Part shown: in pieces, positions 1-64,000 of the stretch
Layout of the letters: each line of letters opens with the position of its first letter
Numbering within the stretch: position 1 is the stretch's first letter
Notes under the pieces: model-generated
Told to the model about the DNA's origin: nothing
The model's input: only the letters and a program-made list of their open reading frames with translations
Database searches by the model: none
Program-made: the position numbers and the translations under genes
Virus record (IMG/VR): IMGVR_UViG_3300033121_000971
Coordinates: 95,517-159,516 of that record
Reading direction: 5' to 3' (one strand)
DNA: 64,000 bases
Source of the DNA: a virus
Taxonomy: Duplodnaviria > Caudoviricetes

Positions 1-456
1 AATAAGACTGATGATGTCATATATTTTCCTATTGAAGTAAAGCCAGAAGCAAAGATAAAGTCTGACCTTACAGCATTAAGTCATTTGGATATTATAAAAA
101 TGATTCAAGAGAATTGGGTCATGAATGGTATATCCGATACTAATAAAAAGAATATAAGTCATAATGTAAGCTGTACTGTTGAGGTTGATAAAGGTGAGTG
201 GGATAAAGTAACTAAGTATCTTTTTGATAATAGAAATTATTTTTCCGCAGTATCTCTACTTGCTAAGTCTGGGGATAGAGACTATGAACAGGCTCCGTTC
301 CAGAGAATTGATGGAGAAGATAGGGAAGCAAAATGGAAAGAGCTGGTAGAGAAGTGGGTACCAGTAGACTACACAAGTCTGGTAGAGGAAGAAGATGAGA
401 CAGCTTTAATGGCTGAAGCTTCTTGTGCTGGAGCAAATTGTGAAATTAATATTTAA
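1..456 (+). CDS. Ribonucleotide reductase large subunit, C-terminal part (5'-truncated by window; probably class II/NrdJ-like)
   Basis: Frame open from nt 1; SHNVSCTV, QAPFQ and C-terminal redox Cys pair CAGANCEI typical of RNR C-termini; class not certain. Confidence 0.8.
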   Translation, partial: NKTDDVIYFPIEVKPEAKIKSDLTALSHLDIIKMIQENWVMNGISDTNKKNISHNVSCTVEVDKGEWDKVTKYLFDNRNYFSAVSLLAKSGDRDYEQAPFQRIDGEDREAKWKELVEKWVPVDYTSLVEEEDETALMAEASCAGANCEINI

Positions 457-674
457 GTTATGGAAAGTGTAGAAGAAGAATTACATCAAAGGTTACATGA
501 GGCTTGTGGATGCTTTGTGGGAGAAAAGGTGTCGCCTGAGATGATATCTAGGATTAAGGCTAAATGTGTTGCTATTATACATTCTTATGTTGATGAGTTA
601 AATATTAAGTGTTTAGCTATTGATTGTTATGAGGCTGGTGGTGGGCAAGTATGGATAAGGGCATATGTCCCAGA

Positions 675-706
675 CTTGTAATTATGGAAATTTTTAATTA
701 TATTTG
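675..706 (+). promoter_or_regulatory. Promoter class A (CTTG-N20-TATATTTG)
   Basis: Matches Bacteroidota-type -33 TTG / -7 TAnnTTTG; near-identical copies at 4208, 5956, 26474, variant at 57214. Confidence 0.75.
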
Positions 707-1089
707 AATATGAAATATAGAACACAGTATATAGACGGTAAACTTGTATTCAAGCAAGAAATATTTAAGTTAAGTTATTTTGGCGAGGTGCATTATGTGT
801 TGGGTAGGATTTTGTTGAACATACATCCTAAAGCTAAGCAAAAGGTTACAGAAGATGAGATTGTAGATGTTTAGTAATGTTTTAGAAATAGATGGCTACA
901 AGATTTACTATGTTGAGACTGCACAACATCCGTTTAAGTTAGATAAATGTACTGTAGATAGTTTAAAGCCTGAAGAGCTTGTGCGTGTATTTTATAAAAA
1001 TGAATATTATGAAGCTCTTGTAGGTGAAGTTAGAAGCAAAGTAGCAGTTGACTATACAAAAAATAAATATTTTATAAAGAAAGAGTATT

Positions 1090-4000
1090 TTGTTAAATGA
1101 GATAAGGAATTCTTCTTGTGAGCTGTGCCCTTTAGGTAAGAGTTCAGAGAAGGTTTGTTTAATGGGTAGAGGTAAAGTTTCACCTATTATGTTTGTAGGT
1201 GATTACTTTAATAATCATGATTTGAAAGCTGAAGAGGCTGTATCAGGTGCTGGAGGACATATTTTAAATGTTACTTTACAGAAAGCTGGATATGATATAG
1301 CAGATGTGTATATTACTAATTCTGTAAAATGTAATACAGATAAGGTAAAAACTACAAGCATTAAAGCCTGCCGTGAGTACTTAATAAAAGAAATTGAAGC
1401 GGTAAAGCCTAGAGTAATTGTTACTTTGGGAGCTACTGCATTGGAGAGTGTTCTCAAGCTTAAAGGTGTTACAAAAGTAAGAGGGCAGTATATTTGGAGC
1501 GAAGAGTTTCAGTGTTTCGTTGTTCCTACTTTTCATCCTAATTCATTTGGTTACAATCCTGACCAGCAACCTATGTTTGTGCAGGATGTGAAGTTTGCAT
1601 TAGATAAGGCTTATGGTAAGGAAGAGACAGCTAAAAATAAAAATTATTTTGTAGTAGATACTATTGAGAAGTTTAGAAGTACTAAAAGATTTTTACTTTC
1701 TAAACCTTTATTGGCAATAGATACTGAAACGTTTCTTACTGACCCTATTGAAGGGGAAGTGCTATGTGTTCCTATATCTTGGGAATCTGGCTATTCGGTC
1801 TTAGTTCCATTGTGTGGACAAAACATGGTTCCTATATGGGAGCCTAATGAATATGAAGAAGTATTAGAAGGATTGAAAGAGATATTATACACTGTTAAAC
1901 TAGTTCTTCATAACGGTAAGTATGATATGCAGTTTCTTATAAATGCTGGATTTGATAAAGACAAGCTATTTGAAAGTTGGGTAGGTGACACTATGTTACT
2001 TAACCACTTGCTGGATGAGAATTCTAAACATGGTCTGGATGACCTTGCATTAAAACTGACTGACTTAGGAGCTTATTATGTTAAGCTGGATGAGCTCAAA
2101 GATGATTTGCTTAAGGAGATGAATAAGGGCAGGAAACTAAAAATAAAAAAAGATAATTTTACTTATGATTTGTTTCCTACTGACGTGTTATGGGAATATG
2201 CAAATTATGACAGTGATGCAACATTTAGAGCAAACATAAGGTTGTTAGAAGAGTTGGAAAAGTACCCAAAATTAAAAATAGTGTATGAGTACTCTACTAT
2301 GCCATTAGCTAAGTTATTAACAGAGATGGAAATGACTGGTATAAATATGGATAGGGAGAGACTTGATACTAATATTGCAAAGTTAGAAGCAAAGTTAAAA
2401 GAAGTTGAAGACTTGCTGTATACAAATGAGTATGTAAAAAAGACTGAAGAGTTTTTTGCTAAACGTGGAGAAGCAGAATTAAAAGAGCATTACGATTCTC
2501 TTAAAACAAAACGTTTAGAGTGGGATGATTACAAAGCTAAGCATTTTGACCCTGCTGACTATAGGATGAATTTTAGTTCTCCAAAACAGCTAGGTGTGTT
2601 ACTATTTGATGTGCTGGGTCTTGAGCCTATAGTAAGTAAAAAAACTGGTAATAACACTACAGACAGAGGTGCATTAGAGGTATATGCAGAGAAGCATCCA
2701 TTTTGTAGCCAGTTCAATGAGTACAGAAATCTTCAGCAATTTTTATCTACATTCCTTATTGGAGCTCGTGACAGAATAGGTAAAGATGGAAGATTGCGTA
2801 CAAGCTTTCTACAACATGGTACAGTTACAGGAAGATTGTCAAGCAGGAATCCTAACTTCCAGAATATACCAAAACATAAAAAAGGTGATGTTGACCCTAT
2901 GCTGGTGCGTGAGTGTTATATAGCATCTGAAGGTTACTATTTATTGGAGTGTGACTTTTCACAGCTAGAGTTCAGACTGTTTGCTGATGTAAGTAAAGAC
3001 CCGTTGTTGATATCCGATATTGCTAATGGTTTGGATATACATAGAAAAGTAGCATCTCTTGTGTATCAGTGTACAGAAGAAGAAGTGACAAAGGAGCAAA
3101 GAAGCAAAACTAAGTTGACTGTATTTGGGTTGCTTTATGGTGAAGGTATTTGGGCATTGTCAAAAAGATTGAAGATGACCGAAGAAGAAGCTCAGACTAT
3201 ATCAGATACTTTCTTTAATATGTATCCTGATGCTTTTACGTGCATAGAAGGCTATAGAGATTTTGCTAAGAAGAATGGCTATGTTGAAAACATATTCGGA
3301 AGAAGAAGAAGATTTCCAGTACTTCTTGGTGGCTACAGAGAAGAAATAAAACGTGAGTGGAATGAAGCATTAAGACAAGCATTTAATTTTGTAATTCAGG
3401 GCACTGCAGGAGACCTTACAGCATTTGCTATGTTGCGTCTGGACAGAAAAGTAAAGGAGCTGGGAATAAGAGCTAATATGCTTATTCAGATTCATGATGC
3501 TATAGTGTTTGAGGTTAAGAAGGAAGACCTTCACAGATTATGCAGGTTGATAAAAGAAGAGATGCCTAGGCAGGTAGCAGGTATTACTTGTCCTCTGGAT
3601 TGTGAGATTGAATATGGAGAAAGATGGAGTGAGCTTAAGCACTGGGAGCCAGAAGATAAGGTGCTACAGACAGATGTATCTGAGGTGGTGTCAGCATCAG
3701 AATATGTTCCTAAAATTATAGAGGTAGCTATATCCGATGACATGATTAGTAGGGCAAGGGCTCAAGCTGATGAACAAGGTGTGCTTAAGAATTCAATCCG
3801 TAACGGTAAAGGAAATTTTATAGGCTTTTTGGGTAAAGAAGTTGCTAATAAAGTAATTCAAGGTGAGTATGAGCATACTTCACATTATGATATTATTAGT
3901 AATGGTAATAAGTATGCAGTTTTTACAAAAGAGTGTACATCTCCTCCTACATTAAAATATGATTGTTCAGTGCTTGATTTTAATGTAAAAAGTGGGTGTG

Positions 4001-4203
4001 ATTTTTATGTGTTTGTGCGAATACAATGTTTAAATGACAAGCCTGTTGCAGGATGGTTTTTAGGTGTTATGGGTAGGGAAGAGTATCTGAGTAAAGCAAA
4101 TCATATGCATGCAGGGGATAAAGATGCTAGTAACAATTATATTTTTAAAGCAGATTGTTGGAATTTAAAAGTTTCAGAACTTGACCGTTGGGAAGCAAAG
4201 TGA
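1090..4203 (+). CDS. polA: Family A DNA polymerase with N-terminal family-4 UDG-like domain, 3'-5' exonuclease and C-terminal nuclease-like extension
   Basis: Exo AIDTET/HNGKYD/YANYD; TGRLSSRNPNFQNIP; motif A DFSQLEFR; motif B RSKTKLTVFGLLYG; motif C IHDAIVFE; N-terminal CELCPL...VKC...C...TFHP UDG4 pattern. Confidence 0.95.
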   Translation: MLNEIRNSSCELCPLGKSSEKVCLMGRGKVSPIMFVGDYFNNHDLKAEEAVSGAGGHILNVTLQKAGYDIADVYITNSVKCNTDKVKTTSIKACREYLIKEIEAVKPRVIVTLGATALESVLKLKGVTKVRGQYIWSEEFQCFVVPTFHPNSFGYNPDQQPMFVQDVKFALDKAYGKEETAKNKNYFVVDTIEKFRSTKRFLLSKPLLAIDTETFLTDPIEGEVLCVPISWESGYSVLVPLCGQNMVPIWEPNEYEEVLEGLKEILYTVKLVLHNGKYDMQFLINAGFDKDKLFESWVGDTMLLNHLLDENSKHGLDDLALKLTDLGAYYVKLDELKDDLLKEMNKGRKLKIKKDNFTYDLFPTDVLWEYANYDSDATFRANIRLLEELEKYPKLKIVYEYSTMPLAKLLTEMEMTGINMDRERLDTNIAKLEAKLKEVEDLLYTNEYVKKTEEFFAKRGEAELKEHYDSLKTKRLEWDDYKAKHFDPADYRMNFSSPKQLGVLLFDVLGLEPIVSKKTGNNTTDRGALEVYAEKHPFCSQFNEYRNLQQFLSTFLIGARDRIGKDGRLRTSFLQHGTVTGRLSSRNPNFQNIPKHKKGDVDPMLVRECYIASEGYYLLECDFSQLEFRLFADVSKDPLLISDIANGLDIHRKVASLVYQCTEEEVTKEQRSKTKLTVFGLLYGEGIWALSKRLKMTEEEAQTISDTFFNMYPDAFTCIEGYRDFAKKNGYVENIFGRRRRFPVLLGGYREEIKREWNEALRQAFNFVIQGTAGDLTAFAMLRLDRKVKELGIRANMLIQIHDAIVFEVKKEDLHRLCRLIKEEMPRQVAGITCPLDCEIEYGERWSELKHWEPEDKVLQTDVSEVVSASEYVPKIIEVAISDDMISRARAQADEQGVLKNSIRNGKGNFIGFLGKEVANKVIQGEYEHTSHYDIISNGNKYAVFTKECTSPPTLKYDCSVLDFNVKSGCDFYVFVRIQCLNDKPVAGWFLGVMGREEYLSKANHMHAGDKDASNNYIFKADCWNLKVSELDRWEAK

Positions 4204-4207
4204 TTGA

Positions 4208-4239
4208 CTTGATTCTTTGGAAATTTTTAATTATATTTG
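4208..4239 (+). promoter_or_regulatory. Promoter class A
   Basis: CTTG-N20-TATATTTG with shared GAAATTTTTAAT spacer. Confidence 0.75.
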
Positions 4240-4264
4240 AATAACAAATAAAAAGGAAATAAAA

Positions 4265-5332
4265 ATGATAGTAGCAGATTTTACAAAAAGTGTTACAACT
4301 TTGGAAGAGATGTCTGAAGTTCAGAGTAAGTATGATTATATAGAAGCAAATTTAGAAAACATAGTTATTGATGAAAATTGGCAGGTTGTGCTAGGTGAGA
4401 AGAAATATAATCTTACTCAGCAGGCGTTGGAAGCAATATCTAAGCTGTTAGGCATACCTTATAAATATGCAATAGCTATACCGACAGACCTGTTTCAGGA
4501 TAACATGGATAGGCTGAAGAACATTAAAAAAGGTTTAGTGAGCATATGCTTACGTGATGACAATGTTATTGTTAATTTCTATAAGTACAGACTTAATAAG
4601 AAGACTGATATGCCATTGCCTTGCACACCTTTGGATACTTCTAATCTTATGGAATATTTTGCTGATGGTAAGTACAGAACAGAGAAATGTCTTATCGGTG
4701 ATTTTGGAGCTATCATTGATGTTGTTGATACTAGTTTAGGTCAGGTTAACTTAGTTGAGGAGGGGGATGTTATTGACGTTGGTTATCGTATTGTTAATCC
4801 GTTTACTCAGGTAAGTGAGGGCTTAGAGATGAGTCTGATGCTGTCACATGATGGCTTTTGTATGAGGTTGCCTTCTGCTTTAGGTAAAGCAAAAGTTAGT
4901 TTAACAAAAGAGCTTGGTGACCAAGATAGATATTTTGCTAAGCTGATGGAAAGTCATGCTAACTGGATGGGTTCTAAATTTGTATTTGCTGATATAAAGA
5001 AGCTTGTTATGAATACTAGAGGTCTGGCTATTAAATATAGATTTTTTGTTCCTATGCTTGGTAAGGTTCATAAGATGAGTGAGTTTATGAGCAGTCAAGT
5101 GTTTGGAGTGATGGAGTGGAAAGATGATAACAAGTATTACAGAGAAGAGCTGGAAGATGATGAAGCTGGAGATTCTAAGTTTGAGTACTGGAAATCAATA
5201 TTTGATATAGGTCAGGAAGTGAGAAAGATGGAAGGTTTAGAGAGACTTGATTTTGAGAACTATATGAGTGTTGTGTTGCAGATGGCTGAAAAACAGTTGA
5301 AACTTTATCCCAAAGTAGAAGAGGGTAACTAA
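4265..5332 (+). CDS. Hypothetical phage protein (replication block)
   Basis: 355-aa ORF downstream of promoter; no recognised motif. Confidence 0.6.
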   Translation: MIVADFTKSVTTLEEMSEVQSKYDYIEANLENIVIDENWQVVLGEKKYNLTQQALEAISKLLGIPYKYAIAIPTDLFQDNMDRLKNIKKGLVSICLRDDNVIVNFYKYRLNKKTDMPLPCTPLDTSNLMEYFADGKYRTEKCLIGDFGAIIDVVDTSLGQVNLVEEGDVIDVGYRIVNPFTQVSEGLEMSLMLSHDGFCMRLPSALGKAKVSLTKELGDQDRYFAKLMESHANWMGSKFVFADIKKLVMNTRGLAIKYRFFVPMLGKVHKMSEFMSSQVFGVMEWKDDNKYYREELEDDEAGDSKFEYWKSIFDIGQEVRKMEGLERLDFENYMSVVLQMAEKQLKLYPKVEEGN

Positions 5333-5952
5333 TGGCAGTTAAATTTGAAGACTATGGTCTTGACAATGCTAAAATATTCAATGCAAAAGCTATAGAAGAT
5401 ATTCTTCAACCTTATGAGAGTAAGGATATAGACAGTTTTTATGAAAAGGTAAAAGAGCTTAAGAGCGTTGAATTTTATGAGGAACTGAAAGCATTGAGGG
5501 AATGTTTTGATGTGAAGTTATTCCAGACCATTGAGGAAATAAAGTTGTATGATATCACTGGTAAGTACTACGACCTAAGACGTAAGATAAACAAGGTAAT
5601 TGAGATAAAGAACAGGTTCAATGATTACAAAAAGCATTGGCTTGTAGTGCAGAAGCTGGCTGATAGCATGTATGAGCGTAATAAGGATGCTATGATTATA
5701 TCCGAAGACATGAAAGTGTATAAGAATAAAGATGAAAAACTTTCAGCTACTAATAGAAATCTTGACCAGTTAGTAAAGATATCTACCTATGTTGATATTG
5801 TATTGTTAAAACTTAAGCAGTTTGAATCAGAGATTCGTGAAGCTCAAGAGTATCTTATGGACGTAAAGCAGGATGTATCTAGGATTCAGTCGGCAATGAG
5901 TCTAGCCTTGGAAACTGGTGAGATAGCTAGAGTTATAAGACCCAGAGATTAG
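5332..5952 (+). CDS. Coiled-coil hypothetical protein
   Basis: Translationally coupled (TAATG), helical composition. Confidence 0.55.
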   Translation: MAVKFEDYGLDNAKIFNAKAIEDILQPYESKDIDSFYEKVKELKSVEFYEELKALRECFDVKLFQTIEEIKLYDITGKYYDLRRKINKVIEIKNRFNDYKKHWLVVQKLADSMYERNKDAMIISEDMKVYKNKDEKLSATNRNLDQLVKISTYVDIVLLKLKQFESEIREAQEYLMDVKQDVSRIQSAMSLALETGEIARVIRPRD

Positions 5953-5955
5953 GGG

Positions 5956-5987
5956 CTTGCATTTACGAAAATTTTTAATTATATTTG
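5956..5987 (+). promoter_or_regulatory. Promoter class A
   Basis: CTTG-N20-TATATTTG. Confidence 0.75.
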
Positions 5988-6377
5988 AATATGACAAGAT
6001 TGACGTTTCAAGAAGCAGTACTTAAAGGTTATACACAATTTCATTTTAAAGGTGATGTTCACGACTTGAATGAAAAGAATTATAATAGCTGTATAGCTCA
6101 AAAATCAGATAAAAATTTGATGTATCTGGTTGACACAGATTTAAACTACAGTATGAAGATTATACCAGAGCAGGTAATATATAATGCTACTGAAGATTTA
6201 TTTTCAGGATGTTATGATAAGGTAACTGGTTCGAAAGAGTTTAGATTGTGGAAGAAGCAGACTGAAGATTTTTTGAAATCTATGGAGAGTATTACTACTT
6301 CGTACAATGTTACAGATATAGAGTTAGTATAGTTTCACGTTAATGAGTAGAAAGATAATTAATTAGGAGTATTTAAA

Positions 6378-7016
6378 ATGGCAGTAAAATTTTCACAGAA
6401 CGTTCATTTTACATTAGATAGCACAGAGCTGTATGGTGCTTTTGTTAGTGATGTTAAGTTTGTTGTAAGAGAGTCAGAAAAAGGTACATTCAAAATGTAC
6501 GACATGAAGTTTGAAGTTTTTGACCCTAGAGATGTATATTGTATTGAGGGTAAAAGGGACAAAGAAGGGAATATAGTTGATAAGTGTGTTGGCAAAACAG
6601 TTAAATGTACTTTATGGTTAAGCAAAGAGGACGGTGGTTTACCACAAGCTTCTGAAAACATGGTTAGAATCCTTGCCGAATCAAAAGGCTTGGATATGGA
6701 AGATGATGCTTTTAATCTGGAAGACTTAAAAGGTGCAGTATGCCTGATGGGTGTAGTCAATGTACCAGATAGGACAGATAAGACTAAGTTGTATAGTAAT
6801 GTAGATATAGCTACAGTAAAGAAAGCTAGACCTGAGCTTAAACAGTTATGTAAACTGTACAAAGAAGCAAAAGGTCAGAAGAAAAATTCATCTGACAGTG
6901 CTATAACTGGAGAGTCAAAGCCAGCATCTAAAGTTGCACCTAAGCCTGAAGCAGAATTACAGCCTGCAAAGACTGTAGATGAGACTACTGATGGCAAGAA
7001 TCCGTTTTTAAGTTAA
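6378..7016 (+). CDS. Possible single-stranded DNA-binding protein
   Basis: Beta-rich N-terminus, disordered tail ending NPFLS, strong SD (AGGAG), replication context. Confidence 0.4.
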   Translation: MAVKFSQNVHFTLDSTELYGAFVSDVKFVVRESEKGTFKMYDMKFEVFDPRDVYCIEGKRDKEGNIVDKCVGKTVKCTLWLSKEDGGLPQASENMVRILAESKGLDMEDDAFNLEDLKGAVCLMGVVNVPDRTDKTKLYSNVDIATVKKARPELKQLCKLYKEAKGQKKNSSDSAITGESKPASKVAPKPEAELQPAKTVDETTDGKNPFLS

Positions 7017-7040
7017 GTAGACCTTTATAGAATTTAAAAA

Positions 7041-7073
7041 TTATACCAGTTAGTATTATACTGACTGGTATAA
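7041..7073. terminator. 15-bp intergenic hairpin (terminator or processing site)
   Basis: TTATACCAGTTAGTA-TTA-TACTGACTGGTATAA; T-run follows only on the minus strand. Confidence 0.5.
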
Positions 7074-7078
7074 TATAT

Positions 7079-7522
7079 TTGATGGCAAAGAAAAAAATTA
7101 TTAGTGGTTCAGAGTATATAAAGGTTACACCTTTCCAGAGATGTAAGGAATTAAAGCCTAAGTTGTGGAAAGTGTTTTCAAAGTTTATAAGATTGCGTGA
7201 TGGCTGTAATTGCTATACTTGTTCTTCACGTAATATTCCAATGGCTAAATGCCATGCTGGACATTTTCATCCGAAGTCAACAACTGGTGTACTTTTGTAC
7301 TTTGAAGAAAAGAATGTTCATGCTCAATGTATTAGTTGCAACATGTATAAGAGTGGTAACTTAGCAATATATAGTTTAAGGCTGGAACAGGATTATGGAA
7401 TGGGAATTTTACAAGAGCTTGATGCTATAAAAAATAAAATATTTAAACCTACCCCAGACTGGTATGAAGAGAAGATTGCTTACTATGAAGAGAAAGTAAA
7501 AGAACTAGAAAGTAGAAAATGA
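7079..7522 (+). CDS. ninG: NinG/Rap-like recombination endonuclease
   Basis: FSKFIRLRD..CYTC...HAGHF...NVHAQCISCN pattern. Confidence 0.85.
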   Translation: MMAKKKIISGSEYIKVTPFQRCKELKPKLWKVFSKFIRLRDGCNCYTCSSRNIPMAKCHAGHFHPKSTTGVLLYFEEKNVHAQCISCNMYKSGNLAIYSLRLEQDYGMGILQELDAIKNKIFKPTPDWYEEKIAYYEEKVKELESRK

Positions 7523-7805
7523 TTATATCAGATGAAGTTGGTGATGCAATACTCAATAAGTATTTTATGTCAAATGCTAGTCATGACACTTTTAAATTAA
7601 AACTTACAAAGCAGGAACATGATGCTATTGTACCTGAAAATCCTTTTCCACATACAGGCACTTATAGGTACATTTGTTTAGAGCATTCAGATATACCTAC
7701 TGGTCTGCCTATGTGTATTGTAGGCTATGATTCTAATTCTATGGAGGTAGCCTTATACCCGTTTACGTTTATTTGGTTTAAGAGTGATGGTAAATATAAT
7801 TTTAT

Positions 7806-8447
7806 TTGGTAATGTCAAAAAGTACTCAAGGTCAAAAAATACATAAGCACGAAAGAATTAGGAATAATGTCTTCAAGTGGATAATTGAGGAACCTTCTAT
7901 TACTGATTATAGTATCTCCATGAAGCTAAAGGATGAGTTTAATTTTAAAGCATCCCAACCTTCAGTAGCGAGCTGGAGAGCTAACTATTTTCCACAAATG
8001 TTAGCAGACCATGAAAAGTCTGTACAGGAACTATCAAAGCCTGTAGCAGAGAAAATAGATTTAAAGCTTATGAGTATTGTTACTCTTAATAAATATATTG
8101 AAGACTTTAGTAAAAGACTAGAGATGCTTGCAATGATTCTTCCAGACTATCATGTAGACCCTAACAGCCAGACTACTGGAGTTAGGTACGTGTCTGGTAA
8201 TGAGGTGGAGCTGGAGGAGAGATATCAGACTAATGCAAAGTTTGTTGTAGATTTGATAAAGGAGAGAGATAAACTTGTTGGCGGTTGGACTCCTTACGAT
8301 GTGGCACTGGATACTGCACAGAAAATAACTGAGATGGTGGCTTTGTATTTAAAAGTTGATGCACAGTCGGAAGAGTATAAAGCATTTAAAGAGGCATTAC
8401 TCCAATTAGATTCTTCTTTAAAGGAGAGGTACAATGTTAAGAAATAA
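7806..8447 (+). CDS. Hypothetical protein with N-terminal HTH-like segment
   Basis: ISMKLKDEFNFKASQPSVASW resembles an HTH. Confidence 0.45.
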   Translation: MVMSKSTQGQKIHKHERIRNNVFKWIIEEPSITDYSISMKLKDEFNFKASQPSVASWRANYFPQMLADHEKSVQELSKPVAEKIDLKLMSIVTLNKYIEDFSKRLEMLAMILPDYHVDPNSQTTGVRYVSGNEVELEERYQTNAKFVVDLIKERDKLVGGWTPYDVALDTAQKITEMVALYLKVDAQSEEYKAFKEALLQLDSSLKERYNVKK

Positions 8448-8464
8448 TTTGTATTTATTATATA
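8448..8464 (+). promoter_or_regulatory. Candidate late promoter TTTGTATTTATTATATA
   Basis: Identical 17-mer at 33575-33591; both are intergenic and precede lysis/virion-type genes. Confidence 0.45.
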
Positions 8465-8496
8465 TGGACGATTCATAAACTAAAAGCGGAGGAATT

Positions 8497-9138
8497 TTGC
8501 TTAAATTTTTAATTTTAATGTTCTTTTTTGTATGTTTTGAAAATGTTAATGCCAGCGACATAAAAACTGATAGCAGTTTTAATACTACTGGCACTGTCGA
8601 AGAACAAGATTTACATAAAGAACTAAAAAGAGAAGATGTAACAAATTTATTACACTATGCAAACAATCTTTTAATAATGTCAAAAGATACATTATTTTCA
8701 GATGAAGTTACAAAGTCATTTAATGAGATAGCAACAAAAGTTTTAACTGAAGTAAAAAAAGAATCAGACAGGCTTAAAGAGTTGGAGCCTGACACAACGT
8801 GGGAAGTTTATAAAGAGAGTGGTTCGGTGTCATGGTACGGAGACCCTAATAAAAAATTAGATAGATTTCATGGTAAGAAGTCTGCTAATGGTGAGATTTT
8901 TGATACTTATAAATATACTGTAGCCTCTTGGAGTGATTTAAAGTTTGGTACTATGTTGCGTATAACTAATCCTTCTAACGGTAAGAGTATAATTGCCAGA
9001 GTTACTGACAGAGGAGCTTTTAAGAAGTTAGGTAGAGTTTTGGATATGAGCTATGCATGTATGAGAGATTTAGATGGGCTAGGCTCTGGTGTTATAAAAG
9101 TTAAGGTGGAAGTTTTGAAAATCAGTAAAATAAAGTAA
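8497..9138 (+). CDS. rlpA: RlpA-like (DPBB) lytic transglycosylase with signal peptide
   Basis: SWYG...FHGKKSANGEIFD...LKFGTMLRITN...RVTDRG...RVLDMS. Confidence 0.85.
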   Translation: MLKFLILMFFFVCFENVNASDIKTDSSFNTTGTVEEQDLHKELKREDVTNLLHYANNLLIMSKDTLFSDEVTKSFNEIATKVLTEVKKESDRLKELEPDTTWEVYKESGSVSWYGDPNKKLDRFHGKKSANGEIFDTYKYTVASWSDLKFGTMLRITNPSNGKSIIARVTDRGAFKKLGRVLDMSYACMRDLDGLGSGVIKVKVEVLKISKIK

Positions 9139-9335
9139 ATGCTTACTAAAGACGTAGAAAAGAATATACATACTAGGATAAGTCAGGTAGTTGACTATGT
9201 GGATACAGTGGTAGATGTTATAGAGGATTCAGGATTGATTCCTAATTTTAAAAATAAAGTAGTAGCTACTTTTCAAAAACGTATAGGCAGTATTTATAAT
9301 TTAAATGGAACTTGTGTGATGGAGATGTATAACTT

Positions 9336-10463
9336 ATGAGGATAGTTACTGTTAAAGACCCAGTAATATTACTGGATGACAATGAAAATCAGGTTCCATT
9401 GCAAGCTCATGTAGATTATGTTGTACCTGATATTGTGCCAGCTTTGTTGCATAAAGACGGCATAAGTAAATCTATAATTAAGGATGATGACTTTTATGAT
9501 TGGGCAGAGTTTAAGACTTACAAAGGTCAGAAGCTGGACGGGAAAGAAGTAGTATTTTTTAGGAACGGTGGCATAGGGGATTTAATATTTCCTATACCTT
9601 CAGCTAAAGCATTAAAAGAAAAATATCCTACTTGTAAAATATATGTATGCTGTAATGAGCAGTATAGGTGTTTGTTCGAAGAGTTAGATTTTATTGAAGG
9701 TGTTTTCTCGTTACCTTTACCTATGAGTGAGATATGGAAAAAAGATTACTATATTAACTTCGAAGGGCTCATAGAAGGTAACAAGGAAGCTGAGACTGTA
9801 GATGCTTACATACTCCATTCAAGAAGGTTTTTTGTACAGCCTGAGTCATTCTGTCCAGAATTAAAAGTGAATGCTCAAGTAGAGTCTAAGATTAAAACAG
9901 AGCTGGCAAAGTATAATAATTGTAAAAAAATAGTTATAGCTTTTTCTGCTAGTGTGGCAATAAGAAGCATAGACCCTAATATGTATAAGCAGTTGATTGA
10001 TTCTGTAAAAGACCCGAATGTAAGATGGTTTATTACTGGTAGTAAAAATCAACTTAAAGATATTGAAGCATTTATAAAAACCTGTAATAATAAAAATAAG
10101 ATAATCAACTGGAGTGCTAAGCATTTTACTCTGGTTGAGACTATGGCACTGGTTAAGAATTCGGATGCTGTAATAGCTCCAGATAGTGGGTTACTTCATA
10201 TTGCTGGAGGTTTTGGTATACCTGTAATAGGGTTGTATGGTGCATTTCATTCTAGCTTAAGGATGAGTCATTATAAAAAAGCTATCGGACTGAATGCTGT
10301 AAGTTCTTGTGTATTTGCAAGAGGTGAGTTTAGATGTTGTTTTCAACATGGTGGCGGTTCTTGTAATATGGCAAGAAAAGTGTATGAGAAGTATCCTCCT
10401 TGTATGGAGTTAATAAAAGTTGACGCTGTACTAGGAGCATTAAAAAATTTAAAAGTGTTGTAG
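9336..10463 (+). CDS. Glycosyltransferase family 9 (heptosyltransferase-like)
   Basis: GGIGDLI N-terminal motif; DSGLLHIAGGFGIPVIGLYG C-terminal motif. Confidence 0.85.
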   Translation: MRIVTVKDPVILLDDNENQVPLQAHVDYVVPDIVPALLHKDGISKSIIKDDDFYDWAEFKTYKGQKLDGKEVVFFRNGGIGDLIFPIPSAKALKEKYPTCKIYVCCNEQYRCLFEELDFIEGVFSLPLPMSEIWKKDYYINFEGLIEGNKEAETVDAYILHSRRFFVQPESFCPELKVNAQVESKIKTELAKYNNCKKIVIAFSASVAIRSIDPNMYKQLIDSVKDPNVRWFITGSKNQLKDIEAFIKTCNNKNKIINWSAKHFTLVETMALVKNSDAVIAPDSGLLHIAGGFGIPVIGLYGAFHSSLRMSHYKKAIGLNAVSSCVFARGEFRCCFQHGGGSCNMARKVYEKYPPCMELIKVDAVLGALKNLKVL

Positions 10464-10465
10464 TA

Positions 10466-11476
10466 ATGGGTGGCAGTGCGTTAAAAATTGCGAAGACCAG
10501 AAGGTATAATGCTAATGAGTATTACTCATTATACTATGGAGACATGTATTCTAAATTACTTGCTCTAACTAAAGGTGAAGCTAAAATTGCAGTATTACCT
10601 GCTTATGTTGATAAGAGTAGCTTTGGAGATATGGACATCCTTGTTGAAAAGGGTAGTTACATGACTGATAGGTTTGAAGAAAAATTGAAAAATGTTTTTC
10701 AGTATTCTGAAATTTATAAGAATGGTAATGTTTGGAGTTTTGATTATCGAGAACTACAGATTGATTTAGTATTTACAAAACCTGACTGTTGGGAAACATC
10801 ATTGACTTATTACTCATGGAATGACCTTGGAAATTTGATGGGAAGAGTAGCGAATAAGCTAGGTGTTAAGTATGGTCATAAAGGTCTGGAGAAGAAAATT
10901 TATACTGAAGATAGGACAAGAGTTCTTGATGAAGTATTGTTAACTAAAGATATTAGAAGAATTTTTGATTTCTTAGGGTATGATTATGACAAGTTCTTAT
11001 TAGGATTTGAGACACTTGAGGATATTTTTGAGTATGCAGTCTCAAGTAAGTATTTTAAAAAAGAATTATTTCATCTTGAGAATTTAGACCATCAGAATCG
11101 TACAAGAAACCGTAAGAGAAAAACTTACATGGCTTTCCTTGAGTGGCTTGATAAAAAAGAATTACCAGTATTTGAGCAAGACTTCTCCAGTGAGACAAAT
11201 TGGAAGAGATTAACAGAATCATTCCCAGAACTGAATCTAGATGAGCGACTTGCTGAGTTGAAGGAAAAAGAAGCTATTCATCAGGAGATTAAATCTAAAT
11301 TTAATGGTAAAATTGTCATGGAGCTTACAGGTCTGGAAGGGAAAGAGCTTGGTAAGTTCATTCAGTATGTGAAGGATGAGTTTGGTGAAGTGTTTGATGA
11401 GTATATGTATAGAACAGATGCTGACAGGATTATAAAAGACATAAAAGCATACTATTGTGTGTGGAGAGGTAAGTAA
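10466..11476 (+). CDS. Pol-beta-fold nucleotidyltransferase-like phage protein
   Basis: SFGDMDILV and QIDLV acidic triad; MGG.ALK start seen in large-phage homologues. Confidence 0.6.
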   Translation: MGGSALKIAKTRRYNANEYYSLYYGDMYSKLLALTKGEAKIAVLPAYVDKSSFGDMDILVEKGSYMTDRFEEKLKNVFQYSEIYKNGNVWSFDYRELQIDLVFTKPDCWETSLTYYSWNDLGNLMGRVANKLGVKYGHKGLEKKIYTEDRTRVLDEVLLTKDIRRIFDFLGYDYDKFLLGFETLEDIFEYAVSSKYFKKELFHLENLDHQNRTRNRKRKTYMAFLEWLDKKELPVFEQDFSSETNWKRLTESFPELNLDERLAELKEKEAIHQEIKSKFNGKIVMELTGLEGKELGKFIQYVKDEFGEVFDEYMYRTDADRIIKDIKAYYCVWRGK

Positions 11477-12066
11477 ATGACAGAACAACAGAAAAAAGAA
11501 ATAGAAGAGCTTAAGAGCTGGGATGAGTGGGAAGCTTATGTTAAAAATAATAACATAGATGCCAAAGTCAGAATCTATGACCCAGAGTTAGGTGATGTTA
11601 TCCATAATAAAGGTTTTAGCTTCCTTGATTTTGAAACATTAAGAGCTCCTATTAGTCCTGAGACTCAGGCACATATAGATGAGCAGAAAAAAAGAAAGTA
11701 TGACCCAAATCAAAAAGGGTTTAGACAGTTAATAGTAGAACAAAATAAAGAAAAAGAAAATGGAAACTAAAAAAAGAAAACCAAAAGAAGCAGAGAATAG
11801 AGTTGTAGAAGATAATGATGAAGGTATAATGAGGGCTTACTGGGGTGGTGAGGAAGTAGAAAATTTTCAAACCAGAAGACCCAATAAAGAGGATAATACT
11901 ATAGAGCTATCCCCAAATGGTAAAGACTGGGAGATAGTACAGTGGGTTCGTATAGGCAAGTCAAAATTTGATGATGATTACGACCCTGAGTTTGACCCTA
12001 AAGAGCTTGGTAAGAATGCTATGGTTTCCCCTACAGCTTTTACAGTAAAGAAGGGTAACATGTAAA

Positions 12067-12579
12067 ATGCATGTTATTCATTGCTGGTGTGATGGTGCTG
12101 TAAGTGGTAATGGTAAGGAAGATTCAATAGGTGGTTGGGCGTTTGTAGGAAAGACTGATTATTCGGAGAAGTGTTTCTTTAAAGCTGGTGTTACTAAAGG
12201 AGCTACCAATAATCAAATGGAGCTCAAGGCTGTACTGTCAGGGTTGAAAGAATCTAAGAAGAAAGGTAGTAATCCGTATTTAGATTATTCTTCTAGTGCC
12301 TCATGTGATGCTGTAGTACGTGTTTATTCTGATTCAGCTTATGTTATAAACGCTTTCAATAGTGGCTGGACTAGAAACTGGATTAAGAACGGCTGGGTAA
12401 ATATTGAAGGAGAAGCAGTAAAGAATCGTGACCTCTGGGAGAAGATTATAAAAGAGATGGAAAGTTTTAAAGAAGTAAATTTTATAAAAGTAAGCGGACA
12501 CTCTGGAGATGTGATGAATGAGTTTGCAGATACTCTGGCTACTAAAGTAATTTTAGAACATAAATTAAAAAACAAATGA
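12067..12579 (+). CDS. rnhA: Ribonuclease HI
   Basis: CDGAVSGN, TNNQMEL, SDSAY, VKNRDLW, KVSGHSG, NEFADTLA. Confidence 0.95.
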   Translation: MHVIHCWCDGAVSGNGKEDSIGGWAFVGKTDYSEKCFFKAGVTKGATNNQMELKAVLSGLKESKKKGSNPYLDYSSSASCDAVVRVYSDSAYVINAFNSGWTRNWIKNGWVNIEGEAVKNRDLWEKIIKEMESFKEVNFIKVSGHSGDVMNEFADTLATKVILEHKLKNK

Positions 12580-12992
12580 GAGAAAAGAAGTACATATTAT
12601 TAAAAGATATTCCATTGTATAAAGCAGGGACAGTATTTGTAAGAAGGTTTGCTGGTAGTCCAATTTATTCACCAATAGGTCGCAGTTATCCTATATATTC
12701 TGAGCGTCAGATATTAAGTATGCATGGTGAATGGTTCATAGAAGACCAGACTGAGTTAGTAAATGCTATGAAGGTAGTGTGCAGAGAGTTAAGAGAAGAT
12801 GGCAAAGGTGGTGGAAGTTATTATGGTAGCTGGAAGGATAATATAGCTATGCAGTTTAAAGATGAGTTTGCAAGATGGTATAAAAAAGAGTTTGGTGTTG
12901 ATTTTGGAGATGACGATGAGGCTGTAGAAGTTATACATGAGATAGCAAATAATTCAGCTAGAAACTTTTTAGATTTATTAATAAGGGAGTAA

Positions 12993-13757
12993 ATGTTAAA
13001 TTATACATTAGTGATACCTATTCTAAATAAGCCAGAGTACCTAATACAGCTAATACACTCTATACCAAAGGAAGAGATTCCTGAGAGAGTATTGATAATA
13101 AATAATGGTGAAGAGGCAATATATGATATATTGAAACTTCAAATTGCTGATATTTTGACTTATTGGAATGATTGGAAAGATGTTGACGTATACTATGAAT
13201 CGTTTGGTTATAATCTAGGAGTAGCTAAAAGCTGGAATGTAGCAACAGATATTTCAAAAGCTCCATGGTTGATATCTAATTTTGATATGCTATTTTCAAA
13301 AGGAGCTATAAAGAAGTTTATAAATGCTCTGGAAGAGAATGATATTGTAACTCTGGACTGGGGATACTGTTTATTTGCTTGTAAACCTTCACTGTTTGAA
13401 AAGGTAGGAAAGTTTGATGAGAATTTCTTCCCTGCTTACGTTGAGGATACAGATTTTGACCGAAGAGTAAGCCTATGTGCAGATGTGAAAAAGTTTGTAT
13501 TTAGTGCTAGAGAACTTGGAGTACAGCATGGTGGTTGTAAGACAGCAGAAGGTCATGAGAATAAACCTCTGGGAGATTTCCTTCATATGTGTAGAGGATT
13601 TAATAAATCGTATTACAGTGAGAAATGGGGTGGCATTCTGGGAGAAGAGAAGTTTAACAGTCCTTTCAATAAAGAAGTTCCTTTAAGTTTCTGGGAGGAA
13701 GATAAAGAGTTGACACAGGTTAAATTAAAGTTGTGGGAGAGTTTAAATGGAAGATAA
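12993..13757 (+). CDS. Glycosyltransferase family 2
   Basis: VIPILN...IINNG...NLGVAKSWN...FDENFFPAYVEDTDF. Confidence 0.85.
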   Translation: MLNYTLVIPILNKPEYLIQLIHSIPKEEIPERVLIINNGEEAIYDILKLQIADILTYWNDWKDVDVYYESFGYNLGVAKSWNVATDISKAPWLISNFDMLFSKGAIKKFINALEENDIVTLDWGYCLFACKPSLFEKVGKFDENFFPAYVEDTDFDRRVSLCADVKKFVFSARELGVQHGGCKTAEGHENKPLGDFLHMCRGFNKSYYSEKWGGILGEEKFNSPFNKEVPLSFWEEDKELTQVKLKLWESLNGR

Positions 13758-14432
13758 ATATTGTGGTGAAGAAGGAAGAAAACGTAGAAATAAATTATGG
13801 GAAGATTATGATAAGCTTCATAAATGCTGTCCTTCATGTGGAAGTGATTTCATAGAGGTAACAACTTTAGGAGTATGGCTACCTCCAGATACTGCAAATA
13901 GAGCCAACTGTTGTGGATGTGCTGAGTGGGAAGGTGTAGTAGATGATTTAGTAGAAAGTAAAGAAGATAAAATAAGAAAAGCGTTGGCAACAAATCCTGA
14001 ATTGCAGAAATTAGCAAAAGTGCTAGCAGAACCTGTACGACATGCTATTGAGGATGAGTCATGGTCTCGTGGTTTGTATAGTCATGTAGTTCCAGACTCA
14101 GGATATTGGACAAGTTTAGACCAGATGATTCATTATTTTACTATTATGCCTGAGTTAGATAGAAGAGAGATACTTGTTCATCTGGAGAATATGAAGAAGA
14201 GAGGTATAGTGCTTATACAAGGTATGGTTGAGGATGATGGTCTTGTTAAAGATGAGAATGGTCAGCCAAAAGGTTATACAGCAAAAGATATACGTGCATC
14301 TGGGGTATTTGGTATAATTCATGGAGACATGGGAGGTCTTGATAATTACCCTGTAATTGATTCTAAAACTTATCTTACAAAAGAAAAATTTGAACAAATG
14401 TTTCAAGCTTCAGTAGAAAGAGATTTGAATAG

Positions 14433-15194
14433 ATGCAAGTAGTTGCTTATACTCAAGTCTGGAATGAGGCTGAGATGCTTCCGTTTTACTTAAACCATTA
14501 TACAAAATTTTGTGACAAAGTAATTGTTTATGATAATGGTTCTACAGATGGAAGTCAGGATATAGTTAAAAGCTTCAAGGATGCAGAGTTGAGAGAGTAT
14601 GATACAGGCGGAACTCTGGATGATGTTGCAATAACAGAGCTTCAAAGTAATCACTACAAGGAGCAGAAAGGAAAAGCTGATTTCGTAATAGTTTGTAGCT
14701 GTGATGAGTTTCTTTACCTCCCAGATGGTAACAACCCTTATGACCTTAGAAAGAAACTTCAGGAGTTTAAAGACCAAGGAGTGACATTCCCAAAGATGAG
14801 AGGATTCTCAATGCTGGATGATGGTGATGAAAGTATTTACAACAGGCTAGGAGAAATAGACCCTTTTCTATATAACTATATAAAGACTGGCTGGGAAAAT
14901 GGGAATGATGCAAAGAGAGTAGTATTCAATCCAAATGAAGTAGAAGTGGCTTATCATATAGGAAGCCATAACTGTGACGTATCTGGAAATATAGTTGAAA
15001 GTGAAGACCCGTTATTCATGTTACATTATTCTGTTTTAGGTTTGGATAGAGCTTTAAAAAAGAATGCAGTGTATAGAGAAAGATTCTCACAAAGGAATCG
15101 TGATTCTGGGTACGGGTTTCATAGAAACAATGATGAATGGTTCATTGAAAATTGTTACAAGCAAATAAAGAATAATTTAAAGAAGGTTATATGA
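14433..15194 (+). CDS. Glycosyltransferase family 2-like
   Basis: NEAEMLPFYLNHY...YDNGSTDGS...CDEFL. Confidence 0.8.
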   Translation: MQVVAYTQVWNEAEMLPFYLNHYTKFCDKVIVYDNGSTDGSQDIVKSFKDAELREYDTGGTLDDVAITELQSNHYKEQKGKADFVIVCSCDEFLYLPDGNNPYDLRKKLQEFKDQGVTFPKMRGFSMLDDGDESIYNRLGEIDPFLYNYIKTGWENGNDAKRVVFNPNEVEVAYHIGSHNCDVSGNIVESEDPLFMLHYSVLGLDRALKKNAVYRERFSQRNRDSGYGFHRNNDEWFIENCYKQIKNNLKKVI

Positions 15195-15877
15195 GTAGAG
15201 ATTATATTTTATCATATCATAATTTTTATTGGGATAGTGTACATGTGGCAATGGCTACTGTCAAGCTTGAAAGTAATAAACATACAAGTGTTCAAACTTT
15301 TTTTAAAAGACAGAATACCCCATTACATGATAATATTTGTTCGTTGCTTAAGACAAGAAACTTAAAAGAAGCGATTCTATTTTATGTAAACAGTGACGAT
15401 GGCATAGATTTAAGGAATGAAGGTTTTGACCCTGAAGCTTTTTTTGATGTAGTAGATGACTATCAAAATTTACAATTAATACTTAAACAGTAAAAAATAA
15501 TTTAGTTAAGGTGATATAATGGAAAAAATAGATTTAAAGTTTTATGCTGTAAGGAATAAAGAAGGAAAGTTTTTCAGAAGAAAAGGCTTTTCTGGTTACG
15601 GTACTAACTGGGTAGATGGTCTTGATAAAGCTACTATATATCCTAAACAAGGGCAAGCAAAATCCAGAATTACTTTTTTTGCAAAGAATTACCCTGAGTA
15701 TGGAATCCCAGAACTGGTCGAGTTGAGAGTTACTGAAATGGTTGTTGTAGAACAAGAATCAAGAGTAAAGGATGTTATTGCAAAAGAGAAGAAGTTACAG
15801 GAGCAGGCTGTCATTAACAGGAAGAAGAGAAATTTTGAGCTTGCTAAAAAAGAGTATGAAGAGGAGTTAGCTAGGGT

Positions 15878-16534
15878 ATGAAAAAAAGATTTGGAATAAT
15901 AGCTGTTACGTATAGGGAATATTTTAAAGATAGCTTTGTTAGTTCTATGCATGAGCAATCTTTTCAAGATTTTGATTTGCATATTTATCATGATGGGGAG
16001 GATGTAGATGGCATACATGACCATATTACTCATTATAGTAAACTTGCATATTCTAACGTGTTTTGGCATAACACTGAAAAGAGAATGAATCAGTTCGGAC
16101 ATGACCTCCGTGACCTTGGAATAAAAGAACAAGCAGATAAATATGAGTGGTTAATCATAACAAACTGTGATAACTACTATGTTCCTAAGTTTCTGGAGGA
16201 GCTGAATAAGGTTATTGATAATTTTAGTGAGGTTACTGGAGCTAATAAAGAGTATGATTTTCATACTGGAGTAATTTATTTTGATTATATCCATAGTCAC
16301 AATAGAGGAGATTCTAGTTCTGGAGGGACATATGGATTTATGGATAATCAGTTTAGACCTTGTATTTGTGATATTGGTGCTTTTGCAGTACGAAGTGATA
16401 TAGCCAAAGAGGTAGGATTCAATAGGAGAGACCATGATGCTGATGCTGGATTTATTCAAGATATTATAAATTTGCAGAATACAAAAAATTTTGGAATATT
16501 TGGATTAAATAAAGTTTTATTTGTACATAATTGA
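15878..16534 (+). CDS. Glycosyltransferase family 2-like
   Basis: IYHDG...GHDLRDLG...TNCDNYY...LFVHN; GT-A pattern. Confidence 0.75.
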   Translation: MKKRFGIIAVTYREYFKDSFVSSMHEQSFQDFDLHIYHDGEDVDGIHDHITHYSKLAYSNVFWHNTEKRMNQFGHDLRDLGIKEQADKYEWLIITNCDNYYVPKFLEELNKVIDNFSEVTGANKEYDFHTGVIYFDYIHSHNRGDSSSGGTYGFMDNQFRPCICDIGAFAVRSDIAKEVGFNRRDHDADAGFIQDIINLQNTKNFGIFGLNKVLFVHN

Positions 16535-17222
16535 TATGATAGTCATAGCAACAAATAATGGTATGGAGCATTTACCTAAGCTTCTGGATAGCATTCAGAA
16601 GTATGGTTGGTATGGTCAAGACGTATGCGTTGTAGATACTGGAAGTACTGATGAGAAGTTTAAGGAGTATCTGAAAGAGTTAGATAATAAGTTATCATAT
16701 TTATCAATACATAATTTTGTACATATAGTTAATTACACTGGTAATGGTGGTTATGATACTGGAGCATACAAATATGCTTATGAACGCTATAGAGAGCAAG
16801 AAGACTTATTTATATTCCTTCAAGATAGTGTAGAGATTAAGAGTCCTAATTGGTTCCCAGCAATCATGATTAAGCTACAAGAAGGAGATGTTTGTGCTTG
16901 GTTAACCTTTACTGACTGGTATGACAATCAAGAGCAGGTAGATTTTGTTCAAAAGTATTTTAATGAGCATAGGTATGAGAAAGGTGTGTTTGCTCCAATG
17001 TTTGCTATTAGGACAAAGGACATGGACAAAGTGTATGAGAAGACTGGCATAAAAGATGTACAAGTGTACAACAAGTGGACTCAGCAAGCCATGGAGCGTG
17101 GATGGGCTGTAGCATTTGAGCAGGCTGGGTTGAGGCTGGTATCACTAGACATCATGAACTGGGAGAGGTTGAGGGGTGATAGCTACGAACATTTTAGAAA
17201 ATCGTTTCCAGTAAGACAATGA
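16533..17222 (+). CDS. GT-A fold glycosyltransferase-like protein
   Basis: IVIATNNG...VVDTGSTD...GYDTGAY...FLQDS...ER; likely ATG start near 16536. Confidence 0.65.
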   Translation, partial: DMIVIATNNGMEHLPKLLDSIQKYGWYGQDVCVVDTGSTDEKFKEYLKELDNKLSYLSIHNFVHIVNYTGNGGYDTGAYKYAYERYREQEDLFIFLQDSVEIKSPNWFPAIMIKLQEGDVCAWLTFTDWYDNQEQVDFVQKYFNEHRYEKGVFAPMFAIRTKDMDKVYEKTGIKDVQVYNKWTQQAMERGWAVAFEQAGLRLVSLDIMNWERLRGDSYEHFRKSFPVRQ

Positions 17223-17430
17223 TAGTAGAATTAGATAGAGAAGACTTGGTTAGCTTGGTGAGGGGTATGGAGCCTAGTTATGATATTTTTGAAGACCCTC
17301 TAGTTAAAAGATGTGGTAGCTGGACGGGTGGATTTGTAGAAAAATGGGATTGGAATAGTGAGTTGGATAGGATTTCAGAAACATACCTTTTTGCACTGTA
17401 TAAACTGTGTAAATCTAGTCGGAGAAAAAA

Positions 17431-17811
17431 ATGATAGAAATTTTTATAGCATTAAGTGTTTTATTTGCATTACATTTTGTAGGTGATTTTATTTGCCAGA
17501 GTGATAGAATGGCTAAAGGTAAGAGCACAAATTGGCTTATATTATTAGAGCACGTTTTAGTATATTGTATTGTAGTGTTCAGTGGTTTTCTTTTATTTAA
17601 GCATATATTCTATCCTTCGTTGCCTGACTTAACTTGGTTTATGGTTGTGAACGGGTTGGCTCATTTTATAACAGATTTCTTTACCAGTAGATGGACAACA
17701 AAACTATATTTACAGGATAAGAGACATTGGTTTTTTGTAGTAATAGGTTTAGACCAGCTTATACATATTTTAACATTAGTGTGGACATATAAATTATTAG
17801 TATTAGGGTAA
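17431..17811 (+). CDS. DUF3307-like membrane protein
   Basis: HFVGDFICQ...H...HFITD...DQLIH. Confidence 0.8.
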   Translation: MIEIFIALSVLFALHFVGDFICQSDRMAKGKSTNWLILLEHVLVYCIVVFSGFLLFKHIFYPSLPDLTWFMVVNGLAHFITDFFTSRWTTKLYLQDKRHWFFVVIGLDQLIHILTLVWTYKLLVLG

Positions 17812-19007
17812 TGTCAATAGAGGCAGTTATATTTGACCTTGATGGGGTACTGATTGAGTCTACAAAAGAATTACATTTTAAAGCTTTAAATAAAGCTTTA
17901 AAATTAGTATCATCTAAGTATACTATATCGAAAAAAGAGCATTTAGAAATCTATGATGCTCTCTCTACCAATCAAAAGTTGAAGTTGTTAACTAAAAATA
18001 AAGGTCTTCCTAAAAGTTTATACAGAAGTATTTGGGAAAACAAACAAAAATTTACTTTAGAATTGTTAGAAAAGCTAAATTTAGGTATTAAGAGGAGAAG
18101 TTTTTTTAGCAAATTGAAAAATGATGGTTATAAAGTAGCAGTGTGTACAAATTCTATTAAAGAGACTGCACACCTTATTTTAAATAGACTAGGTATACTT
18201 GATATGGTGGATGTTATTCTTACAAATGAGGATGTAGTGTCTCCAAAGCCGTCTCCAGAGATGTATATTAAGGCTCAGAAGTTGTTGGGTGTAGAGTCCA
18301 AAAAGTGTTTAATTGTAGAGGATTCAGCACATGGTCTACTATCTGCACGAGATTCTGGAGCAGTAACTTTTAAAGTTAAGTCAGCTAGAAATACTTATTA
18401 CGACACTCGTAAGGTTATTGTTATTGCAAATAAGCTTTCAGATAAATTTATTTTTAGGGAGCATGGTACAGTGTACCCCTATATAGAGAAATGCAATTTT
18501 CCTTCTGGGGCAGGCTACTATTCTCTTTTTGTAAAGTGTAATAAGTGTAAAAAGTCACGAATGGTAGAGTACAGTGTTATTAACAGGTCTAAGTTTACGG
18601 GTATGTGTTTAGAGTGTGCAGTGCATATGAAAAAACCTAGCATATCGGGTAAGAATAATGTTAATTACAAGGGTATACTTTATACTACTGGGGGCTACGT
18701 GTTAGTAAACCTTGAGGAGCTTAGTCAGAAAGATAGAGAGTTTGCTAAAATGTTGTTGAATAAGGGGGACAAACCTAATAGAATTTCCCAACACAGGTTT
18801 GTTATGGCTAAGCATTTGAATAGACGGTTGAAAGATTATGAAATAGTGCATCATAAAAATGGTGTAAAGACAGATAATAGATTAGAGAATTTAGAATTAT
18901 TGACAACAAAAAGCCACCATGCTGGTCATGGGGACTTCTATTATCAGAAGTGGCAAGAGGCAGAAAGTAAAATAGTAAAATTAGAAAATAAATTAAAAAT
19001 GAAATGA
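17811..19007 (+). CDS. HAD-family phosphatase fused in frame to a C-terminal HNH endonuclease
   Basis: FDLDGVL, KPSPEMY, IVEDS (HAD); CxxC pairs, QHRFVM, VHHKNGVKTDNRLENLEL (HNH). Confidence 0.85.
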   Translation: MSIEAVIFDLDGVLIESTKELHFKALNKALKLVSSKYTISKKEHLEIYDALSTNQKLKLLTKNKGLPKSLYRSIWENKQKFTLELLEKLNLGIKRRSFFSKLKNDGYKVAVCTNSIKETAHLILNRLGILDMVDVILTNEDVVSPKPSPEMYIKAQKLLGVESKKCLIVEDSAHGLLSARDSGAVTFKVKSARNTYYDTRKVIVIANKLSDKFIFREHGTVYPYIEKCNFPSGAGYYSLFVKCNKCKKSRMVEYSVINRSKFTGMCLECAVHMKKPSISGKNNVNYKGILYTTGGYVLVNLEELSQKDREFAKMLLNKGDKPNRISQHRFVMAKHLNRRLKDYEIVHHKNGVKTDNRLENLELLTTKSHHAGHGDFYYQKWQEAESKIVKLENKLKMK

Positions 19008-19831
19008 ATAGTAGCAATGTTATAAACAGTGTTGTGCCTAGTGAGGATTGTTTTGTAGTAGCTTATCAGTCAGAAGCAGGCTCACGAAGTAATATTAAGA
19101 AATTAAATGTCGTCATCCCCATGGCAGGCGAAGGTAGTAGGTTTAGAGATGCTGGATATACTTTTCCGAAACCTTTAATTGAAATTGACAAGAAACCTAT
19201 GATTCAATGGGTTATTGAGAGTCTTAATCTTCCAGATGCAAATTATATTTTTATAGTTCAAGAAGAGCATAATAAGAGGTATAAGTTAGGTAAAGTGTTA
19301 AGGTTGCTTGTACCTGATTGCACGATTATTTCTTTACCAAGAGCTACACAGGGAGCTTGTGAGACTGTACTGTTTGCTACTGAGGATATTGATAACGATG
19401 TTCCTCTACTTATAGCTAACAGCGACCAATTTTTAGATGATGTTCCTATAGCACAGCATTTAAAATATCTTGCTCATAGAAAAGCTGATGGTGTTTTATT
19501 TACTTTTGAAAGTGTTCATCCTAAATGGAGCTTCGTATATAAGGATGCTGATGATGTAGTAAAATACGTGACTGAGAAAGACCCTGTATCAAAAGAAGCT
19601 AGTACTGGAATATATTACTTTAGTAAGGGCTCTGAGTTTGTCAAGTATGCAAATCAAATGATTAGTAAAGACATTAGAGTAAATAATGAGTACTACATTG
19701 CTCCAGTGTATAATGAGTATTTAGAAGATGCTAAGGATGTTCAGACATTCCAGCTTAGTAATGATTCTTTTTGGGGACTAGGTACTCCAGAGGATTTAAC
19801 ATATTTTTTAACTAATTATAAAAAGAGATGA
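19004..19831 (+). CDS. Sugar-phosphate nucleotidyltransferase
   Basis: IPMAGEGSRF...PKPLI...NSDQ...WGLGTPEDL. Confidence 0.9.
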   Translation: MNSSNVINSVVPSEDCFVVAYQSEAGSRSNIKKLNVVIPMAGEGSRFRDAGYTFPKPLIEIDKKPMIQWVIESLNLPDANYIFIVQEEHNKRYKLGKVLRLLVPDCTIISLPRATQGACETVLFATEDIDNDVPLLIANSDQFLDDVPIAQHLKYLAHRKADGVLFTFESVHPKWSFVYKDADDVVKYVTEKDPVSKEASTGIYYFSKGSEFVKYANQMISKDIRVNNEYYIAPVYNEYLEDAKDVQTFQLSNDSFWGLGTPEDLTYFLTNYKKR

Positions 19832-20301
19832 AAATAATATCACACAGAGGTAACCTTGAAGGGGCTGAACCATTGGTTGAAAATAGTCCTGCTCAAATAG
19901 AGAAAGTTATTGCACAAGGCTACGATGTAGAGATTGATGTATGGTTTGATAGAGGAAATAACTCTTGGTGGCTTGGGCATGATTACCCAAAGTATAGTAT
20001 TGATTTTGAATTCTTAGATAAGCATAGAGACAGTTTGTGGTGCCACTGTAAGGATGTTGTAACTTTTCGTAAGCTTATTTTTCAGTCTGGTAATAATGCT
20101 TTTATGCATGATAAGGATTTGGTTGCAAGAACCGAAAGAGGGTATTTGTGGACATATAATAATGGGGAGTTGGTAGAAATTTCTATAGCGGTTATGCCAG
20201 AGCATGCTTGCAATAATTGGAGTATAGACGCTATAAGAAACAGTGCAGGTGTATGTACTGACTATCCTGTACATTATAGTGAGCTGTTGTTGAGTAATTA
20301 A
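19828..20301 (+). CDS. GDPD-like phosphodiesterase
   Basis: ISHRGN...EN...VEIDVW...LGHD...VCTDY. Confidence 0.75.
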   Translation: MKIISHRGNLEGAEPLVENSPAQIEKVIAQGYDVEIDVWFDRGNNSWWLGHDYPKYSIDFEFLDKHRDSLWCHCKDVVTFRKLIFQSGNNAFMHDKDLVARTERGYLWTYNNGELVEISIAVMPEHACNNWSIDAIRNSAGVCTDYPVHYSELLLSN

Positions 20302-20313
20302 TTTATAAAAGAA

Positions 20314-20622
20314 ATGAAAATAGAAATAGATAGAGTCAATAAAACTGTAAGACCCGTAGGGCGAGTTAAGTTAAAAGAGTTTTTAGAAGAGCTTAAGAAT
20401 CTAGTTCCTAACTGGGAAGAGTATACACTTGATACGAATGTAAATATTAACTGGAACCCTCCAACCCCAGAGCCGTTGAATCCGTATCCGTTTAAACCAG
20501 AGCCTTATAAACCATTAAGCCCTTGGACTGACCCTTACAGGCTTCCTCCAAAGCCTTACAGTGACCCTTATAGAGGTGAAGGGCTACCTCCGTATTCAAT
20601 TACTTTTTGTCCAACAGAATAA
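20314..20622 (+). CDS. Proline-rich hypothetical protein
   Basis: Repeated PY/PW motifs in the C-terminal half. Confidence 0.6.
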   Translation: MKIEIDRVNKTVRPVGRVKLKEFLEELKNLVPNWEEYTLDTNVNINWNPPTPEPLNPYPFKPEPYKPLSPWTDPYRLPPKPYSDPYRGEGLPPYSITFCPTE

Positions 20623-20635
20623 TTAAATTTACAAC

Positions 20636-22636
20636 ATGTCCCTTTCAGATATTTTTGAGAAACAAGTAGAAGACGTAAAGAATCTTCCACCAGATGCAGT
20701 AAACTGGATTAAAGAACCTCCTACGTTTCAACAACATCTTAAGCATGGCTATGTTGATGTGGCTGGTAGTGATGTAGAGATATTGCTTTCTGATAAGCAA
20801 ATGAGCTCTGTATTAGCTGTAATAGGTACTGACCCAAGGAAGATATTTTCTCCAGACAGGTTAGTATCTCTTGGTATATTTTGTGTAGGTAAAGGTGGTG
20901 GTAAAGATTTTCTTATTGCTATCGTAATGGATTACCTTATTACTGTTTTACTTCATTTAAAGAATCCTCAACATTACTTGGACATGTCAGGTAATCTTGA
21001 TTTATTGAATGTAGCTCTTAAAGGTAAGCAGGGAGAGCGTGTGTTCTTTTCTGAATTTGTGAGCAGAGTAAAATATAATAAATTCTTTTTAGAGAATTTT
21101 ATTATAAAAGAAAAAGGAGCCAAAATAAATGAGCCTGAGAAGCCACAAGGAACTATAAATATTAATACTGATAACGCAGAATTCCCTCATAGGATACGTT
21201 GCTTCTCGGAGTCATCAAAGAATGAAACATGGGAAGGTTATAATGTTATATTCTTTGTATTGGATGAGATATCAGGATTCATGTCTGAAACTCAAAGAGA
21301 GAATGGATGGAAAATATTTGAAACAGCAAACTCAAGTTGTGTATCACGTAGCACAAGAGGGTTTAAGGGGTTAGGATTTGTAATATCATACCCTCGTAAA
21401 GAAAAAGATGATATTATAATTGAGCTTTACAAGATGTCTAGAGTAGAACCTTCTATGTATGGCTTGTTTGCTTTTAGCTGGCACTTTAAGCCTGCATTCA
21501 AGTTTTGTGGTGAAAGGTTTGTATTTGAGAACAGAAGATTCAACAGGTACTTTTCACCGAAGAGAAAATGCTCAGAGTGTGGAGCAGAAATGTTTTACTC
21601 TGATAAAGGTTATAGATGTCCTGACTGTGATTATTTTCAGTTAGATGAAGAGCCTGTAATGGGCATAGAGGTTCCTGTAGAGTACAAGAGAGATTTTGAT
21701 AGGAATCCTGAAGGTTCATTAACTAAATACTGTTGTCTGCCTCCCAGAGCTACTGGTGAGTGGGCTGAATATCCTGAGAAGTTTCTTGGAGCTATTGACC
21801 CTAAACAGAAACCTATGTTCCTTACTGAAGATTACATTGTTACTAAAAATGTTGAAGGTGAAGCTTATCAGTATTTAGCTAAGAGGGTTGTAGCTGTAAC
21901 AGAGGAAGATATGGATATAAGAAAGAAAGCTCACTATGTTGCATGGCTTGATAACGCTGAAGTAGCATGTGATGCTGTAATAGCTATAGCAAGAAAAGAA
22001 ACTATACAATTTTTAAATGAGAATGGTGTAACTATTACAAAAGATATCTGCAGGATAGTGGATGTTATACCTTGGACTCCTAAGCCTAATCTTCCGATTG
22101 ACTTGGAAAATGTAGAAGACTTCTTAACTAAGATAATTCCAAAATATATTAATCTTAGAGAAGTTGGAGCCGATAGATATGAAAGTGCGTTGCTGGATAG
22201 GAAGCTTAAGAATGTAAGTATAAGAGCTCACAGATTTAATCTTAACAATAAGCATTATGATACAGCTAAGTATCATTTCTATTCTGGTACTGTTCGCATA
22301 TTTGATGAAGAGCCTTTCTGTGACAAGAAGTCAAAGCCTATAGAGCTTACTTCTATCGAACAGATGCTTTCACTTCAGGCTGGAGATACAAAGCCAGACA
22401 AAAAAACTGGATTGAAGAAAGATAAGTCTGACTCAGTTGTAGGATGTATAAACTTACTTATGGGTAATGATTTCACTACAGAGAAGAAAAGACCGAATGC
22501 TCAAAAAGTAAATGTTATGGGTAAGCCTAGGAATGCTATAAATCCTTATGGTGGTGTTTCATATCAGCCACAAGTGTCTCCTACATTTACACCAAATGAG
22601 AGTCCTAAGAAACTTCCTATGCCTATTGGGGTATAG
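20636..22636 (+). CDS. terL: Terminase large subunit
   Basis: Walker A GKGGGKD, Walker B FFVLDE, ISYPR motif III, C-terminal nuclease acidic residues (WLDNA, KDKSDSV). Confidence 0.8.
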   Translation: MSLSDIFEKQVEDVKNLPPDAVNWIKEPPTFQQHLKHGYVDVAGSDVEILLSDKQMSSVLAVIGTDPRKIFSPDRLVSLGIFCVGKGGGKDFLIAIVMDYLITVLLHLKNPQHYLDMSGNLDLLNVALKGKQGERVFFSEFVSRVKYNKFFLENFIIKEKGAKINEPEKPQGTININTDNAEFPHRIRCFSESSKNETWEGYNVIFFVLDEISGFMSETQRENGWKIFETANSSCVSRSTRGFKGLGFVISYPRKEKDDIIIELYKMSRVEPSMYGLFAFSWHFKPAFKFCGERFVFENRRFNRYFSPKRKCSECGAEMFYSDKGYRCPDCDYFQLDEEPVMGIEVPVEYKRDFDRNPEGSLTKYCCLPPRATGEWAEYPEKFLGAIDPKQKPMFLTEDYIVTKNVEGEAYQYLAKRVVAVTEEDMDIRKKAHYVAWLDNAEVACDAVIAIARKETIQFLNENGVTITKDICRIVDVIPWTPKPNLPIDLENVEDFLTKIIPKYINLREVGADRYESALLDRKLKNVSIRAHRFNLNNKHYDTAKYHFYSGTVRIFDEEPFCDKKSKPIELTSIEQMLSLQAGDTKPDKKTGLKKDKSDSVVGCINLLMGNDFTTEKKRPNAQKVNVMGKPRNAINPYGGVSYQPQVSPTFTPNESPKKLPMPIGV

Positions 22637-22638
22637 AT

Positions 22639-22676
22639 TTTTACCTTTTTTCTTAAAGATATTATTTGTATACTTG
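22639..22676 (+). promoter_or_regulatory. Promoter class B (TTTTACCTT...TATACTTG)
   Basis: Related copies at 22908, 23353, 42688, 45700, 49976, 52687, 61557. Confidence 0.65.
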
Positions 22677-22875
22677 TATATCAAATTAACTAATAATTGA
22701 AAGGTGGGTAAAGCCATGGAAACAGAAATCACAGTATTAACAAATGTAGGTACAGCCAAAGTTAAAGGTCAGGTGGTAGGTGGCACTTATAGCGGTAAAT
22801 GGGCTAAGGTAGTAGGAGACAATGGCATTGTCTGGTTAACTCCAGTCAGTGCTTAAGACTAACCTTAGAAATTTT

Positions 22876-22902
22876 AATCCCCAGTAAAATGGGGATTTTT
22901 TT
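22876..22902 (+). terminator. Rho-independent terminator
   Basis: AATCCCCA-GTAAAA-TGGGGATT plus T-run. Confidence 0.75.
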
Positions 22903-22941
22903 ATGCATTGTTTTTTAATTTTAGTTGTGGTATACTTGTAT

Positions 22942-23337
22942 ATGTTTATAAATATACAAAAGGTAAGAAAGAAGCTTGCTGAAAAACATACCAGATGTAT
23001 ATGGTGTGGCAAGCCTACCAAGTATACAAAAACTGCTAAAGAGTTTAACATTAACAAATTTAAAGGTATACCTAATCTTACAGTAGACCATCTGCTAAGT
23101 AAGTTCTCTCTGTTAAGGGGAAGACAACCTCATCAATTAATGAGGTGTTGTGATAAGTGTAACAATGAAAGAGGTAGATTGGAACAAGAGTACGTGCAGT
23201 GGTTCTTGGTTGGGTTGGGAGTGACTACTAAAAAAGGGTGTATGCAGAGGGAAGAGAGACAAAAGTTGTTAGCAAAGCATCATTTTCATATGCCTATGAT
23301 TAACCCAGTAACAAAAATAACTATCTTCTGGAATTAG
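22942..23337 (+). CDS. Zn-binding HNH endonuclease
   Basis: CIWCG...TVDHL...CCDKCNNERG; start placed after the promoter at 22908-22938. Confidence 0.7.
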   Translation: MFINIQKVRKKLAEKHTRCIWCGKPTKYTKTAKEFNINKFKGIPNLTVDHLLSKFSLLRGRQPHQLMRCCDKCNNERGRLEQEYVQWFLVGLGVTTKKGCMQREERQKLLAKHHFHMPMINPVTKITIFWN

Positions 23338-23346
23338 GTACCAGAT

Positions 23347-23384
23347 TTTTACCTTGTTTTTAAAAAAGTTTTATCATATCTTTG
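23347..23384 (+). promoter_or_regulatory. Promoter class B
   Basis: TTTTACCTTG-N20-TATCTTTG. Confidence 0.7.
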
Positions 23385-24441
23385 TAGTATAAATAATTAA
23401 GGAGAGTATCAAATGTTAATAGAATTTTATACGTTAAAGGATGGGAAGTTTGATTATAAAACAGTAGACTCAGATTCTATAGTACAGTTTGATATAGTTA
23501 ATATTCCTATAACTAGGAAAGACGGAGAGTTTAAAAGGTTTAATAAACGTGGCGTTTTGCAGTTATCTTCTGGTGAACGGTTTCCATGTGTTATGGCAGT
23601 TATAAACCATTGTAAAGAAATATTCACTTATGAGCTGATTGAGAAGAGACCAGTAAGTGTATGGAAAAGAGTCGGGTCAAGATTTTCTCACAACATGAGA
23701 GAACGTAAAGCAGTGAACTGGGACTATAAAGTAACTGGCAAAAAAGAAAATAATGAGGTAACAGCATGACACTAGATGAAATGTATCACGAAGAGGTAAC
23801 AAGACAGGACGAAGAGTTTGATGAATTAGCCTACAGGCTGGAACAAGCTCAGTGGGAAAATGAAATGTATCTGGAGGAGGAAGGTAAGTGAGAGACGTAA
23901 AAATAGAACTGGAAGTATCATCTGAGAAGCTTAGAAAAGCTTTTATAGAATCTTTAATGATTGGGGTATCAGATGAGGAAGAGTTGGAAGCTACAGGACA
24001 GTATGAGATAGCATTTGGTATTTTATTCGACCAGTTTGTAAAGCATCAGGGAGAACTTGATGATGTTACGTTTATGAGAAGCCACAGGCTCTTTACTGCA
24101 CTCATTCCATGGGTTGTAGAAGAGACTTTTGAGAGAGATAAAAAATATAAAAATAGATTTGAAAAATTAAAATATACTTGTTTATGAATCCATTAAAAGT
24201 AATAAATTTTATAATTGGTTTATTGATTTGTGCAGTATGTTTTTACATGTCTTTCGTAGGATACACAATAGCTGGTAGTTATGATGCCTTAAATGGAAGT
24301 GATTTTCTATCTTTGTGGGAAGTGATATATGTAGGAGCTACCGCAGTAGGTTGGATGACGTTTGGTGTATGGGCTGGAATATCTGCAACAAGGGAATTAA
24401 ATACATATGTGAAAAGAGATTTTTTAGAAGATTAATAACGA

Positions 24442-24527
24442 GCTAGGGTATCCAAATTGGTGAAGGGGGCAGACTGTAAATCTGTTGCCACTGGCTGAAC
24501 GTGGGGGTTCAAATCCCTCCCCTAGCA
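24442..24527 (+). tRNA. tRNA-Tyr(GTA)
   Basis: GCTAGGG/CCCTAGC acceptor, GCAGA-CTGTAAA-TCTGT, long variable arm, GTTCAAATC T-loop; CCA not encoded. Confidence 0.9.
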
Positions 24528-24547
24528 CAAAACATTAAAGAAAATAT

Positions 24548-25486
24548 ATGCCAAAAGTAATAATAACAGTAGGACTCCCAGCATCAGGTAAATCAACTTG
24601 GTCTAGGGAGCAGGTAGCAAAATCACATGGTAAAATAAAGAGAGTGAACAAAGATGACCTGAGAGCTTTGCTTGATGCAGGTACATGGTCTAGGGACAGA
24701 GAGAAGTTTGTTCTGAAGATTCGTGATGCAGTAATAAGAGAGTCTATGGTGCAAGGATTAGACATTATTGTTGATGACACAAATCTAGCTCCGAAGCATA
24801 TAAACCATATCAAGCAGATGGTTGAACAGTGGAATAAGGAGCATGAGACTGTAGATTATCCAGCAGGAGAAGGTGGTGCAGGTGCTTTATATACTGTAGA
24901 GGTAAATGATTCCTTCCTTGAAGTTCCTTATAAGACTTGTGTAAAGAGAGACCTAGCCAGACCTAACAGTGTGGGAGAGAAAGTAATTCGTCAGATGTAC
25001 ATTCAGTTTGTATTAAAAGTTGATAAGATTAAGCAGGATAAAAATTTACCCCATGTTGTAATTTGTGACCTTGATGGTACGTTGGCATTGTTTGGAAAAG
25101 AGAATCCTTATGATAGAGATTTTTCTAAGGATGTGATAAGTTTACCTGTTCTTTCTGTACTTTCAAATCAGCTTATGAATACATATTGTAAAATTGTGTT
25201 TTTATCTGGTAGAAGTGGTAAATACGAAGATGTAACAAGACAATGGTTAATAGATAGTGTACGTATCGGTGGATATTTTCTTGAAGAGAATATGTATGAG
25301 CTTCATATGCGTAAAGAAGGGGATTTCAGAAGTGACATAATTGTAAAGAAAGAACTGTTTGATGAGTTTGTCAAGGACAAGTATTACGTAGATTTTGTTA
25401 TTGATGACCGCTTGCAGATTCTGGACTTGTGGCATGCTATGGGACTGTTTACATTTAACGTAAATCAAACTAATGAGGAGTTTTAA
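24548..25486 (+). CDS. pseT: Polynucleotide 5'-kinase/3'-phosphatase (T4 PseT-like)
   Basis: GLPASGKST, VNKDDLR, DDTN; HAD CDLDGTL, SGR, IDDR. Confidence 0.93.
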   Translation: MPKVIITVGLPASGKSTWSREQVAKSHGKIKRVNKDDLRALLDAGTWSRDREKFVLKIRDAVIRESMVQGLDIIVDDTNLAPKHINHIKQMVEQWNKEHETVDYPAGEGGAGALYTVEVNDSFLEVPYKTCVKRDLARPNSVGEKVIRQMYIQFVLKVDKIKQDKNLPHVVICDLDGTLALFGKENPYDRDFSKDVISLPVLSVLSNQLMNTYCKIVFLSGRSGKYEDVTRQWLIDSVRIGGYFLEENMYELHMRKEGDFRSDIIVKKELFDEFVKDKYYVDFVIDDRLQILDLWHAMGLFTFNVNQTNEEF

Positions 25487-26116
25487 AATGAAAATAAAGT
25501 CATATGAAGAAGCATTAGGGTTGATGCTGGAAGGTAACTATCCAGAAAGTTTTAAAACTTTTATGAATGCAGTTGATAATGCATGGCTTCATAATTCAAA
25601 TAAGATTACTGGAGCAGTTGTGTTAGCTTCTGAAGTGGCAGGATTAGATACTGGAGGTTATGCTCAGAGAGTAGAGTCAAACAAAAGACATCATTTAGTA
25701 GCTGACCAGTTTGAAGATTATATGAGGTGTCTTGGGTATAAAAATATAGCAAAAGATATATCGTCTAGAAGAGTAAATGGTGTAGATGGTTTTCATTTTA
25801 CTTTTTGGTTCTCTGTTGATGATGAACTAAGAGCTATGATGGGCGGTAAGTAATGGAGAAAATGAATAAAATTTATTTAGTAGAAGGTTCTAGTGGAGAA
25901 TACGAAGATTACCGTAACTGGATTGTAAAAGGGTTTTATGATGAAGAGAAAGCTAATAAGTTTAGTGACTTATGTATGCAGTTTGCTAACAGTTTGAAGT
26001 CCAAAGGTTATACATATACTGATATTCCAGAAAGTGAGTTTATTAATGCTCCAGACCCAGAATTTCAATTAGATTTTAATATTAGCTACATTGTGTTTCC
26101 AGTGGAGGTTGAATAG

Positions 26117-26470
26117 GTGTCTGTAGAGCCTAAATTCCGAAAAGTATCTGAGCTTGATGGGTATAAAGAATTCAAAGACTACTATGTCTTTCCCAGTGGT
26201 AACGTGTATAGTGTAAGAAAACTAACACACCACAAGAACAGAAATGGTTACACAAGAGTTCGTATGAGTGCTGGTGCAAAGAATAGGAAGAGTGTATTGA
26301 ATCATGTTCTTGTAGCTTTAGGCTGGTTGACTAATAAGATTGAAAATACGTTTCAGGTCAATCATAAGGATTACGACAGAGACAATCCAGCACTGGAGAA
26401 TCTAGAAGTAATAACAATGCTGGAGAATATAGCACATAGAGATGCTAGGAAAAAAGAAGAACCATTTTAA
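26117..26470 (+). CDS. HNH homing endonuclease
   Basis: GYTRV...HVLVA...VNHKDYDRDNPALENLE. Confidence 0.8.
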   Translation: MSVEPKFRKVSELDGYKEFKDYYVFPSGNVYSVRKLTHHKNRNGYTRVRMSAGAKNRKSVLNHVLVALGWLTNKIENTFQVNHKDYDRDNPALENLEVITMLENIAHRDARKKEEPF

Positions 26471-26473
26471 TAA

Positions 26474-26505
26474 CTTGTATTTACGAAAATTTTTAATTAT
26501 ATTTG
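26474..26505 (+). promoter_or_regulatory. Promoter class A
   Basis: CTTG-N20-TATATTTG upstream of RNA ligase. Confidence 0.75.
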
Positions 26506-26523
26506 AATAAGGAGAAAAATTAA

Positions 26524-27789
26524 ATGTCATATTTTGCAATAGTAGCACCGATAACAGTATGGAAGCACCCAGAGGCTGATAGATTACAGCTTGGTAAAAT
26601 CTGTGACTGTCAAGTAGTAACAGGTCTTGACACAAAGTCAGGTGACATGATGCTATTCTTTCCAGTGGACGGACAGCTATCAGAGCAGTTTGCTCAGGCA
26701 AACGATTTGATTCGTAGAAAAGATGAGAATGGTAATAACGTTGGTGGAATGTTCGACCAGAACAGAAAAGTTCGTTGCCAGAAGCTGAGAGGTCAGAAGT
26801 CTGAAGGCTTTGCTATTCCTATAAGTTCACTTTCATTTGCTGGAGATATTTCCCAGTTAAAAGAAGGAGACCAGTTCGATACATTTAACGGTGTAGCTAT
26901 CTGTAATAAGTATGAGACTCCTGCAACAAAGAGAGCTCAAGCTAGTCAGCAGAGAAAATTAAAGAAGTATAATAAAATGTTTCCTCAGCATCTGGACACA
27001 AAACAATTTAAATATTTTGCTGATAAGATAAAAGTTGGTAGTGTAATATATACTTCAACTAAGTTACATGGAACGTCAGGTCGTTTTGGTTATGTAGAAG
27101 AGCCTATTACTTATGGCTGGTTCAAGAAACTTATAAATAAGGTTTTACCTTTAAAAGAAAATAAGTGGACTGAGATAAGCGGAACACGTAGAGTTGTTCT
27201 TGACTTACAGCCTGCTGTTACAGAGTACTATGGAGGTGATTTCAGAGAGAGAAGTGTATCTTCCTTAAGAGGTAAGCTTAACAAGGGAGAGGTAGTTTAC
27301 TTTGAAGTTGTTGGTTACTCAGACCTTGGTGCTCCTATCATGCCTACTGTATCTACTAGCAAGCTACAGGATAAAGCTATTGAGAAGCAGTTTGGAAAAA
27401 CTATGACCTATAAATATGGTTGTGCTGATGGTGAGCATAAAATATTTGTATACAGAATTACAATGGTAAATGAAGATGGTTTACAGGTTGACCTTGATGT
27501 AGAATCTGTTAAGAAAAGATGTGTAACTTTAGGAGTACCTTATGTACCTGAACCTATACCTCCGTTTATTTATGATGGAGATGTAGAGAAATTAAAAGCT
27601 CTTGTTGAAAGTTTGATTACTGTAAGACCTTCAGTGCTAGACCAGACTCATATTGAAGAGGGTATAGTCTTAAGAACTGGAGACTCAGTTGATATTGAGC
27701 TGTATAAAGCTAAGAACTATGAGTTCTTGGTTCTGGAAGGTGTTGTAAAAGATAACTCTGAGTATGTTGACATGGAGGAGGCTAGTTAA
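26524..27789 (+). CDS. ATP-dependent RNA ligase with N-terminal OB (tRNA-binding-like) domain, DRB0094/Rnl2-like
   Basis: HPEADRL...KLRGQKSEG; motif I KLHGTS; EEGIVLR; KAKN. Confidence 0.85.
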   Translation: MSYFAIVAPITVWKHPEADRLQLGKICDCQVVTGLDTKSGDMMLFFPVDGQLSEQFAQANDLIRRKDENGNNVGGMFDQNRKVRCQKLRGQKSEGFAIPISSLSFAGDISQLKEGDQFDTFNGVAICNKYETPATKRAQASQQRKLKKYNKMFPQHLDTKQFKYFADKIKVGSVIYTSTKLHGTSGRFGYVEEPITYGWFKKLINKVLPLKENKWTEISGTRRVVLDLQPAVTEYYGGDFRERSVSSLRGKLNKGEVVYFEVVGYSDLGAPIMPTVSTSKLQDKAIEKQFGKTMTYKYGCADGEHKIFVYRITMVNEDGLQVDLDVESVKKRCVTLGVPYVPEPIPPFIYDGDVEKLKALVESLITVRPSVLDQTHIEEGIVLRTGDSVDIELYKAKNYEFLVLEGVVKDNSEYVDMEEAS

Positions 27790-28978
27790 ATGAATAAGGT
27801 GCAAATGTATTTTACTGATAAGGATTTGGTTTTAGTGCAGTCACGGTATGGTTCTACAGTAAAAGTTGTCAATATTAAATTGAGTGATACTAAGAAATTA
27901 AGTAGATTTGTAAGTATGTTGAATGAGAAGATTGCTAAAGAGAGTAGTAGGTATTTGAATATGTCAAATGACGTAGATGACTTGTGGGATGGGGAGGATT
28001 ATTAATGTTTTGGTTCTGTAGAAAACCTAAAGACTGGGAAGTCTGGTGGGAAGGGTACTGGAGAGGATTAAAAGGCTATGGTCAGATGACTAAAGAGTAT
28101 ATTTATAGGTGGACTCAAGGTGAAAATTTTATGATATTCAATTCTGGATGGGATGAAGGCATAGAAGACAGAGGTAAATTAAATAAATTTATTGGAAAAT
28201 AAAATGGTTAAAAAGAAAAAAGTAATGACAAGATATTCCCCAAAAAGTAATAGGGGTATGAGGTATGTATTGAAAAGTGATAGTTTATTGTGGTATGCAA
28301 CACATTTTCAACCTACTGATATAACTGATAGTATATTAGAAGTTAATAAGCGTCTTTGCTGTAATGACTATGAGATAAAGTTTACACATGAGGGTAAAAC
28401 TATTACTATGGTTTCAAAGTTAGATATTGATTTATCTACCAATACAGCTTACATACCTAGGACAGACTATGAAGATGCTATAGGGGAGAACAAGTATTAC
28501 TACGTTGTTAGGTTAACAAAAGGTTGGTTTAAAGATAAGATAGAGTGCTATTTTTCAAAATACTACCCTTTGCCTAATTACTGTAAAAAGCAGATAATAC
28601 TTAGTTGTATAGAGGTTACTCCAGAAGTTTACAAGGAAGGTGAAAAATATAAATGAAAACAGATATAGATAGTTTACATAACGTTATAGCAAGTGGTGAT
28701 GCTGGTACAGTGGGTAAAAACTTAGTTAAGTGCCACGAACTTGCAGGGAACGTAGAAGTACTGGAAGATACAAAGATATGTTGCTTTGTAGACCATTATA
28801 CAGATGCAGGATTTATATTACCAATGCTTAAGGATGTATTTGCTGAGCATGAGCTTGAATTTAATGTGACTGTAGAGAGGAGTCTTCCGACTATAAGAAC
28901 ATCAAATAATAACATTATTGTATTTACTGCTGGTAATACAGAAGTATATACAAATGTAATTAACTTTGGAGAAGAAAA

Positions 28979-29908
28979 ATGATAATTAATTTAACAGAAG
29001 GTTTTGAGCCGTTTGGAGAAGGTGATATAGAATTTGAAGAAATGGTTTTTCCTTCAGGTGTAGAGCCTCATATAAAAGTAGATAGTTTTTATTCATCTTG
29101 GGACTGGACAACTGTTTATGAGAGAAGCAATGGTGAGGAAATTCAGGTACAAGCTCTTATTACTATTCGAATAGAATCAATGATAGATGTGATTAGATTA
29201 TTTCTTGCAACTGATGCTGTGAGGAGAAATATTACTAAAGATATTGGTGTCTTTTTTCCATATGTTCCTTTTGCTAGGCAAGACAGGTTTATGGTGGAAG
29301 GCGAGCCCTTCTCTTTAAAAGTGTTTGCTGACCTTATAAACTCTCAAAATTATTCTTGGGTAGGGTTTTATGATGTTCATTCTGATGTTACTTCTGCTAT
29401 TATAAACAATTCTTATAATTTTACAAATAAAGGTTTGTGGGAAAGTGTATTGACTGATGCATGGAGACAGTCTAATTCAACAGATAGAGCTTTAGAGTAT
29501 TATGTTTGTTCTCCAGATGCTGGAGCTTCAAAGAAGATAGGTAAACTGGTGGAATCAGTAAGACCTCTTCCTATAGATATAATACAGTGTAATAAGACAA
29601 GAGACTTGAGCACTGGAAAGATAACAGGACTAACAGTGAGCCATTCAGACCTTGGCGGAAAAGATGTTTATATAGTTGATGACATATGCTCCAAAGGTGG
29701 CACGTTTATGATGATAGCTAAAAAATTAAGAGAGCTGAATGCTGGAAAGATTTATCTGGTTGTGAGTCACTGGGAGAATAGTGCAAAAATTGGTGAATTG
29801 TATGATAGTGGTATAGAGAGAGTGTATACTACTAACTCAATGAGAGATATCAATTCAGCCTTAGCTTATGAAAGATTTCAACAATACAAATTGGAGGACA
29901 TTTTATAA
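28979..29908 (+). CDS. prs: Ribose-phosphate pyrophosphokinase-like (candidate ADPR-PP synthase, Adps)
   Basis: FPSGVEPH, PYVPFARQDR, DVHS, SPDAGA, IVDDICSKGGTF. Confidence 0.9.
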   Translation: MIINLTEGFEPFGEGDIEFEEMVFPSGVEPHIKVDSFYSSWDWTTVYERSNGEEIQVQALITIRIESMIDVIRLFLATDAVRRNITKDIGVFFPYVPFARQDRFMVEGEPFSLKVFADLINSQNYSWVGFYDVHSDVTSAIINNSYNFTNKGLWESVLTDAWRQSNSTDRALEYYVCSPDAGASKKIGKLVESVRPLPIDIIQCNKTRDLSTGKITGLTVSHSDLGGKDVYIVDDICSKGGTFMMIAKKLRELNAGKIYLVVSHWENSAKIGELYDSGIERVYTTNSMRDINSALAYERFQQYKLEDIL

Positions 29909-30345
29909 TGGATTTTTATTTAAGTGACATAAATTGTATTGACCGCTTACTTGATGAGTATAACAAGTATGGTAGGCTTATAGTTGCTTATGATTTTGAT
30001 AACACAGTATTTGATTATAACAGTAAAGGTATAACATTTAAAGATGTAATAAATTTATTACACAGATGTCATCAGGCAGGATTTCATCTCATAGTATTTA
30101 CTTCCTGTGATGAGTCTAGATTTGATGACATAAGGAAGTATTTGAAAGATAATCACATTCCTTTTGATGCGATAAATGAAACACCAGAATTTATACCTTT
30201 CAAAGGTAGGAAAGTGTATTATAATGTACTTTTAGATGACCGAGCTGGTCTTAAGAGTGCTTATGTACAGTTGAGTGCAGTAGTAGATAAAGTAGCAGGA
30301 TTACAGAATGAAAAAAAATTACAAACAACAGAGGAGATAGCATAA
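29908..30345 (+). CDS. Small HAD-like phosphatase
   Basis: VAYDFDNTV...FTS...LLDDRAGL. Confidence 0.7.
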   Translation: MDFYLSDINCIDRLLDEYNKYGRLIVAYDFDNTVFDYNSKGITFKDVINLLHRCHQAGFHLIVFTSCDESRFDDIRKYLKDNHIPFDAINETPEFIPFKGRKVYYNVLLDDRAGLKSAYVQLSAVVDKVAGLQNEKKLQTTEEIA

Positions 30346-30346
30346 A

Positions 30347-31954
30347 ATGAGTTTACACAATACAGACGGATATAAAGTTGACCATAGAAGTCAGTATCCA
30401 GAAGGTACATCACAAGTAGTAAGTAATGAAACACCCAGAGGTTCCCGTATAGCAGGAGTTAATAAAGTTTGTGCTGTAGGGTTACAGTATTATATGGAAG
30501 AGAAACTTATAAAAAGCTGGAATGAAAATTTCTTTCATAAACCTAAGAGTGAGGTAGTAGCTAAGTATAAAAGAAGGATTGAAAACTATTTAGGTGAAGG
30601 AGCTATAACTTATGAGCACGTAGAAGCTCTCCATGACTTAGGGTATTTACCAATTAAGATTTTAGCTTTGGCAGAAGGTACATTTGTTCCATTACGTGTT
30701 CCAATGCTTGTATACTATAATACATTGGATGATTTCTTCTGGTTGACTAACTATTTAGAGACAGCAATGTCTACTAACACATGGGGTATGTGCACATCGG
30801 CTACCACAGCTACCAGATACAGAAAGATACTTAATAAGTATGCAGATTTAACAGTAGGTAACAGAGACTTTGTACCATTTCAGGGACATGATTTTTCTTA
30901 TAGAGGCATGTTCAGTGAAGAATCAGCTAAGATGAGTGGTTTTGCTCACTTACTTTTATTTTATGGTACTGACACTATTCCAGCAATTGATTTTGCTGAA
31001 GAGTATTATGGAGCCAACTCAGATAAAGAAATAGTAGGAGTAAGTGTACCAGCAACTGAACACAGTGTAATGTGTATGGGTACGTTTGAAGATGAGATAG
31101 GGACATTCGAGAGACTTATAACTAAAACTTATCCTAAAGGGATTGTATCTATTGTTTCTGATACATGGGATTTTTGGAGAGTGCTCACTGAGTATTTACC
31201 CAAGCTTAAAGAAAAGATTTTAGCAAGAGAAGGCAAAGTAGTAATAAGACCTGATAGTGGAGACCCAGTAAAAATAATTACAGGGTATGATATATTAACT
31301 TATGCTGAGTTTACTGGCTATATGTTTGACTGGAAAACAATGAATCTTGATTACATTGCTGTTGAGAAGGAAGGTAAGTATTATTCTATAAAGAAAAATC
31401 CTAATTATCCATTTGAGTATGATGAGTGGGTTCTGGGAGAAGAGATTCCTGAAGAAGTAGTTAAAGGTGCTATAGAAACTATGTGGGATACTTTCGGAGG
31501 AACTACTACAGAAAAAGGCTTTAAGCTTCTTGATTCACATATTGGTTTAATTTATGGAGATAGTATTACTCCTGAAAGGTGTGAGTCAATTTGCAGAAGA
31601 CTGATGGCTAAAGGATTCTGTTCATCTAACATTGTTCTGGGTATTGGTAGTTATACATATCAGTATGTAACAAGAGATACATTTGGATTTGCTGTAAAAG
31701 CAACATATGGAGTAGTTAACGGTGAGCCTAGAAGTATATTCAAAAAACCTAAAACTGATGATGGCTTAAAGAATTCAGCTAAAGGGTTGATAGCAGTATA
31801 CTATGATGACCGTGGTGAACTTTATCTTAAAGATAATGCTACATGGGAACAGATGCATAACTGCGAATTTGTACCAGTATTTGAAGATGGAAAGATTTTA
31901 AAGAAGTATACACTAAGTGAAATTAGAGAAAGAATTAAGGAGCAGATAGGATGA
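30347..31954 (+). CDS. nadV: Nicotinamide phosphoribosyltransferase-like (candidate Namat)
   Basis: TDGYKVDH, HDFSYRG, PATEHSVM, VSDTWD, IRPDSGDP, IYGDSIT, TRDTFGFAVKAT. Confidence 0.93.
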   Translation: MSLHNTDGYKVDHRSQYPEGTSQVVSNETPRGSRIAGVNKVCAVGLQYYMEEKLIKSWNENFFHKPKSEVVAKYKRRIENYLGEGAITYEHVEALHDLGYLPIKILALAEGTFVPLRVPMLVYYNTLDDFFWLTNYLETAMSTNTWGMCTSATTATRYRKILNKYADLTVGNRDFVPFQGHDFSYRGMFSEESAKMSGFAHLLLFYGTDTIPAIDFAEEYYGANSDKEIVGVSVPATEHSVMCMGTFEDEIGTFERLITKTYPKGIVSIVSDTWDFWRVLTEYLPKLKEKILAREGKVVIRPDSGDPVKIITGYDILTYAEFTGYMFDWKTMNLDYIAVEKEGKYYSIKKNPNYPFEYDEWVLGEEIPEEVVKGAIETMWDTFGGTTTEKGFKLLDSHIGLIYGDSITPERCESICRRLMAKGFCSSNIVLGIGSYTYQYVTRDTFGFAVKATYGVVNGEPRSIFKKPKTDDGLKNSAKGLIAVYYDDRGELYLKDNATWEQMHNCEFVPVFEDGKILKKYTLSEIRERIKEQIG

Positions 31955-32535
31955 ATTGGAAAGGGCTTATAACTTCAGCACCTTATGGGGCATGGGTATA
32001 TGGTACCGCAGAGTTAGGTAGGTCTGATTACGATTATATAGAAGTATGGGAAGAGGGTGTAGACAAAGAAGAGGAACGAATTGTAGAGAGTAAAGTAGAT
32101 ATAACTAGGTATAGTAAGAGTTATTTTCAAAAATTGCTTGATGCTCATGAGATTTCAGCTTTGGAAACATATTTTCAGTTTTCACATTTATCCGAGCATT
32201 TTACTTTTAAGCTTGACCTTGCAAAGTTAAGAGCATCTTTCTCTCAGAAAGCTTCAAATAGTTGGGTAAAGGCTAAGAAGAAATTAATTGTACCAGAAGA
32301 CTACGACCCATATGTTGCTAAGAAGTCTTTATTCCATTCATTTAGAATTCTTGACTTTGGATGCCAGATAGCAGAACATGGTAAGATAGTAGATTATTCT
32401 TCAGCTAACCATATCTGGGAAAGAATAAAAGATATGGAACCAAACTGGTATTTGTGGTATGACACATTTAAGAAAGAGTACAATGCTCTGGATAGTAAAT
32501 TTAAAAAATTAGCACCAAAGGAGATTAAGAAATGA
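31951..32535 (+). CDS. Nucleotidyltransferase-like protein
   Basis: VYGT...SDYDYI minimal NTase motif; KSLFHSFRIL. Confidence 0.6.
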   Translation: MNWKGLITSAPYGAWVYGTAELGRSDYDYIEVWEEGVDKEEERIVESKVDITRYSKSYFQKLLDAHEISALETYFQFSHLSEHFTFKLDLAKLRASFSQKASNSWVKAKKKLIVPEDYDPYVAKKSLFHSFRILDFGCQIAEHGKIVDYSSANHIWERIKDMEPNWYLWYDTFKKEYNALDSKFKKLAPKEIKK

Positions 32536-32765
32536 GTGATTGGGTTAAAGTATCAGACAGATTACCTGATGAGGGAGAAGATGTTCACTGTTACAATCTG
32601 GAGGAAGAGATATACTATGGTGTAATGTATTATGATGATTTTAGTGATGAGCAAGGATTCAGGGACAATAATGGAGTTCTTAATGCTGGTTTAGACTCAG
32701 CTCCTACACATTGGTGCAGTGCTGTAGATTTGCCAGATTTTCCAACAGAAGGAGAGATAATATAA
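32532..32765 (+). CDS. DUF551-like phage protein
   Basis: WVKVSDRLP...PTHW. Confidence 0.7.
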   Translation: MSDWVKVSDRLPDEGEDVHCYNLEEEIYYGVMYYDDFSDEQGFRDNNGVLNAGLDSAPTHWCSAVDLPDFPTEGEII

Positions 32766-32973
32766 TGATTATAGCTGAGAATGAAAGTTTTATAGCTAAG
32801 AAGAAATCTCATATAGCTACAGTACTATTAAAAGAAAGTATGAATCCTGATAAAGATAAAGTTGAATTTATTGATAAGGATTCAGATATATCAATAGGTG
32901 AAGAAACTATGTTATCCACAAGTATAGGACATGTTCCAGAGTTAATTGATATTTTAAATAAAGTTTATAAAGG

Positions 32974-33555
32974 ATGGCAATAATGTTTAGTCAAGAACAA
33001 CTAGTACAAATATTTGATGCAATATCTTTCTCAGCCGAGAAGCACAAGACTCAGAGAAGGAAGGACTTGGAGAAGACTCCGTATGTAAATCATCCTCTGG
33101 ATGTAGCCAGAACTTTAATGTTCTTGTTGGCAGATGAGGATGATGCTGATATGTTATATGTTGCAGTTATGGGAGCAACACTTCATGATACTTTGGAGGA
33201 TACAGAGACTACTTATGAAGAGTTAGAGACTAGGTATGGGACTGAAGTTGCTGAAGCAGTTAAGCAAGTTACTAACAATAAGCAACTTTCTGGAGAAGAG
33301 AGTAAAGCTCATGAGCTAGAAGTGGCTAAGACTTTGGATTTGATTCCTGCTATGATACGTATTAGTGATAAGATATCTAATGTGAATGATATTGACAAAG
33401 ATAGACCTTCAGTCTGGGATAAAGAGAGAAAGTTAAAGTATATTAAATGGGCTAAAGCTTTGGTAAATAACATAGATGGTGACAACATTTATATTCCACA
33501 GCTTAAATTTGAATTCCAGAAACGTTATTATGAGGCATTAAGCAGGTTAGGTTAG
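32974..33555 (+). CDS. HD-domain small alarmone hydrolase (SpoT/Mesh1-like)
   Basis: HKTQRRK..PYVNHP..VA...LHDTLEDT...SDKISN. Confidence 0.85.
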   Translation: MAIMFSQEQLVQIFDAISFSAEKHKTQRRKDLEKTPYVNHPLDVARTLMFLLADEDDADMLYVAVMGATLHDTLEDTETTYEELETRYGTEVAEAVKQVTNNKQLSGEESKAHELEVAKTLDLIPAMIRISDKISNVNDIDKDRPSVWDKERKLKYIKWAKALVNNIDGDNIYIPQLKFEFQKRYYEALSRLG

Positions 33556-33574
33556 CAGTAAATGATGAGAAAAT

Positions 33575-33591
33575 TTTGTATTTATTATATA
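33575..33591 (+). promoter_or_regulatory. Candidate late promoter
   Basis: Identical to 8448-8464. Confidence 0.45.
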
Positions 33592-33595
33592 GACT

Positions 33596-35497
33596 ATGAC
33601 CGAAAAAGAAGAAAAAGTAGAAAAAAAATCAAGAATTCAAGAAGTTTTAGATGCTATACAGCAGGTTAAGACAGAAGAATACGACCCAAAAGAGTTTTTA
33701 GTTAACTCTTATGGTATGTTTTTACAGGCAGTTCAAAACGGAGAGAAGAAAGTACACCTACTTAAGATAGGTGTTGAACCTACTCCAGCAGAATTAGAAG
33801 CTACTCCAATCTGGGATGAGAATTCTACACTGGAAGAGTGGTATCATGCTTCCAGAGAGCTTATTGTAGAATTGAGACTTCCAGATGTAAAGAAAAAATT
33901 AGCTGAAGGTTACTCATCAAGTAACCCTAGCCCTTTACAGCTACAGCTAGCCGATATGAGTTCAGAGATGAAGTTTGAAGACCCTATGGAAATGGAAAAG
34001 CTTGATAGAGCTTACCATGAATACATTGAATGGGATTTAAATAAGCAGAAAGAGACTATTACAGAATTCTTAGCTGAGCGTATTACTTTAACAGAGAAAG
34101 ATTTTTTAAAGTATATGGTTGACAAAGAAGTTGGTAATATAGCTATGAGTACAGCAGATAACTTGATGGATAGATTAAAAGGACAACTGAGAGAAAGTAC
34201 TCTTCCAGTTATCACAGATAGAAAGCAGTCACAAATAGAGAAGATTAAAAAAATGGATGCAGGTAATTCTAAAATCCCTATATATAACAGAAATATTAAT
34301 GGATAAAAAATCAATAAGTATTACAGACCCAGTTACAAAAGCATTAGACACATTTTTGAAATCAGTCGGTGGCTCTTTAAGAGACCGCTACGGTTCAATA
34401 GATGAAGTGGGTGATGCAGTTAATGCTAAATGGCAGGCTTTCGTTACAGGTATACAGGGTAACTATGAGAGAGTTCATAAAGAAATTACTTCTAATCCTA
34501 CCGCTTACGGTATAGAGATTGTTGGTAATGAATCAGCAGGCGACTTTGTAAATGAGAATGCTATGGGTTCTGTAGATGAGAATCAAGACCCATTTGATGA
34601 TGGTCAAAACACTCCTCCCCCAGATAAAGATATTCAGGACGTATTTGGAGAAGAAGATACTGGTGCAGTAACACCTCAGTAGTAAAAATAGTAAACCTTA
34701 ACAAAAAGGAAAATGGGAACAGAAAAAAAAGATAAATCGTACCTAAATGACCCTGAGTCAATCCCTACGAGTCCTAGAGATATAAAAGACAAAATTGCAA
34801 GAGCTTTTACGCCTGTTGAGATTCAAAGGGTAGCAGTTGACACTGTGATTATGGGTGAGAAGATTTTGGAAGAGCTTAGGAATAGTGATGAGGTAGACGA
34901 AGAGTTTAAATTGAAGCCTACATCTATTTGGGGAGTAAAGATAATAACATCTCCAAAATTATCACCTTATTATGTTAAGGCATTTGGTATAGATGACGAA
35001 GATTATTTAAATTACTTATAAACCTTACGAAAGGAAATTAAAAGATGGCAAAAGATTATTCATTAAATGAGCCAATAAGAGAAGCCAGACCTAATGAAGG
35101 TGGCTACATCTGGAAAAAAGATGCAAGTGGTAAAGTAGTTCCAGTACCTGTGTATGATGAAGAGACTGCTCAGGATGAAGCAGATATTCAGGATGCAGTA
35201 GATACCCTTGAGAAGTATACAGAAGACAATAACCTTTTAGAGAAAGCTGGAATAGGAAAAGCTACAACTGGGGTGAGAAAATCAGACCAGATAATAAGCT
35301 CAGCTATAACTATGACAGTAGAGAATCCGAAAGTAGCTTCAACTCTGGAGGAGATAAGGCAGGAAACAGGAAAGCCTTGGCACTCTGACCCCGATTGTGT
35401 AAATAGTGTAGTAAGGATAGTTAAAAAGAATTATGCTCAGTTTAATTTTACTGAGAAACAACTAATAGATGCAGTAAGGAGTTTGTACGGTGGGTAA
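33596..35497 (+). other. Four acidic hypothetical ORFs (putative late/virion block)
   Basis: ORFs 33596-34306, ~34299-34682, 34713-35021, 35045-35497 follow the candidate late promoter. Confidence 0.5.
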
Positions 35498-36254
35498 GGT
35501 ATTCAAAGCTCCAGAAAAGTGGACTAAAGATAAAGGTCAGAAAACTTTATTTCTGGCTGGGAGTATAGAGCAGGGGAAGGCAGTTGACTGGCAAACCAAG
35601 CTTACAAAAGAGTTTGAAGATGATGATAGCATTGTAATACTAAATCCTAGAAGAGATGATTGGGATTCTAGCTGGAAAGAGTCAATAAAGAATAAACAGT
35701 TCAAGGAGCAGGTAACTTGGGAACTGGATGCACAAGAGCAAGCTGATTTAATTTGCATGTACTTTGATAAGGAGACTAAATCCCCTATTACATTGATGGA
35801 GCTTGGCTTATTCTGTAAAAAACCCATGGTAGTTTGTTGTCCTGACGGTTTCTGGAAGAAGGGTAATGTTGAGGTAGTTTGTGAAAGGAATAGCATTCCA
35901 TTAGTTACAGATTTTGATGAGTTTGTAACTGAGATAAAAAAGAAATTGAAAATGAATAAAGAAGCAATAAAGAAAACAGCAGTAGAACCAGTAAACCCTC
36001 TTGAAGGTGGTGATGCTCTATCTGGAATAGACGATGCAGGAGACGAAGGTCTTGGTGGTGGAGATTTAGGTGGTGACCTCGGAGGAGGACTCGGAGGAGG
36101 CTTAGATGGAGGTCTTGGAGGTGGTCTTGATGAGGTTGCTGAAGGAATGGGAAATGATTATTATGATGCTTTAAAAGTAACCAGAACACCAGACCTAGAG
36201 AATCAGATTCAACATGATGATATGGATGATTTAGACTATACGAAATTAACATAA
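35490..36254 (+). CDS. Nucleoside 2-deoxyribosyltransferase-like domain with Gly/Asp-rich tail
   Basis: FLAGSIE...WQ...LNPRR...QVTWEL...SPITLMELG. Confidence 0.8.
   Translation: MGKVFKAPEKWTKDKGQKTLFLAGSIEQGKAVDWQTKLTKEFEDDDSIVILNPRRDDWDSSWKESIKNKQFKEQVTWELDAQEQADLICMYFDKETKSPITLMELGLFCKKPMVVCCPDGFWKKGNVEVVCERNSIPLVTDFDEFVTEIKKKLKMNKEAIKKTAVEPVNPLEGGDALSGIDDAGDEGLGGGDLGGDLGGGLGGGLDGGLGGGLDEVAEGMGNDYYDALKVTRTPDLENQIQHDDMDDLDYTKLT
36048..36131 (+). repeat. Coding low-complexity repeat of (D/G)LGG units
   Basis: GLGGGDLGGDLGGGLGGGLDGGLGGGLD. Confidence 0.7.
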
Positions 36255-36756
36255 ATGAAACAACCGATAACTTATACAGAACCAGAATTTTTAAAATTTT
36301 ACGATAAGCTCAGAAAGACAGAGAATGCTTTACAAAAAGCAGTCGGTAAGTTTACTGTTAAAGATGAAAAAGTAATAAAAGAAGTACAGAGCTTAGCATG
36401 TCTGGAGGAAGGCTTCAGTATAGACTTTGATGAAAATGATATCCGAGTTAGTTACCAAGTTGATGTGCCAAACATAATCTCTTTCTACCAGATAAAACTA
36501 ATCATAAGAGACCTTGAGTCTGGGAAGGATATCTCCCGACATACTTATTTGTGTGGTATGATTAAGAACGGGGTAGCATCTAAGAAGCTTGAGCTGAGAC
36601 AAATATTGCCTGAAAAGAAATTAGCATGATATTTTAAATATTTTAGTACTATTTTACTAGAATTTTACAGTTATATTATTTATAATCTGGAGGTTAAGTG
36701 AAATAGTTTAAATTTTTTAATAAACGAGTTAGTAAATAGAAAAATTTTTTTGACGA

Positions 36757-36780
36757 GGCAGTGCATAACTGTCTTTTTTA
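36757..36780 (+). terminator. Rho-independent terminator candidate
   Basis: AGGCAGT-GCATA-ACTGTCT plus T-run just upstream of the 1829-aa ORF. Confidence 0.55.
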
Positions 36781-36794
36781 ATTTATAATAACGA

Positions 36795-39700
36795 ATGCCT
36801 TTACAATACGAATCAGATAACATAAGATTAGGCTATATAAAAGAAGCTCTATCAGGTAAGCCAATAAACTCAGAAGACTTAGTTACTATTGAGGTAGCTG
36901 ATGATTATATTCTTTATGAAGAAGAATGGGTTGATGCTTGCTGGGAAGCTCTTTACCAGAAAGAAGATTATAAAGGTCTTAGTCAATATGAAGCCATATC
37001 CAAATTCATGGAAAGTAGGTTTGCTCAGATAGTGGCAGAAGCTGGAGAGAATATTCTGGAGTGGGAGTTTGATGGAGATAATATGTACGTTAAAATTTCT
37101 CGTTCTGGGATGGAGAAGACTTCAGCATACAACGATGAGCTAGGCTATATAGACCCAGAAGTTCCAATGACCAATGAAGACATTGAGAACATAAATACTA
37201 CTGATGCTGTTCCTACCCAGAATGCAATGGATATGACTAAGATTCCTCATCCAGAAGCTTTCAAAGAAGTAGAGAGCAAAGGTGTATTCTTTATAGGCGG
37301 TGATTCTGTTAACGTAGACCCTAGAGGAGATGAGACTCCATTCGGTATTGATTATCCTAACCATTTTAATGGCTGGGCTGTAGGTGCTAATGTAGGACAG
37401 AAGTTAAAGAAGAAAGCTGATGAAGGTTATTACTATGTAGCCGTGGTAAGCTATCCTTCTAATAGCAGTATGCACGTTAATCCTTCTTTCATAAGTGCTA
37501 TGGAGAGAAAGCTTAAAAGCTTATGTGATTATGTAGGTGTATCTTATACTCAGGTAATGAATGAGGCTGAGCATTACTTTCAGGAACAGGAAGCTGAAAA
37601 GCAAAAAGAAGAGCTTAAGACTAAAAAGAAAACTACTGGACAGGACACTCTATTTGAAGAGGACGCTCTGGTAGGGAATAAAGAAGTAAAGAAAGACCTT
37701 ACATTCTATAAGAAAGTTATTGACCTTCTCAAGAAAAGAGAGGTCGAAGACATAAAAGAGCGTGGCGGTAACGTAAGAACTGATGCAAAGATATCAATCA
37801 AAAATGTTCTATTAGAAGTAGAGACAGAGATATCTCACAAGAACACTGAACAGTATAAAGGAAATATAGTTGGTGTAGCAAAGTTCGCAGAAGTAATCAC
37901 TGGAAAAGACAGAGTAGTAAAACATGAAGTCTATCCAGAGGAGATTATATTTAACAACTGGAAGATGCTTCCAGAACCTATTCCTGTAGCAGAATTATTT
38001 TCAGCTCTGAAGAGTAAGGTAAAGCCAGAAGATATACAGAAAACATTCTGGGTGATGCTTCAGACATATAATTTAACGGTACCGAAAGACCATCCGATTG
38101 CTCAGTTTTTGATGGACTTTGCAGAGGAAGGTATGACTAAGACATCTGGAATAGAGAAGACAGCAGTTAGGGACTTAGATATTGATTTGATAGAACAGTT
38201 TTACAAACAAGAGTCAACTAGAGGTACAGTTGATGATAAAATATTAAATTCCCTTCAGGTTGATTTGATTCTTATCTGGAAAAATGTAGCTCGTGACTTA
38301 CAATTATGGGTAGATTATATTAAACATCCTGAAAAGCATTTAACACCGAAGCAGATATATGAATTGAAGATGCTTGATGAACAGGGTAGGATAATGGATG
38401 AGAATGATTACAGGCAAAGATTGATATTAATGAAGTATCCTGATTGGATAGATTGGTCAGCTAGCTTTACTTCAGATAGAGCTCAAGGCATAGTTAATAT
38501 ATTAGAGAAAGCAAAAACAGACAAGCAAAAAATTCTTGCAATAAATGAAGCTCTGAACCAATATCATTTTTCTGGTAATATGCTTGCTCCAGTAGACTAT
38601 GAGAGATTAGGTTTTGATGAGTATGAAAGTCTAAGACAGAGACTTGCTATTAAAAAAACAGCCAGACGTGCCAGACAGGACGATTCACTTCCAGTCTTGA
38701 GGAAGCTTATCTCAATGGGCTATGATAAAGCTCAATGGCATATTCATGAACTGTTGCACAAAGAAGTAGATATCTGTGATGAATACAACGGTAAGATATT
38801 TGATTTAAAACAAATGACATCTAACCTTCGTTACAGTGCTCCTATATTTGAGCATAGTCACGTTAATTGTTATTGCTATTTACTTTGCTATTCAACTACT
38901 AACCCAGAACTGGAAACAGCTATTGTTGATTGGACTGGAATAGAAGAAGGTGGAAGAGTAGTAGACAGAGCAGATGCTGGAGAAAGAAAAGAAGACTTTG
39001 AAAGACTCTTTGATAAATACAGAGAAGACCTTGACAACATAGAAAACAACTCTTATATTCATGGAGAGTTCGGAGAGCCAGAAGCAGGTATATACTCCTT
39101 CGACCTTACTATGTATGATGACACTTACTTCAACGTAAATGAACTTCAGGAGATAAGAGATAAAGTATTAGAGCTTGTTCTGGACAGAGCAGACAGGTAT
39201 GGAATAACAGTTGAGGATGCTGAGATAGCTGGTAACAGTATGATTGTACAGACTTCAGCTATGTTAAGGAACTATGACTTCTCAAAAGAAGACTGGGTAG
39301 AAGTAGAGTGGACTTATAACAAGAGAAGAGAAGAGTTGATAAACGTTATCATGGATTTATCAAAACTTCAGGACTGGTTAAAAGTAACACAAGACTCAAT
39401 AAACAACCTATTACTGGAAATAGAACAGAAGAATGCTAATCAGCAGATGGATAAGTTTTCTGGGTTGAGGAAGACTTCTAAACTCAATCTTAACACCATA
39501 AGACAATTCTTCACACAAGAACGAGACCGTGGAGTAGTGGATGATAAAATTCTGGATGAGTTGCAGGTTGAGCTTATTGTAATGTTTACTCAAATTAGAA
39601 ATATATTGAAAGTGCATGAAGACCATGAACATGAATACAATGTTGAAGATTATCATTGGGTAGAGTTTAGAGATAAGTTAATCATAAAGTATCTTCCAGA

Positions 39701-42284
39701 AGCTGAAGATTATTCTGATATTGCATGGGAGTCACTTAGCCATATGTATCATTGGACTCAAGCTGAGGATGTTGTTGAAGTTCTTGAAAAAGCAAAAACT
39801 GATAAGGAAAAGATATTAGCAATAAACCAAGCACTAAATGAAGGTCATTATAGTGGTTTTATGTTAGGTGAAGCCTATAATAGTTTCAGAAGTGCTCTTG
39901 GAAGACTAAAAGCTATACAAGCCCATCACATGAGATTTATAGTTGCTGGGAGAGTGGACTTCTTAAGAGACCAATTCTTTAAAAGTGTTGAAAAGAATAT
40001 ACCTACTTTAGGAGTAACTCCTGAGCAAAGACAGATGTCAGTAGAGTCGCTTCATGAGGATTTTGATTCTTTAGTTGATACTGACCCTACAAAGAATAAG
40101 CAATACCTTCAATGGTTAGTGAAGCACTATTGGACTGCACATTCTAAAGGTAACAGAAATTTTAGACTGTTTATGGAAGACCTTCCAAAGATAAAATCTT
40201 ATCTGGAAGCTTACTACAAACTCTCCCTCCAGAAGAAAGATTTAGGAACTGAAGAGAAAGTTACTCCAGTGTTTGCAAAAGATGGGCAACCAAAAATGAA
40301 TCCAGAAACTGGGACACCAATGGTAACTAAAAAGACTCTTAATCTTTCAAACATTGACCATGTTGAGAACTGGCAAAAACTTCAGGACTTAGTTAAACCT
40401 TATCTTTATGGTAAAGGGGTAGAACTGTCTGATACTGAGAAGGAAATAGTAAACAATGAAGCTAACTTGGTTTATGACGGTCAGAACTGGCAAATATGGG
40501 TTCCGTTCACTGAGAAGAGTGCCTGCATCCTTGGTAAAGGTACAGAGTGGTGTACAACATATGGCTATGAAGGTGGAAGATATCCTAACCAGACACAGAA
40601 TCAATTTAATAGTTATAATGACGATGATGATTTGATTATAATTATTAATAAACAAAAACCAGAGTGGAAATATCAATGGCATTTTGCTTCTGGGCAGTTT
40701 ATGAATAGAGATGACCAGCAGATGGATATTAAAACATTCCTTAATAGGGATGCTCAAGAAATAAAAGAACCTTTATACGAGTATTTGATTAACAGGCAGG
40801 AAAAAGATGCTTTTGGAAGTTATCCTGACCCAGAGAATGAAGAAGATGTAATGCTTGGAACTATACCAGATGGGCATGTTGATGCTATCGAAAAGAAAGT
40901 AAACAACCTATTACAAGTAGATGCTCCTTTGGATGGTATTATGCCTTATATTAAAGCATTACCAAAAAAAGATAAAGACCAGTTACTAGGGTCAGCTAGA
41001 TTACTTCCAAAAGCTGTAGAGTCTGGGGTTGTAACTGAAAAAGAAGCTAACAAACATGTAAATACTTCAGAATTGTTTTTTAAAGATGGTAAAGCATATT
41101 GGATAGCAGATGATTTTGGTAGTGATAAGATTTTAAATCTATTCCATGAGAGTAGTGATAGTGACTACAGAACGTGGGCAGAAAATGTTCTTGGTGATGA
41201 TGTAGACCCTAGTGATTATTACCCAGAAGGGGTAGATATAAATGACTGTACGGACTATTTTGATTTAATAAGTAAAGAAAACATAAAAAGGATTGGATTA
41301 CATTTTAAGAAACAAGGAGTAAAGACAGGTAAATTTGATTACTCCGTTCTGGAGGATATTCTTACTAACCCTGAAAATTATGATTACCCTGATACAGATG
41401 ATATAAGTGATGCATTAGTTAAAGCCTTTAGTGTAGCTAAAGAAGATGCTAATCGCAGTGCGACTTTTTCTGGATTTATTAAAGAAATAGAGAGAGTTGT
41501 TGGTGGTAAGTATGAGTGGCTTAAAATAAATGGTGAGAGTAAGTTAGCATTTCCTATTGATGTTTATAAATTTTCTGACGGTTTTACTATGCCTAGTAGT
41601 GATGAAGGCACTGTTATATTAGATAGTGTCAGTGATATAATTAGGCAATCATTAAGAAAGAATAGTGCGTTATTAAAACCAAATGGTGGAGAAAATTATT
41701 ATGGGGACATAAGAGAAGATTCAGATATTAGTTATCTTAATGACAAGATATCTGAAGAGCTTGATGACCTTGGTATACCAGAAGTACCAGTGAAACCTAT
41801 TAAGAAGGTAAAGAAAGCTTTAAGCAAAATCCTTCGTGAAGGAATCTTCCGAAAGAAGTCAATGCTAGAAAAGCTTGGACTTAAAGCTCTGGGAGAGAAA
41901 GTATTAAAGCTAGAATCATGTAATCCTGCCTTAGTTTCCAGAATAGAAAATGTACTGGAAAGGGTTAATGTTATAAGAGATTTTAGTACTAGTACTCACT
42001 TCTTGCAAAGGTTAAAGGAGAGGACACCTGATTCTGGAAGAGGTGTGTATAACTTTTTAAAGACACATAATTTTACTATTAATGATGTGTCTGAGGTGTC
42101 TGTATCAGATGATTTAAGAAAATTAGAGAAACTGCTCTTTGAAATAAAGACTCCAGCAAACGTGACTGGGGTAGAAGATGTAATAGGAATAGCCATAGAT
42201 TCTTATCTTAGGCTGATTACGTTCTTTAGCAAGAGCTCAACTGGACAAAGAATAACCACACCTAAAAGATATGCTGAGGTATAA
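36795..42284 (+). CDS. 1829-aa multidomain protein, probably virion/head-associated, with internal duplication and MuF-like Cys/His motif
   Basis: Duplicated ~135-aa domain; CDEYNG...HSHVNCYC resembles the head-morphogenesis (MuF) HPNCRC motif; GTEWCT motif. Confidence 0.7.
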   Translation: MPLQYESDNIRLGYIKEALSGKPINSEDLVTIEVADDYILYEEEWVDACWEALYQKEDYKGLSQYEAISKFMESRFAQIVAEAGENILEWEFDGDNMYVKISRSGMEKTSAYNDELGYIDPEVPMTNEDIENINTTDAVPTQNAMDMTKIPHPEAFKEVESKGVFFIGGDSVNVDPRGDETPFGIDYPNHFNGWAVGANVGQKLKKKADEGYYYVAVVSYPSNSSMHVNPSFISAMERKLKSLCDYVGVSYTQVMNEAEHYFQEQEAEKQKEELKTKKKTTGQDTLFEEDALVGNKEVKKDLTFYKKVIDLLKKREVEDIKERGGNVRTDAKISIKNVLLEVETEISHKNTEQYKGNIVGVAKFAEVITGKDRVVKHEVYPEEIIFNNWKMLPEPIPVAELFSALKSKVKPEDIQKTFWVMLQTYNLTVPKDHPIAQFLMDFAEEGMTKTSGIEKTAVRDLDIDLIEQFYKQESTRGTVDDKILNSLQVDLILIWKNVARDLQLWVDYIKHPEKHLTPKQIYELKMLDEQGRIMDENDYRQRLILMKYPDWIDWSASFTSDRAQGIVNILEKAKTDKQKILAINEALNQYHFSGNMLAPVDYERLGFDEYESLRQRLAIKKTARRARQDDSLPVLRKLISMGYDKAQWHIHELLHKEVDICDEYNGKIFDLKQMTSNLRYSAPIFEHSHVNCYCYLLCYSTTNPELETAIVDWTGIEEGGRVVDRADAGERKEDFERLFDKYREDLDNIENNSYIHGEFGEPEAGIYSFDLTMYDDTYFNVNELQEIRDKVLELVLDRADRYGITVEDAEIAGNSMIVQTSAMLRNYDFSKEDWVEVEWTYNKRREELINVIMDLSKLQDWLKVTQDSINNLLLEIEQKNANQQMDKFSGLRKTSKLNLNTIRQFFTQERDRGVVDDKILDELQVELIVMFTQIRNILKVHEDHEHEYNVEDYHWVEFRDKLIIKYLPEAEDYSDIAWESLSHMYHWTQAEDVVEVLEKAKTDKEKILAINQALNEGHYSGFMLGEAYNSFRSALGRLKAIQAHHMRFIVAGRVDFLRDQFFKSVEKNIPTLGVTPEQRQMSVESLHEDFDSLVDTDPTKNKQYLQWLVKHYWTAHSKGNRNFRLFMEDLPKIKSYLEAYYKLSLQKKDLGTEEKVTPVFAKDGQPKMNPETGTPMVTKKTLNLSNIDHVENWQKLQDLVKPYLYGKGVELSDTEKEIVNNEANLVYDGQNWQIWVPFTEKSACILGKGTEWCTTYGYEGGRYPNQTQNQFNSYNDDDDLIIIINKQKPEWKYQWHFASGQFMNRDDQQMDIKTFLNRDAQEIKEPLYEYLINRQEKDAFGSYPDPENEEDVMLGTIPDGHVDAIEKKVNNLLQVDAPLDGIMPYIKALPKKDKDQLLGSARLLPKAVESGVVTEKEANKHVNTSELFFKDGKAYWIADDFGSDKILNLFHESSDSDYRTWAENVLGDDVDPSDYYPEGVDINDCTDYFDLISKENIKRIGLHFKKQGVKTGKFDYSVLEDILTNPENYDYPDTDDISDALVKAFSVAKEDANRSATFSGFIKEIERVVGGKYEWLKINGESKLAFPIDVYKFSDGFTMPSSDEGTVILDSVSDIIRQSLRKNSALLKPNGGENYYGDIREDSDISYLNDKISEELDDLGIPEVPVKPIKKVKKALSKILREGIFRKKSMLEKLGLKALGEKVLKLESCNPALVSRIENVLERVNVIRDFSTSTHFLQRLKERTPDSGRGVYNFLKTHNFTINDVSEVSVSDDLRKLEKLLFEIKTPANVTGVEDVIGIAIDSYLRLITFFSKSSTGQRITTPKRYAEV

Positions 42285-42681
42285 ATTAATCACTTGACTT
42301 TTAATAAAACTATGAATAACTTACAGGAAATAAAATCAACATTAAGGAGATTAACTGGTATGGAAGAGAAACCTTTTAAAGTCCCTGAATCTAGATTAAA
42401 GATAACTGGTAGCAGAGGTGAAGGTTGGACAGTAATATATCCTGTATCTGTTACATATAATGGTGGTACAACTATAGATGGCGAGTGGTACAGTGGGTAT
42501 GAAGTGCCAGAGCCTAAAGTACCCCAAGGTTTTGAATTAGTAAGTTTGTGGGTTGGGCTTCAGAATAGTGCTCATCCTCCATATGCTACAAATATGCTTA
42601 AGCCTACTACTCCTGAAACAGCTAAGTTAAAAAGGCATCAGGTTCAGAAGCTTTGTGACCAAGCTTAGAAAGGTACCGAAT

Positions 42682-42719
42682 TTTTACCTTGTTTTTTAAA
42701 AAGATTTACCGTATACTTG
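42682..42719 (+). promoter_or_regulatory. Promoter class B
   Basis: TTTTACCTTG-N20-TATACTTG. Confidence 0.7.
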
Positions 42720-43275
42720 TATTATAATGATAGAGAAAAAAGAAATAGCAATACCAGTATACAAAACAGGCAGGTGGACAGATGACGTAACATACTTAAT
42801 CTGCCACACCAGAATCAGAAACATAAAGCTACCTACTAAGCTTGGTTATGATGATGCAGATATGCTTGTGGTTGTACCCTTCGAAATAAACTTAAACTAG
42901 AACTACAAAATTAATGAGTAAGACAATAAAAAAGTTAGTGAATGTTTCAGCCGTGATAAGAGATGGCAAGTTTACCTGTAGTTTTCTTGAAGAAGTTGAG
43001 GCTACAGAAGCAAAGACCAGCTATGTCTGGGCTGGGAGACGTTTATCAAAATCTGAGCTTATGGTAGTTGACAGTCATAAGAGATTCGGAGATAATGCAA
43101 GGAAGATTTTTGTTACAGCTTGGGCTCTGGAAGAGGATAAGGAAAAAGCATTCATGTTATGTATTGAACAGGCTGTAAAAGAATATGATGAGATGGAGCA
43201 GATGGTAAAGATGCATAAGAGTAATGTAGCAAGAGCAAAAAAACTTTTAAAAAAGTATAAGGAGAAAAGTAAATA

Positions 43276-44154
43276 ATGAAACTCAGAAGAAAAAAAGGCG
43301 AATCAGATTCCGATTACAGGAACATAGAACTGAAACAATCAGAAGAGAGGACTAAGGATTCTCTGGCAAGAGAACTCGAAGGGTTAAGAAAACTGGTAAG
43401 GTTAGGGTTTATACCGAATGACCCAACTTATACTTTTGAGGTTGGGGAAGAAGTTCAGTATGGGGCTGTTCACAAGACTGTAGTACTTGAGGTGATTGAT
43501 GATGGAACTATATATTTAGTTTCAACAAGGTCAGATTACAGGAATGACCCAAGAAAAAATGCTGAAGGTCAGAAGTTAGAAGTTAGTAAAGGTTATAAAT
43601 CTTGGTTGGATTTAAGAAAGAAAATTACAAAAGAAGAGCATTCAAAGATTCCTGTATTTACAGAGGAAGATAATATAAGATTAAATTATTACCAAACAGG
43701 GATGACTCATTTCTGGTCGGTGCTTTACTACTTTGGTGTGAACATGAATCCTGATTACCAGCGTGATTTGGTCTGGGAGTTGAAAGATAAAGTAAAGCTC
43801 ATTGACAGTATATTTCATAATGTAGATATAGGTAAATTTGTATTTAGAAGTTTGGAATACAAAGAATCATATGAGAAAAATGAAAAAGGATATACCTATG
43901 AGATTATTGATGGCAAACAGAGACTTACAGCAATAAAGGAGTTCTATGAAGACAGGTTTAAATACAAAGGTAGAACTTTCTCTGAACTCAACCTTAGAGA
44001 CAAGGCACATTTTGATACTTACTCAATAAGTTGTGCAGAGGTAAAGGGGGCAACTGACCAGCAGATATACAAACTGTTTGTAAGACTCAATACTGGTGGT
44101 AAGGCTGTATCAGAAGAACAAATCAATAAAGTAAAAAATTTAATTAAGGAGTAA
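43276..44154 (+). CDS. DUF262 (ParB-like/GmrS-type) domain protein
   Basis: PDYQR..VW, IIDGKQRLT, FVRLNTGG. Confidence 0.85.
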   Translation: MKLRRKKGESDSDYRNIELKQSEERTKDSLARELEGLRKLVRLGFIPNDPTYTFEVGEEVQYGAVHKTVVLEVIDDGTIYLVSTRSDYRNDPRKNAEGQKLEVSKGYKSWLDLRKKITKEEHSKIPVFTEEDNIRLNYYQTGMTHFWSVLYYFGVNMNPDYQRDLVWELKDKVKLIDSIFHNVDIGKFVFRSLEYKESYEKNEKGYTYEIIDGKQRLTAIKEFYEDRFKYKGRTFSELNLRDKAHFDTYSISCAEVKGATDQQIYKLFVRLNTGGKAVSEEQINKVKNLIKE

Positions 44155-45305
44155 GAATATGATTAATTGTAAGAACTGTGCTGGTACAGAGTTTAAGGAT
44201 GGTAAATGTGAATCATGTGGAACAGACTATGGATTCACTGGGGATAAGATACAGGATGCTTGGTTACTTATAAACAAGAGAAAGAAGGCTATGGAAGAGG
44301 ATGGATATGTGTTTACTATTGATACTACTACACCAGAGCCTCCAAGACCAGATACCAAATTTTGGAGACAGTATTACCTTACGCCACAGAAGTTTTTAAA
44401 AGTAACAAAAGGGGATAAAGTTTTTGTGGGCAACACTGCGTTAATTGAGAATGAGATGGAAAATATCTGGAACTGGTATTGTAAAGTTAAGTATACTCCT
44501 GAAGTTGCCGATACAACAGACCCAGAGAAGTTTGAAGAGAATAAGAAAGCATGGGATGAGTTTTATAGAAAGTCAGAAGAAGAAAGGCAAAAAAGAATTA
44601 AAAATTATGATGAAATGTATAAAACTACATTAGAATCAGATTCAAAACCAAAAGGATTTTTAGGTAAAATTTTTGATAACTTTGTGGAGTATTAAAATGA
44701 AACAAGACGAAGAATTAAGAAACATGAGTAACTGGGATTTACTTGACCTTTATACTAAAGAAGCTCGATGGGCACACTGGGGTGGGACTATGGATGATAA
44801 ACCTTCAGGATACTCAAGCTCTGTTCTCTGGGATGAGATTGTAAACCGAATGGTTCATGGAGTTTATAAACTTAGGGAGATTAAAAAATGAAGATATTTA
44901 ATTCAATTAAAGACAAGATAAAGAAGGTGTTTGAAGGTAAGCCAAAGAGTACAATGAGTCTAACTATATTCTTAACTGTTGATGGCAAGCGTTATGAGTT
45001 CTATTTGGGTGACTATGTTGCACCAAGTCGTAGTCATGCCAGAGCAGTATTATCATATGGAATGGATAAGATTCTGGAACAAGTAAATGAAGGAGATAAA
45101 AAATGAAACTAAAATACATTTGTCTAATACCAGTTATAGGATTCATTGTTTATCTTGGTGGCTGTTTCAGTGTGGATAAGTTTGCTAAAAAATTAGATGA
45201 ACAGGATGCCCTTTATAATCAAAAATGGATTGGAGCCTTTTTACTTATCCATATATTTGTTGATATGTTTTTGATGATAGGAGCTCTTAGATTGCTGGGT
45301 TGGGT

Positions 45306-45680
45306 ATGAAATATCTTAAATTCCGATTAATAAAAGATGGTAAAGTAGTTGGATATGAGAGATGGAATCAGTCTGCAAAACGTTGGGAGTACTGGAAGAA
45401 TAGGTATGGTGCACCTGTTAGTTTTGAATTTATAGACCATGACTATAAAGACATGTTCACTGGAAGGGTAGATTATGAAGGTGTGGAGATATATGAAAAT
45501 GACTTGGTTCAGATAGAAGGCAACCCAGTAAAGAAAAGAATAGTATTTGATGAAGGTGGCTTTATGGTGCAGAACTCTGGGAAGGTTCGTTTCAAGGAGA
45601 GTAGGGTTCTTTCAACCAAAAAGATAAGAACCCAAAAGCTATTAAAAGTGGGTGTGAGATTTAAGAATGAGCAGATATAA
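45306..45680 (+). CDS. YopX-family protein
   Basis: LKFR...FTGRVDYEGVEIYENDLV...FDEGGF. Confidence 0.75.
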   Translation: MKYLKFRLIKDGKVVGYERWNQSAKRWEYWKNRYGAPVSFEFIDHDYKDMFTGRVDYEGVEIYENDLVQIEGNPVKKRIVFDEGGFMVQNSGKVRFKESRVLSTKKIRTQKLLKVGVRFKNEQI

Positions 45681-45693
45681 TTAAGGGATAAAT

Positions 45694-45731
45694 TTTTACC
45701 TTGTTTTTTGTAAAACTTTTTGATATACTTG
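45694..45731 (+). promoter_or_regulatory. Promoter class B
   Basis: TTTTACCTTG-N20-TATACTTG. Confidence 0.7.
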
Positions 45732-45757
45732 TGTATGAAAAAATTAAGGAGTAATAA

Positions 45758-46141
45758 ATGAAAAAACTAATGTTCATAATAGCTTTACCGTTTCTGCTTG
45801 CATTGTTTTTAGCTGTTGCAGGGTGTGATTATTGCCCTCGCTATAAAGTACTAGAGTTTAAGTATGATGCTAAATTCAATAAAGAAGATGCTTCAAAAGT
45901 AGATTTAACAATTAAAGCTTATACAGAAGAGGTGTGTACAAGTGGAACCTTTCCTTATTACAGTGAATATGATTGTGATGTTGTTAAATATTCTATAGTT
46001 CTTAACGGTGTTGATAAGGAAGACATTGAATTCTATAAAAGGTTTTACACTAAGCTATATACATCACGATGGGTGGAAGCGTATGAAAAAGAATATACTG
46101 AGTGTAAGAGACTTGCAGAATTGAAAAGGGAAGTGGAGTAA
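45758..46141 (+). CDS. Putative lipoprotein
   Basis: MKK-hydrophobic stretch-VAGC lipobox. Confidence 0.6.
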   Translation: MKKLMFIIALPFLLALFLAVAGCDYCPRYKVLEFKYDAKFNKEDASKVDLTIKAYTEEVCTSGTFPYYSEYDCDVVKYSIVLNGVDKEDIEFYKRFYTKLYTSRWVEAYEKEYTECKRLAELKREVE

Positions 46142-46641
46142 ATGCTGTTGTGCCTGCTGATAGTGTTCAGCTAATAAAAGAAAGAGATTATAAAATAGCA
46201 GTAGATAAAATTAAGACTCTGGAAGAGTTTGAAAATTAAGGAGAAAAAATAAAATGAACATTCAGTTATTAATCATGGTGTTTTCATTTGTAATGGTTTG
46301 TACTTCAGTTGTTGTAGCAATGTACAATAGTCTTGAAGGTATTAAGGGTAAGTCTGGCTGGCATATTGTGTTGATAGTATCAATTACTATTCTTATATAC
46401 GGTTTACTTAATGGAGGTCATTTATGGTAAGCATTATAATCGGTATAATTTTAGTTCTGGAGTGTATAATTTTCTTTATATCTTTCATGTTATCTGAGAC
46501 ACCGACATCTGAATATTGGGATGATTTTCAAGGTTCTCTTTGGGATGGTCATATATATGCGTATATATTTGTAATATTTTTATCTGCATTGTTTGGTGGT
46601 ATATGGCTGATAGCATCTGGATTGAATAACTAAAGTATTTT

Positions 46642-46714
46642 GCACACGTTCCCTAGTGGTTAAGGGCTCTGCCTTCCAAGCAGGTGTTCGTGGGTTCGAA
46701 TCCCACCGTGTGCT
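46642..46714 (+). tRNA. tRNA-Gly(TCC)
   Basis: GCACACG/CGTGTGC acceptor, CTGC-CTTCCAA-GCAG, GTTCGAATC. Confidence 0.9.
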
Positions 46715-47850
46715 CTGGTTTTAAAAATTATAAAGGATAAAGAAATGTTTAAATTAGTTTTTGCAGTTTTGTTAGGTTTATCTTGTGCATTGCTTAACGT
46801 GTACATTGTATGGAATATTGCAACCATGTTCAATGTGCAATTTATTCTTAATCTTGGCTATTATCAATTGATTGGTTTGTATATGGCTTTGAGGGTTATA
46901 ATATTTTCAACTGGAGATGGTACTGATATAGAAGATAAGAAAATATACAGTAAGATAATTAGTCAACAATTAATCATAATGATTGTGTGGGGATTTGCAT
47001 ATTTATTAAGTCTGGTAAATTTTAATTAAGGGGAAATAGATGCATATAGAGGTAGGTAAGAATCTGGGTAACAGGGTAACAGTTAGATTCCCTTCAGTTG
47101 TAGTACTACTTGCATTAGCATCAATTGCATTACTAGTTGTGATAATGTTTAAAACAATTTAAGGAGAGTAAAATGGATTTAAGTAAGATGCAGGAAAATG
47201 GTGTACGTGGTCAGAAAGCATTAGACAAGCTCTTCCAGATGACAGATAAAGAGCTTAAAGACTGGCTGTCTAAGTACATAACCATTAATGATAAAGAGCA
47301 GTTTTTAGATAGTGCTAGCGTTACCAGAGTTATAAAGGATGAACAGAGCTATGAGATAGACCTATGGTTTTATGATAACGTGCATATAGGTTGGTTTGGT
47401 GTATCTTGGAAAAATGAGTACGGTGCTGGCAACAAAGAACTTATAAATGAAGAGACATTTTATGCTCTTCTGGGGGAGTAAATTTTGGGTATAGGCAGAA
47501 TAGAATACAAAAAGTTACATACTTCCAGACTGCTGGCTTATTTTAAGTCTTTAAAAGCAAGAGTCGGTAAATTAGCTACTGCTGGTTTTACTATGGATTC
47601 TATTAAGGATTTAAAAGAGCTTAGAGCATATAAGGACGAGGTAAAAAAAGAACTGGATACAAGACCTCATATCCATGGAGATAGTCATGTTACTCTTAAA
47701 ACTAGAGCTGGTAAAAAAATTGGAGAAGAGTGTACTTGTGAGAGTCATCCTGAAGAAGGCTATTGTCCGTACAGTGTTGAATTAAGTGAAGAGCCTAGAT
47801 TGTGTGATTGCTGTTCTTATTGTAGACAGCAGTGTGCAGAAGATATTTAA

Positions 47851-47924
47851 GCACCCATAACTCAGTTGGCTAGAGTACGTCCCTTTTAAGGATGGAGTCG
47901 GTGGTTCAAGTCCATCTGGGTGCA
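47851..47924 (+). tRNA. tRNA-Lys(TTT)
   Basis: GCACCCA/TGGGTGC acceptor, CGTCC-CTTTTAA-GGATG, GTTCAAGTC. Confidence 0.9.
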
Positions 47925-48500
47925 CAAACAAAATTAAGGAGGAAATAAAATGGATTCTAATGTACATATACAAAATAAAATACCAGACCATGGTATGAAT
48001 GGTTTGGATAGAAGTGAGCCTTCATGGAGAAACTCTAAAGAGTTTATAGATAATGGTGGGTACATAAGGTCAACGGAGGGCAACAAGTCAGTTTACAAAG
48101 TAGATGGTGAGTATATTATTTACTGGAAGAATACTGTATGGAAGAAGACAGAAAACTGGGACACTGTTATGATTGAATTTAATGCAATGAAAAGGTAAGG
48201 AGAAAATGAGAACACTGGAAGAGATAGTTGAGAGACGGGCTGATATCCTAGAGGAACTATTCTTTCTGGAGAATAAGAGTCTGAAGAGTATGGCTGATGA
48301 GTTAAACCTTCCTATATTAAAAAATAAACTCAGCATTCTGGATTGGGTTCTGGGTTTTAAATACACTATTAAAGAATAAAATAAAATGGATATATTATTA
48401 ATTATTATAGCTGTGTTTTTATTTGCTGTAGGAGTAGGGTTGTTTGCACTAGGCTTGTTTCTGGCAGTGTTAAAAGTAGCATTAATGAGATAAGAAGTCT

Positions 48501-48588
48501 GGAAGATTGCCAGAGTGGAAATGGGTCAGCTTGCTAAGCTGTAGCCATCCGTAAGGGTGCATAGGTTCGAATCCTATACCTTCCTCCA
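48501..48588 (+). tRNA. tRNA-Ser(GCT)
   Basis: CAGC-TTGCTAA-GCTG, long variable arm, encoded CCA. Confidence 0.88.
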
Positions 48589-48803
48589 GAGAAAATTATG
48601 GATAAAAGTAGAAGAATAGAGTTATTGAGTACAAAACCGTATTACTACAAAAAGCATGGTATATTGTGGATGGGTTTTTATGGTATATATGTAGATGAAA
48701 TGATGATAGGAGCTGAACCTGATAAAAAAGAAGCTAAGAGAATTGTAGATTTATTAAATGGAGCCTTCATGATGGGGGTTGCAAACGTTCTTGTAGAAAT
48801 ATA

Positions 48804-48899
48804 GGAAGAGTGCCAGAGATGGATTAATGGAACAGTCTTGAAAACTGTCAATCTTCAGCAAACACTGGAGGTTCGTGGGTTCGAATCCTACCTCTTCCT
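48804..48899 (+). tRNA. tRNA-Ser(TGA)
   Basis: GGAAGAG/CTCTTCC acceptor, ACAGT-CTTGAAA-ACTGT, very long variable arm. Confidence 0.88.
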
Positions 48900-48925
48900 C
48901 AAAAATTAATATGAATTTCAAACAT

Positions 48926-49008
48926 GCTGGTATACCGAAGAGGTCAAACGGGGAGGTCTGCAAAACCTCTGGGGAAACCCTTCATGTGTTCGAATCACAT
49001 TGCCAGCT
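48926..49008 (+). tRNA. tRNA-Cys(GCA) with extended variable arm
   Basis: GCTGGTA/TGCCAGC acceptor, U73, GAGGT-CTGCAAA-ACCTC, variable region TGGGGAAACCCTTC. Confidence 0.85.
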
Positions 49009-50979
49009 CAACAATTAAACAATAAATAAAATGAATGATAAAGTAAAAGTTAATAATTTGGTTCTTACCAGAGATATAGACGGGATAGAGGTTGAAGTAA
49101 CTGAATGTTTTGTTCTGGAGGTTAAAAGCACTTATTCTGTTATAAATGTTACCTGTGAGCAGGATGTAATAGATTTACTTAATAATATCTATGCTGGTAA
49201 TGCAGGGAGAAAAGTATTTCAAGTTATAAAGGATACAGAGAAGTCCCGAAAGGTAAAATCTTATAAAGTAGAGAGTGTAGATTCCTCAAAGAAATTTAAA
49301 TTTGGAGAAGGATTGGGGATAGGAGATTAAAATGGCAGATAACATAAAAAGATTTTTAACAAAAGAAACCCCTTGGGGAACATACAGTATTTATAAAAGA
49401 GAATCTGAATCAGTTTGGCATGTGGATTTGAATGGGGATGATACTTATGAGTACGCCCATATTGGAGAAAGACCTACTCTGGATGAAGCCTATAACTTGT
49501 ATTGTACTACTTTATTGGCAGACAGGGATAGTTATATAAGTAAGTATGAGGCTAAAATTAAATTACTAAAAGCAATTGAAGTTTAATGGGTGAGTTCGCT
49601 GAAGGCTTATTTGACATGTTTCACAGTCTGGCTACAGACAAACCTTCCAGATTGAATAAAAGAATGAAGGAGATTCTCCTCCAGATGGTAAAGGATACCG
49701 AAGAGAATACTTACGACATGGAGGATACCCAGCATGAGCTGTGTATGCTATCCATGACTTGGCTTAAATCAGTTCTCTCTGGAGGTAATAGAAAGCCACA
49801 CATAAAAGTAGGCTGGTGGTTGTGTCACTGGATTAATGATAATCAGTACCATGACCTTTCGGATGAAGAAGACTTTATCAAAGCTATAGAGTGGCTGAGC
49901 TACAAAATAAGAAGGCACTATTCATCTTATGAGATGATACAATATATGCTGGATAAATAGGTACCAAATTTTGCCCTTGCATTTTATATAATATTACATT
50001 ATGTTGCAGTAAATAATTAAGGAGAATTAAATGACTTTCGGAGAATGGCAAAAAGCTGATGATATCTTTGACTCACAACTTAAAGAGATTACCCATGAAA
50101 GAGAAGAGCTAAGAAAGAGATTTTTATCCAATTGTGAGTTTAAAGCTGGAGACCATGTAGCTTTATTTAAAAATGGTCAATTTCATCATGGAGCTTATAT
50201 AAAAAATGTAAGAGTAGGATTCAGGGAAGATAAACCTTTCAACTTTGATTTTTGGAAAGAAAAGAAAGATGGTACTCAGAGCCAGATACAATTGTATTTT
50301 GGTGGCTGGGACAGGATTGAAAAAATAAAATGAAAAAGATAAAAGCATCAAAGCAGGTCGGGATACATATGCTGAGAAACCCAAACGAGTTTGGTGTATT
50401 ACTTGTAACAGAAGACAAGGCAAGAGTAGGTATGGAGATTGAAGTGGTGCCGAAGCTGTTTGGAGTAATTGATATAGTTTATAACTTTAAAATAGAGGTA
50501 GAGATAGATGAAAAATAAACCAGCAATAATTGAAGCAGGAAAGCCTCCCAGTATTTTAGCAATGATAATGGCTATTGAAGCTGGAAGGCAGGTTAAAAAG
50601 CTAGATTTGAAGACAGCCAGCAAGAAAGCAACAAAAGCAAAAGCCAAGGAGATTGGCTTCATAAAGACTGGGGAGAAATGAAGATAAAGAAAATTAAGTG
50701 GGATAGTAAAAGAGATGACAATGGACGCATGTTTGGTACAGTTGGGAACAATGTAGTTGGTGTAGTGGTAGTACACAGAATTATTTATAGAGAGGTTACA
50801 ACAATGAAAGACTTTAACTTTAAAAGCAGGCTTGTGATTCTGGATGAGCTGACAATAGTTGAGTTTGATTATGATAGCTCAGTATACATTGGGAAAGAGA
50901 CAAACTGTGTATCTAATGAAATCATGTTAGATATGACTCTACGTCCAGATTACTACTCAATTAGAGAGATAATATTTTT

Positions 50980-51315
50980 ATGATGATTGATGAGAAAAAA
51001 ATAATCCCCAAACCAGAACCTAAGCGAATGAGCAACATGGTGGTTCGAAATAAGGAGAATAGAAAGTACAAGACTTTTAAAGAGCAGACTAGTGGCGTTT
51101 CAATGCAGTATGCAAAAGCTAATATTAAGAAATCCTTAGTAGAAGAATGTATATGGTTACATTATAATATTGTAACAGAAAAGAAAAGTTATCATGTAAA
51201 AGTACAGGTAGCTAAACACAGGTATATAAAAACCTATCCCAGTCTGGAGCAGGCTAGGATATTTAGAGATACAATTTTAAATAACAAGGAAAGAATATAT
51301 GCCTCCATGGTCTAA
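50980..51315 (+). CDS. AP2-like DNA-binding domain protein
   Basis: YHVKVQVAKHRYIKTYPSLEQARIFRD resembles AP2; last 15 nt overlap tRNA-Arg(ACG). Confidence 0.5.
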   Translation: MMIDEKKIIPKPEPKRMSNMVVRNKENRKYKTFKEQTSGVSMQYAKANIKKSLVEECIWLHYNIVTEKKSYHVKVQVAKHRYIKTYPSLEQARIFRDTILNNKERIYASMV

Positions 51316-51374
51316 CAGGATAAGACGCTTGATTACGAATCAAGAAAGTGAGTGTTCGAATCATTCTGGGGGTA
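51301..51374 (+). tRNA. tRNA-Arg(ACG)
   Basis: GCCTCCA/TGGGGGT acceptor, CTTGA-TTACGAA-TCAAG, GTTCGAATC. Confidence 0.85.
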
Positions 51375-51386
51375 CAGAAAATTTTT

Positions 51387-51460
51387 GCTCACATAGCTCA
51401 ACTGGATAGAGCACCAGCCTTCTAAGCTGGTTGTTATAGGTTCGAATCCTATTGTGAGTA
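51387..51460 (+). tRNA. tRNA-Arg(TCT)
   Basis: GCTCACA/TGTGAGT acceptor, CCAGC-CTTCTAA-GCTGG. Confidence 0.9.
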
Positions 51461-51476
51461 CAGTAAAAATAATTTA

Positions 51477-51902
51477 ATGAAACATCATACAAAAGATAAA
51501 GGTGATATAGGCGTTGGTGCTGTAATTTCAGATTTAATGAAAAATGGAATTAAGGTTGCTATTCCTTTATCGGAGCATTTGCCGTTTGATTTAGTAGGAA
51601 TTTATCCAGACAACACAATAAAAAAAATATCTGTTAAGTACAGGCAGGTTACTAAGTTTGGTACTATAGATATTAAGTTTAGTTCTTCTCATGCAGATAA
51701 AAAAGGTAATCATACAAAAGATTTGGATAAAAGCTCAGTAGATTTGTTTGCAGTGTACTGTCCAGAAACAAATGAATGCTACTATTTTAATCATAATAAT
51801 TGCAATACAAGCATAAAACTAAGAATTAATAATTCTAGAAATAAACAGAAATTAGGCGTGCATCTTGCAAAAGATTACACTAATCCGTTAATTATAAAAT
51901 GA
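51477..51902 (+). mobile_element. Free-standing PD-(D/E)XK homing endonuclease (group I intron-associated family) in tRNA cluster
   Basis: TKDKGDIG...PFDLV...KISVKY...VDLFAVYCPETNECYY; lower GC; sits between two tRNAs. Confidence 0.8.
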
Positions 51903-51906
51903 AATA

Positions 51907-51989
51907 GCGTAGGTGGTGGAACTGGTATACACAAGGGACTTAAAATCCCTCGCTTCGGCATGAGGGTTCGACTCCCTCCCTATGCACCA
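51907..51989 (+). tRNA. tRNA-Leu(TAA)
   Basis: GCGTAGG/CCTATGC acceptor, AGGGA-CTTAAAA-TCCCT, encoded CCA. Confidence 0.9.
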
Positions 51990-52404
51990 GAAATAATAAG
52001 GAGACAAAATGAAAACAGTATCATACAAGTTAGCAAAGAAGTTAAAAGAGCTGGGGTTTAAAGGAGCCACTACTCACTATTGGATTAAGCCAGTTGGGTA
52101 TAAAGCTAGGGTAGCAAAAGGTAAAAAGTTTGGATTTGTAGAAGGAGACTTTGCACCTTATCCAGAACAAAGACCAAAAAGGTATAAAGCTCCTACTCTG
52201 GATGAGATGATTGATGCTTTGCCTGCTGGGTATAAAGTAAAAGGCATGTTACAGCAACCACTGTTTACAATGTATAAAGGTTTAGTAGGTTATTTTAGTG
52301 GAGAGTATTCAGGGCATTACAGAAATTGTGAAAATGATAACATGGCAGATGCTTGTGCTGAGCTCTGGATATTGTTGAAAGAAAATAAATTGATATAGTA
52401 ACAA

Positions 52405-52486
52405 GCCGATATGCTGGAATAAGAAGACAGGCTGGTCTTAGAAACCAGTGTCGCAAGGCGTGGGGGTGCAAGTCCCTCTATCGGTA
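52405..52486 (+). tRNA. tRNA-Leu(TAG)
   Basis: GCCGATA/TATCGGT acceptor, CTGGT-CTTAGAA-ACCAG, GTGCAAGTC T-loop; D-loop lacks GG. Confidence 0.82.
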
Positions 52487-52599
52487 CAGAAAATTTAAGT
52501 GCACAACGGACAAGGCTTAGGCTTGGTTAAGTATTCAGGGTTCATCCTAATACTTTTAATCCATGGTGGGTAGCGAGTGGTTGACCAGTATTTAAATTT

Positions 52600-52674
52600 G
52601 CACGAGTAGCTCAATTTGGTTAGAGCGTCTGCCTGATACGCAGGAGGTTGAAGGTTCAAGTCCTTCTGGGAGTA
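52600..52674 (+). pseudogene. tRNA-Ile(GAT)-like gene with mismatched acceptor stem
   Basis: Canonical D, anticodon (CTGC-CTGATAC-GCAG) and T arms, but 5' GCACGAG faces 3' TGGGAGT. Confidence 0.7.
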
Positions 52675-52680
52675 CTGAAT

Positions 52681-52718
52681 TTTTACCTTGTTTTTTAAAA
52701 AAATTTATATTATACTTG
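52681..52718 (+). promoter_or_regulatory. Promoter class B
   Basis: TTTTACCTTG-N20-TATACTTG. Confidence 0.7.
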
Positions 52719-54738
52719 TAGTATGAAAACATTTATTATAATATCAGTAATTAGTTTACTTTTGTTTTTTGGGTGTGGTCATGATGGGGAGAAAAACGGG
52801 ATGTATTATGACCTCCAAAAAAGATGTGTGAAGTCACATACTGAGACTCACTTAGTACCTCATATTATAGGTAAGCAGACATATTATCTTCCCTCAACCA
52901 GAACAGTGTGTGATGCTTATGTAACAGATACAATTTGGACTAAAAAAGAAAAACTTAAAGAGAAATAAAATGAGTGAGACAGAATTTTCAAAAGATAAAG
53001 ATGCAAATTGGGAACGGAAAGAATTTGAATCTGGGTTAACTGCCAAGGATGTTAAAGTCGGTGATATCATTAAATTTGAAACTGTATATACTTATAGGAA
53101 GAAGTGGTTAAGAGATATTTATAGTCATCAAAAAGAGGATTGGTTCAGTAATTATCTTAATAAAGAGGGTTTAAAGGAAGATAGTTCCAATTCAAAATTC
53201 TATACAAGTACTGTTACCTATTTTGCAGAAGTTTTAAGTGTTGAAGATAACGGGGTAACATACACAAAGTCTGGAAAAGGTAAAATTGCTCCATCCAATG
53301 GTCATATAAAATTTTTAAACTGGAATCAAATTAAAGAGGTAATAAAATGAGTAATTGGTATGTAATATTTTTTGGGTTACTTTTAGCTTACTGGCTTATT
53401 GCAATTCTATGGAGGAGAAGGTAATGTTTATAACACATGAGGGGCAAGACCCAGTTAACATGTCTCTGGTTGTAGAGATTGAACCTGATACTCTGGGGGC
53501 ATTCGGTGCATATGGTAAGTATCGTTATAATATTAAGTTTAAAGCTTTAGAAGTTGACTCAAACGGAGATAGAATTATATTGGATAGTTGGATATTCAAC
53601 GATAGGGTAGAAAGAGATAAAGTTCTGGAATCAATAAAAAGTAAATTTTTTATAGCTGTTTAAATTTAAAAGGAGAAAAATTATTATGGTAGCACAATTC
53701 ATCATAGCAATCATACTGTGGATTTTTGGAACATTGTTTTCTTTAGTTGGATTGGCAGAGGAAGAACCTTCACTTTCTTTTGTTGGTGGTCTTGTAGTGA
53801 TGTTAGCATTATGGGAATCATGGGTACTTTATAAGTTCTACATGTTACCACTGGGATTATGAGGCAAAACAGAAACGGTAATACCAAGGTAATTGATTAT
53901 CTTGGTTATGAGATTCAAATAAGAAAAGGGGTCAGGAATGATTCTGATGAGAGCTACAGTGTAATTGTTGTTGAACCTGCTGGAGGTGGATGTTGTTTTA
54001 TAAAAAAGAGATACAGCAATCTCAGAACTCCAGAGCAGGAAGAAAAAGCAATTGATAAAGCAAAGAAATTTATTGAGTTCTGTTCTCAGGAAAATCCTCA
54101 AGAAAACAAATCATAATTAAAAATTAAAGAGAAATGAAAAAATTAAAAATAACTAAAGAGAATTTAGCAACAGTTTTTGGAGCAGTAAAGAACTGGTTTA
54201 AAAACAATTCATATTCTGTTGAATACCAGTATTACCCAGAAAACAGGAAAGCTTATACAACTCTGGGGGAAGAATTTTATGCAAATGAACCTCTTAGTCC
54301 TATAAGGCAGAGTGTAAATGCAGGATATAAAAGTCCTGAAATTTTAATGGGGTATTTTCCTACACTAGGTGGTGAAGAATTAGGTGGTATAGTTATAGAT
54401 TCTCATATGATAAATTATGGTAGAACACCAAGTGTTATTGCATTGGGTTCAAGAATATCAATAAGTCCTACCCAGATAAAAGTATATTACACTTTTGGTT
54501 GTGTAACTGATAAATTAAGGACGGTGCTGGTGTATAATACTTCAGATTATGAGACTGTAGAACAGATGGTACGTTATGAAGTAGATATGAGTGACCAGTA
54601 TGATGACTTTGAAGACTGGGAAGAGGATTATGAGGATTTTATAGATGATGATTTATTTGAAAAAATACATGAAGAAGCTGAGTATAAAGGAACAAGACAG
54701 GATGCAATAAATGAGGCATTAAGTGAATAAAGTTTTAT

Positions 54739-54818
54739 GGTGGCTGTGCTGAAATTGGTAGACAGGCTGGACTGTGAATCCAGTACCCTTGAGAGTTCGA
54801 GTCTCTCCAGTCACCCCA
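54739..54818 (+). tRNA. tRNA-His(GTG)
   Basis: Encoded G-1, GTGGCTG/CAGTCAC, C73, CTGGA-CTGTGAA-TCCAG, CCA. Confidence 0.92.
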
Positions 54819-56832
54819 GAAATTTAAAATATTATCATGGAAAAAGAAGAAATAAAAAAAGCGATAAAAAAGTATTTAAAAGAGAATCTGTCTATAACAA
54901 TTAATAAAGACGGTTATTATAATTCTGTAACAGTATCTTTAAATCTGGAGGGGGAAGAAATCAGTCAGGATACTTTTTACCTTCCAAGTACTAATGAGGA
55001 ATGCTGGTAAAGATTAAGGAGAAAGAAAAATGAATTTATTTGGTGGAGCATGTGTAGAAGTGGTTAATCCAAAAACAAAGAGAGATTTAAATAAGGCTAA
55101 AAAGCTTTTGAGATTAGCTCTGGAGCATCTGGATTATGAGAACAACCAGAAAGAATCAATAGAGTTAAAATATGAAATTGAAAAATTCCTAAAAGGAGGA
55201 AAAAAGAAATGAAATTAAAAGCAGGTGATATAGTAAAAATTCTTAATACAAAAGGTACAAGTGATATGTGCCCAAATGGAATCCCTGACATGAATGCAAT
55301 GATTGGCAAAGAATATGAAATAGAGGAGGTAAGGCACAACGAGAATGAAATAATTGAAGGCGAGTTTCCTTACATGATTAACAATTGGGGATGGCTTGAA
55401 GAGAATGTAGAACTAGTTCAAAGTAAAACAAACTAAGGAGGTAATAGAATGAGAGCATTTGTTAGAATAGTAGTTGGTTTATTTATGCTTGCTTTGTTGG
55501 CTTTTTTGGAATCGGTGCCTATACAAGGTGCTAGCAACACTATTGTAAACCTTATATGGAACAGTGGATATCATTATGAATGTGGTTTAGTAATTACTTT
55601 AGCTATATTTTACTTTCTCGTTGTGGCTGTATCAGTGCTCGCTTTAGGGATTTGGGTAGATGAAGAGATAAAAGATAGATGGAGGTTGCTATAATGACAT
55701 TTTTTGATTGGTTCATATACTTAGCTTTGATAGTTGGTAATGTTGTGGCGTGCATTTTGTATTTTAGTGTTCAAGATTATTTTTGGGTATATATAAACGG
55801 TATAATTGTATTAGGTCTTATAGCCTGTGTGCTGGATGATTTAAAAGACAATGGATGGAGGTTACTGTAATGAGTATAAATTGGGTATTCTGGACTCCCA
55901 GAAAGAGGTATGGTCTGCACACACTGGAAGTAAAGCTTACTGGAACAACTGAAGGTTCTGATACTATCCCAGTAGATATAAAAGTTGAAATAGTTACCGA
56001 ACATACTATGGGTTATGAAGTACAACCATTAGAGATTGTATGTGGAGCAGAATGTTTTAATGAAGCAGTAAGAAGAAAAATTTTAAATTCAGTTCCAGAT
56101 TTTCTGGAAGTGGGGAAGGTATTAATAAATGAAAATTAAAATGACAAACACAGAAAAAATTGATTTACTAAAAAAGATTAAAATGGAAGTTATATCTGGT
56201 GATATAGGTATTTGCCACAGCTATAAAAATGTAACAATGTTCAAAGCAACTGAATCTTCACTAGCAGATATAGGTATTTACAAGCCTAGCATGAAAATTA
56301 TGGATGAGTACTGGTTTGATAGTAAGCAAGAACGACTAGATGCGATAGATGAAGCTATCGCAAAGTTTTCTAATGAATCAGACAATATGAGTATAGAAGA
56401 AGAAATAAAATCAATAGAAGAGAATCTTGTAAAAGAAACAGAACGCTTAAAGAAGTTAAAGTCTGAACTCAATAAGCCTAAGACTGTAGAAGAGTATTAT
56501 GATAAGTATGGAGATATGTATGTTATTCTGGATAGTGGGCTTATTACAGATTTCAATTACTATAGAGCAGATGCATACCCATCTAGGCAGATAGCAGAAA
56601 AAGAAAAATTAAGGATACGTTTGATTCAGTGGGCTTATGTCCTTAATGGTGGAGAGTTTGAACCAAAAAAGGACGAAACTGCATACTATATTAGTATAAG
56701 TAATGACGCTGTTAGAGTAGATTATACAGATACGAATTATCGTTATGGTTTTGTATTGTTTAAAACCAGAGAACTTGCAGAAGAGGCTATGAGTAAATTC
56801 ACTAAAGAAGAATTAATTAAAATGTTAAGCTA

Positions 56833-57006
56833 ATGGGTAACATAATAGATTATACAGTAGTGAGGGCAGGTGCTAGCTGGGGTCAACTAGAAGATTTAGT
56901 CAAGCAGTATTTAGATATGGGATGGGAGCCTTTGGGAGGAGTTTCAGTTGGTAGTGATGGAGCTCTATATCAAGCTATGATTAGAAAGTCTGGGGAGAAG
57001 GAATGA
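56833..57006 (+). CDS. DUF1737-like small protein (not in ORF track)
   Basis: MGNIIDYTVV...GWEPLGGVSV...YQAMIR. Confidence 0.65.
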   Translation: MGNIIDYTVVRAGASWGQLEDLVKQYLDMGWEPLGGVSVGSDGALYQAMIRKSGEKE

Positions 57007-57213
57007 TTGAGAAACTTAGAGATTATAATGTAGACACTTCAACCATTTTAAGAAAACTAAACGAAGTAATAGAAAAGGTAAATGAGCTGGATGAGAGGAC
57101 TGCTGGTTTACAAGTTTACGGCAATAGTACTTTAAAAACTTACAATGAGCTGGATGCTGAAGAATATAATATAGCTAACCCTAACTCATTTTAGAAAAAA
57201 GATTTTTTAGGGA

Positions 57214-57245
57214 CTTGACTTTACGAAAATTTTTTATTATTATTG
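57214..57245 (+). promoter_or_regulatory. Promoter class A variant driving the TerD-domain gene
   Basis: CTTG-ACTTTACGAAAATTTTTTAT-TATTATTG. Confidence 0.65.
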
Positions 57246-57269
57246 TATATAAGGGAAAAGGAAAATAAA

Positions 57270-59537
57270 ATGGAAACAGGAAATTCAATATATCTAAGAA
57301 GAAAGAACAAAGTAGTAGTAGCTGATGAAAGCAAATTTCATTCCAGTGATAACTTCTATATGATTCTTACAATCCTTCATAATGTGGGAACACTGGGCTA
57401 TACTTTCTCAGAGTCTTTACTTAACAGGTTATCTGAATTGGACTGTGACCAGCTTGCAGATTTTTATAATGACCTCATCCCAGACTTGAAAAAGATGGTC
57501 GGGGCACACAGAGAGTTTGTTCCTATGTATCCTAACTTTCCTAAGCAGGTTATGCAGGCTTCAGATGCGGAGCTGTATGTGAATGCAATGATGCACTATC
57601 TGGGAGACTGGGTAGGATTAAGAATCATGCCAGCTTATGTTAAGAAGGAAAGGAAACCTTTAAAAGGAGATGTAACTTATAAAGTTATTGACCTTGGTTC
57701 AGTTGAAGATTTTGAATCTATTTTTACAAACCTTGTTTCTTCTAATACATCTATATCACAGACTGATAAAGATGACATAGAATGGTTCGTAAAAGTAATG
57801 GGCAATCTGGTACAGGACTTAATTCCAGCATCACTGCCTAACAAGGAAACCATGTCATTTCTATCAGCAAGGCTCCTAGAGCACGTTGATGAGGATTTAG
57901 CTACCATCTTAGTTAGGTCATACGTAAAGACAGCTACAGACGTGCTTAGAATAGCAGTAGGGCTATCTGGAGGAGATGTTTCACTGGCTCAGCCATGTAA
58001 ATTCAGGAATTTTAAGAAGAGAGAGCGTAGATTTATATTAAGCCTTCTGGATGGGCTAGCTACAATAAGTTCAGCTACCGTTAATGAAGATATGCAGAGA
58101 TGGACTGAAAGGTGGAAAAGACTGGTTCAGAAGTTACATGCTGTAGATTTTACAGACAAGTACAAGAGTGCAAATGTTTCTATAAACTTTATATGCAATG
58201 ATATAAAAGTTAAGACCTTCAATTCCAGACTGGAAGAGGCTTATGAACTTAATGACCATGTGAAAGTAGTAAAAATACTTTCTGAAAGAGCTGGAGAGTT
58301 CGCAAGAAATCTGGATAGGTTGTTAAGAAGTGTATTATATTTCAATTCAAAAGCTAATAGAATAGAAGCTTTTGATGTAGTAGGTGAGTTTAGAAAAGTT
58401 GCAGGTTTTGTATCAACACCTGTTCTGTTACAAGTAATTGCTCACTTTAAAAATAAATTAGAAACTGGTAGCAGTAGAGACTTAAGGGTATTTTTACCTA
58501 AAGGTAATATAGCAAAAGTGTGGGGTATGGAGAATAACATATCTGTTAAAATTCCTGCACTTGTTATAGGTTCTGTAATTACCGCTTGTGAAGGAGCATT
58601 AAGAGAGAGATTTTCAAAGCTTCCTTCACTAGGAAATGTTTATCTGGATGAGAGATTAAAAGGTTATGTTGTACCTTTCTCCCAGAGGTCAGCATCTAAA
58701 GCATTGAAGACTGTAAGCCGTGGCTCCAGAATAAAACTGGAAGATGGGAAGAACACAGTAAGATTTTTCATCTGGTGGAAGAATATGGATGGTAGTGTTG
58801 CAAGAAGGTACTCCTATTCTTATGATGGCAGAGTTGACATTGACTTAAGTGCTACAGTTCTGGATGAGGGTTATAATAATCTGGGAACAGTGTCTTACTA
58901 TGCATTAAATAATGAAGTAGGTTGTCACTCTGGAGATATAACCAGTGCACCTAAAGGAGCTTGTGAGTTCATTGACGTGAATATTAAGAAGTATAAGGAA
59001 GCTTACCCTAAGAGTAGATATCTGGTGATGCATATAAATAGTTTTACTGGTCAAATGTTTTCAGACATACCAGAGCTGTTTGCTGGATTCATGATGAGAA
59101 CAAAGCCTAAGTCTGGAGAGATATTTGATGCAAGAACTGTTGAGCAGAAGTTTGATGTAACATCAGAATCAACATATACAACTCCATTGATAATTGATAT
59201 GGAGACAAGAGAAGTTATCTGGATTGATATGCAGTTGAAGGCTGGTAGAAGTTATGGATGGGGAGTTAATAACGTAGCTAATCATTTACAGCAGTCAACA
59301 TTGATGGTAAGGTCTATGGTTGAGATGGTTAAACCTAACCTCTATGACCTGTTCAGGTTGCATGCAGAAGCTAGGGGTGGTGTAGTAGATACAAATACAC
59401 CTTGTACCGTAGCCTATGGGTCAGGAGAGGCAACAGTATTTAATTCTGTTCCTGTAGCTTTTGATAATGGGAATCCAGAATTAAAATGTGTAACCCCATA
59501 TGATATGGATGTAATTATGTCGGAGTATCTGGTGTAA
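57270..59537 (+). CDS. Large helical-domain plus C-terminal TerD-domain protein (possible Ro/TROVE-like RNA-binding protein)
   Basis: TerD motifs RVDIDLSA...HSGDITSAP..ACEFIDV; long helical N-terminal region (PMYPNFP, TATDVLR, RAGEFARNLD); ATG at 57270 follows promoter and AAGGA. Confidence 0.75.
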   Translation: METGNSIYLRRKNKVVVADESKFHSSDNFYMILTILHNVGTLGYTFSESLLNRLSELDCDQLADFYNDLIPDLKKMVGAHREFVPMYPNFPKQVMQASDAELYVNAMMHYLGDWVGLRIMPAYVKKERKPLKGDVTYKVIDLGSVEDFESIFTNLVSSNTSISQTDKDDIEWFVKVMGNLVQDLIPASLPNKETMSFLSARLLEHVDEDLATILVRSYVKTATDVLRIAVGLSGGDVSLAQPCKFRNFKKRERRFILSLLDGLATISSATVNEDMQRWTERWKRLVQKLHAVDFTDKYKSANVSINFICNDIKVKTFNSRLEEAYELNDHVKVVKILSERAGEFARNLDRLLRSVLYFNSKANRIEAFDVVGEFRKVAGFVSTPVLLQVIAHFKNKLETGSSRDLRVFLPKGNIAKVWGMENNISVKIPALVIGSVITACEGALRERFSKLPSLGNVYLDERLKGYVVPFSQRSASKALKTVSRGSRIKLEDGKNTVRFFIWWKNMDGSVARRYSYSYDGRVDIDLSATVLDEGYNNLGTVSYYALNNEVGCHSGDITSAPKGACEFIDVNIKKYKEAYPKSRYLVMHINSFTGQMFSDIPELFAGFMMRTKPKSGEIFDARTVEQKFDVTSESTYTTPLIIDMETREVIWIDMQLKAGRSYGWGVNNVANHLQQSTLMVRSMVEMVKPNLYDLFRLHAEARGGVVDTNTPCTVAYGSGEATVFNSVPVAFDNGNPELKCVTPYDMDVIMSEYLV

Positions 59538-59897
59538 TGGCTAATAGTATAAATGAATGGAAACCAGACCAGAAGAAGCTGGAGAAGGTATGTGAGATAT
59601 TAAATGATTTAGATGTATATGTTAATGTAAGTGAGTTTGCACAAGATAAAGTAAATGAAGCAAAGAGATTAATAAAAGAAGTAATATTTGGTATATGACA
59701 ATTAAAAGAAGTAGCTGGCATTATAAGTTTAGAAAATATGTATACAGTCTTAATGGTTGGAGTAGGATAGTAGATGACATTAGATTCTGGGGGTATTGGG
59801 TTGAGGTGTTCTTTTTTTTACCAATACTTTTACTGTTTCATATGTTATATCGTTTAATAGATGTAATTAAAATAGAAATTAAAGATTAAAAAGTATT

Positions 59898-59963
59898 GAG
59901 GGCTATTTTACAACTTCCTTCTAAAAATTCAGGTGAGAAAAAATAGTTGTAGAGCTTTCCCTC
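59898..59963 (+). ncRNA. Structured RNA motif copy 1
   Basis: GAGGG-CTAT-TTTACAACT-TCCTTCTAAAAA...T-AGTTGTAGA-GCTTT-CCCTC. Confidence 0.8.
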
Positions 59964-59967
59964 TTTT

Positions 59968-60261
59968 GATTATCGGAGTCGAGCAGAGTAGCCTCTGTTC
60001 ATAAATGAAGCGTAGCAATCTTCCTCCCAAGCAGTTTACTTTGTGGCGTGGTAGCCTGTAACACAAGATATTTATATATGTTGAAAACAGCATTAGGAAG
60101 TATCCAGAAGCGAAAAGTTGTATTACGTAATGCCAGTTACCAAAGTAATTAAACATCCGTAATCTTGTTCGTAAGCCAGTTGGCAGGACTGGTTCATTGA
60201 AATAAATCAGTAGTCAAGTTAATAATTTTGTCGGGAGCTGAATAACTAAATGAAGCAAGAT
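59968..60261 (+). ncRNA. Putative structured RNA (~200-300 nt)
   Basis: ORF-free on + strand; closing helix 59968-77/60156-64; several hairpins. Confidence 0.5.
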
Positions 60262-60293
60262 AAACTTTAAATAAAAAGAAATGAAAGGAAAAA

Positions 60294-60452
60294 ATGACAC
60301 ATCAATCAGTAAGTTATATGAAGAGTGGTATTCGTATAGGGGCAGTAATTATAGCAGTAATACTACAGAACTGGCAGTTAGGATTCATAATGCTAGCTGT
60401 AGCAGAGTTTCTGGGTATTCTGGAAGAAGTTGTGGATAAAAGAAAGGAATGA
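60294..60452 (+). CDS. Small membrane protein (not in ORF track)
   Basis: MTHQSVSYMKSGIRI...AEFLGILEEVV; SD AAGGA. Confidence 0.6.
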   Translation: MTHQSVSYMKSGIRIGAVIIAVILQNWQLGFIMLAVAEFLGILEEVVDKRKE

Positions 60453-60729
60453 TATGAAATTTGAAGATATTGTTTTTAGGTTAAACAGTAGTGGGGTCTA
60501 CACTGATAGAGTTTTTACAGAAATAAAACGTGATAAAGATGGTGATGAGTATGACAAAGATGAGGTTGAAGTGGTTGTAGATAAAATAGCATACCAAGTG
60601 TGTTATGATACTGATAGAAAAGATATATATGCAAGTAAAAAGATTACTGTCAATAGGTTAGCAGGTCAGACTCTTATTGAGGCAGTAGAGGAGCAGTTAA
60701 AAGTTATAATTGATTAAATAGAGAGTATA

Positions 60730-60803
60730 TAGGGCTATTGAGTAGCTTCCTTCTAAAAAAATTGACTTGAAATCAAACCAAATTAGTTACTCAGCTTTCC
60801 CTA
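60730..60803 (+). ncRNA. Structured RNA motif copy 2
   Basis: TAGGG-CTAT-TGAGTAGCT-TCCTTCTAAAAA...T-AGTTACTCA-GCTTT-CCCTA. Confidence 0.82.
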
Positions 60804-60810
60804 AGATTAT

Positions 60811-60886
60811 AAAAAGGCTATTGGATAGCTTCCTTCTAAAAATTGGACTGAAAATCAAATGACTTAGTTATCCAGCTTTCCTTTTT
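60811..60886 (+). ncRNA. Structured RNA motif copy 3
   Basis: AAAAAGG-CTAT-TGGATAGCT-TCCTTCTAAAAA...T-AGTTATCCA-GCTTT-CCTTTTT. Confidence 0.82.
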
Positions 60887-60897
60887 CACTATCTAAT

Positions 60898-61306
60898 CCA
60901 GATGAAATCTGGGGAGATTCTGAGAACGCTAACAGACGCAAGTTATACGTACTCTGGAGAGAGCAAGGGCTCCTGATAGTTGAGTTTTAAAGAACTTCTG
61001 CTTAGGTAAATTTCGGCAGTGGGGTACCCAGAATAGTGGCTGGGTCTAGATAAACAGTTCCACTATTGTTTATCAAGTTCTTTATTTAATTTTCCTGATT
61101 GCAACAGGAAAACCTCCCAGACTGGTGCGACTGGGTTCAAAAGGGAGTCACCTGAAAGTATGTAGAAAACGTTATGAACAAGGGTTCTACAGAGACTAAA
61201 GGGGCAAGCACTAATAATTTTTAGAGTACCATAAGAGCGTGGTATTCCGTATACCAGAGGATAGCGACTACAGAACTTAGATGGGGTAAGAGTCCCAACT
61301 GTCTAT
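60898..61306 (+). ncRNA. Putative large structured RNA (~410 nt) with kissing-loop pseudoknot
   Basis: ORF-free, GC-richer, many nested helices; complementary hairpin loops ATAGTGG/CCACTAT. Confidence 0.65.
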
Positions 61307-61322
61307 AAAATTTTTAGATTAT

Positions 61323-61397
61323 ACAGGGCTATTCAATTGCTTCCTTCTAAAAATAATCACTTCCAAATGAAAAACTTAGTGATTGAGCTTTCCCTGT
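61323..61397 (+). ncRNA. Structured RNA motif copy 4
   Basis: ACAGGG-CTAT-TCAATTGCT-TCCTTCTAAAAA...T-AGTGATTGA-GCTTT-CCCTGT. Confidence 0.82.
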
Positions 61398-61501
61398 GGA
61401 ACGCTAGCCATCTTAACAATGGTGGAGTCAGAAAATAAACAACCCAGAGCTGTCTTGATTGGCAGAATCGGCTGGGGTGATAAATAGACCTTGAGCGTTC
61501 C
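61398..61501 (+). ncRNA. Putative 104-nt structured RNA
   Basis: Closing stem GGAACGCT/AGCGTTCC with internal hairpins. Confidence 0.55.
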
Positions 61502-61509
61502 GTAATTTT

Positions 61510-61539
61510 AGGCTACTTTAATTAGTAGCCTTTTTCTTT
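61510..61539 (+). terminator. Rho-independent terminator closing the ncRNA cluster
   Basis: AGGCTACT-TTAATT-AGTAGCCT followed by TTTTCTTT. Confidence 0.8.
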
Positions 61540-61556
61540 GGGGGCAAATTTTTGCA

Positions 61557-61587
61557 TTGTTTTTCAAAATAATTTCCCCTATACTTG
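61557..61587 (+). promoter_or_regulatory. Promoter class B variant
   Basis: TTG-N20-TATACTTG followed by AAGGAG SD. Confidence 0.65.
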
Positions 61588-61615
61588 TATATAAATAATT
61601 AAGGAGATAACTGAA

Positions 61616-63819
61616 ATGATAGAACTACAAGGCTTCCCAAAAAAGAAAGTGTTAAAGTTCAGAAGCTTTTTAATCAAAGGTTATGCTGATGTTATGCACT
61701 GGGGTGGTGGAAGAGGGTTAGTTCCAATGAACTCTTTTCGGATGACTGATGGTACAGACTTTAATGAAGTGCTGGAGAAAAGTTTAAATGATGGTGGCTT
61801 TGGTGTACAATCTATCAATGGGGCTATTGTGGAAATCTACTGTGACTACAGTGGGTATCAGGAGTTGCTCCAGACTGGTACAGTTAACGATGTTCTCCCA
61901 GAGTTCTGGGAGAGATACACAGAAGGAGAGTTTGACTAATGGCATACAGTGACACATACTTCGATAGCTTCTCAGGTGCAGTACAGCATGCCAGAATGAA
62001 TGTTGAAGCTGAAGGTTATGTTATAAATGAAGATGACTGGTTCAGAGAAGTGACTGTAGGAAATGGTGCTCCCAATGCTGGAGTTACTACCAGAGCTACA
62101 GTAGGTCTATCTAAGGATGGAAAGGAAGTTAAGAAGGCATTGCACTTGACAGTTTATAATCTGGGAGTAGAATCTGGAAGACCTTTCGAATTAAATTATT
62201 ATGTAAGCTGATGATAAAAATAGAAAAACATGATGCTAACGGGCTTAAGAATGATAACATTCAAATAGAAACAGATAGCTTGGAAACTTACTGGGATGCA
62301 AAAGCTTTATTTTTTGATTTGAAAGTTAACTTTCCAGAACTAGGGTTTTTCATGCAAGGTGATTCTTGTTTTGTCGGGAAGTACTGGTTGATGTTTGAAA
62401 GCTGGTCTGACAATCATGAAATGTTCGAAAGAGCATTTGAGTTTGCAAAAGAAAGACTTAAGGAGATAGTATGAGCAAATCAAAAAAAGAAGTAATAGTA
62501 GCCTTAATCCCAATACTACTTGTAATAGCAGTAGTAATAACTTTCAAATATGACTTAATCAAGATGAGCGGTCTTCCATATAAAGTCTGTAATTTGGACA
62601 ATGGTGGAACATTACAGCAGACATATCATGTAAGAGACCATTTTGAAAGAGTTGACATAGAAACAAAAGTTATGGTAGAGAAATGTCACAGCACTTCTGG
62701 GAATCTAGGTGATACATATTGTAATGATGTAGCAGTAGATGAGATAGTCTACAAGCTTGTATCAAAGGACAGTGTTGAGTTCTATAAAGAAAAAGCTATC
62801 AACGAATTGAAGTTTAAATATAACAAGCATATATTCCCAGAGGAGAATTAGATAAAATGATAGAATTATTAAAACAAATAGGTTGGACAGAGTTGTATCC
62901 TCAGACACTTGAGAGGCTACAATGGTTCCGAAACAGATTAAGAGATTACTACTCAGAGGAAGAAGTGCCAGAAGAGGAACTGGTAATTGCTGTAGTATAT
63001 GGTTTTGGTAAGTATGGGCAGAGCATGGTGTTTAATATTTACAGAATGACTAGGATGTGTTGTAACGGAAGTGACTTCTTAACAACTTTTGAACGGTTTA
63101 CAGAAGCATTTAAGGAGACAGTACCAGACACATATGCTAAAATGAAGCCATCGCTTTTCATTGATTTATTTATTGAGTATATGTATAGCAGAGTTATAAA
63201 GGGAGAATATCCAGAATAGGAGTTAAATTATGGAAGACCAAAAACAAAAAGAATATAAAAGTCTTGAGGATGACATTACTAACATTTTAGTATTTGCCCA
63301 GAACTCTAATACATCTATTAGTAAAAGACTGGATGAGTTTGAAGGCAGAACTGAAACTAAATTTGTATTGTCAGATGGGGACAAACTAGTAGAACTTATT
63401 GTAAAAGAAGCCAAGTGAAGAGAAAGATAAAATATTTCAGATTGGAGCAGAGGTATGGTGACGACTGGGTTGGGATATTTAAGTCTACTGCCTGTTCACA
63501 AAATAAGTTAATGGATTTGACTACAGGTTTAAGACAGTCTCACAATCATCCAGACAGTGACAGTAAAAACCTTTATGATGAAAGCTGGAAGTGCGGTCTA
63601 TTTTATTTTACTACTGACTTTATAGTAGACTACTTTGTATTTATGGAATTGAGACAGCTCATCCAGCACGATGCAGTTCGTGTATTACTTGTATTTGAAG
63701 ACTCAAAAGATTATACTGTGTACTGGGAGGGGAGGTCTGGGTTGCAGGTGACACTTGAGAATCTGGAGGAGCAGGATTATGAATTTAATAAGAGTTTTAT
63801 TTTAAATAGACAGCTTTAA
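61616..63819 (+). other. Block of short hypothetical ORFs
   Basis: Seven coupled + strand ORFs with no recognised function. Confidence 0.6.
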
Positions 63820-64000
63820 AGGAGTATAACAATGTTAACAGGACACACAAAGAAAATAATTAACGGAGAACAGAAATGAAAATAAACATAGTAGTAGAAT
63901 TAGAGAATGAGAATTACTGTAACGGGTGTCCGTGTTTGAGAGGGTCAAAAGATTTTGATAGTGGCGTTTATTGTGGTAGATATAGAACGGAAATAATTCA

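What the first reader, a model, noticed from the sequence alone, without database searches (positions are those of the whole stretch)
60761..61372. Apical loops of the repeats look like different tRNA anticodon loops (Ser-UGA, Phe-GAA, Gly-UCC)
Seen: copy 2 has TTGA-CTTGAAA-TCAA, whose 7-nt loop is identical to that of the phage tRNA-Ser(TGA). Copy 3 has TTGGA-CTGAAAA-TCAAA, a canonical tRNA-Phe loop with one stem mismatch. Copy 4 has TCA-CTTCCAA-A-TGA, the same 7-mer as the phage tRNA-Gly(TCC) loop. All fit the C32-U33-NNN-A37-A38 rule. Copy 1 (TTC-AGGTGA-GAA) does not fit. Inference: a constant protein-binding scaffold displays interchangeable anticodon loops, as decoys or sensors for anticodon nucleases (PrrC/RloC/PARIS-type defences) or as substrates for tRNA-modifying enzymes. 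The stems are short, so chance resemblance is possible.
Basis: partly seen in the sequence, partly recalled or inferred. Interest (0 to 1): 0.85.

Follow-up and report, generated by a model that had tools for sequence, protein, structure and literature searches.

The report
Anticodon-like loops on Y-like phage RNAs
Four small folded RNAs next to a Ro60-shaped phage protein share one constant handle and differ at the tip; in this RNA family the tip is often a copy of part of a tRNA (here most clearly a serine-type anticodon arm), which suggests an undescribed RNA-protein particle that presents tRNA look-alikes.

Summary
The four repeats (59897-59964, 60729-60804, 60812-60885, 61323-61397, + strand) belong to a large structured-RNA family that is not in Rfam. 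It has a constant handle (P1, an 8-bp P2, invariant joints) and a variable tip. In 75 of 80 phage loci and about 76 of 80 bacterial loci chosen by protein alone, the RNA lies beside, and on the same strand as, a homologue of the upstream 764-aa gene. That protein has a Ro60-like helical fold plus a TerD domain.

Tips with a 7-nt C-U-N-N-N-A-A hairpin loop are strongly enriched: 22 of 167 non-redundant phage RNAs against 1.5 in shuffles. T-arm hairpins are enriched too, and some tips are whole YrlA-like tRNA bodies.

- Copy 2 (Ser-UGA type) is well supported.
- Copy 3 (Phe-GAA type) is weakly supported.
- Copy 4 (Gly-UCC) is probably not an anticodon mimic.
- Copy 1 is not one.

A decoy or sensor function is untested. 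This scan had already found the same RNA-protein pairing on other genomes. What is new here is the enrichment of anticodon-arm tips.

The parts
57243..59537 (+). Gene for the 764-aa partner protein: a helical N-terminal part with a Ro60-like fold and a C-terminal TerD-fold domain. The true start may lie a few codons downstream.
   Evidence: ORF. phrog_33734, function unknown. NCBIfam NF041916 at E 8e-124, below its cut-off. AF2 models. TerD fold Z 16. Ro60 chains are the only two hits with Z of 8 or more among 48,161 chains. Homologues lie beside the RNA in loci fetched by the RNA pattern alone.
59897..59964 (+). RNA copy 1: handle plus the tip TTC-AGGTGA-GAA (59928-59939). It is not anticodon-like and resembles a recurrent UUC..GGUGA..AAA loop class seen in bacterial members.
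   Evidence: CM hit at 66.1 bits. P1 5 of 6 and P2 8 of 8 positions paired. Similar loops in L236 and L304.
60729..60804 (+). RNA copy 2: handle plus a 4-bp stem and 7-nt loop (60762-60776) identical in its loop to tRNA-Ser(UGA). This is the best anticodon-arm mimic in the window.
   Evidence: CM hit at 72.1 bits. Loop equals the phage tRNA-Ser loop. Hairpin identical and RNA 96% identical in L150. The same loop sits on different, complementary stems in L128, L132 and L221.
60812..60885 (+). RNA copy 3: handle plus the hairpin at 60843-60859 with a CTGAAAA loop (Phe-GAA type) and one stem mismatch. The orthologous RNA in L150 carries a full YrlA-like tRNA body with a CCAGA/TCTGG stem followed by A-CTGAA.
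   Evidence: CM hit at 73.8 bits. L150 4203-4342 has the same P1 and P2 and a 95-nt insert that matches Rfam YrlA at 32.8 bits. The CTGAAAA loop recurs in L130, L127 and L209.
61323..61397 (+). RNA copy 4: handle plus a 3-bp stem and 8-nt loop (61357-61370) that contains the tRNA-Gly(UCC) 7-mer. Probably not an anticodon mimic.
   Evidence: CM hit at 74.4 bits. The orthologous loop in L150 is CAGCCAAA. A TCA-CTTCCAA-TGA variant exists in a Paenibacillus locus, L280.
60886..61322 (+). ORF-free, GC-richer stretch between copies 3 and 4. Most of it is conserved in L150, with a block of about 90 nt present only in the window. No Rfam match. Its role is unknown and it probably lies on the same transcript.
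   Evidence: No ORF. Rfam found nothing at E up to 10. blastn against L150: 82-88% identity in two blocks.
61510..61531 (+). Intrinsic-terminator-like hairpin with a T run. It closes the non-coding array and is conserved in L150.
   Evidence: Terminator scan. 97% identical block in L150.

Best explanation
The four repeats are genes for small modular RNAs built on the plan of bacterial Y RNAs.

The constant handle consists of P1, a CUAU/GCUUU internal loop, an 8-bp P2 and the invariant UUCCUUCU stretch. I infer that it is the binding site for the protein encoded just upstream, which has a Ro60-like helical fold with a TerD domain in place of Ro60's vWA domain.

The tip that closes P2 is a swappable module. 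Across the family it is often a copy of part of a tRNA: an anticodon arm, a T arm, or a whole L-shaped body with a closed acceptor stem as in YrlA. I infer that these modules bring tRNA-recognising factors (nucleases, modification or repair enzymes) to the particle, or hold them away from real tRNAs.

In this window:
- copy 2 presents a Ser(UGA)-type anticodon arm;
- copy 3 presents a degraded Phe(GAA)-type loop that looks like what is left of a tRNA-like body;
- copies 1 and 4 carry other loop classes.

What is shown: the RNA structure, the gene-RNA association and the enrichment of tRNA-like tips. What is inferred: the protein binds the handle, the RNAs are expressed and processed, and the tips engage tRNA-binding factors.
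For: Structure: across 22 members, 91.9% of P1/P2 cells form standard pairs. The covariation score is 0.93 against 0.20 in shuffles, 12 of 14 pairs show changes on both sides, and slid controls give 35-52% paired. G-U pairs, and the fact that every hit lies on the gene strand, point to RNA rather than DNA.

Association with the protein:
- Loci fetched by the RNA pattern alone encode homologues of the 764-aa protein.
- Of 80 phage loci fetched by protein alone, 75 have the RNA. All 274 hits are on the gene strand and flank the gene.
- The 80 bacterial loci gave 138 hits, all on the gene strand, mostly 1-2 copies just upstream.
- No other neighbouring gene is conserved.

Protein:
- TerD fold, Z 16; Pfam TerD matches 2 of 12 homologues.
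- For the N-terminal model (pLDDT 88), the only two chains with Z of 8 or more among 48,161 are Ro60 of phage phiLo (Z 10.7, 271 residues aligned, rmsd 4.1) and D. radiodurans Rsr (Z 10.2, 286 aligned).

tRNA mimicry at the tip:
- Sub-threshold Rfam YrlA matches in relatives: 43 and 42 bits in L138 and 33 bits in L150.
- CT-NNN-AA hairpins: 22 of 167 against 1.5. T-loop hairpins: 18 against 0.6.
- Stems of these hairpins are mostly 4-5 bp.
- The commonest loops, CTTTTAA (6) and CTTGAAA (4), sit on differing complementary stems.
- The third variable loop position is A or U in 28 of 29 cases, while the first two are G or C in about 45%.

Window copy 2 is the best-conserved segment against L150.

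Context: Hen1-Pnkp RNA-repair genes lie directly downstream of the homologue in three Paenibacillus loci. Phage Ro60 with adjacent Y-like RNAs is an established arrangement (PMC4201824, PMC12135203).
Against: - There is no direct evidence that the protein binds the RNA or that the RNAs are made.
- The Ro60 link rests on predicted fold only. Pfam TROVE does not match, and a profile-profile comparison with 17 canonical TROVE proteins is not significant (P 0.39). Z of about 10 for helical repeats can reflect a common arrangement only (note).
- The tip hairpins in the window are 3-4 A/U-rich pairs and are not predicted to be stable.
- About three quarters of family members carry neither an anticodon-like nor a T-loop hairpin, and most bacterial members have an unstructured loop. 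tRNA mimicry therefore cannot be the core function of the particle.
- The Hen1-Pnkp linkage is seen in only 3 of 80 loci.
- The position-36 pattern was noticed after looking at the data.
Confidence: 0.55

Rival explanations
1. The C-U-N-N-W-A-A loops are generic U-turn loops that serve RNA-RNA kissing or antisense recognition, or simply bind the partner protein. Their likeness to anticodon loops is convergent and has nothing to do with tRNA-recognising factors.
For: The loops are short and A/U-rich. Their third variable position is nearly always A or U, which could be a motif of the family itself. U-turn YUNR loops are common in antisense RNAs (my own knowledge). No partner was tested.
Against: The same insertion point carries T-arm hairpins and whole tRNA-like bodies that match Rfam YrlA. 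One member (L063) has TTGA-CTTTTAA-TCAA, which matches the anticodon arm of E. coli tRNA-Lys(UUU) as I recall it, stem included (for the sequence; the tRNA sequence is from memory). In tRNA-like members the stem is often followed by C/A-U-NNN-A, as in an opened anticodon loop (read by eye).
Confidence: 0.15
2. The anticodon-like tips are evolutionary debris. tRNA-like bodies were inserted into the handle, later deletions left stumps that still carry anticodon-loop letters, and the stumps have no function of their own.
For: Window copy 3 and its orthologue in L150 share P1 and P2, but L150 has the full tRNA-like body while the window keeps only TTGGA-CTGAA... with a mismatched stem. The tips are weakly folded. 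The array changes fast between two related phages.
Against: The copy-2 hairpin is identical in L150 while the linker next to it changed, and copy 2 is the most conserved stretch of the region. The CTTGAAA and CTTTTAA loops recur in distant phages on different but complementary stems, which implies selection for the hairpin.
Confidence: 0.15
3. For the loops in this window the resemblance to anticodon loops is chance in A/T-rich sequence.
For: Stems are 3-4 bp. Copy 4 has an 8-nt loop and its orthologue lacks the U. Copy 3 has a stem mismatch. Copy 1 does not fit. Three loops are too few for a test.
Against: Enrichment across the family is about 15-fold or more over shuffles, and no shuffle reached the observed count. 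The copy-2 loop recurs in four independent members.
Confidence: 0.1
4. The repeats act as DNA (promoters, iterons, recombination sites) and not as RNA.
For: They are dispersed direct repeats in a non-coding region.
Against: Two helices covary, with G-T pairs that would be A-C mismatches on the other strand. All 412 hits in protein-selected loci are on the gene strand. Tips include tRNA-like bodies.
Confidence: 0.03

Closest known systems
Bacterial and phage Ro60 (Rsr) with Y RNAs: YrlA/YrlB, Yrn1 (PMC4201824) and phiLo phage Ro60 with Yrl1/Yrl2 (PMC12135203)
   Same: A ring-shaped helical RNA-binding protein is encoded next to one or several small RNAs. The RNAs are modular, with a protein-binding stem and an effector module that in YrlA is a tRNA mimic with a closed acceptor stem. 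The arrangement occurs in phages. Some relatives of the window RNAs match Rfam YrlA through the tRNA-like part.
   Different: The protein is not detected by Pfam TROVE and has a TerD domain where Ro60 has vWA/MIDAS. The RNA handle has its own invariant letters and lacks the GNCGAA / CGAA Ro-binding motif. Arrays reach 8 or more RNAs per locus. Tips include bare anticodon-arm and T-arm hairpins, which are not described for Y RNAs. Three of five bacterial genomes checked carry a canonical Ro60 as well, so this is a separate system.
NCBIfam NF041916, MXAN_6230/SCO0854 family RING domain-containing protein (uncharacterised)
   Same: Clear sequence homology over the helical and TerD parts (E 8e-124). 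Predicted structures are alike in the ESM Atlas.
   Different: The score is below the equivalog cut-off (414.6 against 600 bits). The window protein lacks the N-terminal RING finger, which one of 12 homologues has (Prok-RING_4). I found no paper on this family in the library.
Anticodon-arm mimics in other RNAs: the E. coli thrS mRNA operator bound by ThrRS, and the tRNA-like element of the HIV-1 genome bound by LysRS (my own knowledge, not checked here)
   Same: A hairpin with an anticodon-like 7-nt loop, embedded in a non-tRNA, is read by a tRNA-binding protein.
   Different: Those are single cis-regulatory elements in an mRNA or a genome. They are not a panel of stand-alone RNAs on a common protein-binding handle.
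Phage tRNAs that counter tRNA-targeting defences: PARIS/AriB and tRNA-Lys (PMC11464382, PMC12409363), and retron and other effectors (PMC11555353)
   Same: The phage-encoded RNAs carry anticodon loops of tRNAs that defence nucleases attack. The Lys(UUU)-type loop is the commonest mimic in this family. The RNA arrays often lie in or beside phage tRNA clusters.
   Different: Those are complete, chargeable tRNAs that replace the cleaved ones. The RNAs here cannot be aminoacylated, and any decoy role is hypothetical.

Membership tests
YrlA / bacterial Y RNA (Rfam RF02553) | Score at or above the Rfam gathering threshold (69 bits) | tested here: not met
   No match in the window at the gathering threshold or at E up to 10. 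Relatives reach 43, 42 and 33 bits, through the tRNA-like part only.
YrlA / bacterial Y RNA (Rfam RF02553) | tRNA-like module with D arm, T arm and closed acceptor stem | tested here: not met
   None of the four window copies has it. It is present in family members such as L150 4203-4342, L138 and L134.
YrlA / bacterial Y RNA (Rfam RF02553) | Ro-binding motif GNCGAAN0-1G / CGAA on the 5' strand (PMC4201824, PMC12135203) | tested here: not met
   The four copies contain no CGAA. Their conserved letters are GGCUAU, UUCCUUCU and GCUUUCC.
YrlA / bacterial Y RNA (Rfam RF02553) | Encoded next to a Ro60 (TROVE) gene | tested here: inconclusive
   The neighbouring gene has a Ro60-like predicted fold but no TROVE sequence match.
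Ro60 / TROVE (Pfam PF05731) | Sequence match to the TROVE profile | tested here: not met
   No Pfam hit at E up to 10. No TROVE match in the six-frame search of the phage record. hhalign against 17 TROVE proteins gave P 0.39.
Ro60 / TROVE (Pfam PF05731) | HEAT-repeat ring fold | tested here: inconclusive
   Ro60 chains are the top two of 48,161 (Z 10.7 and 10.2; 271 and 286 residues aligned; rmsd 4.1 and 4.6). For helical repeats a Z under about 13 may reflect a common arrangement only.
Ro60 / TROVE (Pfam PF05731) | C-terminal vWA domain with MIDAS | tested here: not met
   Residues 497-692 have a TerD fold (Z 16.1 to 2qng, 15.8 to 2qz7).
TerD domain (Pfam PF02342) | TerD beta-sandwich fold and profile match | tested here: met
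   Fold Z 13-16 to five TerD structures. The Pfam profile matches 2 of 12 homologues (best E 1.7e-5), though not the window protein itself.
tRNA anticodon arm (mimicry, not membership) | 7-nt loop with pyrimidine-32, U33, purine-37, on a stem of about 5 bp | tested here: inconclusive
   Copy 2: 7-nt loop that fits, on a 4-bp stem. Copy 3: loop fits, 5-position stem with one mismatch. Copy 4: 8-nt loop on a 3-bp stem. Copy 1: no fit. None is stable in the energy model.
tRNA anticodon arm (mimicry, not membership) | Loop frame conserved in relatives, with covarying stems | tested here: inconclusive
   Met for copy 2: identical in L150, and the same loop sits on other stems in L128, L132 and L221. 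Not met for copy 4: U33 is lost in L150. Copy 3's tip is replaced by a tRNA body in L150.
NCBIfam NF041916 (MXAN_6230/SCO0854 RING protein) | Score at or above the equivalog cut-off, and an N-terminal RING finger | tested here: not met
   414.6 bits against a cut-off of 600. The match covers profile positions 382-757 as its best stretch, and the window protein has no RING hit.

The most novel reading that the evidence does not exclude
Phages use this Ro60-like/TerD particle as a rack of tRNA-part decoys or sentinels. Each RNA of the array presents the anticodon arm (Lys-UUU, Ser-UGA, Phe-GAA, Cys-GCA and others), the T arm or the whole body of a tRNA that host defence nucleases attack. The particle would then soak up, report or repair anticodon-nuclease attack. 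The restriction of the mimics to loops with A or U before A37, the classes that carry i6A or t6A in real tRNAs, may reflect what those nucleases or the modification enzymes read.
Probability: 0.18. Interest if true: 0.9.

Novelty: new variant of a known kind. Interest (0 to 1): 0.68.

Why it matters
Ro60 with Y RNAs is a long-studied particle whose bacterial role is still unclear. The only known tRNA mimicry in it is the whole-body mimic of YrlA.

Here a sister system shows the same logic taken further. It is widespread: 2,880 protein clusters at 50% identity, many bacterial phyla and large phages. It has one handle and many exchangeable tips, a sizeable share of which are single tRNA arms.

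That gives concrete, cheap experiments on what such particles recognise. It also links them to the current question of how phages cope with tRNA-cleaving defences.

For annotation, it identifies roughly 70-nt RNA genes that no current library finds, and it explains long non-coding gaps next to phage tRNA clusters.

Tried and rejected
- Rfam over the whole window at the gathering threshold, and over 60600-61700 at E up to 10: nothing but tRNAs and noise.
- blastn of 59800-61700 against GenBank phages: no match.
- The first collection scan, with a 14-nt pattern, was too unspecific; nearly all hits were chance. The 18-base pattern with a fixed gap worked.
- Pfam, PADLOC and PDB sequence searches of the protein: no informative hit.
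- Protein-atlas search by features: uninformative.
- Profile-profile comparison of the protein family with 3 and then 17 canonical TROVE proteins: not significant. Homology to Ro60 is therefore not shown by sequence.
- Search for a conserved neighbouring protein gene by all-against-all blastp of flank ORFs: none beyond the protein itself. Hen1-Pnkp is adjacent in only 3 of 80 bacterial loci and in no phage locus.
- A search for further copies upstream of the gene in the window, with filters off: none, exactly four copies.
- Automatic detection of the anticodon stem in tRNA-like tips was unreliable. I read those cases by eye.
- DNA-repeat and chance readings were considered and rejected for the family (see the rival explanations).

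Full report
**What is there.** The window is the last 64 kb of a 159.5-kb IMG/VR phage record. A motif of about 70 nt occurs exactly four times, all on the + strand and all downstream of a 764-aa ORF at 57243-59537. The copies lie at 59897-59964, 60729-60804, 60812-60885 and 61323-61397 (filters off).
- Copy 2 has TTGA, the 7-nt loop CTTGAAA, and TCAA.
- Copy 3 has TTGGA, CTGAAAA, and TCAAA, with one mismatch in the stem.
- Copy 4 has TCA, the 8-nt loop CTTCCAAA, and TGA.
- Copy 1 has TTC-AGGTGA-GAA.

The record has no tRNA-Phe gene. Energy folding recovers only the two long helices, not the tip hairpins.

**The repeat is a structured RNA.** Each copy has the same layout:
- P1 of 5-6 bp, whose inner pairs are the GG of GGCUAU with the CC of GCUUUCC;
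- a CUAU/GCUUU internal loop;
- an 8-bp P2;
- an invariant UUCCUUCU stretch, mostly followed by A's;
- a variable tip;
- a conserved UUA just before the 3' strand of P2.

In an alignment of 22 members from several phages, 91.9% of cells pair and 12 of 14 pairs change on both sides. The covariation score is 0.93 against 0.20 in shuffles, and slid controls give 35-52% pairing. Part of that set was picked with a pairing filter. The four window copies and the later covariance-model hits were not, and they show the same helices. Rfam has no such family.

**It travels with one protein.** A scan of viral contigs with an 18-base pattern from the handle returned 27 loci. About 25 of the phage loci fetched by RNA pattern encode a homologue (24-44% identity) of the 764-aa protein. 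I then ran the reverse test.
- Of 80 phage loci fetched by protein alone, 75 have the RNA. All 274 hits are on the gene strand and lie just before or after the gene.
- The 80 bacterial loci (Paenibacillus, Obscuribacterales, Armatimonadota, Acidobacteriota, Verrucomicrobiota and others) gave 138 hits, all on the gene strand, usually one or two copies just upstream.
- No other neighbouring gene is conserved.

The unit is therefore the protein plus its RNA or RNAs. This scan has reported the same pairing on several other genomes. I reached it here from the RNA side, with one lead from a note on this window.

**The protein.**
- It belongs to phrog_33734, of unknown function.
- It is homologous to NCBIfam NF041916, an uncharacterised "RING domain-containing" family. 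It scores below that family's cut-off and lacks the RING.
- The family has 2,880 clusters at 50% identity.
- The C-terminal 200 residues have a TerD fold (Z 13-16). Two of 12 homologues match Pfam TerD.
- The N-terminal 486 residues, modelled at pLDDT 88, were aligned to 48,161 PDB representatives. The only two chains with Z of 8 or more are Ro60 of Thermus phage phiLo (Z 10.7, 271 residues, rmsd 4.1) and D. radiodurans Rsr (Z 10.2, 286 residues). Xenopus Ro follows at Z 7.1 over 270 residues.

Sequence profiles do not confirm the Ro60 link, so "Ro60-like" is a statement about the predicted fold only. Three of five bacterial genomes with this protein also have a canonical TROVE protein elsewhere, so this is a parallel system.

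**The tips.** I parsed 220 unique phage members into 167 non-redundant ones.
- The tips range from 5 to about 100 nt.
- Some are circularly permuted tRNA bodies, in the order T arm, acceptor stem closed by a tetraloop, then D arm. They match Rfam YrlA below its threshold.
- Eighteen have a T-loop hairpin, against 0.6 in shuffles.
- Twenty-two have a hairpin with a 7-nt C-U-N-N-N-A-A loop, against 1.5 (maximum 6 in 500 shuffles). With stems of 4 or more bp the count is 18 against 0.53.
- Bacterial members are mostly minimal, with a median tip of 21 nt and usually no hairpin. They still show 7 of 72 against 0.39.
- Stems of these hairpins are mostly 4-5 bp.
- The commonest loops are the Lys(UUU) type (6) and the Ser(UGA) type (4), each on different complementary stems.
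- After looking at the data, I noticed that the third variable position is A or U in 28 of 29 cases, while the first two are G or C in about 45% (Fisher P 5e-5). In real tRNAs, A37 after A36 or U36 is the site of i6A or t6A (my own knowledge).
- Read by eye, in several tRNA-like members the helix that corresponds to the anticodon stem is followed by C/A-U-NNN-A before the handle resumes. The handle thus appears to sit in the 3' side of an opened anticodon loop.

**The four window copies, tested against the closest relative.** L150 is a 5.2-kb contig whose protein is 69% identical. It has four orthologous RNAs.
- Copy 2 keeps the whole hairpin and is 96% identical overall, the most conserved stretch of the region.
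- Copy 4's loop becomes CAGCCAAA and loses the U. A 7-nt version of the window loop exists in a Paenibacillus locus (L280), so this loop class is old but does not keep the anticodon frame.
- Copy 3 has the same P1 and P2, but its tip in L150 is a 95-nt tRNA-like body. The stem of that body, CCAGA/TCTGG, and the following A-CTGAA suggest a Phe-type origin. The window version looks like a deletion product.
- Copy 1 differs in most loop letters and resembles a GGUGA-containing loop class of bacterial members.

**Reading.** The best-supported model is a Y-RNA-like particle. The handle binds the Ro60-like/TerD protein, and the tip is an effector module that is often a tRNA part.

Three things remain inference: what the tRNA parts do, that the protein binds the handle, and that the RNAs are expressed. 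The phiLo Ro60 particle engages host PNPase through its Y-like RNAs (PMC12135203), and YrlA is handled by tRNA enzymes (PMC4201824). By analogy, anticodon-arm tips would engage factors that read anticodon loops.

tRNA-cleaving defences, and phage tRNAs that evade them, are well documented (PMC11464382, PMC11555353, PMC12409363). The arrays sit in or near phage tRNA clusters. Three Paenibacillus loci have Hen1-Pnkp repair genes immediately downstream. These points make a decoy, sentinel or repair-platform role plausible, but none of them is a test.

The rivals are laid out with their odds in the Rival explanations section: generic U-turn loops, debris of deleted tRNA bodies, and chance for the weaker copies.

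**Limits.**
- No expression data were available.
- All structure evidence is comparative or predicted.
- Redundancy was removed with a simple 80% similarity filter, not with a tree.
- The shuffles control for composition, not for shared descent.
- The stem differences among members with the same loop argue against descent alone, but I did not test that statistically.

Noticed in passing
window 60886-61322; L150 4343-4799: An ORF-free, hairpin-rich stretch of 437 nt between RNA copies 3 and 4 is 82-88% conserved in the closest relative, except for a block of about 90 nt (about 60993-61084) present only in the window. It has no Rfam match. Possibly a further large non-coding RNA on the same transcript.
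   Followed up: partly
window 59965-60280; L150 3398-3661: The non-coding stretch directly after copy 1 is about 71% conserved in L150. A 75-aa ORF on the minus strand (59929-60156) overlaps it and is probably spurious.
   Followed up: partly
window 61398-61501: A 104-nt segment closed by an 8-bp long-range stem (GGAACGCT / AGCGTTCC) sits between copy 4 and the terminator. L150 lacks it; there copy 4 runs almost straight into the terminator.
   Followed up: partly
L150 3862-3999 and 4084-4200: Where the window has a 95-aa ORF (60430-60717), the relative has a tRNA-like gene with an insertion of about 82 nt in the anticodon region (Rfam tRNA, 34.5 bits). Between its copies 2 and 3 the relative also has a 117-nt stem-closed element that contains CUGAUGAG. 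It has no hammerhead match at E up to 0.1.
   Followed up: partly
window 60294-60452; L150 3691-3849: A 52-aa hydrophobic ORF embedded in the RNA array is conserved in the relative, so it is probably a real small membrane protein gene.
   Followed up: no
L292 6001-9080; also L272 and L289: In three Paenibacillus genomes the Ro60-like/TerD gene is followed directly by Hen1 (RNA 3'-end methyltransferase) and Pnkp (kinase-phosphatase-ligase), the bacterial RNA-repair pair.
   Followed up: partly
L127 4668-5046 and 7194-7585 (same contig as L169): One phage carries eight family RNAs around the gene. They include a Lys(UUU)-type arm, a Phe(GAA)-type arm, a long hairpin and a whole tRNA-like body, so a single locus holds a mixed panel of tips.
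   Followed up: partly
window 52600-52674: Rfam's tRNA model finds a tRNA here (50.8 bits) that ARAGORN did not list.
   Followed up: no
handle of all copies, e.g. window 60746-60757: The invariant single-stranded UUCCUUCU(A) stretch of the handle is pyrimidine-rich and recalls the 3' tail of 16S rRNA (from memory, not tested). The reason for its strict conservation is unexplained.
   Followed up: no

What the first reader, a model, noticed from the sequence alone, without database searches (positions are those of the whole stretch)
60898..61306. ~410-nt ORF-free structured RNA with a kissing-loop inside a multibranch junction
Seen: long-range closure TTCTG..CGCTA (60918-31) with TAGCG..CAGAA (61262-75). 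A 10-bp helix TAAAGAACTT (60988-97)/AAGTTCTTTA (61075-84) encloses hairpins ACCCAG-AATAGTGG-CTGGGT and GATAAACA-GTTCCACTAT-TGTTTATC, whose loops are complementary over 7 nt (ATAGTGG/CCACTAT). Further hairpins lie at 61090-61112, 61161-61191 and 61224-61247. Large ornate phage ncRNAs (GOLLD, ROOL) are known near tRNA regions; I cannot assign this one to them or to tmRNA, RNase P or a group I intron.
Basis: partly seen in the sequence, partly recalled or inferred. Interest (0 to 1): 0.72.

Follow-up and report, generated by a model that had tools for sequence, protein, structure and literature searches.

The report
Orphan non-coding stretch in Ro-like operon

Summary
The stretch is ORF-free under four genetic codes. 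Its natural limits are 60887-61322: the whole gap between two copies (R2, R3) of a ~70-nt covarying RNA motif.

That motif, with the upstream 764-aa protein (Ro60-like helical part plus TerD domain), forms a gene pair that recurs beside homologues in about 240 phage, metagenome and bacterial loci. This scan has already reported the pair on other DNA (at least 28 genomes). One promoter-like site (57215) and one terminator (61510) bracket the unit, so the stretch is probably transcribed with the array.

The stretch itself is an orphan:
- no Rfam family, even at E<=10;
- no nhmmer or covariance-model hit in 2.4 Mb of related loci;
- no decayed-gene signal;
- no close relative of the phage in the collections.

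Its folding z-score (-2.2 to -2.6) is beaten by 4 of 44 random windows of the same genome. Expression could not be tested.

Verdict: probably a lineage-specific RNA segment of the Ro-like operon. A specific ornate structure or function is not shown. Interest is moderate to low.

The parts
57215..57243 (+). Best sigma-70-like promoter match of the unit (TTGACT-17-TATTAT)
   Evidence: 10 of 12 matches. The only other + strand site with 10 of 12 between here and 61.5 kb is at 60197. This is a consensus match only.
57243..59537 (+). 764-aa protein gene: Ro60-like helical N-terminal part plus C-terminal TerD-fold domain (phrog_33734, no Pfam family)
   Evidence: families; structure. TerD chains score Z 11-15. 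Thermus phage phiLo Ro60 (9l5y) scores Z 10.0 over 334 residues. Xenopus Ro60 scores Z 5.8-5.9 over 323-350 residues.
59898..59963 (+). Motif copy R4 (Y-RNA-like 'handle' RNA)
   Evidence: Covariance model R1: 66.4 bits, E 8e-16.
59964..60280 (+). X1: first non-motif, ORF-poor stretch, directly after R4
   Evidence: z -1.6, not significant. No homologue.
60730..60803 (+). Motif copy R1
   Evidence: R1 model: 59.9 bits.
60811..60886 (+). Motif copy R2; its 3' end abuts the finding
   Evidence: R1 model: 66.4 bits.
60887..61322 (+). X2: the finding, a 436-nt ORF-free stretch filling the whole gap between R2 and R3
60988..61084 (+). Junction domain of X2: a 10-bp helix enclosing three hairpins. 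Loops at 61033-39 and 61060-66 are complementary over 7 nt.
   Evidence: A single-sequence model (R2) finds only itself.
61090..61112 (+). 8-bp hairpin of X2 with the 7-nt loop AUUGCAA
61323..61397 (+). Motif copy R3; its 5' end abuts the finding
   Evidence: R1 model: 63.8 bits.
61398..61505 (+). X3: 108-nt folded segment closed by GGAACGCU/AGCGUUCC
   Evidence: z -3.3, measured with the terminator included. No homologue.
61510..61531 (+). Intrinsic terminator: the first on the + strand after the protein gene (a second, overlapping match at 61528-45)

Best explanation
X2 (60887-61322) is a lineage-specific non-coding segment of a polycistronic RNA operon. The operon runs from about 57.2 to 61.5 kb. 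It encodes a Ro60-like/TerD protein and four Y-RNA-like 'handle' RNAs.

Inferred steps: X2 is transcribed with the array. It is set free when the flanking handle RNAs R2 and R3 are cut out. It then folds into a closed multi-branch RNA whose two ends pair (60891-96 with 61314-19). I think it most likely persists as an accessory RNA of the same pathway, for instance as an RNA bound or handled by the Ro-like particle. It is not a member of any catalogued RNA family.

Shown: the stretch is ORF-free, it has the sequence features described, it lies between two verified RNA genes on the transcribed strand, and it has no relative in the data searched. Inferred only: transcription, processing, stability and any function.
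For: 1. No ORF under four codes. The stretch 60715-61594 is the fourth longest in the 159.5-kb genome without an open frame of 100 codons. A comparable gap at 54.7-56.1 kb turns out to be packed with small + strand ORFs; X2 is not.
2. X2 is flanked base-to-base by R2 and R3. Both are members of an RNA family with 13 of 16 pairs showing compensatory changes.
3. The family and the 764-aa gene co-occur on the same strand. All 9 contigs found by the DNA motif alone carry the gene. nhmmer finds 313 copies in 141 of 161 sources (160 viral and metagenome loci plus the window itself), all on the gene's strand. In bacterial genomes 71 of 80 loci carry it, with 115 of 117 hits on the gene's strand.
4. 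One promoter-like site lies at 57215 and the first + strand terminator at 61510.
5. X2 has a perfect 10-bp helix closing three hairpins, a 7-nt loop-loop match (P about 5e-4 per pair) and paired termini.
6. There is no residual similarity to 71 ORFs that interrupt arrays elsewhere.
Against: No homologue turned up. The searches were: the phage collection; 160 viral and metagenome loci; 80 bacterial loci; a structure model of the junction domain; an exact pattern scan; and 5 whole phage records. So there is no covariation at all.

The folding z-score is ordinary for this genome and similar on the other strand.

In most related loci the handle RNAs are 10-20 nt apart. The minimal system in bacteria is the protein plus 1-2 handle RNAs. 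X2 is therefore not a core part. Expression is untested.
Confidence: 0.45

Rival explanations
1. X2 is functionless spacer: the remnant of an insertion into the handle-RNA array, such as a decayed mobile element or gene. Its hairpins are incidental. It is transcribed and discarded during processing.
For: Arrays elsewhere are interrupted by insertions. These include a GIY-YIG/NUMOD3 homing endonuclease and SHMT, FolD and methyltransferase genes. X2 is unique to this phage in every search. Its z-score lies within the genome's own spread.
Against: No trace of coding similarity to any array-interrupting ORF or to the GIY-YIG gene. Several long perfect helices and a 7-nt loop-loop match would be expected to decay in junk. 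The two ends pair.
Confidence: 0.35
2. X2 is a self-assembling or catalytic ornate RNA in the manner of ROOL/GOLLD, or a ribozyme. The complementary loops would make inter- or intramolecular kissing contacts.
For: Size, multi-branch fold, the loop-loop complementarity, and a location about 6 kb from a phage tRNA cluster. From memory only: the stretch GUUCUACAGAGACUAAA resembles the R element of group I introns.
Against: No match to any Rfam 15 family at E<=10, including GOLLD, ROOL, group I and the small ribozymes. The library did find a group I intron (92.8 bits) and a tmRNA (111.7 bits) in related loci. Reading the sequence, I find no partner strand for a P7 helix. X2 does not interrupt a gene, because R2 and R3 are both complete. 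It has no conservation.
Confidence: 0.07
3. The inverted repeats act at the DNA level, as a replication origin, a packaging site or a recombination site, not as RNA.
For: The named helices are perfect Watson-Crick pairs with no G-U, and both strands fold equally well.
Against: The stretch sits inside an array of RNA genes in one transcription unit. The fold contains 12 G-U pairs overall, three of them in the 12-bp long-range helix. There are no iterons or direct repeats beyond short chance matches.
Confidence: 0.05

Closest known systems
ROOL and GOLLD, large ncRNAs of phages and prophages (Rfam families)
   Same: Several hundred nucleotides, ORF-free, multi-branched, encoded by phages in the neighbourhood of tRNA genes, function unknown.
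   Different: No covariance-model match even at E<=10. Those families are widely conserved. X2 has no relative in any collection searched.
Ro60 (Rsr) with Y RNAs YrlA/YrlB, in bacteria and phages (PMC4201824; Thermus phage phiLo Ro60, PMC12135203)
   Same: The context. A Ro60-shaped protein is encoded on the same strand as small RNAs whose 5' and 3' ends form a conserved stem. Some of these RNAs carry a tRNA-like domain with a closed acceptor stem (L005 and L089).
   Different: X2 is not one of these RNAs. It is 436 nt against 80-130 nt and has no handle. It lacks the GNCGAAN0-1G signature that PMC4201824 reports: reading the sequence, I found no CGAA in X2. The protein carries a TerD domain where Ro60 has vWA, and it matches no TROVE profile.
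Stable RNAs of unknown function co-transcribed with the tRNA cluster of phage T4 (species 1 and 2); from my own knowledge, not checked here
   Same: Non-tRNA structured RNAs made from a polycistronic stable-RNA precursor of a phage, with no assigned function.
   Different: As I recall, the T4 RNAs are much shorter and their existence as stable species is shown experimentally. For X2 nothing is shown.
Three-way junctions with loop-loop contact between two neighbouring arms (purine-riboswitch type); from my own knowledge
   Same: A closing helix with adjacent hairpins whose loops are complementary.
   Different: Here there are 7 contiguous Watson-Crick pairs and a third hairpin in the junction. 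No Rfam riboswitch matches. No gene follows that it could control.

Membership tests
GOLLD / ROOL | Match to the family covariance model (sequence plus structure) | tested here: not met
   No hit at gathering score on the window, nor at E<=10 on 60600-61700.
Group I intron | Match to Rfam Intron_gpI | tested here: not met
   No hit at E<=10. The same model scored 92.8 bits on a real intron in L048.
Group I intron | Interrupts a host gene (exons on both sides) and has a P3-P7 pseudoknot | tested here: not met
   X2 is flanked by two complete handle RNAs, R2 and R3. By reading the sequence I found no strand complementary to AGACUA.
tmRNA | tRNA-like domain plus tag reading frame, as detected by ARAGORN or Rfam | tested here: not met
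   The only 'hits' came when the ARAGORN thresholds were lowered to 70%, which I treat as noise. A phage tmRNA in L059 scored 111.7 bits.
RNase P RNA | Match to the Rfam RNase P models | tested here: not met
Y RNA (YrlA/YrlB) | 80-130 nt; terminal stem with GNCGAAN0-1G near the 5' end; Rfam model | tested here: not met
   X2 is 436 nt. Reading the sequence, I found no CGAA in it. No Rfam hit. The signature is taken from PMC4201824.
   With filters off, the four flanking copies score 60-66 bits. The best hit inside X2 scores 8.4 bits, E 0.33.
Protein-coding gene or pseudogene | An open frame, or residual similarity to proteins found at this position in relatives | tested here: not met
   Longest ORF is 25 aa. 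No spanning frame under table 4, TAG=Q or TAA=Q. tblastn with 71 ORFs from other arrays found nothing in X2 below E 0.2.

The most novel reading that the evidence does not exclude
X2 is a dedicated large RNA partner of the Ro-like/TerD particle in this phage lineage. It could be a scaffold or a client RNA whose single-stranded A/U-rich 3' tail and helices are held by the protein while the handle RNAs regulate access. It could also be a kissing-loop RNA that self-associates. Either way it would be the first non-Y RNA component tied to a Ro-type system in a phage.
Probability: 0.12. Interest if true: 0.7.

Novelty: new variant of a known kind. Interest (0 to 1): 0.33.

Why it matters
If X2 is a stable RNA, this phage has added a large structured RNA to a Ro60/Y-RNA-like operon. 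That would give a handle on what the still-uncharacterised Ro-like/TerD particle acts on. If it is only spacer, the useful result is the map: the exact limits of the four handle RNAs, and the fact that the 'ornate RNA' is simply the gap between two of them. The surrounding protein-RNA pair is the more important object, and this scan has already reported it on other DNA.

Tried and rejected
- Rfam at gathering score and at E<=10: only chance hits.
- blastn against 50,697 phage records: nothing.
- Close relatives through the flanking 107-aa and 764-aa proteins in IMG/VR: none.
- Profile search found 104 viral, 214 metagenomic and 106 genomic relatives of the protein. All are at most 45% identical.
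- nhmmer of X1, X2 and X3 against 240 of those loci (2.4 Mb): no hit at E<=10.
- Single-sequence covariance model of the kissing-loop domain: only itself; other hits score 13.7-15 bits at E above 3.
- Exact pattern for the two kissing hairpins in IMG/VR: 0 matches.
- Five phage records sharing a 42-55% identical Nampt-like gene: they hold neither X2 nor the Ro-like gene.
- X1, X2 and X3 are not paralogues of one another.
- A tblastn hint that X3 resembles a gap in L064 did not hold up on alignment.
- Decayed homing endonuclease or other gene: rejected.
- Recoded gene: rejected.
- Hidden fifth handle copy inside X2: rejected.
- Group I intron, on a remembered likeness to the R element: rejected.
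- ARAGORN at lowered thresholds: noise.
- Relatives of a virus record cannot be drawn by the genome search.

Full report
**The object.** The window is the last 64 kb of a 159.5-kb IMG/VR phage contig.
- the two-part closure at 60918-31 with 61262-75;
- the perfect 10-bp helix 60988-97 with 61075-84;
- hairpins at 61026-45 and 61049-74, whose loops share seven complementary bases;
- further hairpins at 61090-112, 61161-91 and 61224-47.

The minimum-free-energy fold keeps most of these. It prefers a 12-bp long-range helix (60949-60 with 61218-29) to the 61224-47 hairpin. It also lengthens the second kissing hairpin so that part of its loop is paired. No ORF longer than 25 aa exists. No frame spans the stretch when TGA, TAG or TAA is read as sense.

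**The surroundings redefine the unit.** Four copies of a ~70-nt repeat are the only copies in the genome: R4 59898-59963, R1 60730-60803, R2 60811-60886 and R3 61323-61397. The finding is exactly the gap between R2 and R3, 60887-61322 (X2). Two other non-motif stretches follow R4 (X1, 59964-60280) and R3 (X3, 61398-61505).

A DNA pattern taken from the repeat found nine other viral contigs. Every one encodes, next to the repeats, a homologue of the 764-aa ORF at 57243-59537. A profile of that protein then found 104 viral, 214 metagenomic and 106 bacterial-genome relatives. The repeat lies beside the gene, on the gene's strand:
- 477 copies by my pattern-plus-pairing scan of 160 loci;
- 313 nhmmer hits in 141 of 161 sources (the 160 loci plus the window), all on the gene's strand;
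- 71 of 80 bacterial loci, with 115 of 117 hits on the gene's strand.

In an alignment of 39 copies, 13 of 16 predicted pairs show compensatory changes. In some loci the variable tip of the motif is replaced by a tRNA-like domain written as a circularly permuted tRNA (L005 and L089).

**The protein.** It has no Pfam family. Its AlphaFold model (pLDDT 72) has a C-terminal TerD fold (Z 11-15). The best specific match of its helical N-terminal part is Ro60: Thermus phage phiLo Ro60 at Z 10.0 over 334 residues, and Xenopus Ro60 at Z 5.8-5.9 over 323-350 residues.

This is the plan of Ro60 with Y RNAs. However, the motif lacks the GNCGAAN0-1G signature of known Y RNAs (PMC4201824), and Rfam does not recognise it. 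Earlier agents of this scan reached the same reading on other genomes. My tests here agree with them independently.

**Transcription.** The best promoter-like site in the unit is at 57215. The first + strand terminator is at 61510-31. X2 therefore most probably lies inside one precursor with the protein mRNA and the four handle RNAs. This is inference from consensus scans.

**Is X2 itself a family?** I found no evidence that it is.
- Rfam 15 gives nothing at gathering score and only chance hits at E<=10. The same library detected a phage tmRNA (111.7 bits) and a group I intron (92.8 bits) in related loci.
- nhmmer with X1, X2 and X3 found nothing in 240 related loci, 2.4 Mb in all.
- A covariance model of the junction domain (60986-61086) found only itself.
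- blastn against the phage collection, an exact pattern scan and five whole phage records were all negative.
- The phage has no close relative. Its Ro-like protein is at most 45% identical to anything found, and its Nampt-like protein at most 55%.
- X2 is not a decayed gene, not a hidden fifth handle copy and not a paralogue of X1 or X3.

In most other loci the handle RNAs are 10-20 nt apart. Longer interruptions there are protein genes: a GIY-YIG endonuclease, SHMT, FolD and a methyltransferase, or a terminator-plus-promoter with another folded segment (L089). In bacteria the gene usually stands with one or two handle RNAs in varied neighbourhoods. X2 is thus not a core part of the system.

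**Is the fold more than chance?** The 7-nt loop-loop match has P of about 5e-4 for one pair of loops, roughly 1e-2 after allowing for the number of loop pairs. The z-score of the whole stretch is -2.2 to -2.6. Random 436-nt windows of the same genome have mean z -0.39 and sd 1.39, and 4 of 44 are more extreme. The reverse strand scores -2.83. The thermodynamic evidence is therefore weak.

The stronger arguments are positional. The stretch 60715-61594 is the fourth longest in the genome without a 100-codon open frame. A comparable gap at 54.7-56.1 kb is full of small + strand ORFs, whereas X2 has none and is bounded on both sides by verified RNA genes.

**Reading.**
- Most likely (0.45): X2 is a lineage-specific RNA segment of the Ro-like operon. 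It would be released when R2 and R3 are excised, fold with paired ends, and act as an accessory RNA of that pathway.
- Nearly as likely (0.35): it is a functionless insertion remnant that is transcribed and discarded.
- A ribozyme or self-assembling ornate RNA (0.07) and a DNA-level element (0.05) are not excluded, but nothing supports them.

The claim of an ornate structured RNA with a kissing loop remains a hypothesis, to be tested by RNA mapping, probing with loop swaps, and deeper searches for relatives.

Noticed in passing
window 57243-61531; loci L002-L250: The 764-aa Ro60-like/TerD protein and the ~70-nt handle RNA form a gene pair found in phages, metagenomes and many bacterial phyla (Bacillus, Paenibacillus, Brevibacillus, Planctomycetota, Acidobacteriota and others). 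Neither Rfam nor Pfam recognises the RNA or the protein. This scan has already reported the pair on at least 28 other genomes.
   Followed up: partly
L005 90-385 (same contig as L084); L089 4196-4342 and 4769-4893: Handle RNAs whose tip is a tRNA-like domain written as a circularly permuted tRNA: T arm and 3' acceptor strand (in two L005 copies ending in CCA), a short linker, then the 5' acceptor strand and D arm. ARAGORN and Rfam do not call them.
   Followed up: partly
L002 8846-9504 (also L004/L018, L006): A GIY-YIG/NUMOD3 homing endonuclease gene starts just after the 5' half of a handle RNA. Its reading frame runs into the conserved 5' part of the next full copy. The endonuclease may therefore home into the handle-RNA gene.
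   Followed up: partly
L049 7452-8789; L056 7596-8381; L074 7302-8057: Genes for serine hydroxymethyltransferase, FolD and a SAM methyltransferase sit between handle-RNA copies in three phage loci. This is a possible link to one-carbon or methylation chemistry.
   Followed up: no
L063, L065, L068, L087 (around 7260-8010): A second flavour of the handle (GGCUAA/GGCUGA ... CAUCCUUCU) forms the downstream arrays. The upstream copies keep GGCUAU ... CUUCCUUCU.
   Followed up: no
L089 4500-4690: A strongly folded ORF-free segment lies between a terminator-like hairpin and a TTGACA/TATATT promoter-like site within the array. The enclosing 419 nt have z -5.9. It is not similar to X2.
   Followed up: partly
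window 61398-61505 and 59964-60280: X3 folds well (8-bp closing stem; z -3.3 with the terminator included). X1 does not (z -1.6). Both are orphans like X2.
   Followed up: partly
window 61090-61112: An 8-bp hairpin has the 7-nt loop AUUGCAA: U at the second position and A at the sixth, as in an anticodon loop reading UGC.
   Followed up: no
L059 3876-4189; L048 11658-11956: A phage-encoded tmRNA (111.7 bits) and a group I intron (92.8 bits) lie near the Ro-like gene in two related loci. The Ro-like loci generally sit inside phage tRNA clusters.
   Followed up: no
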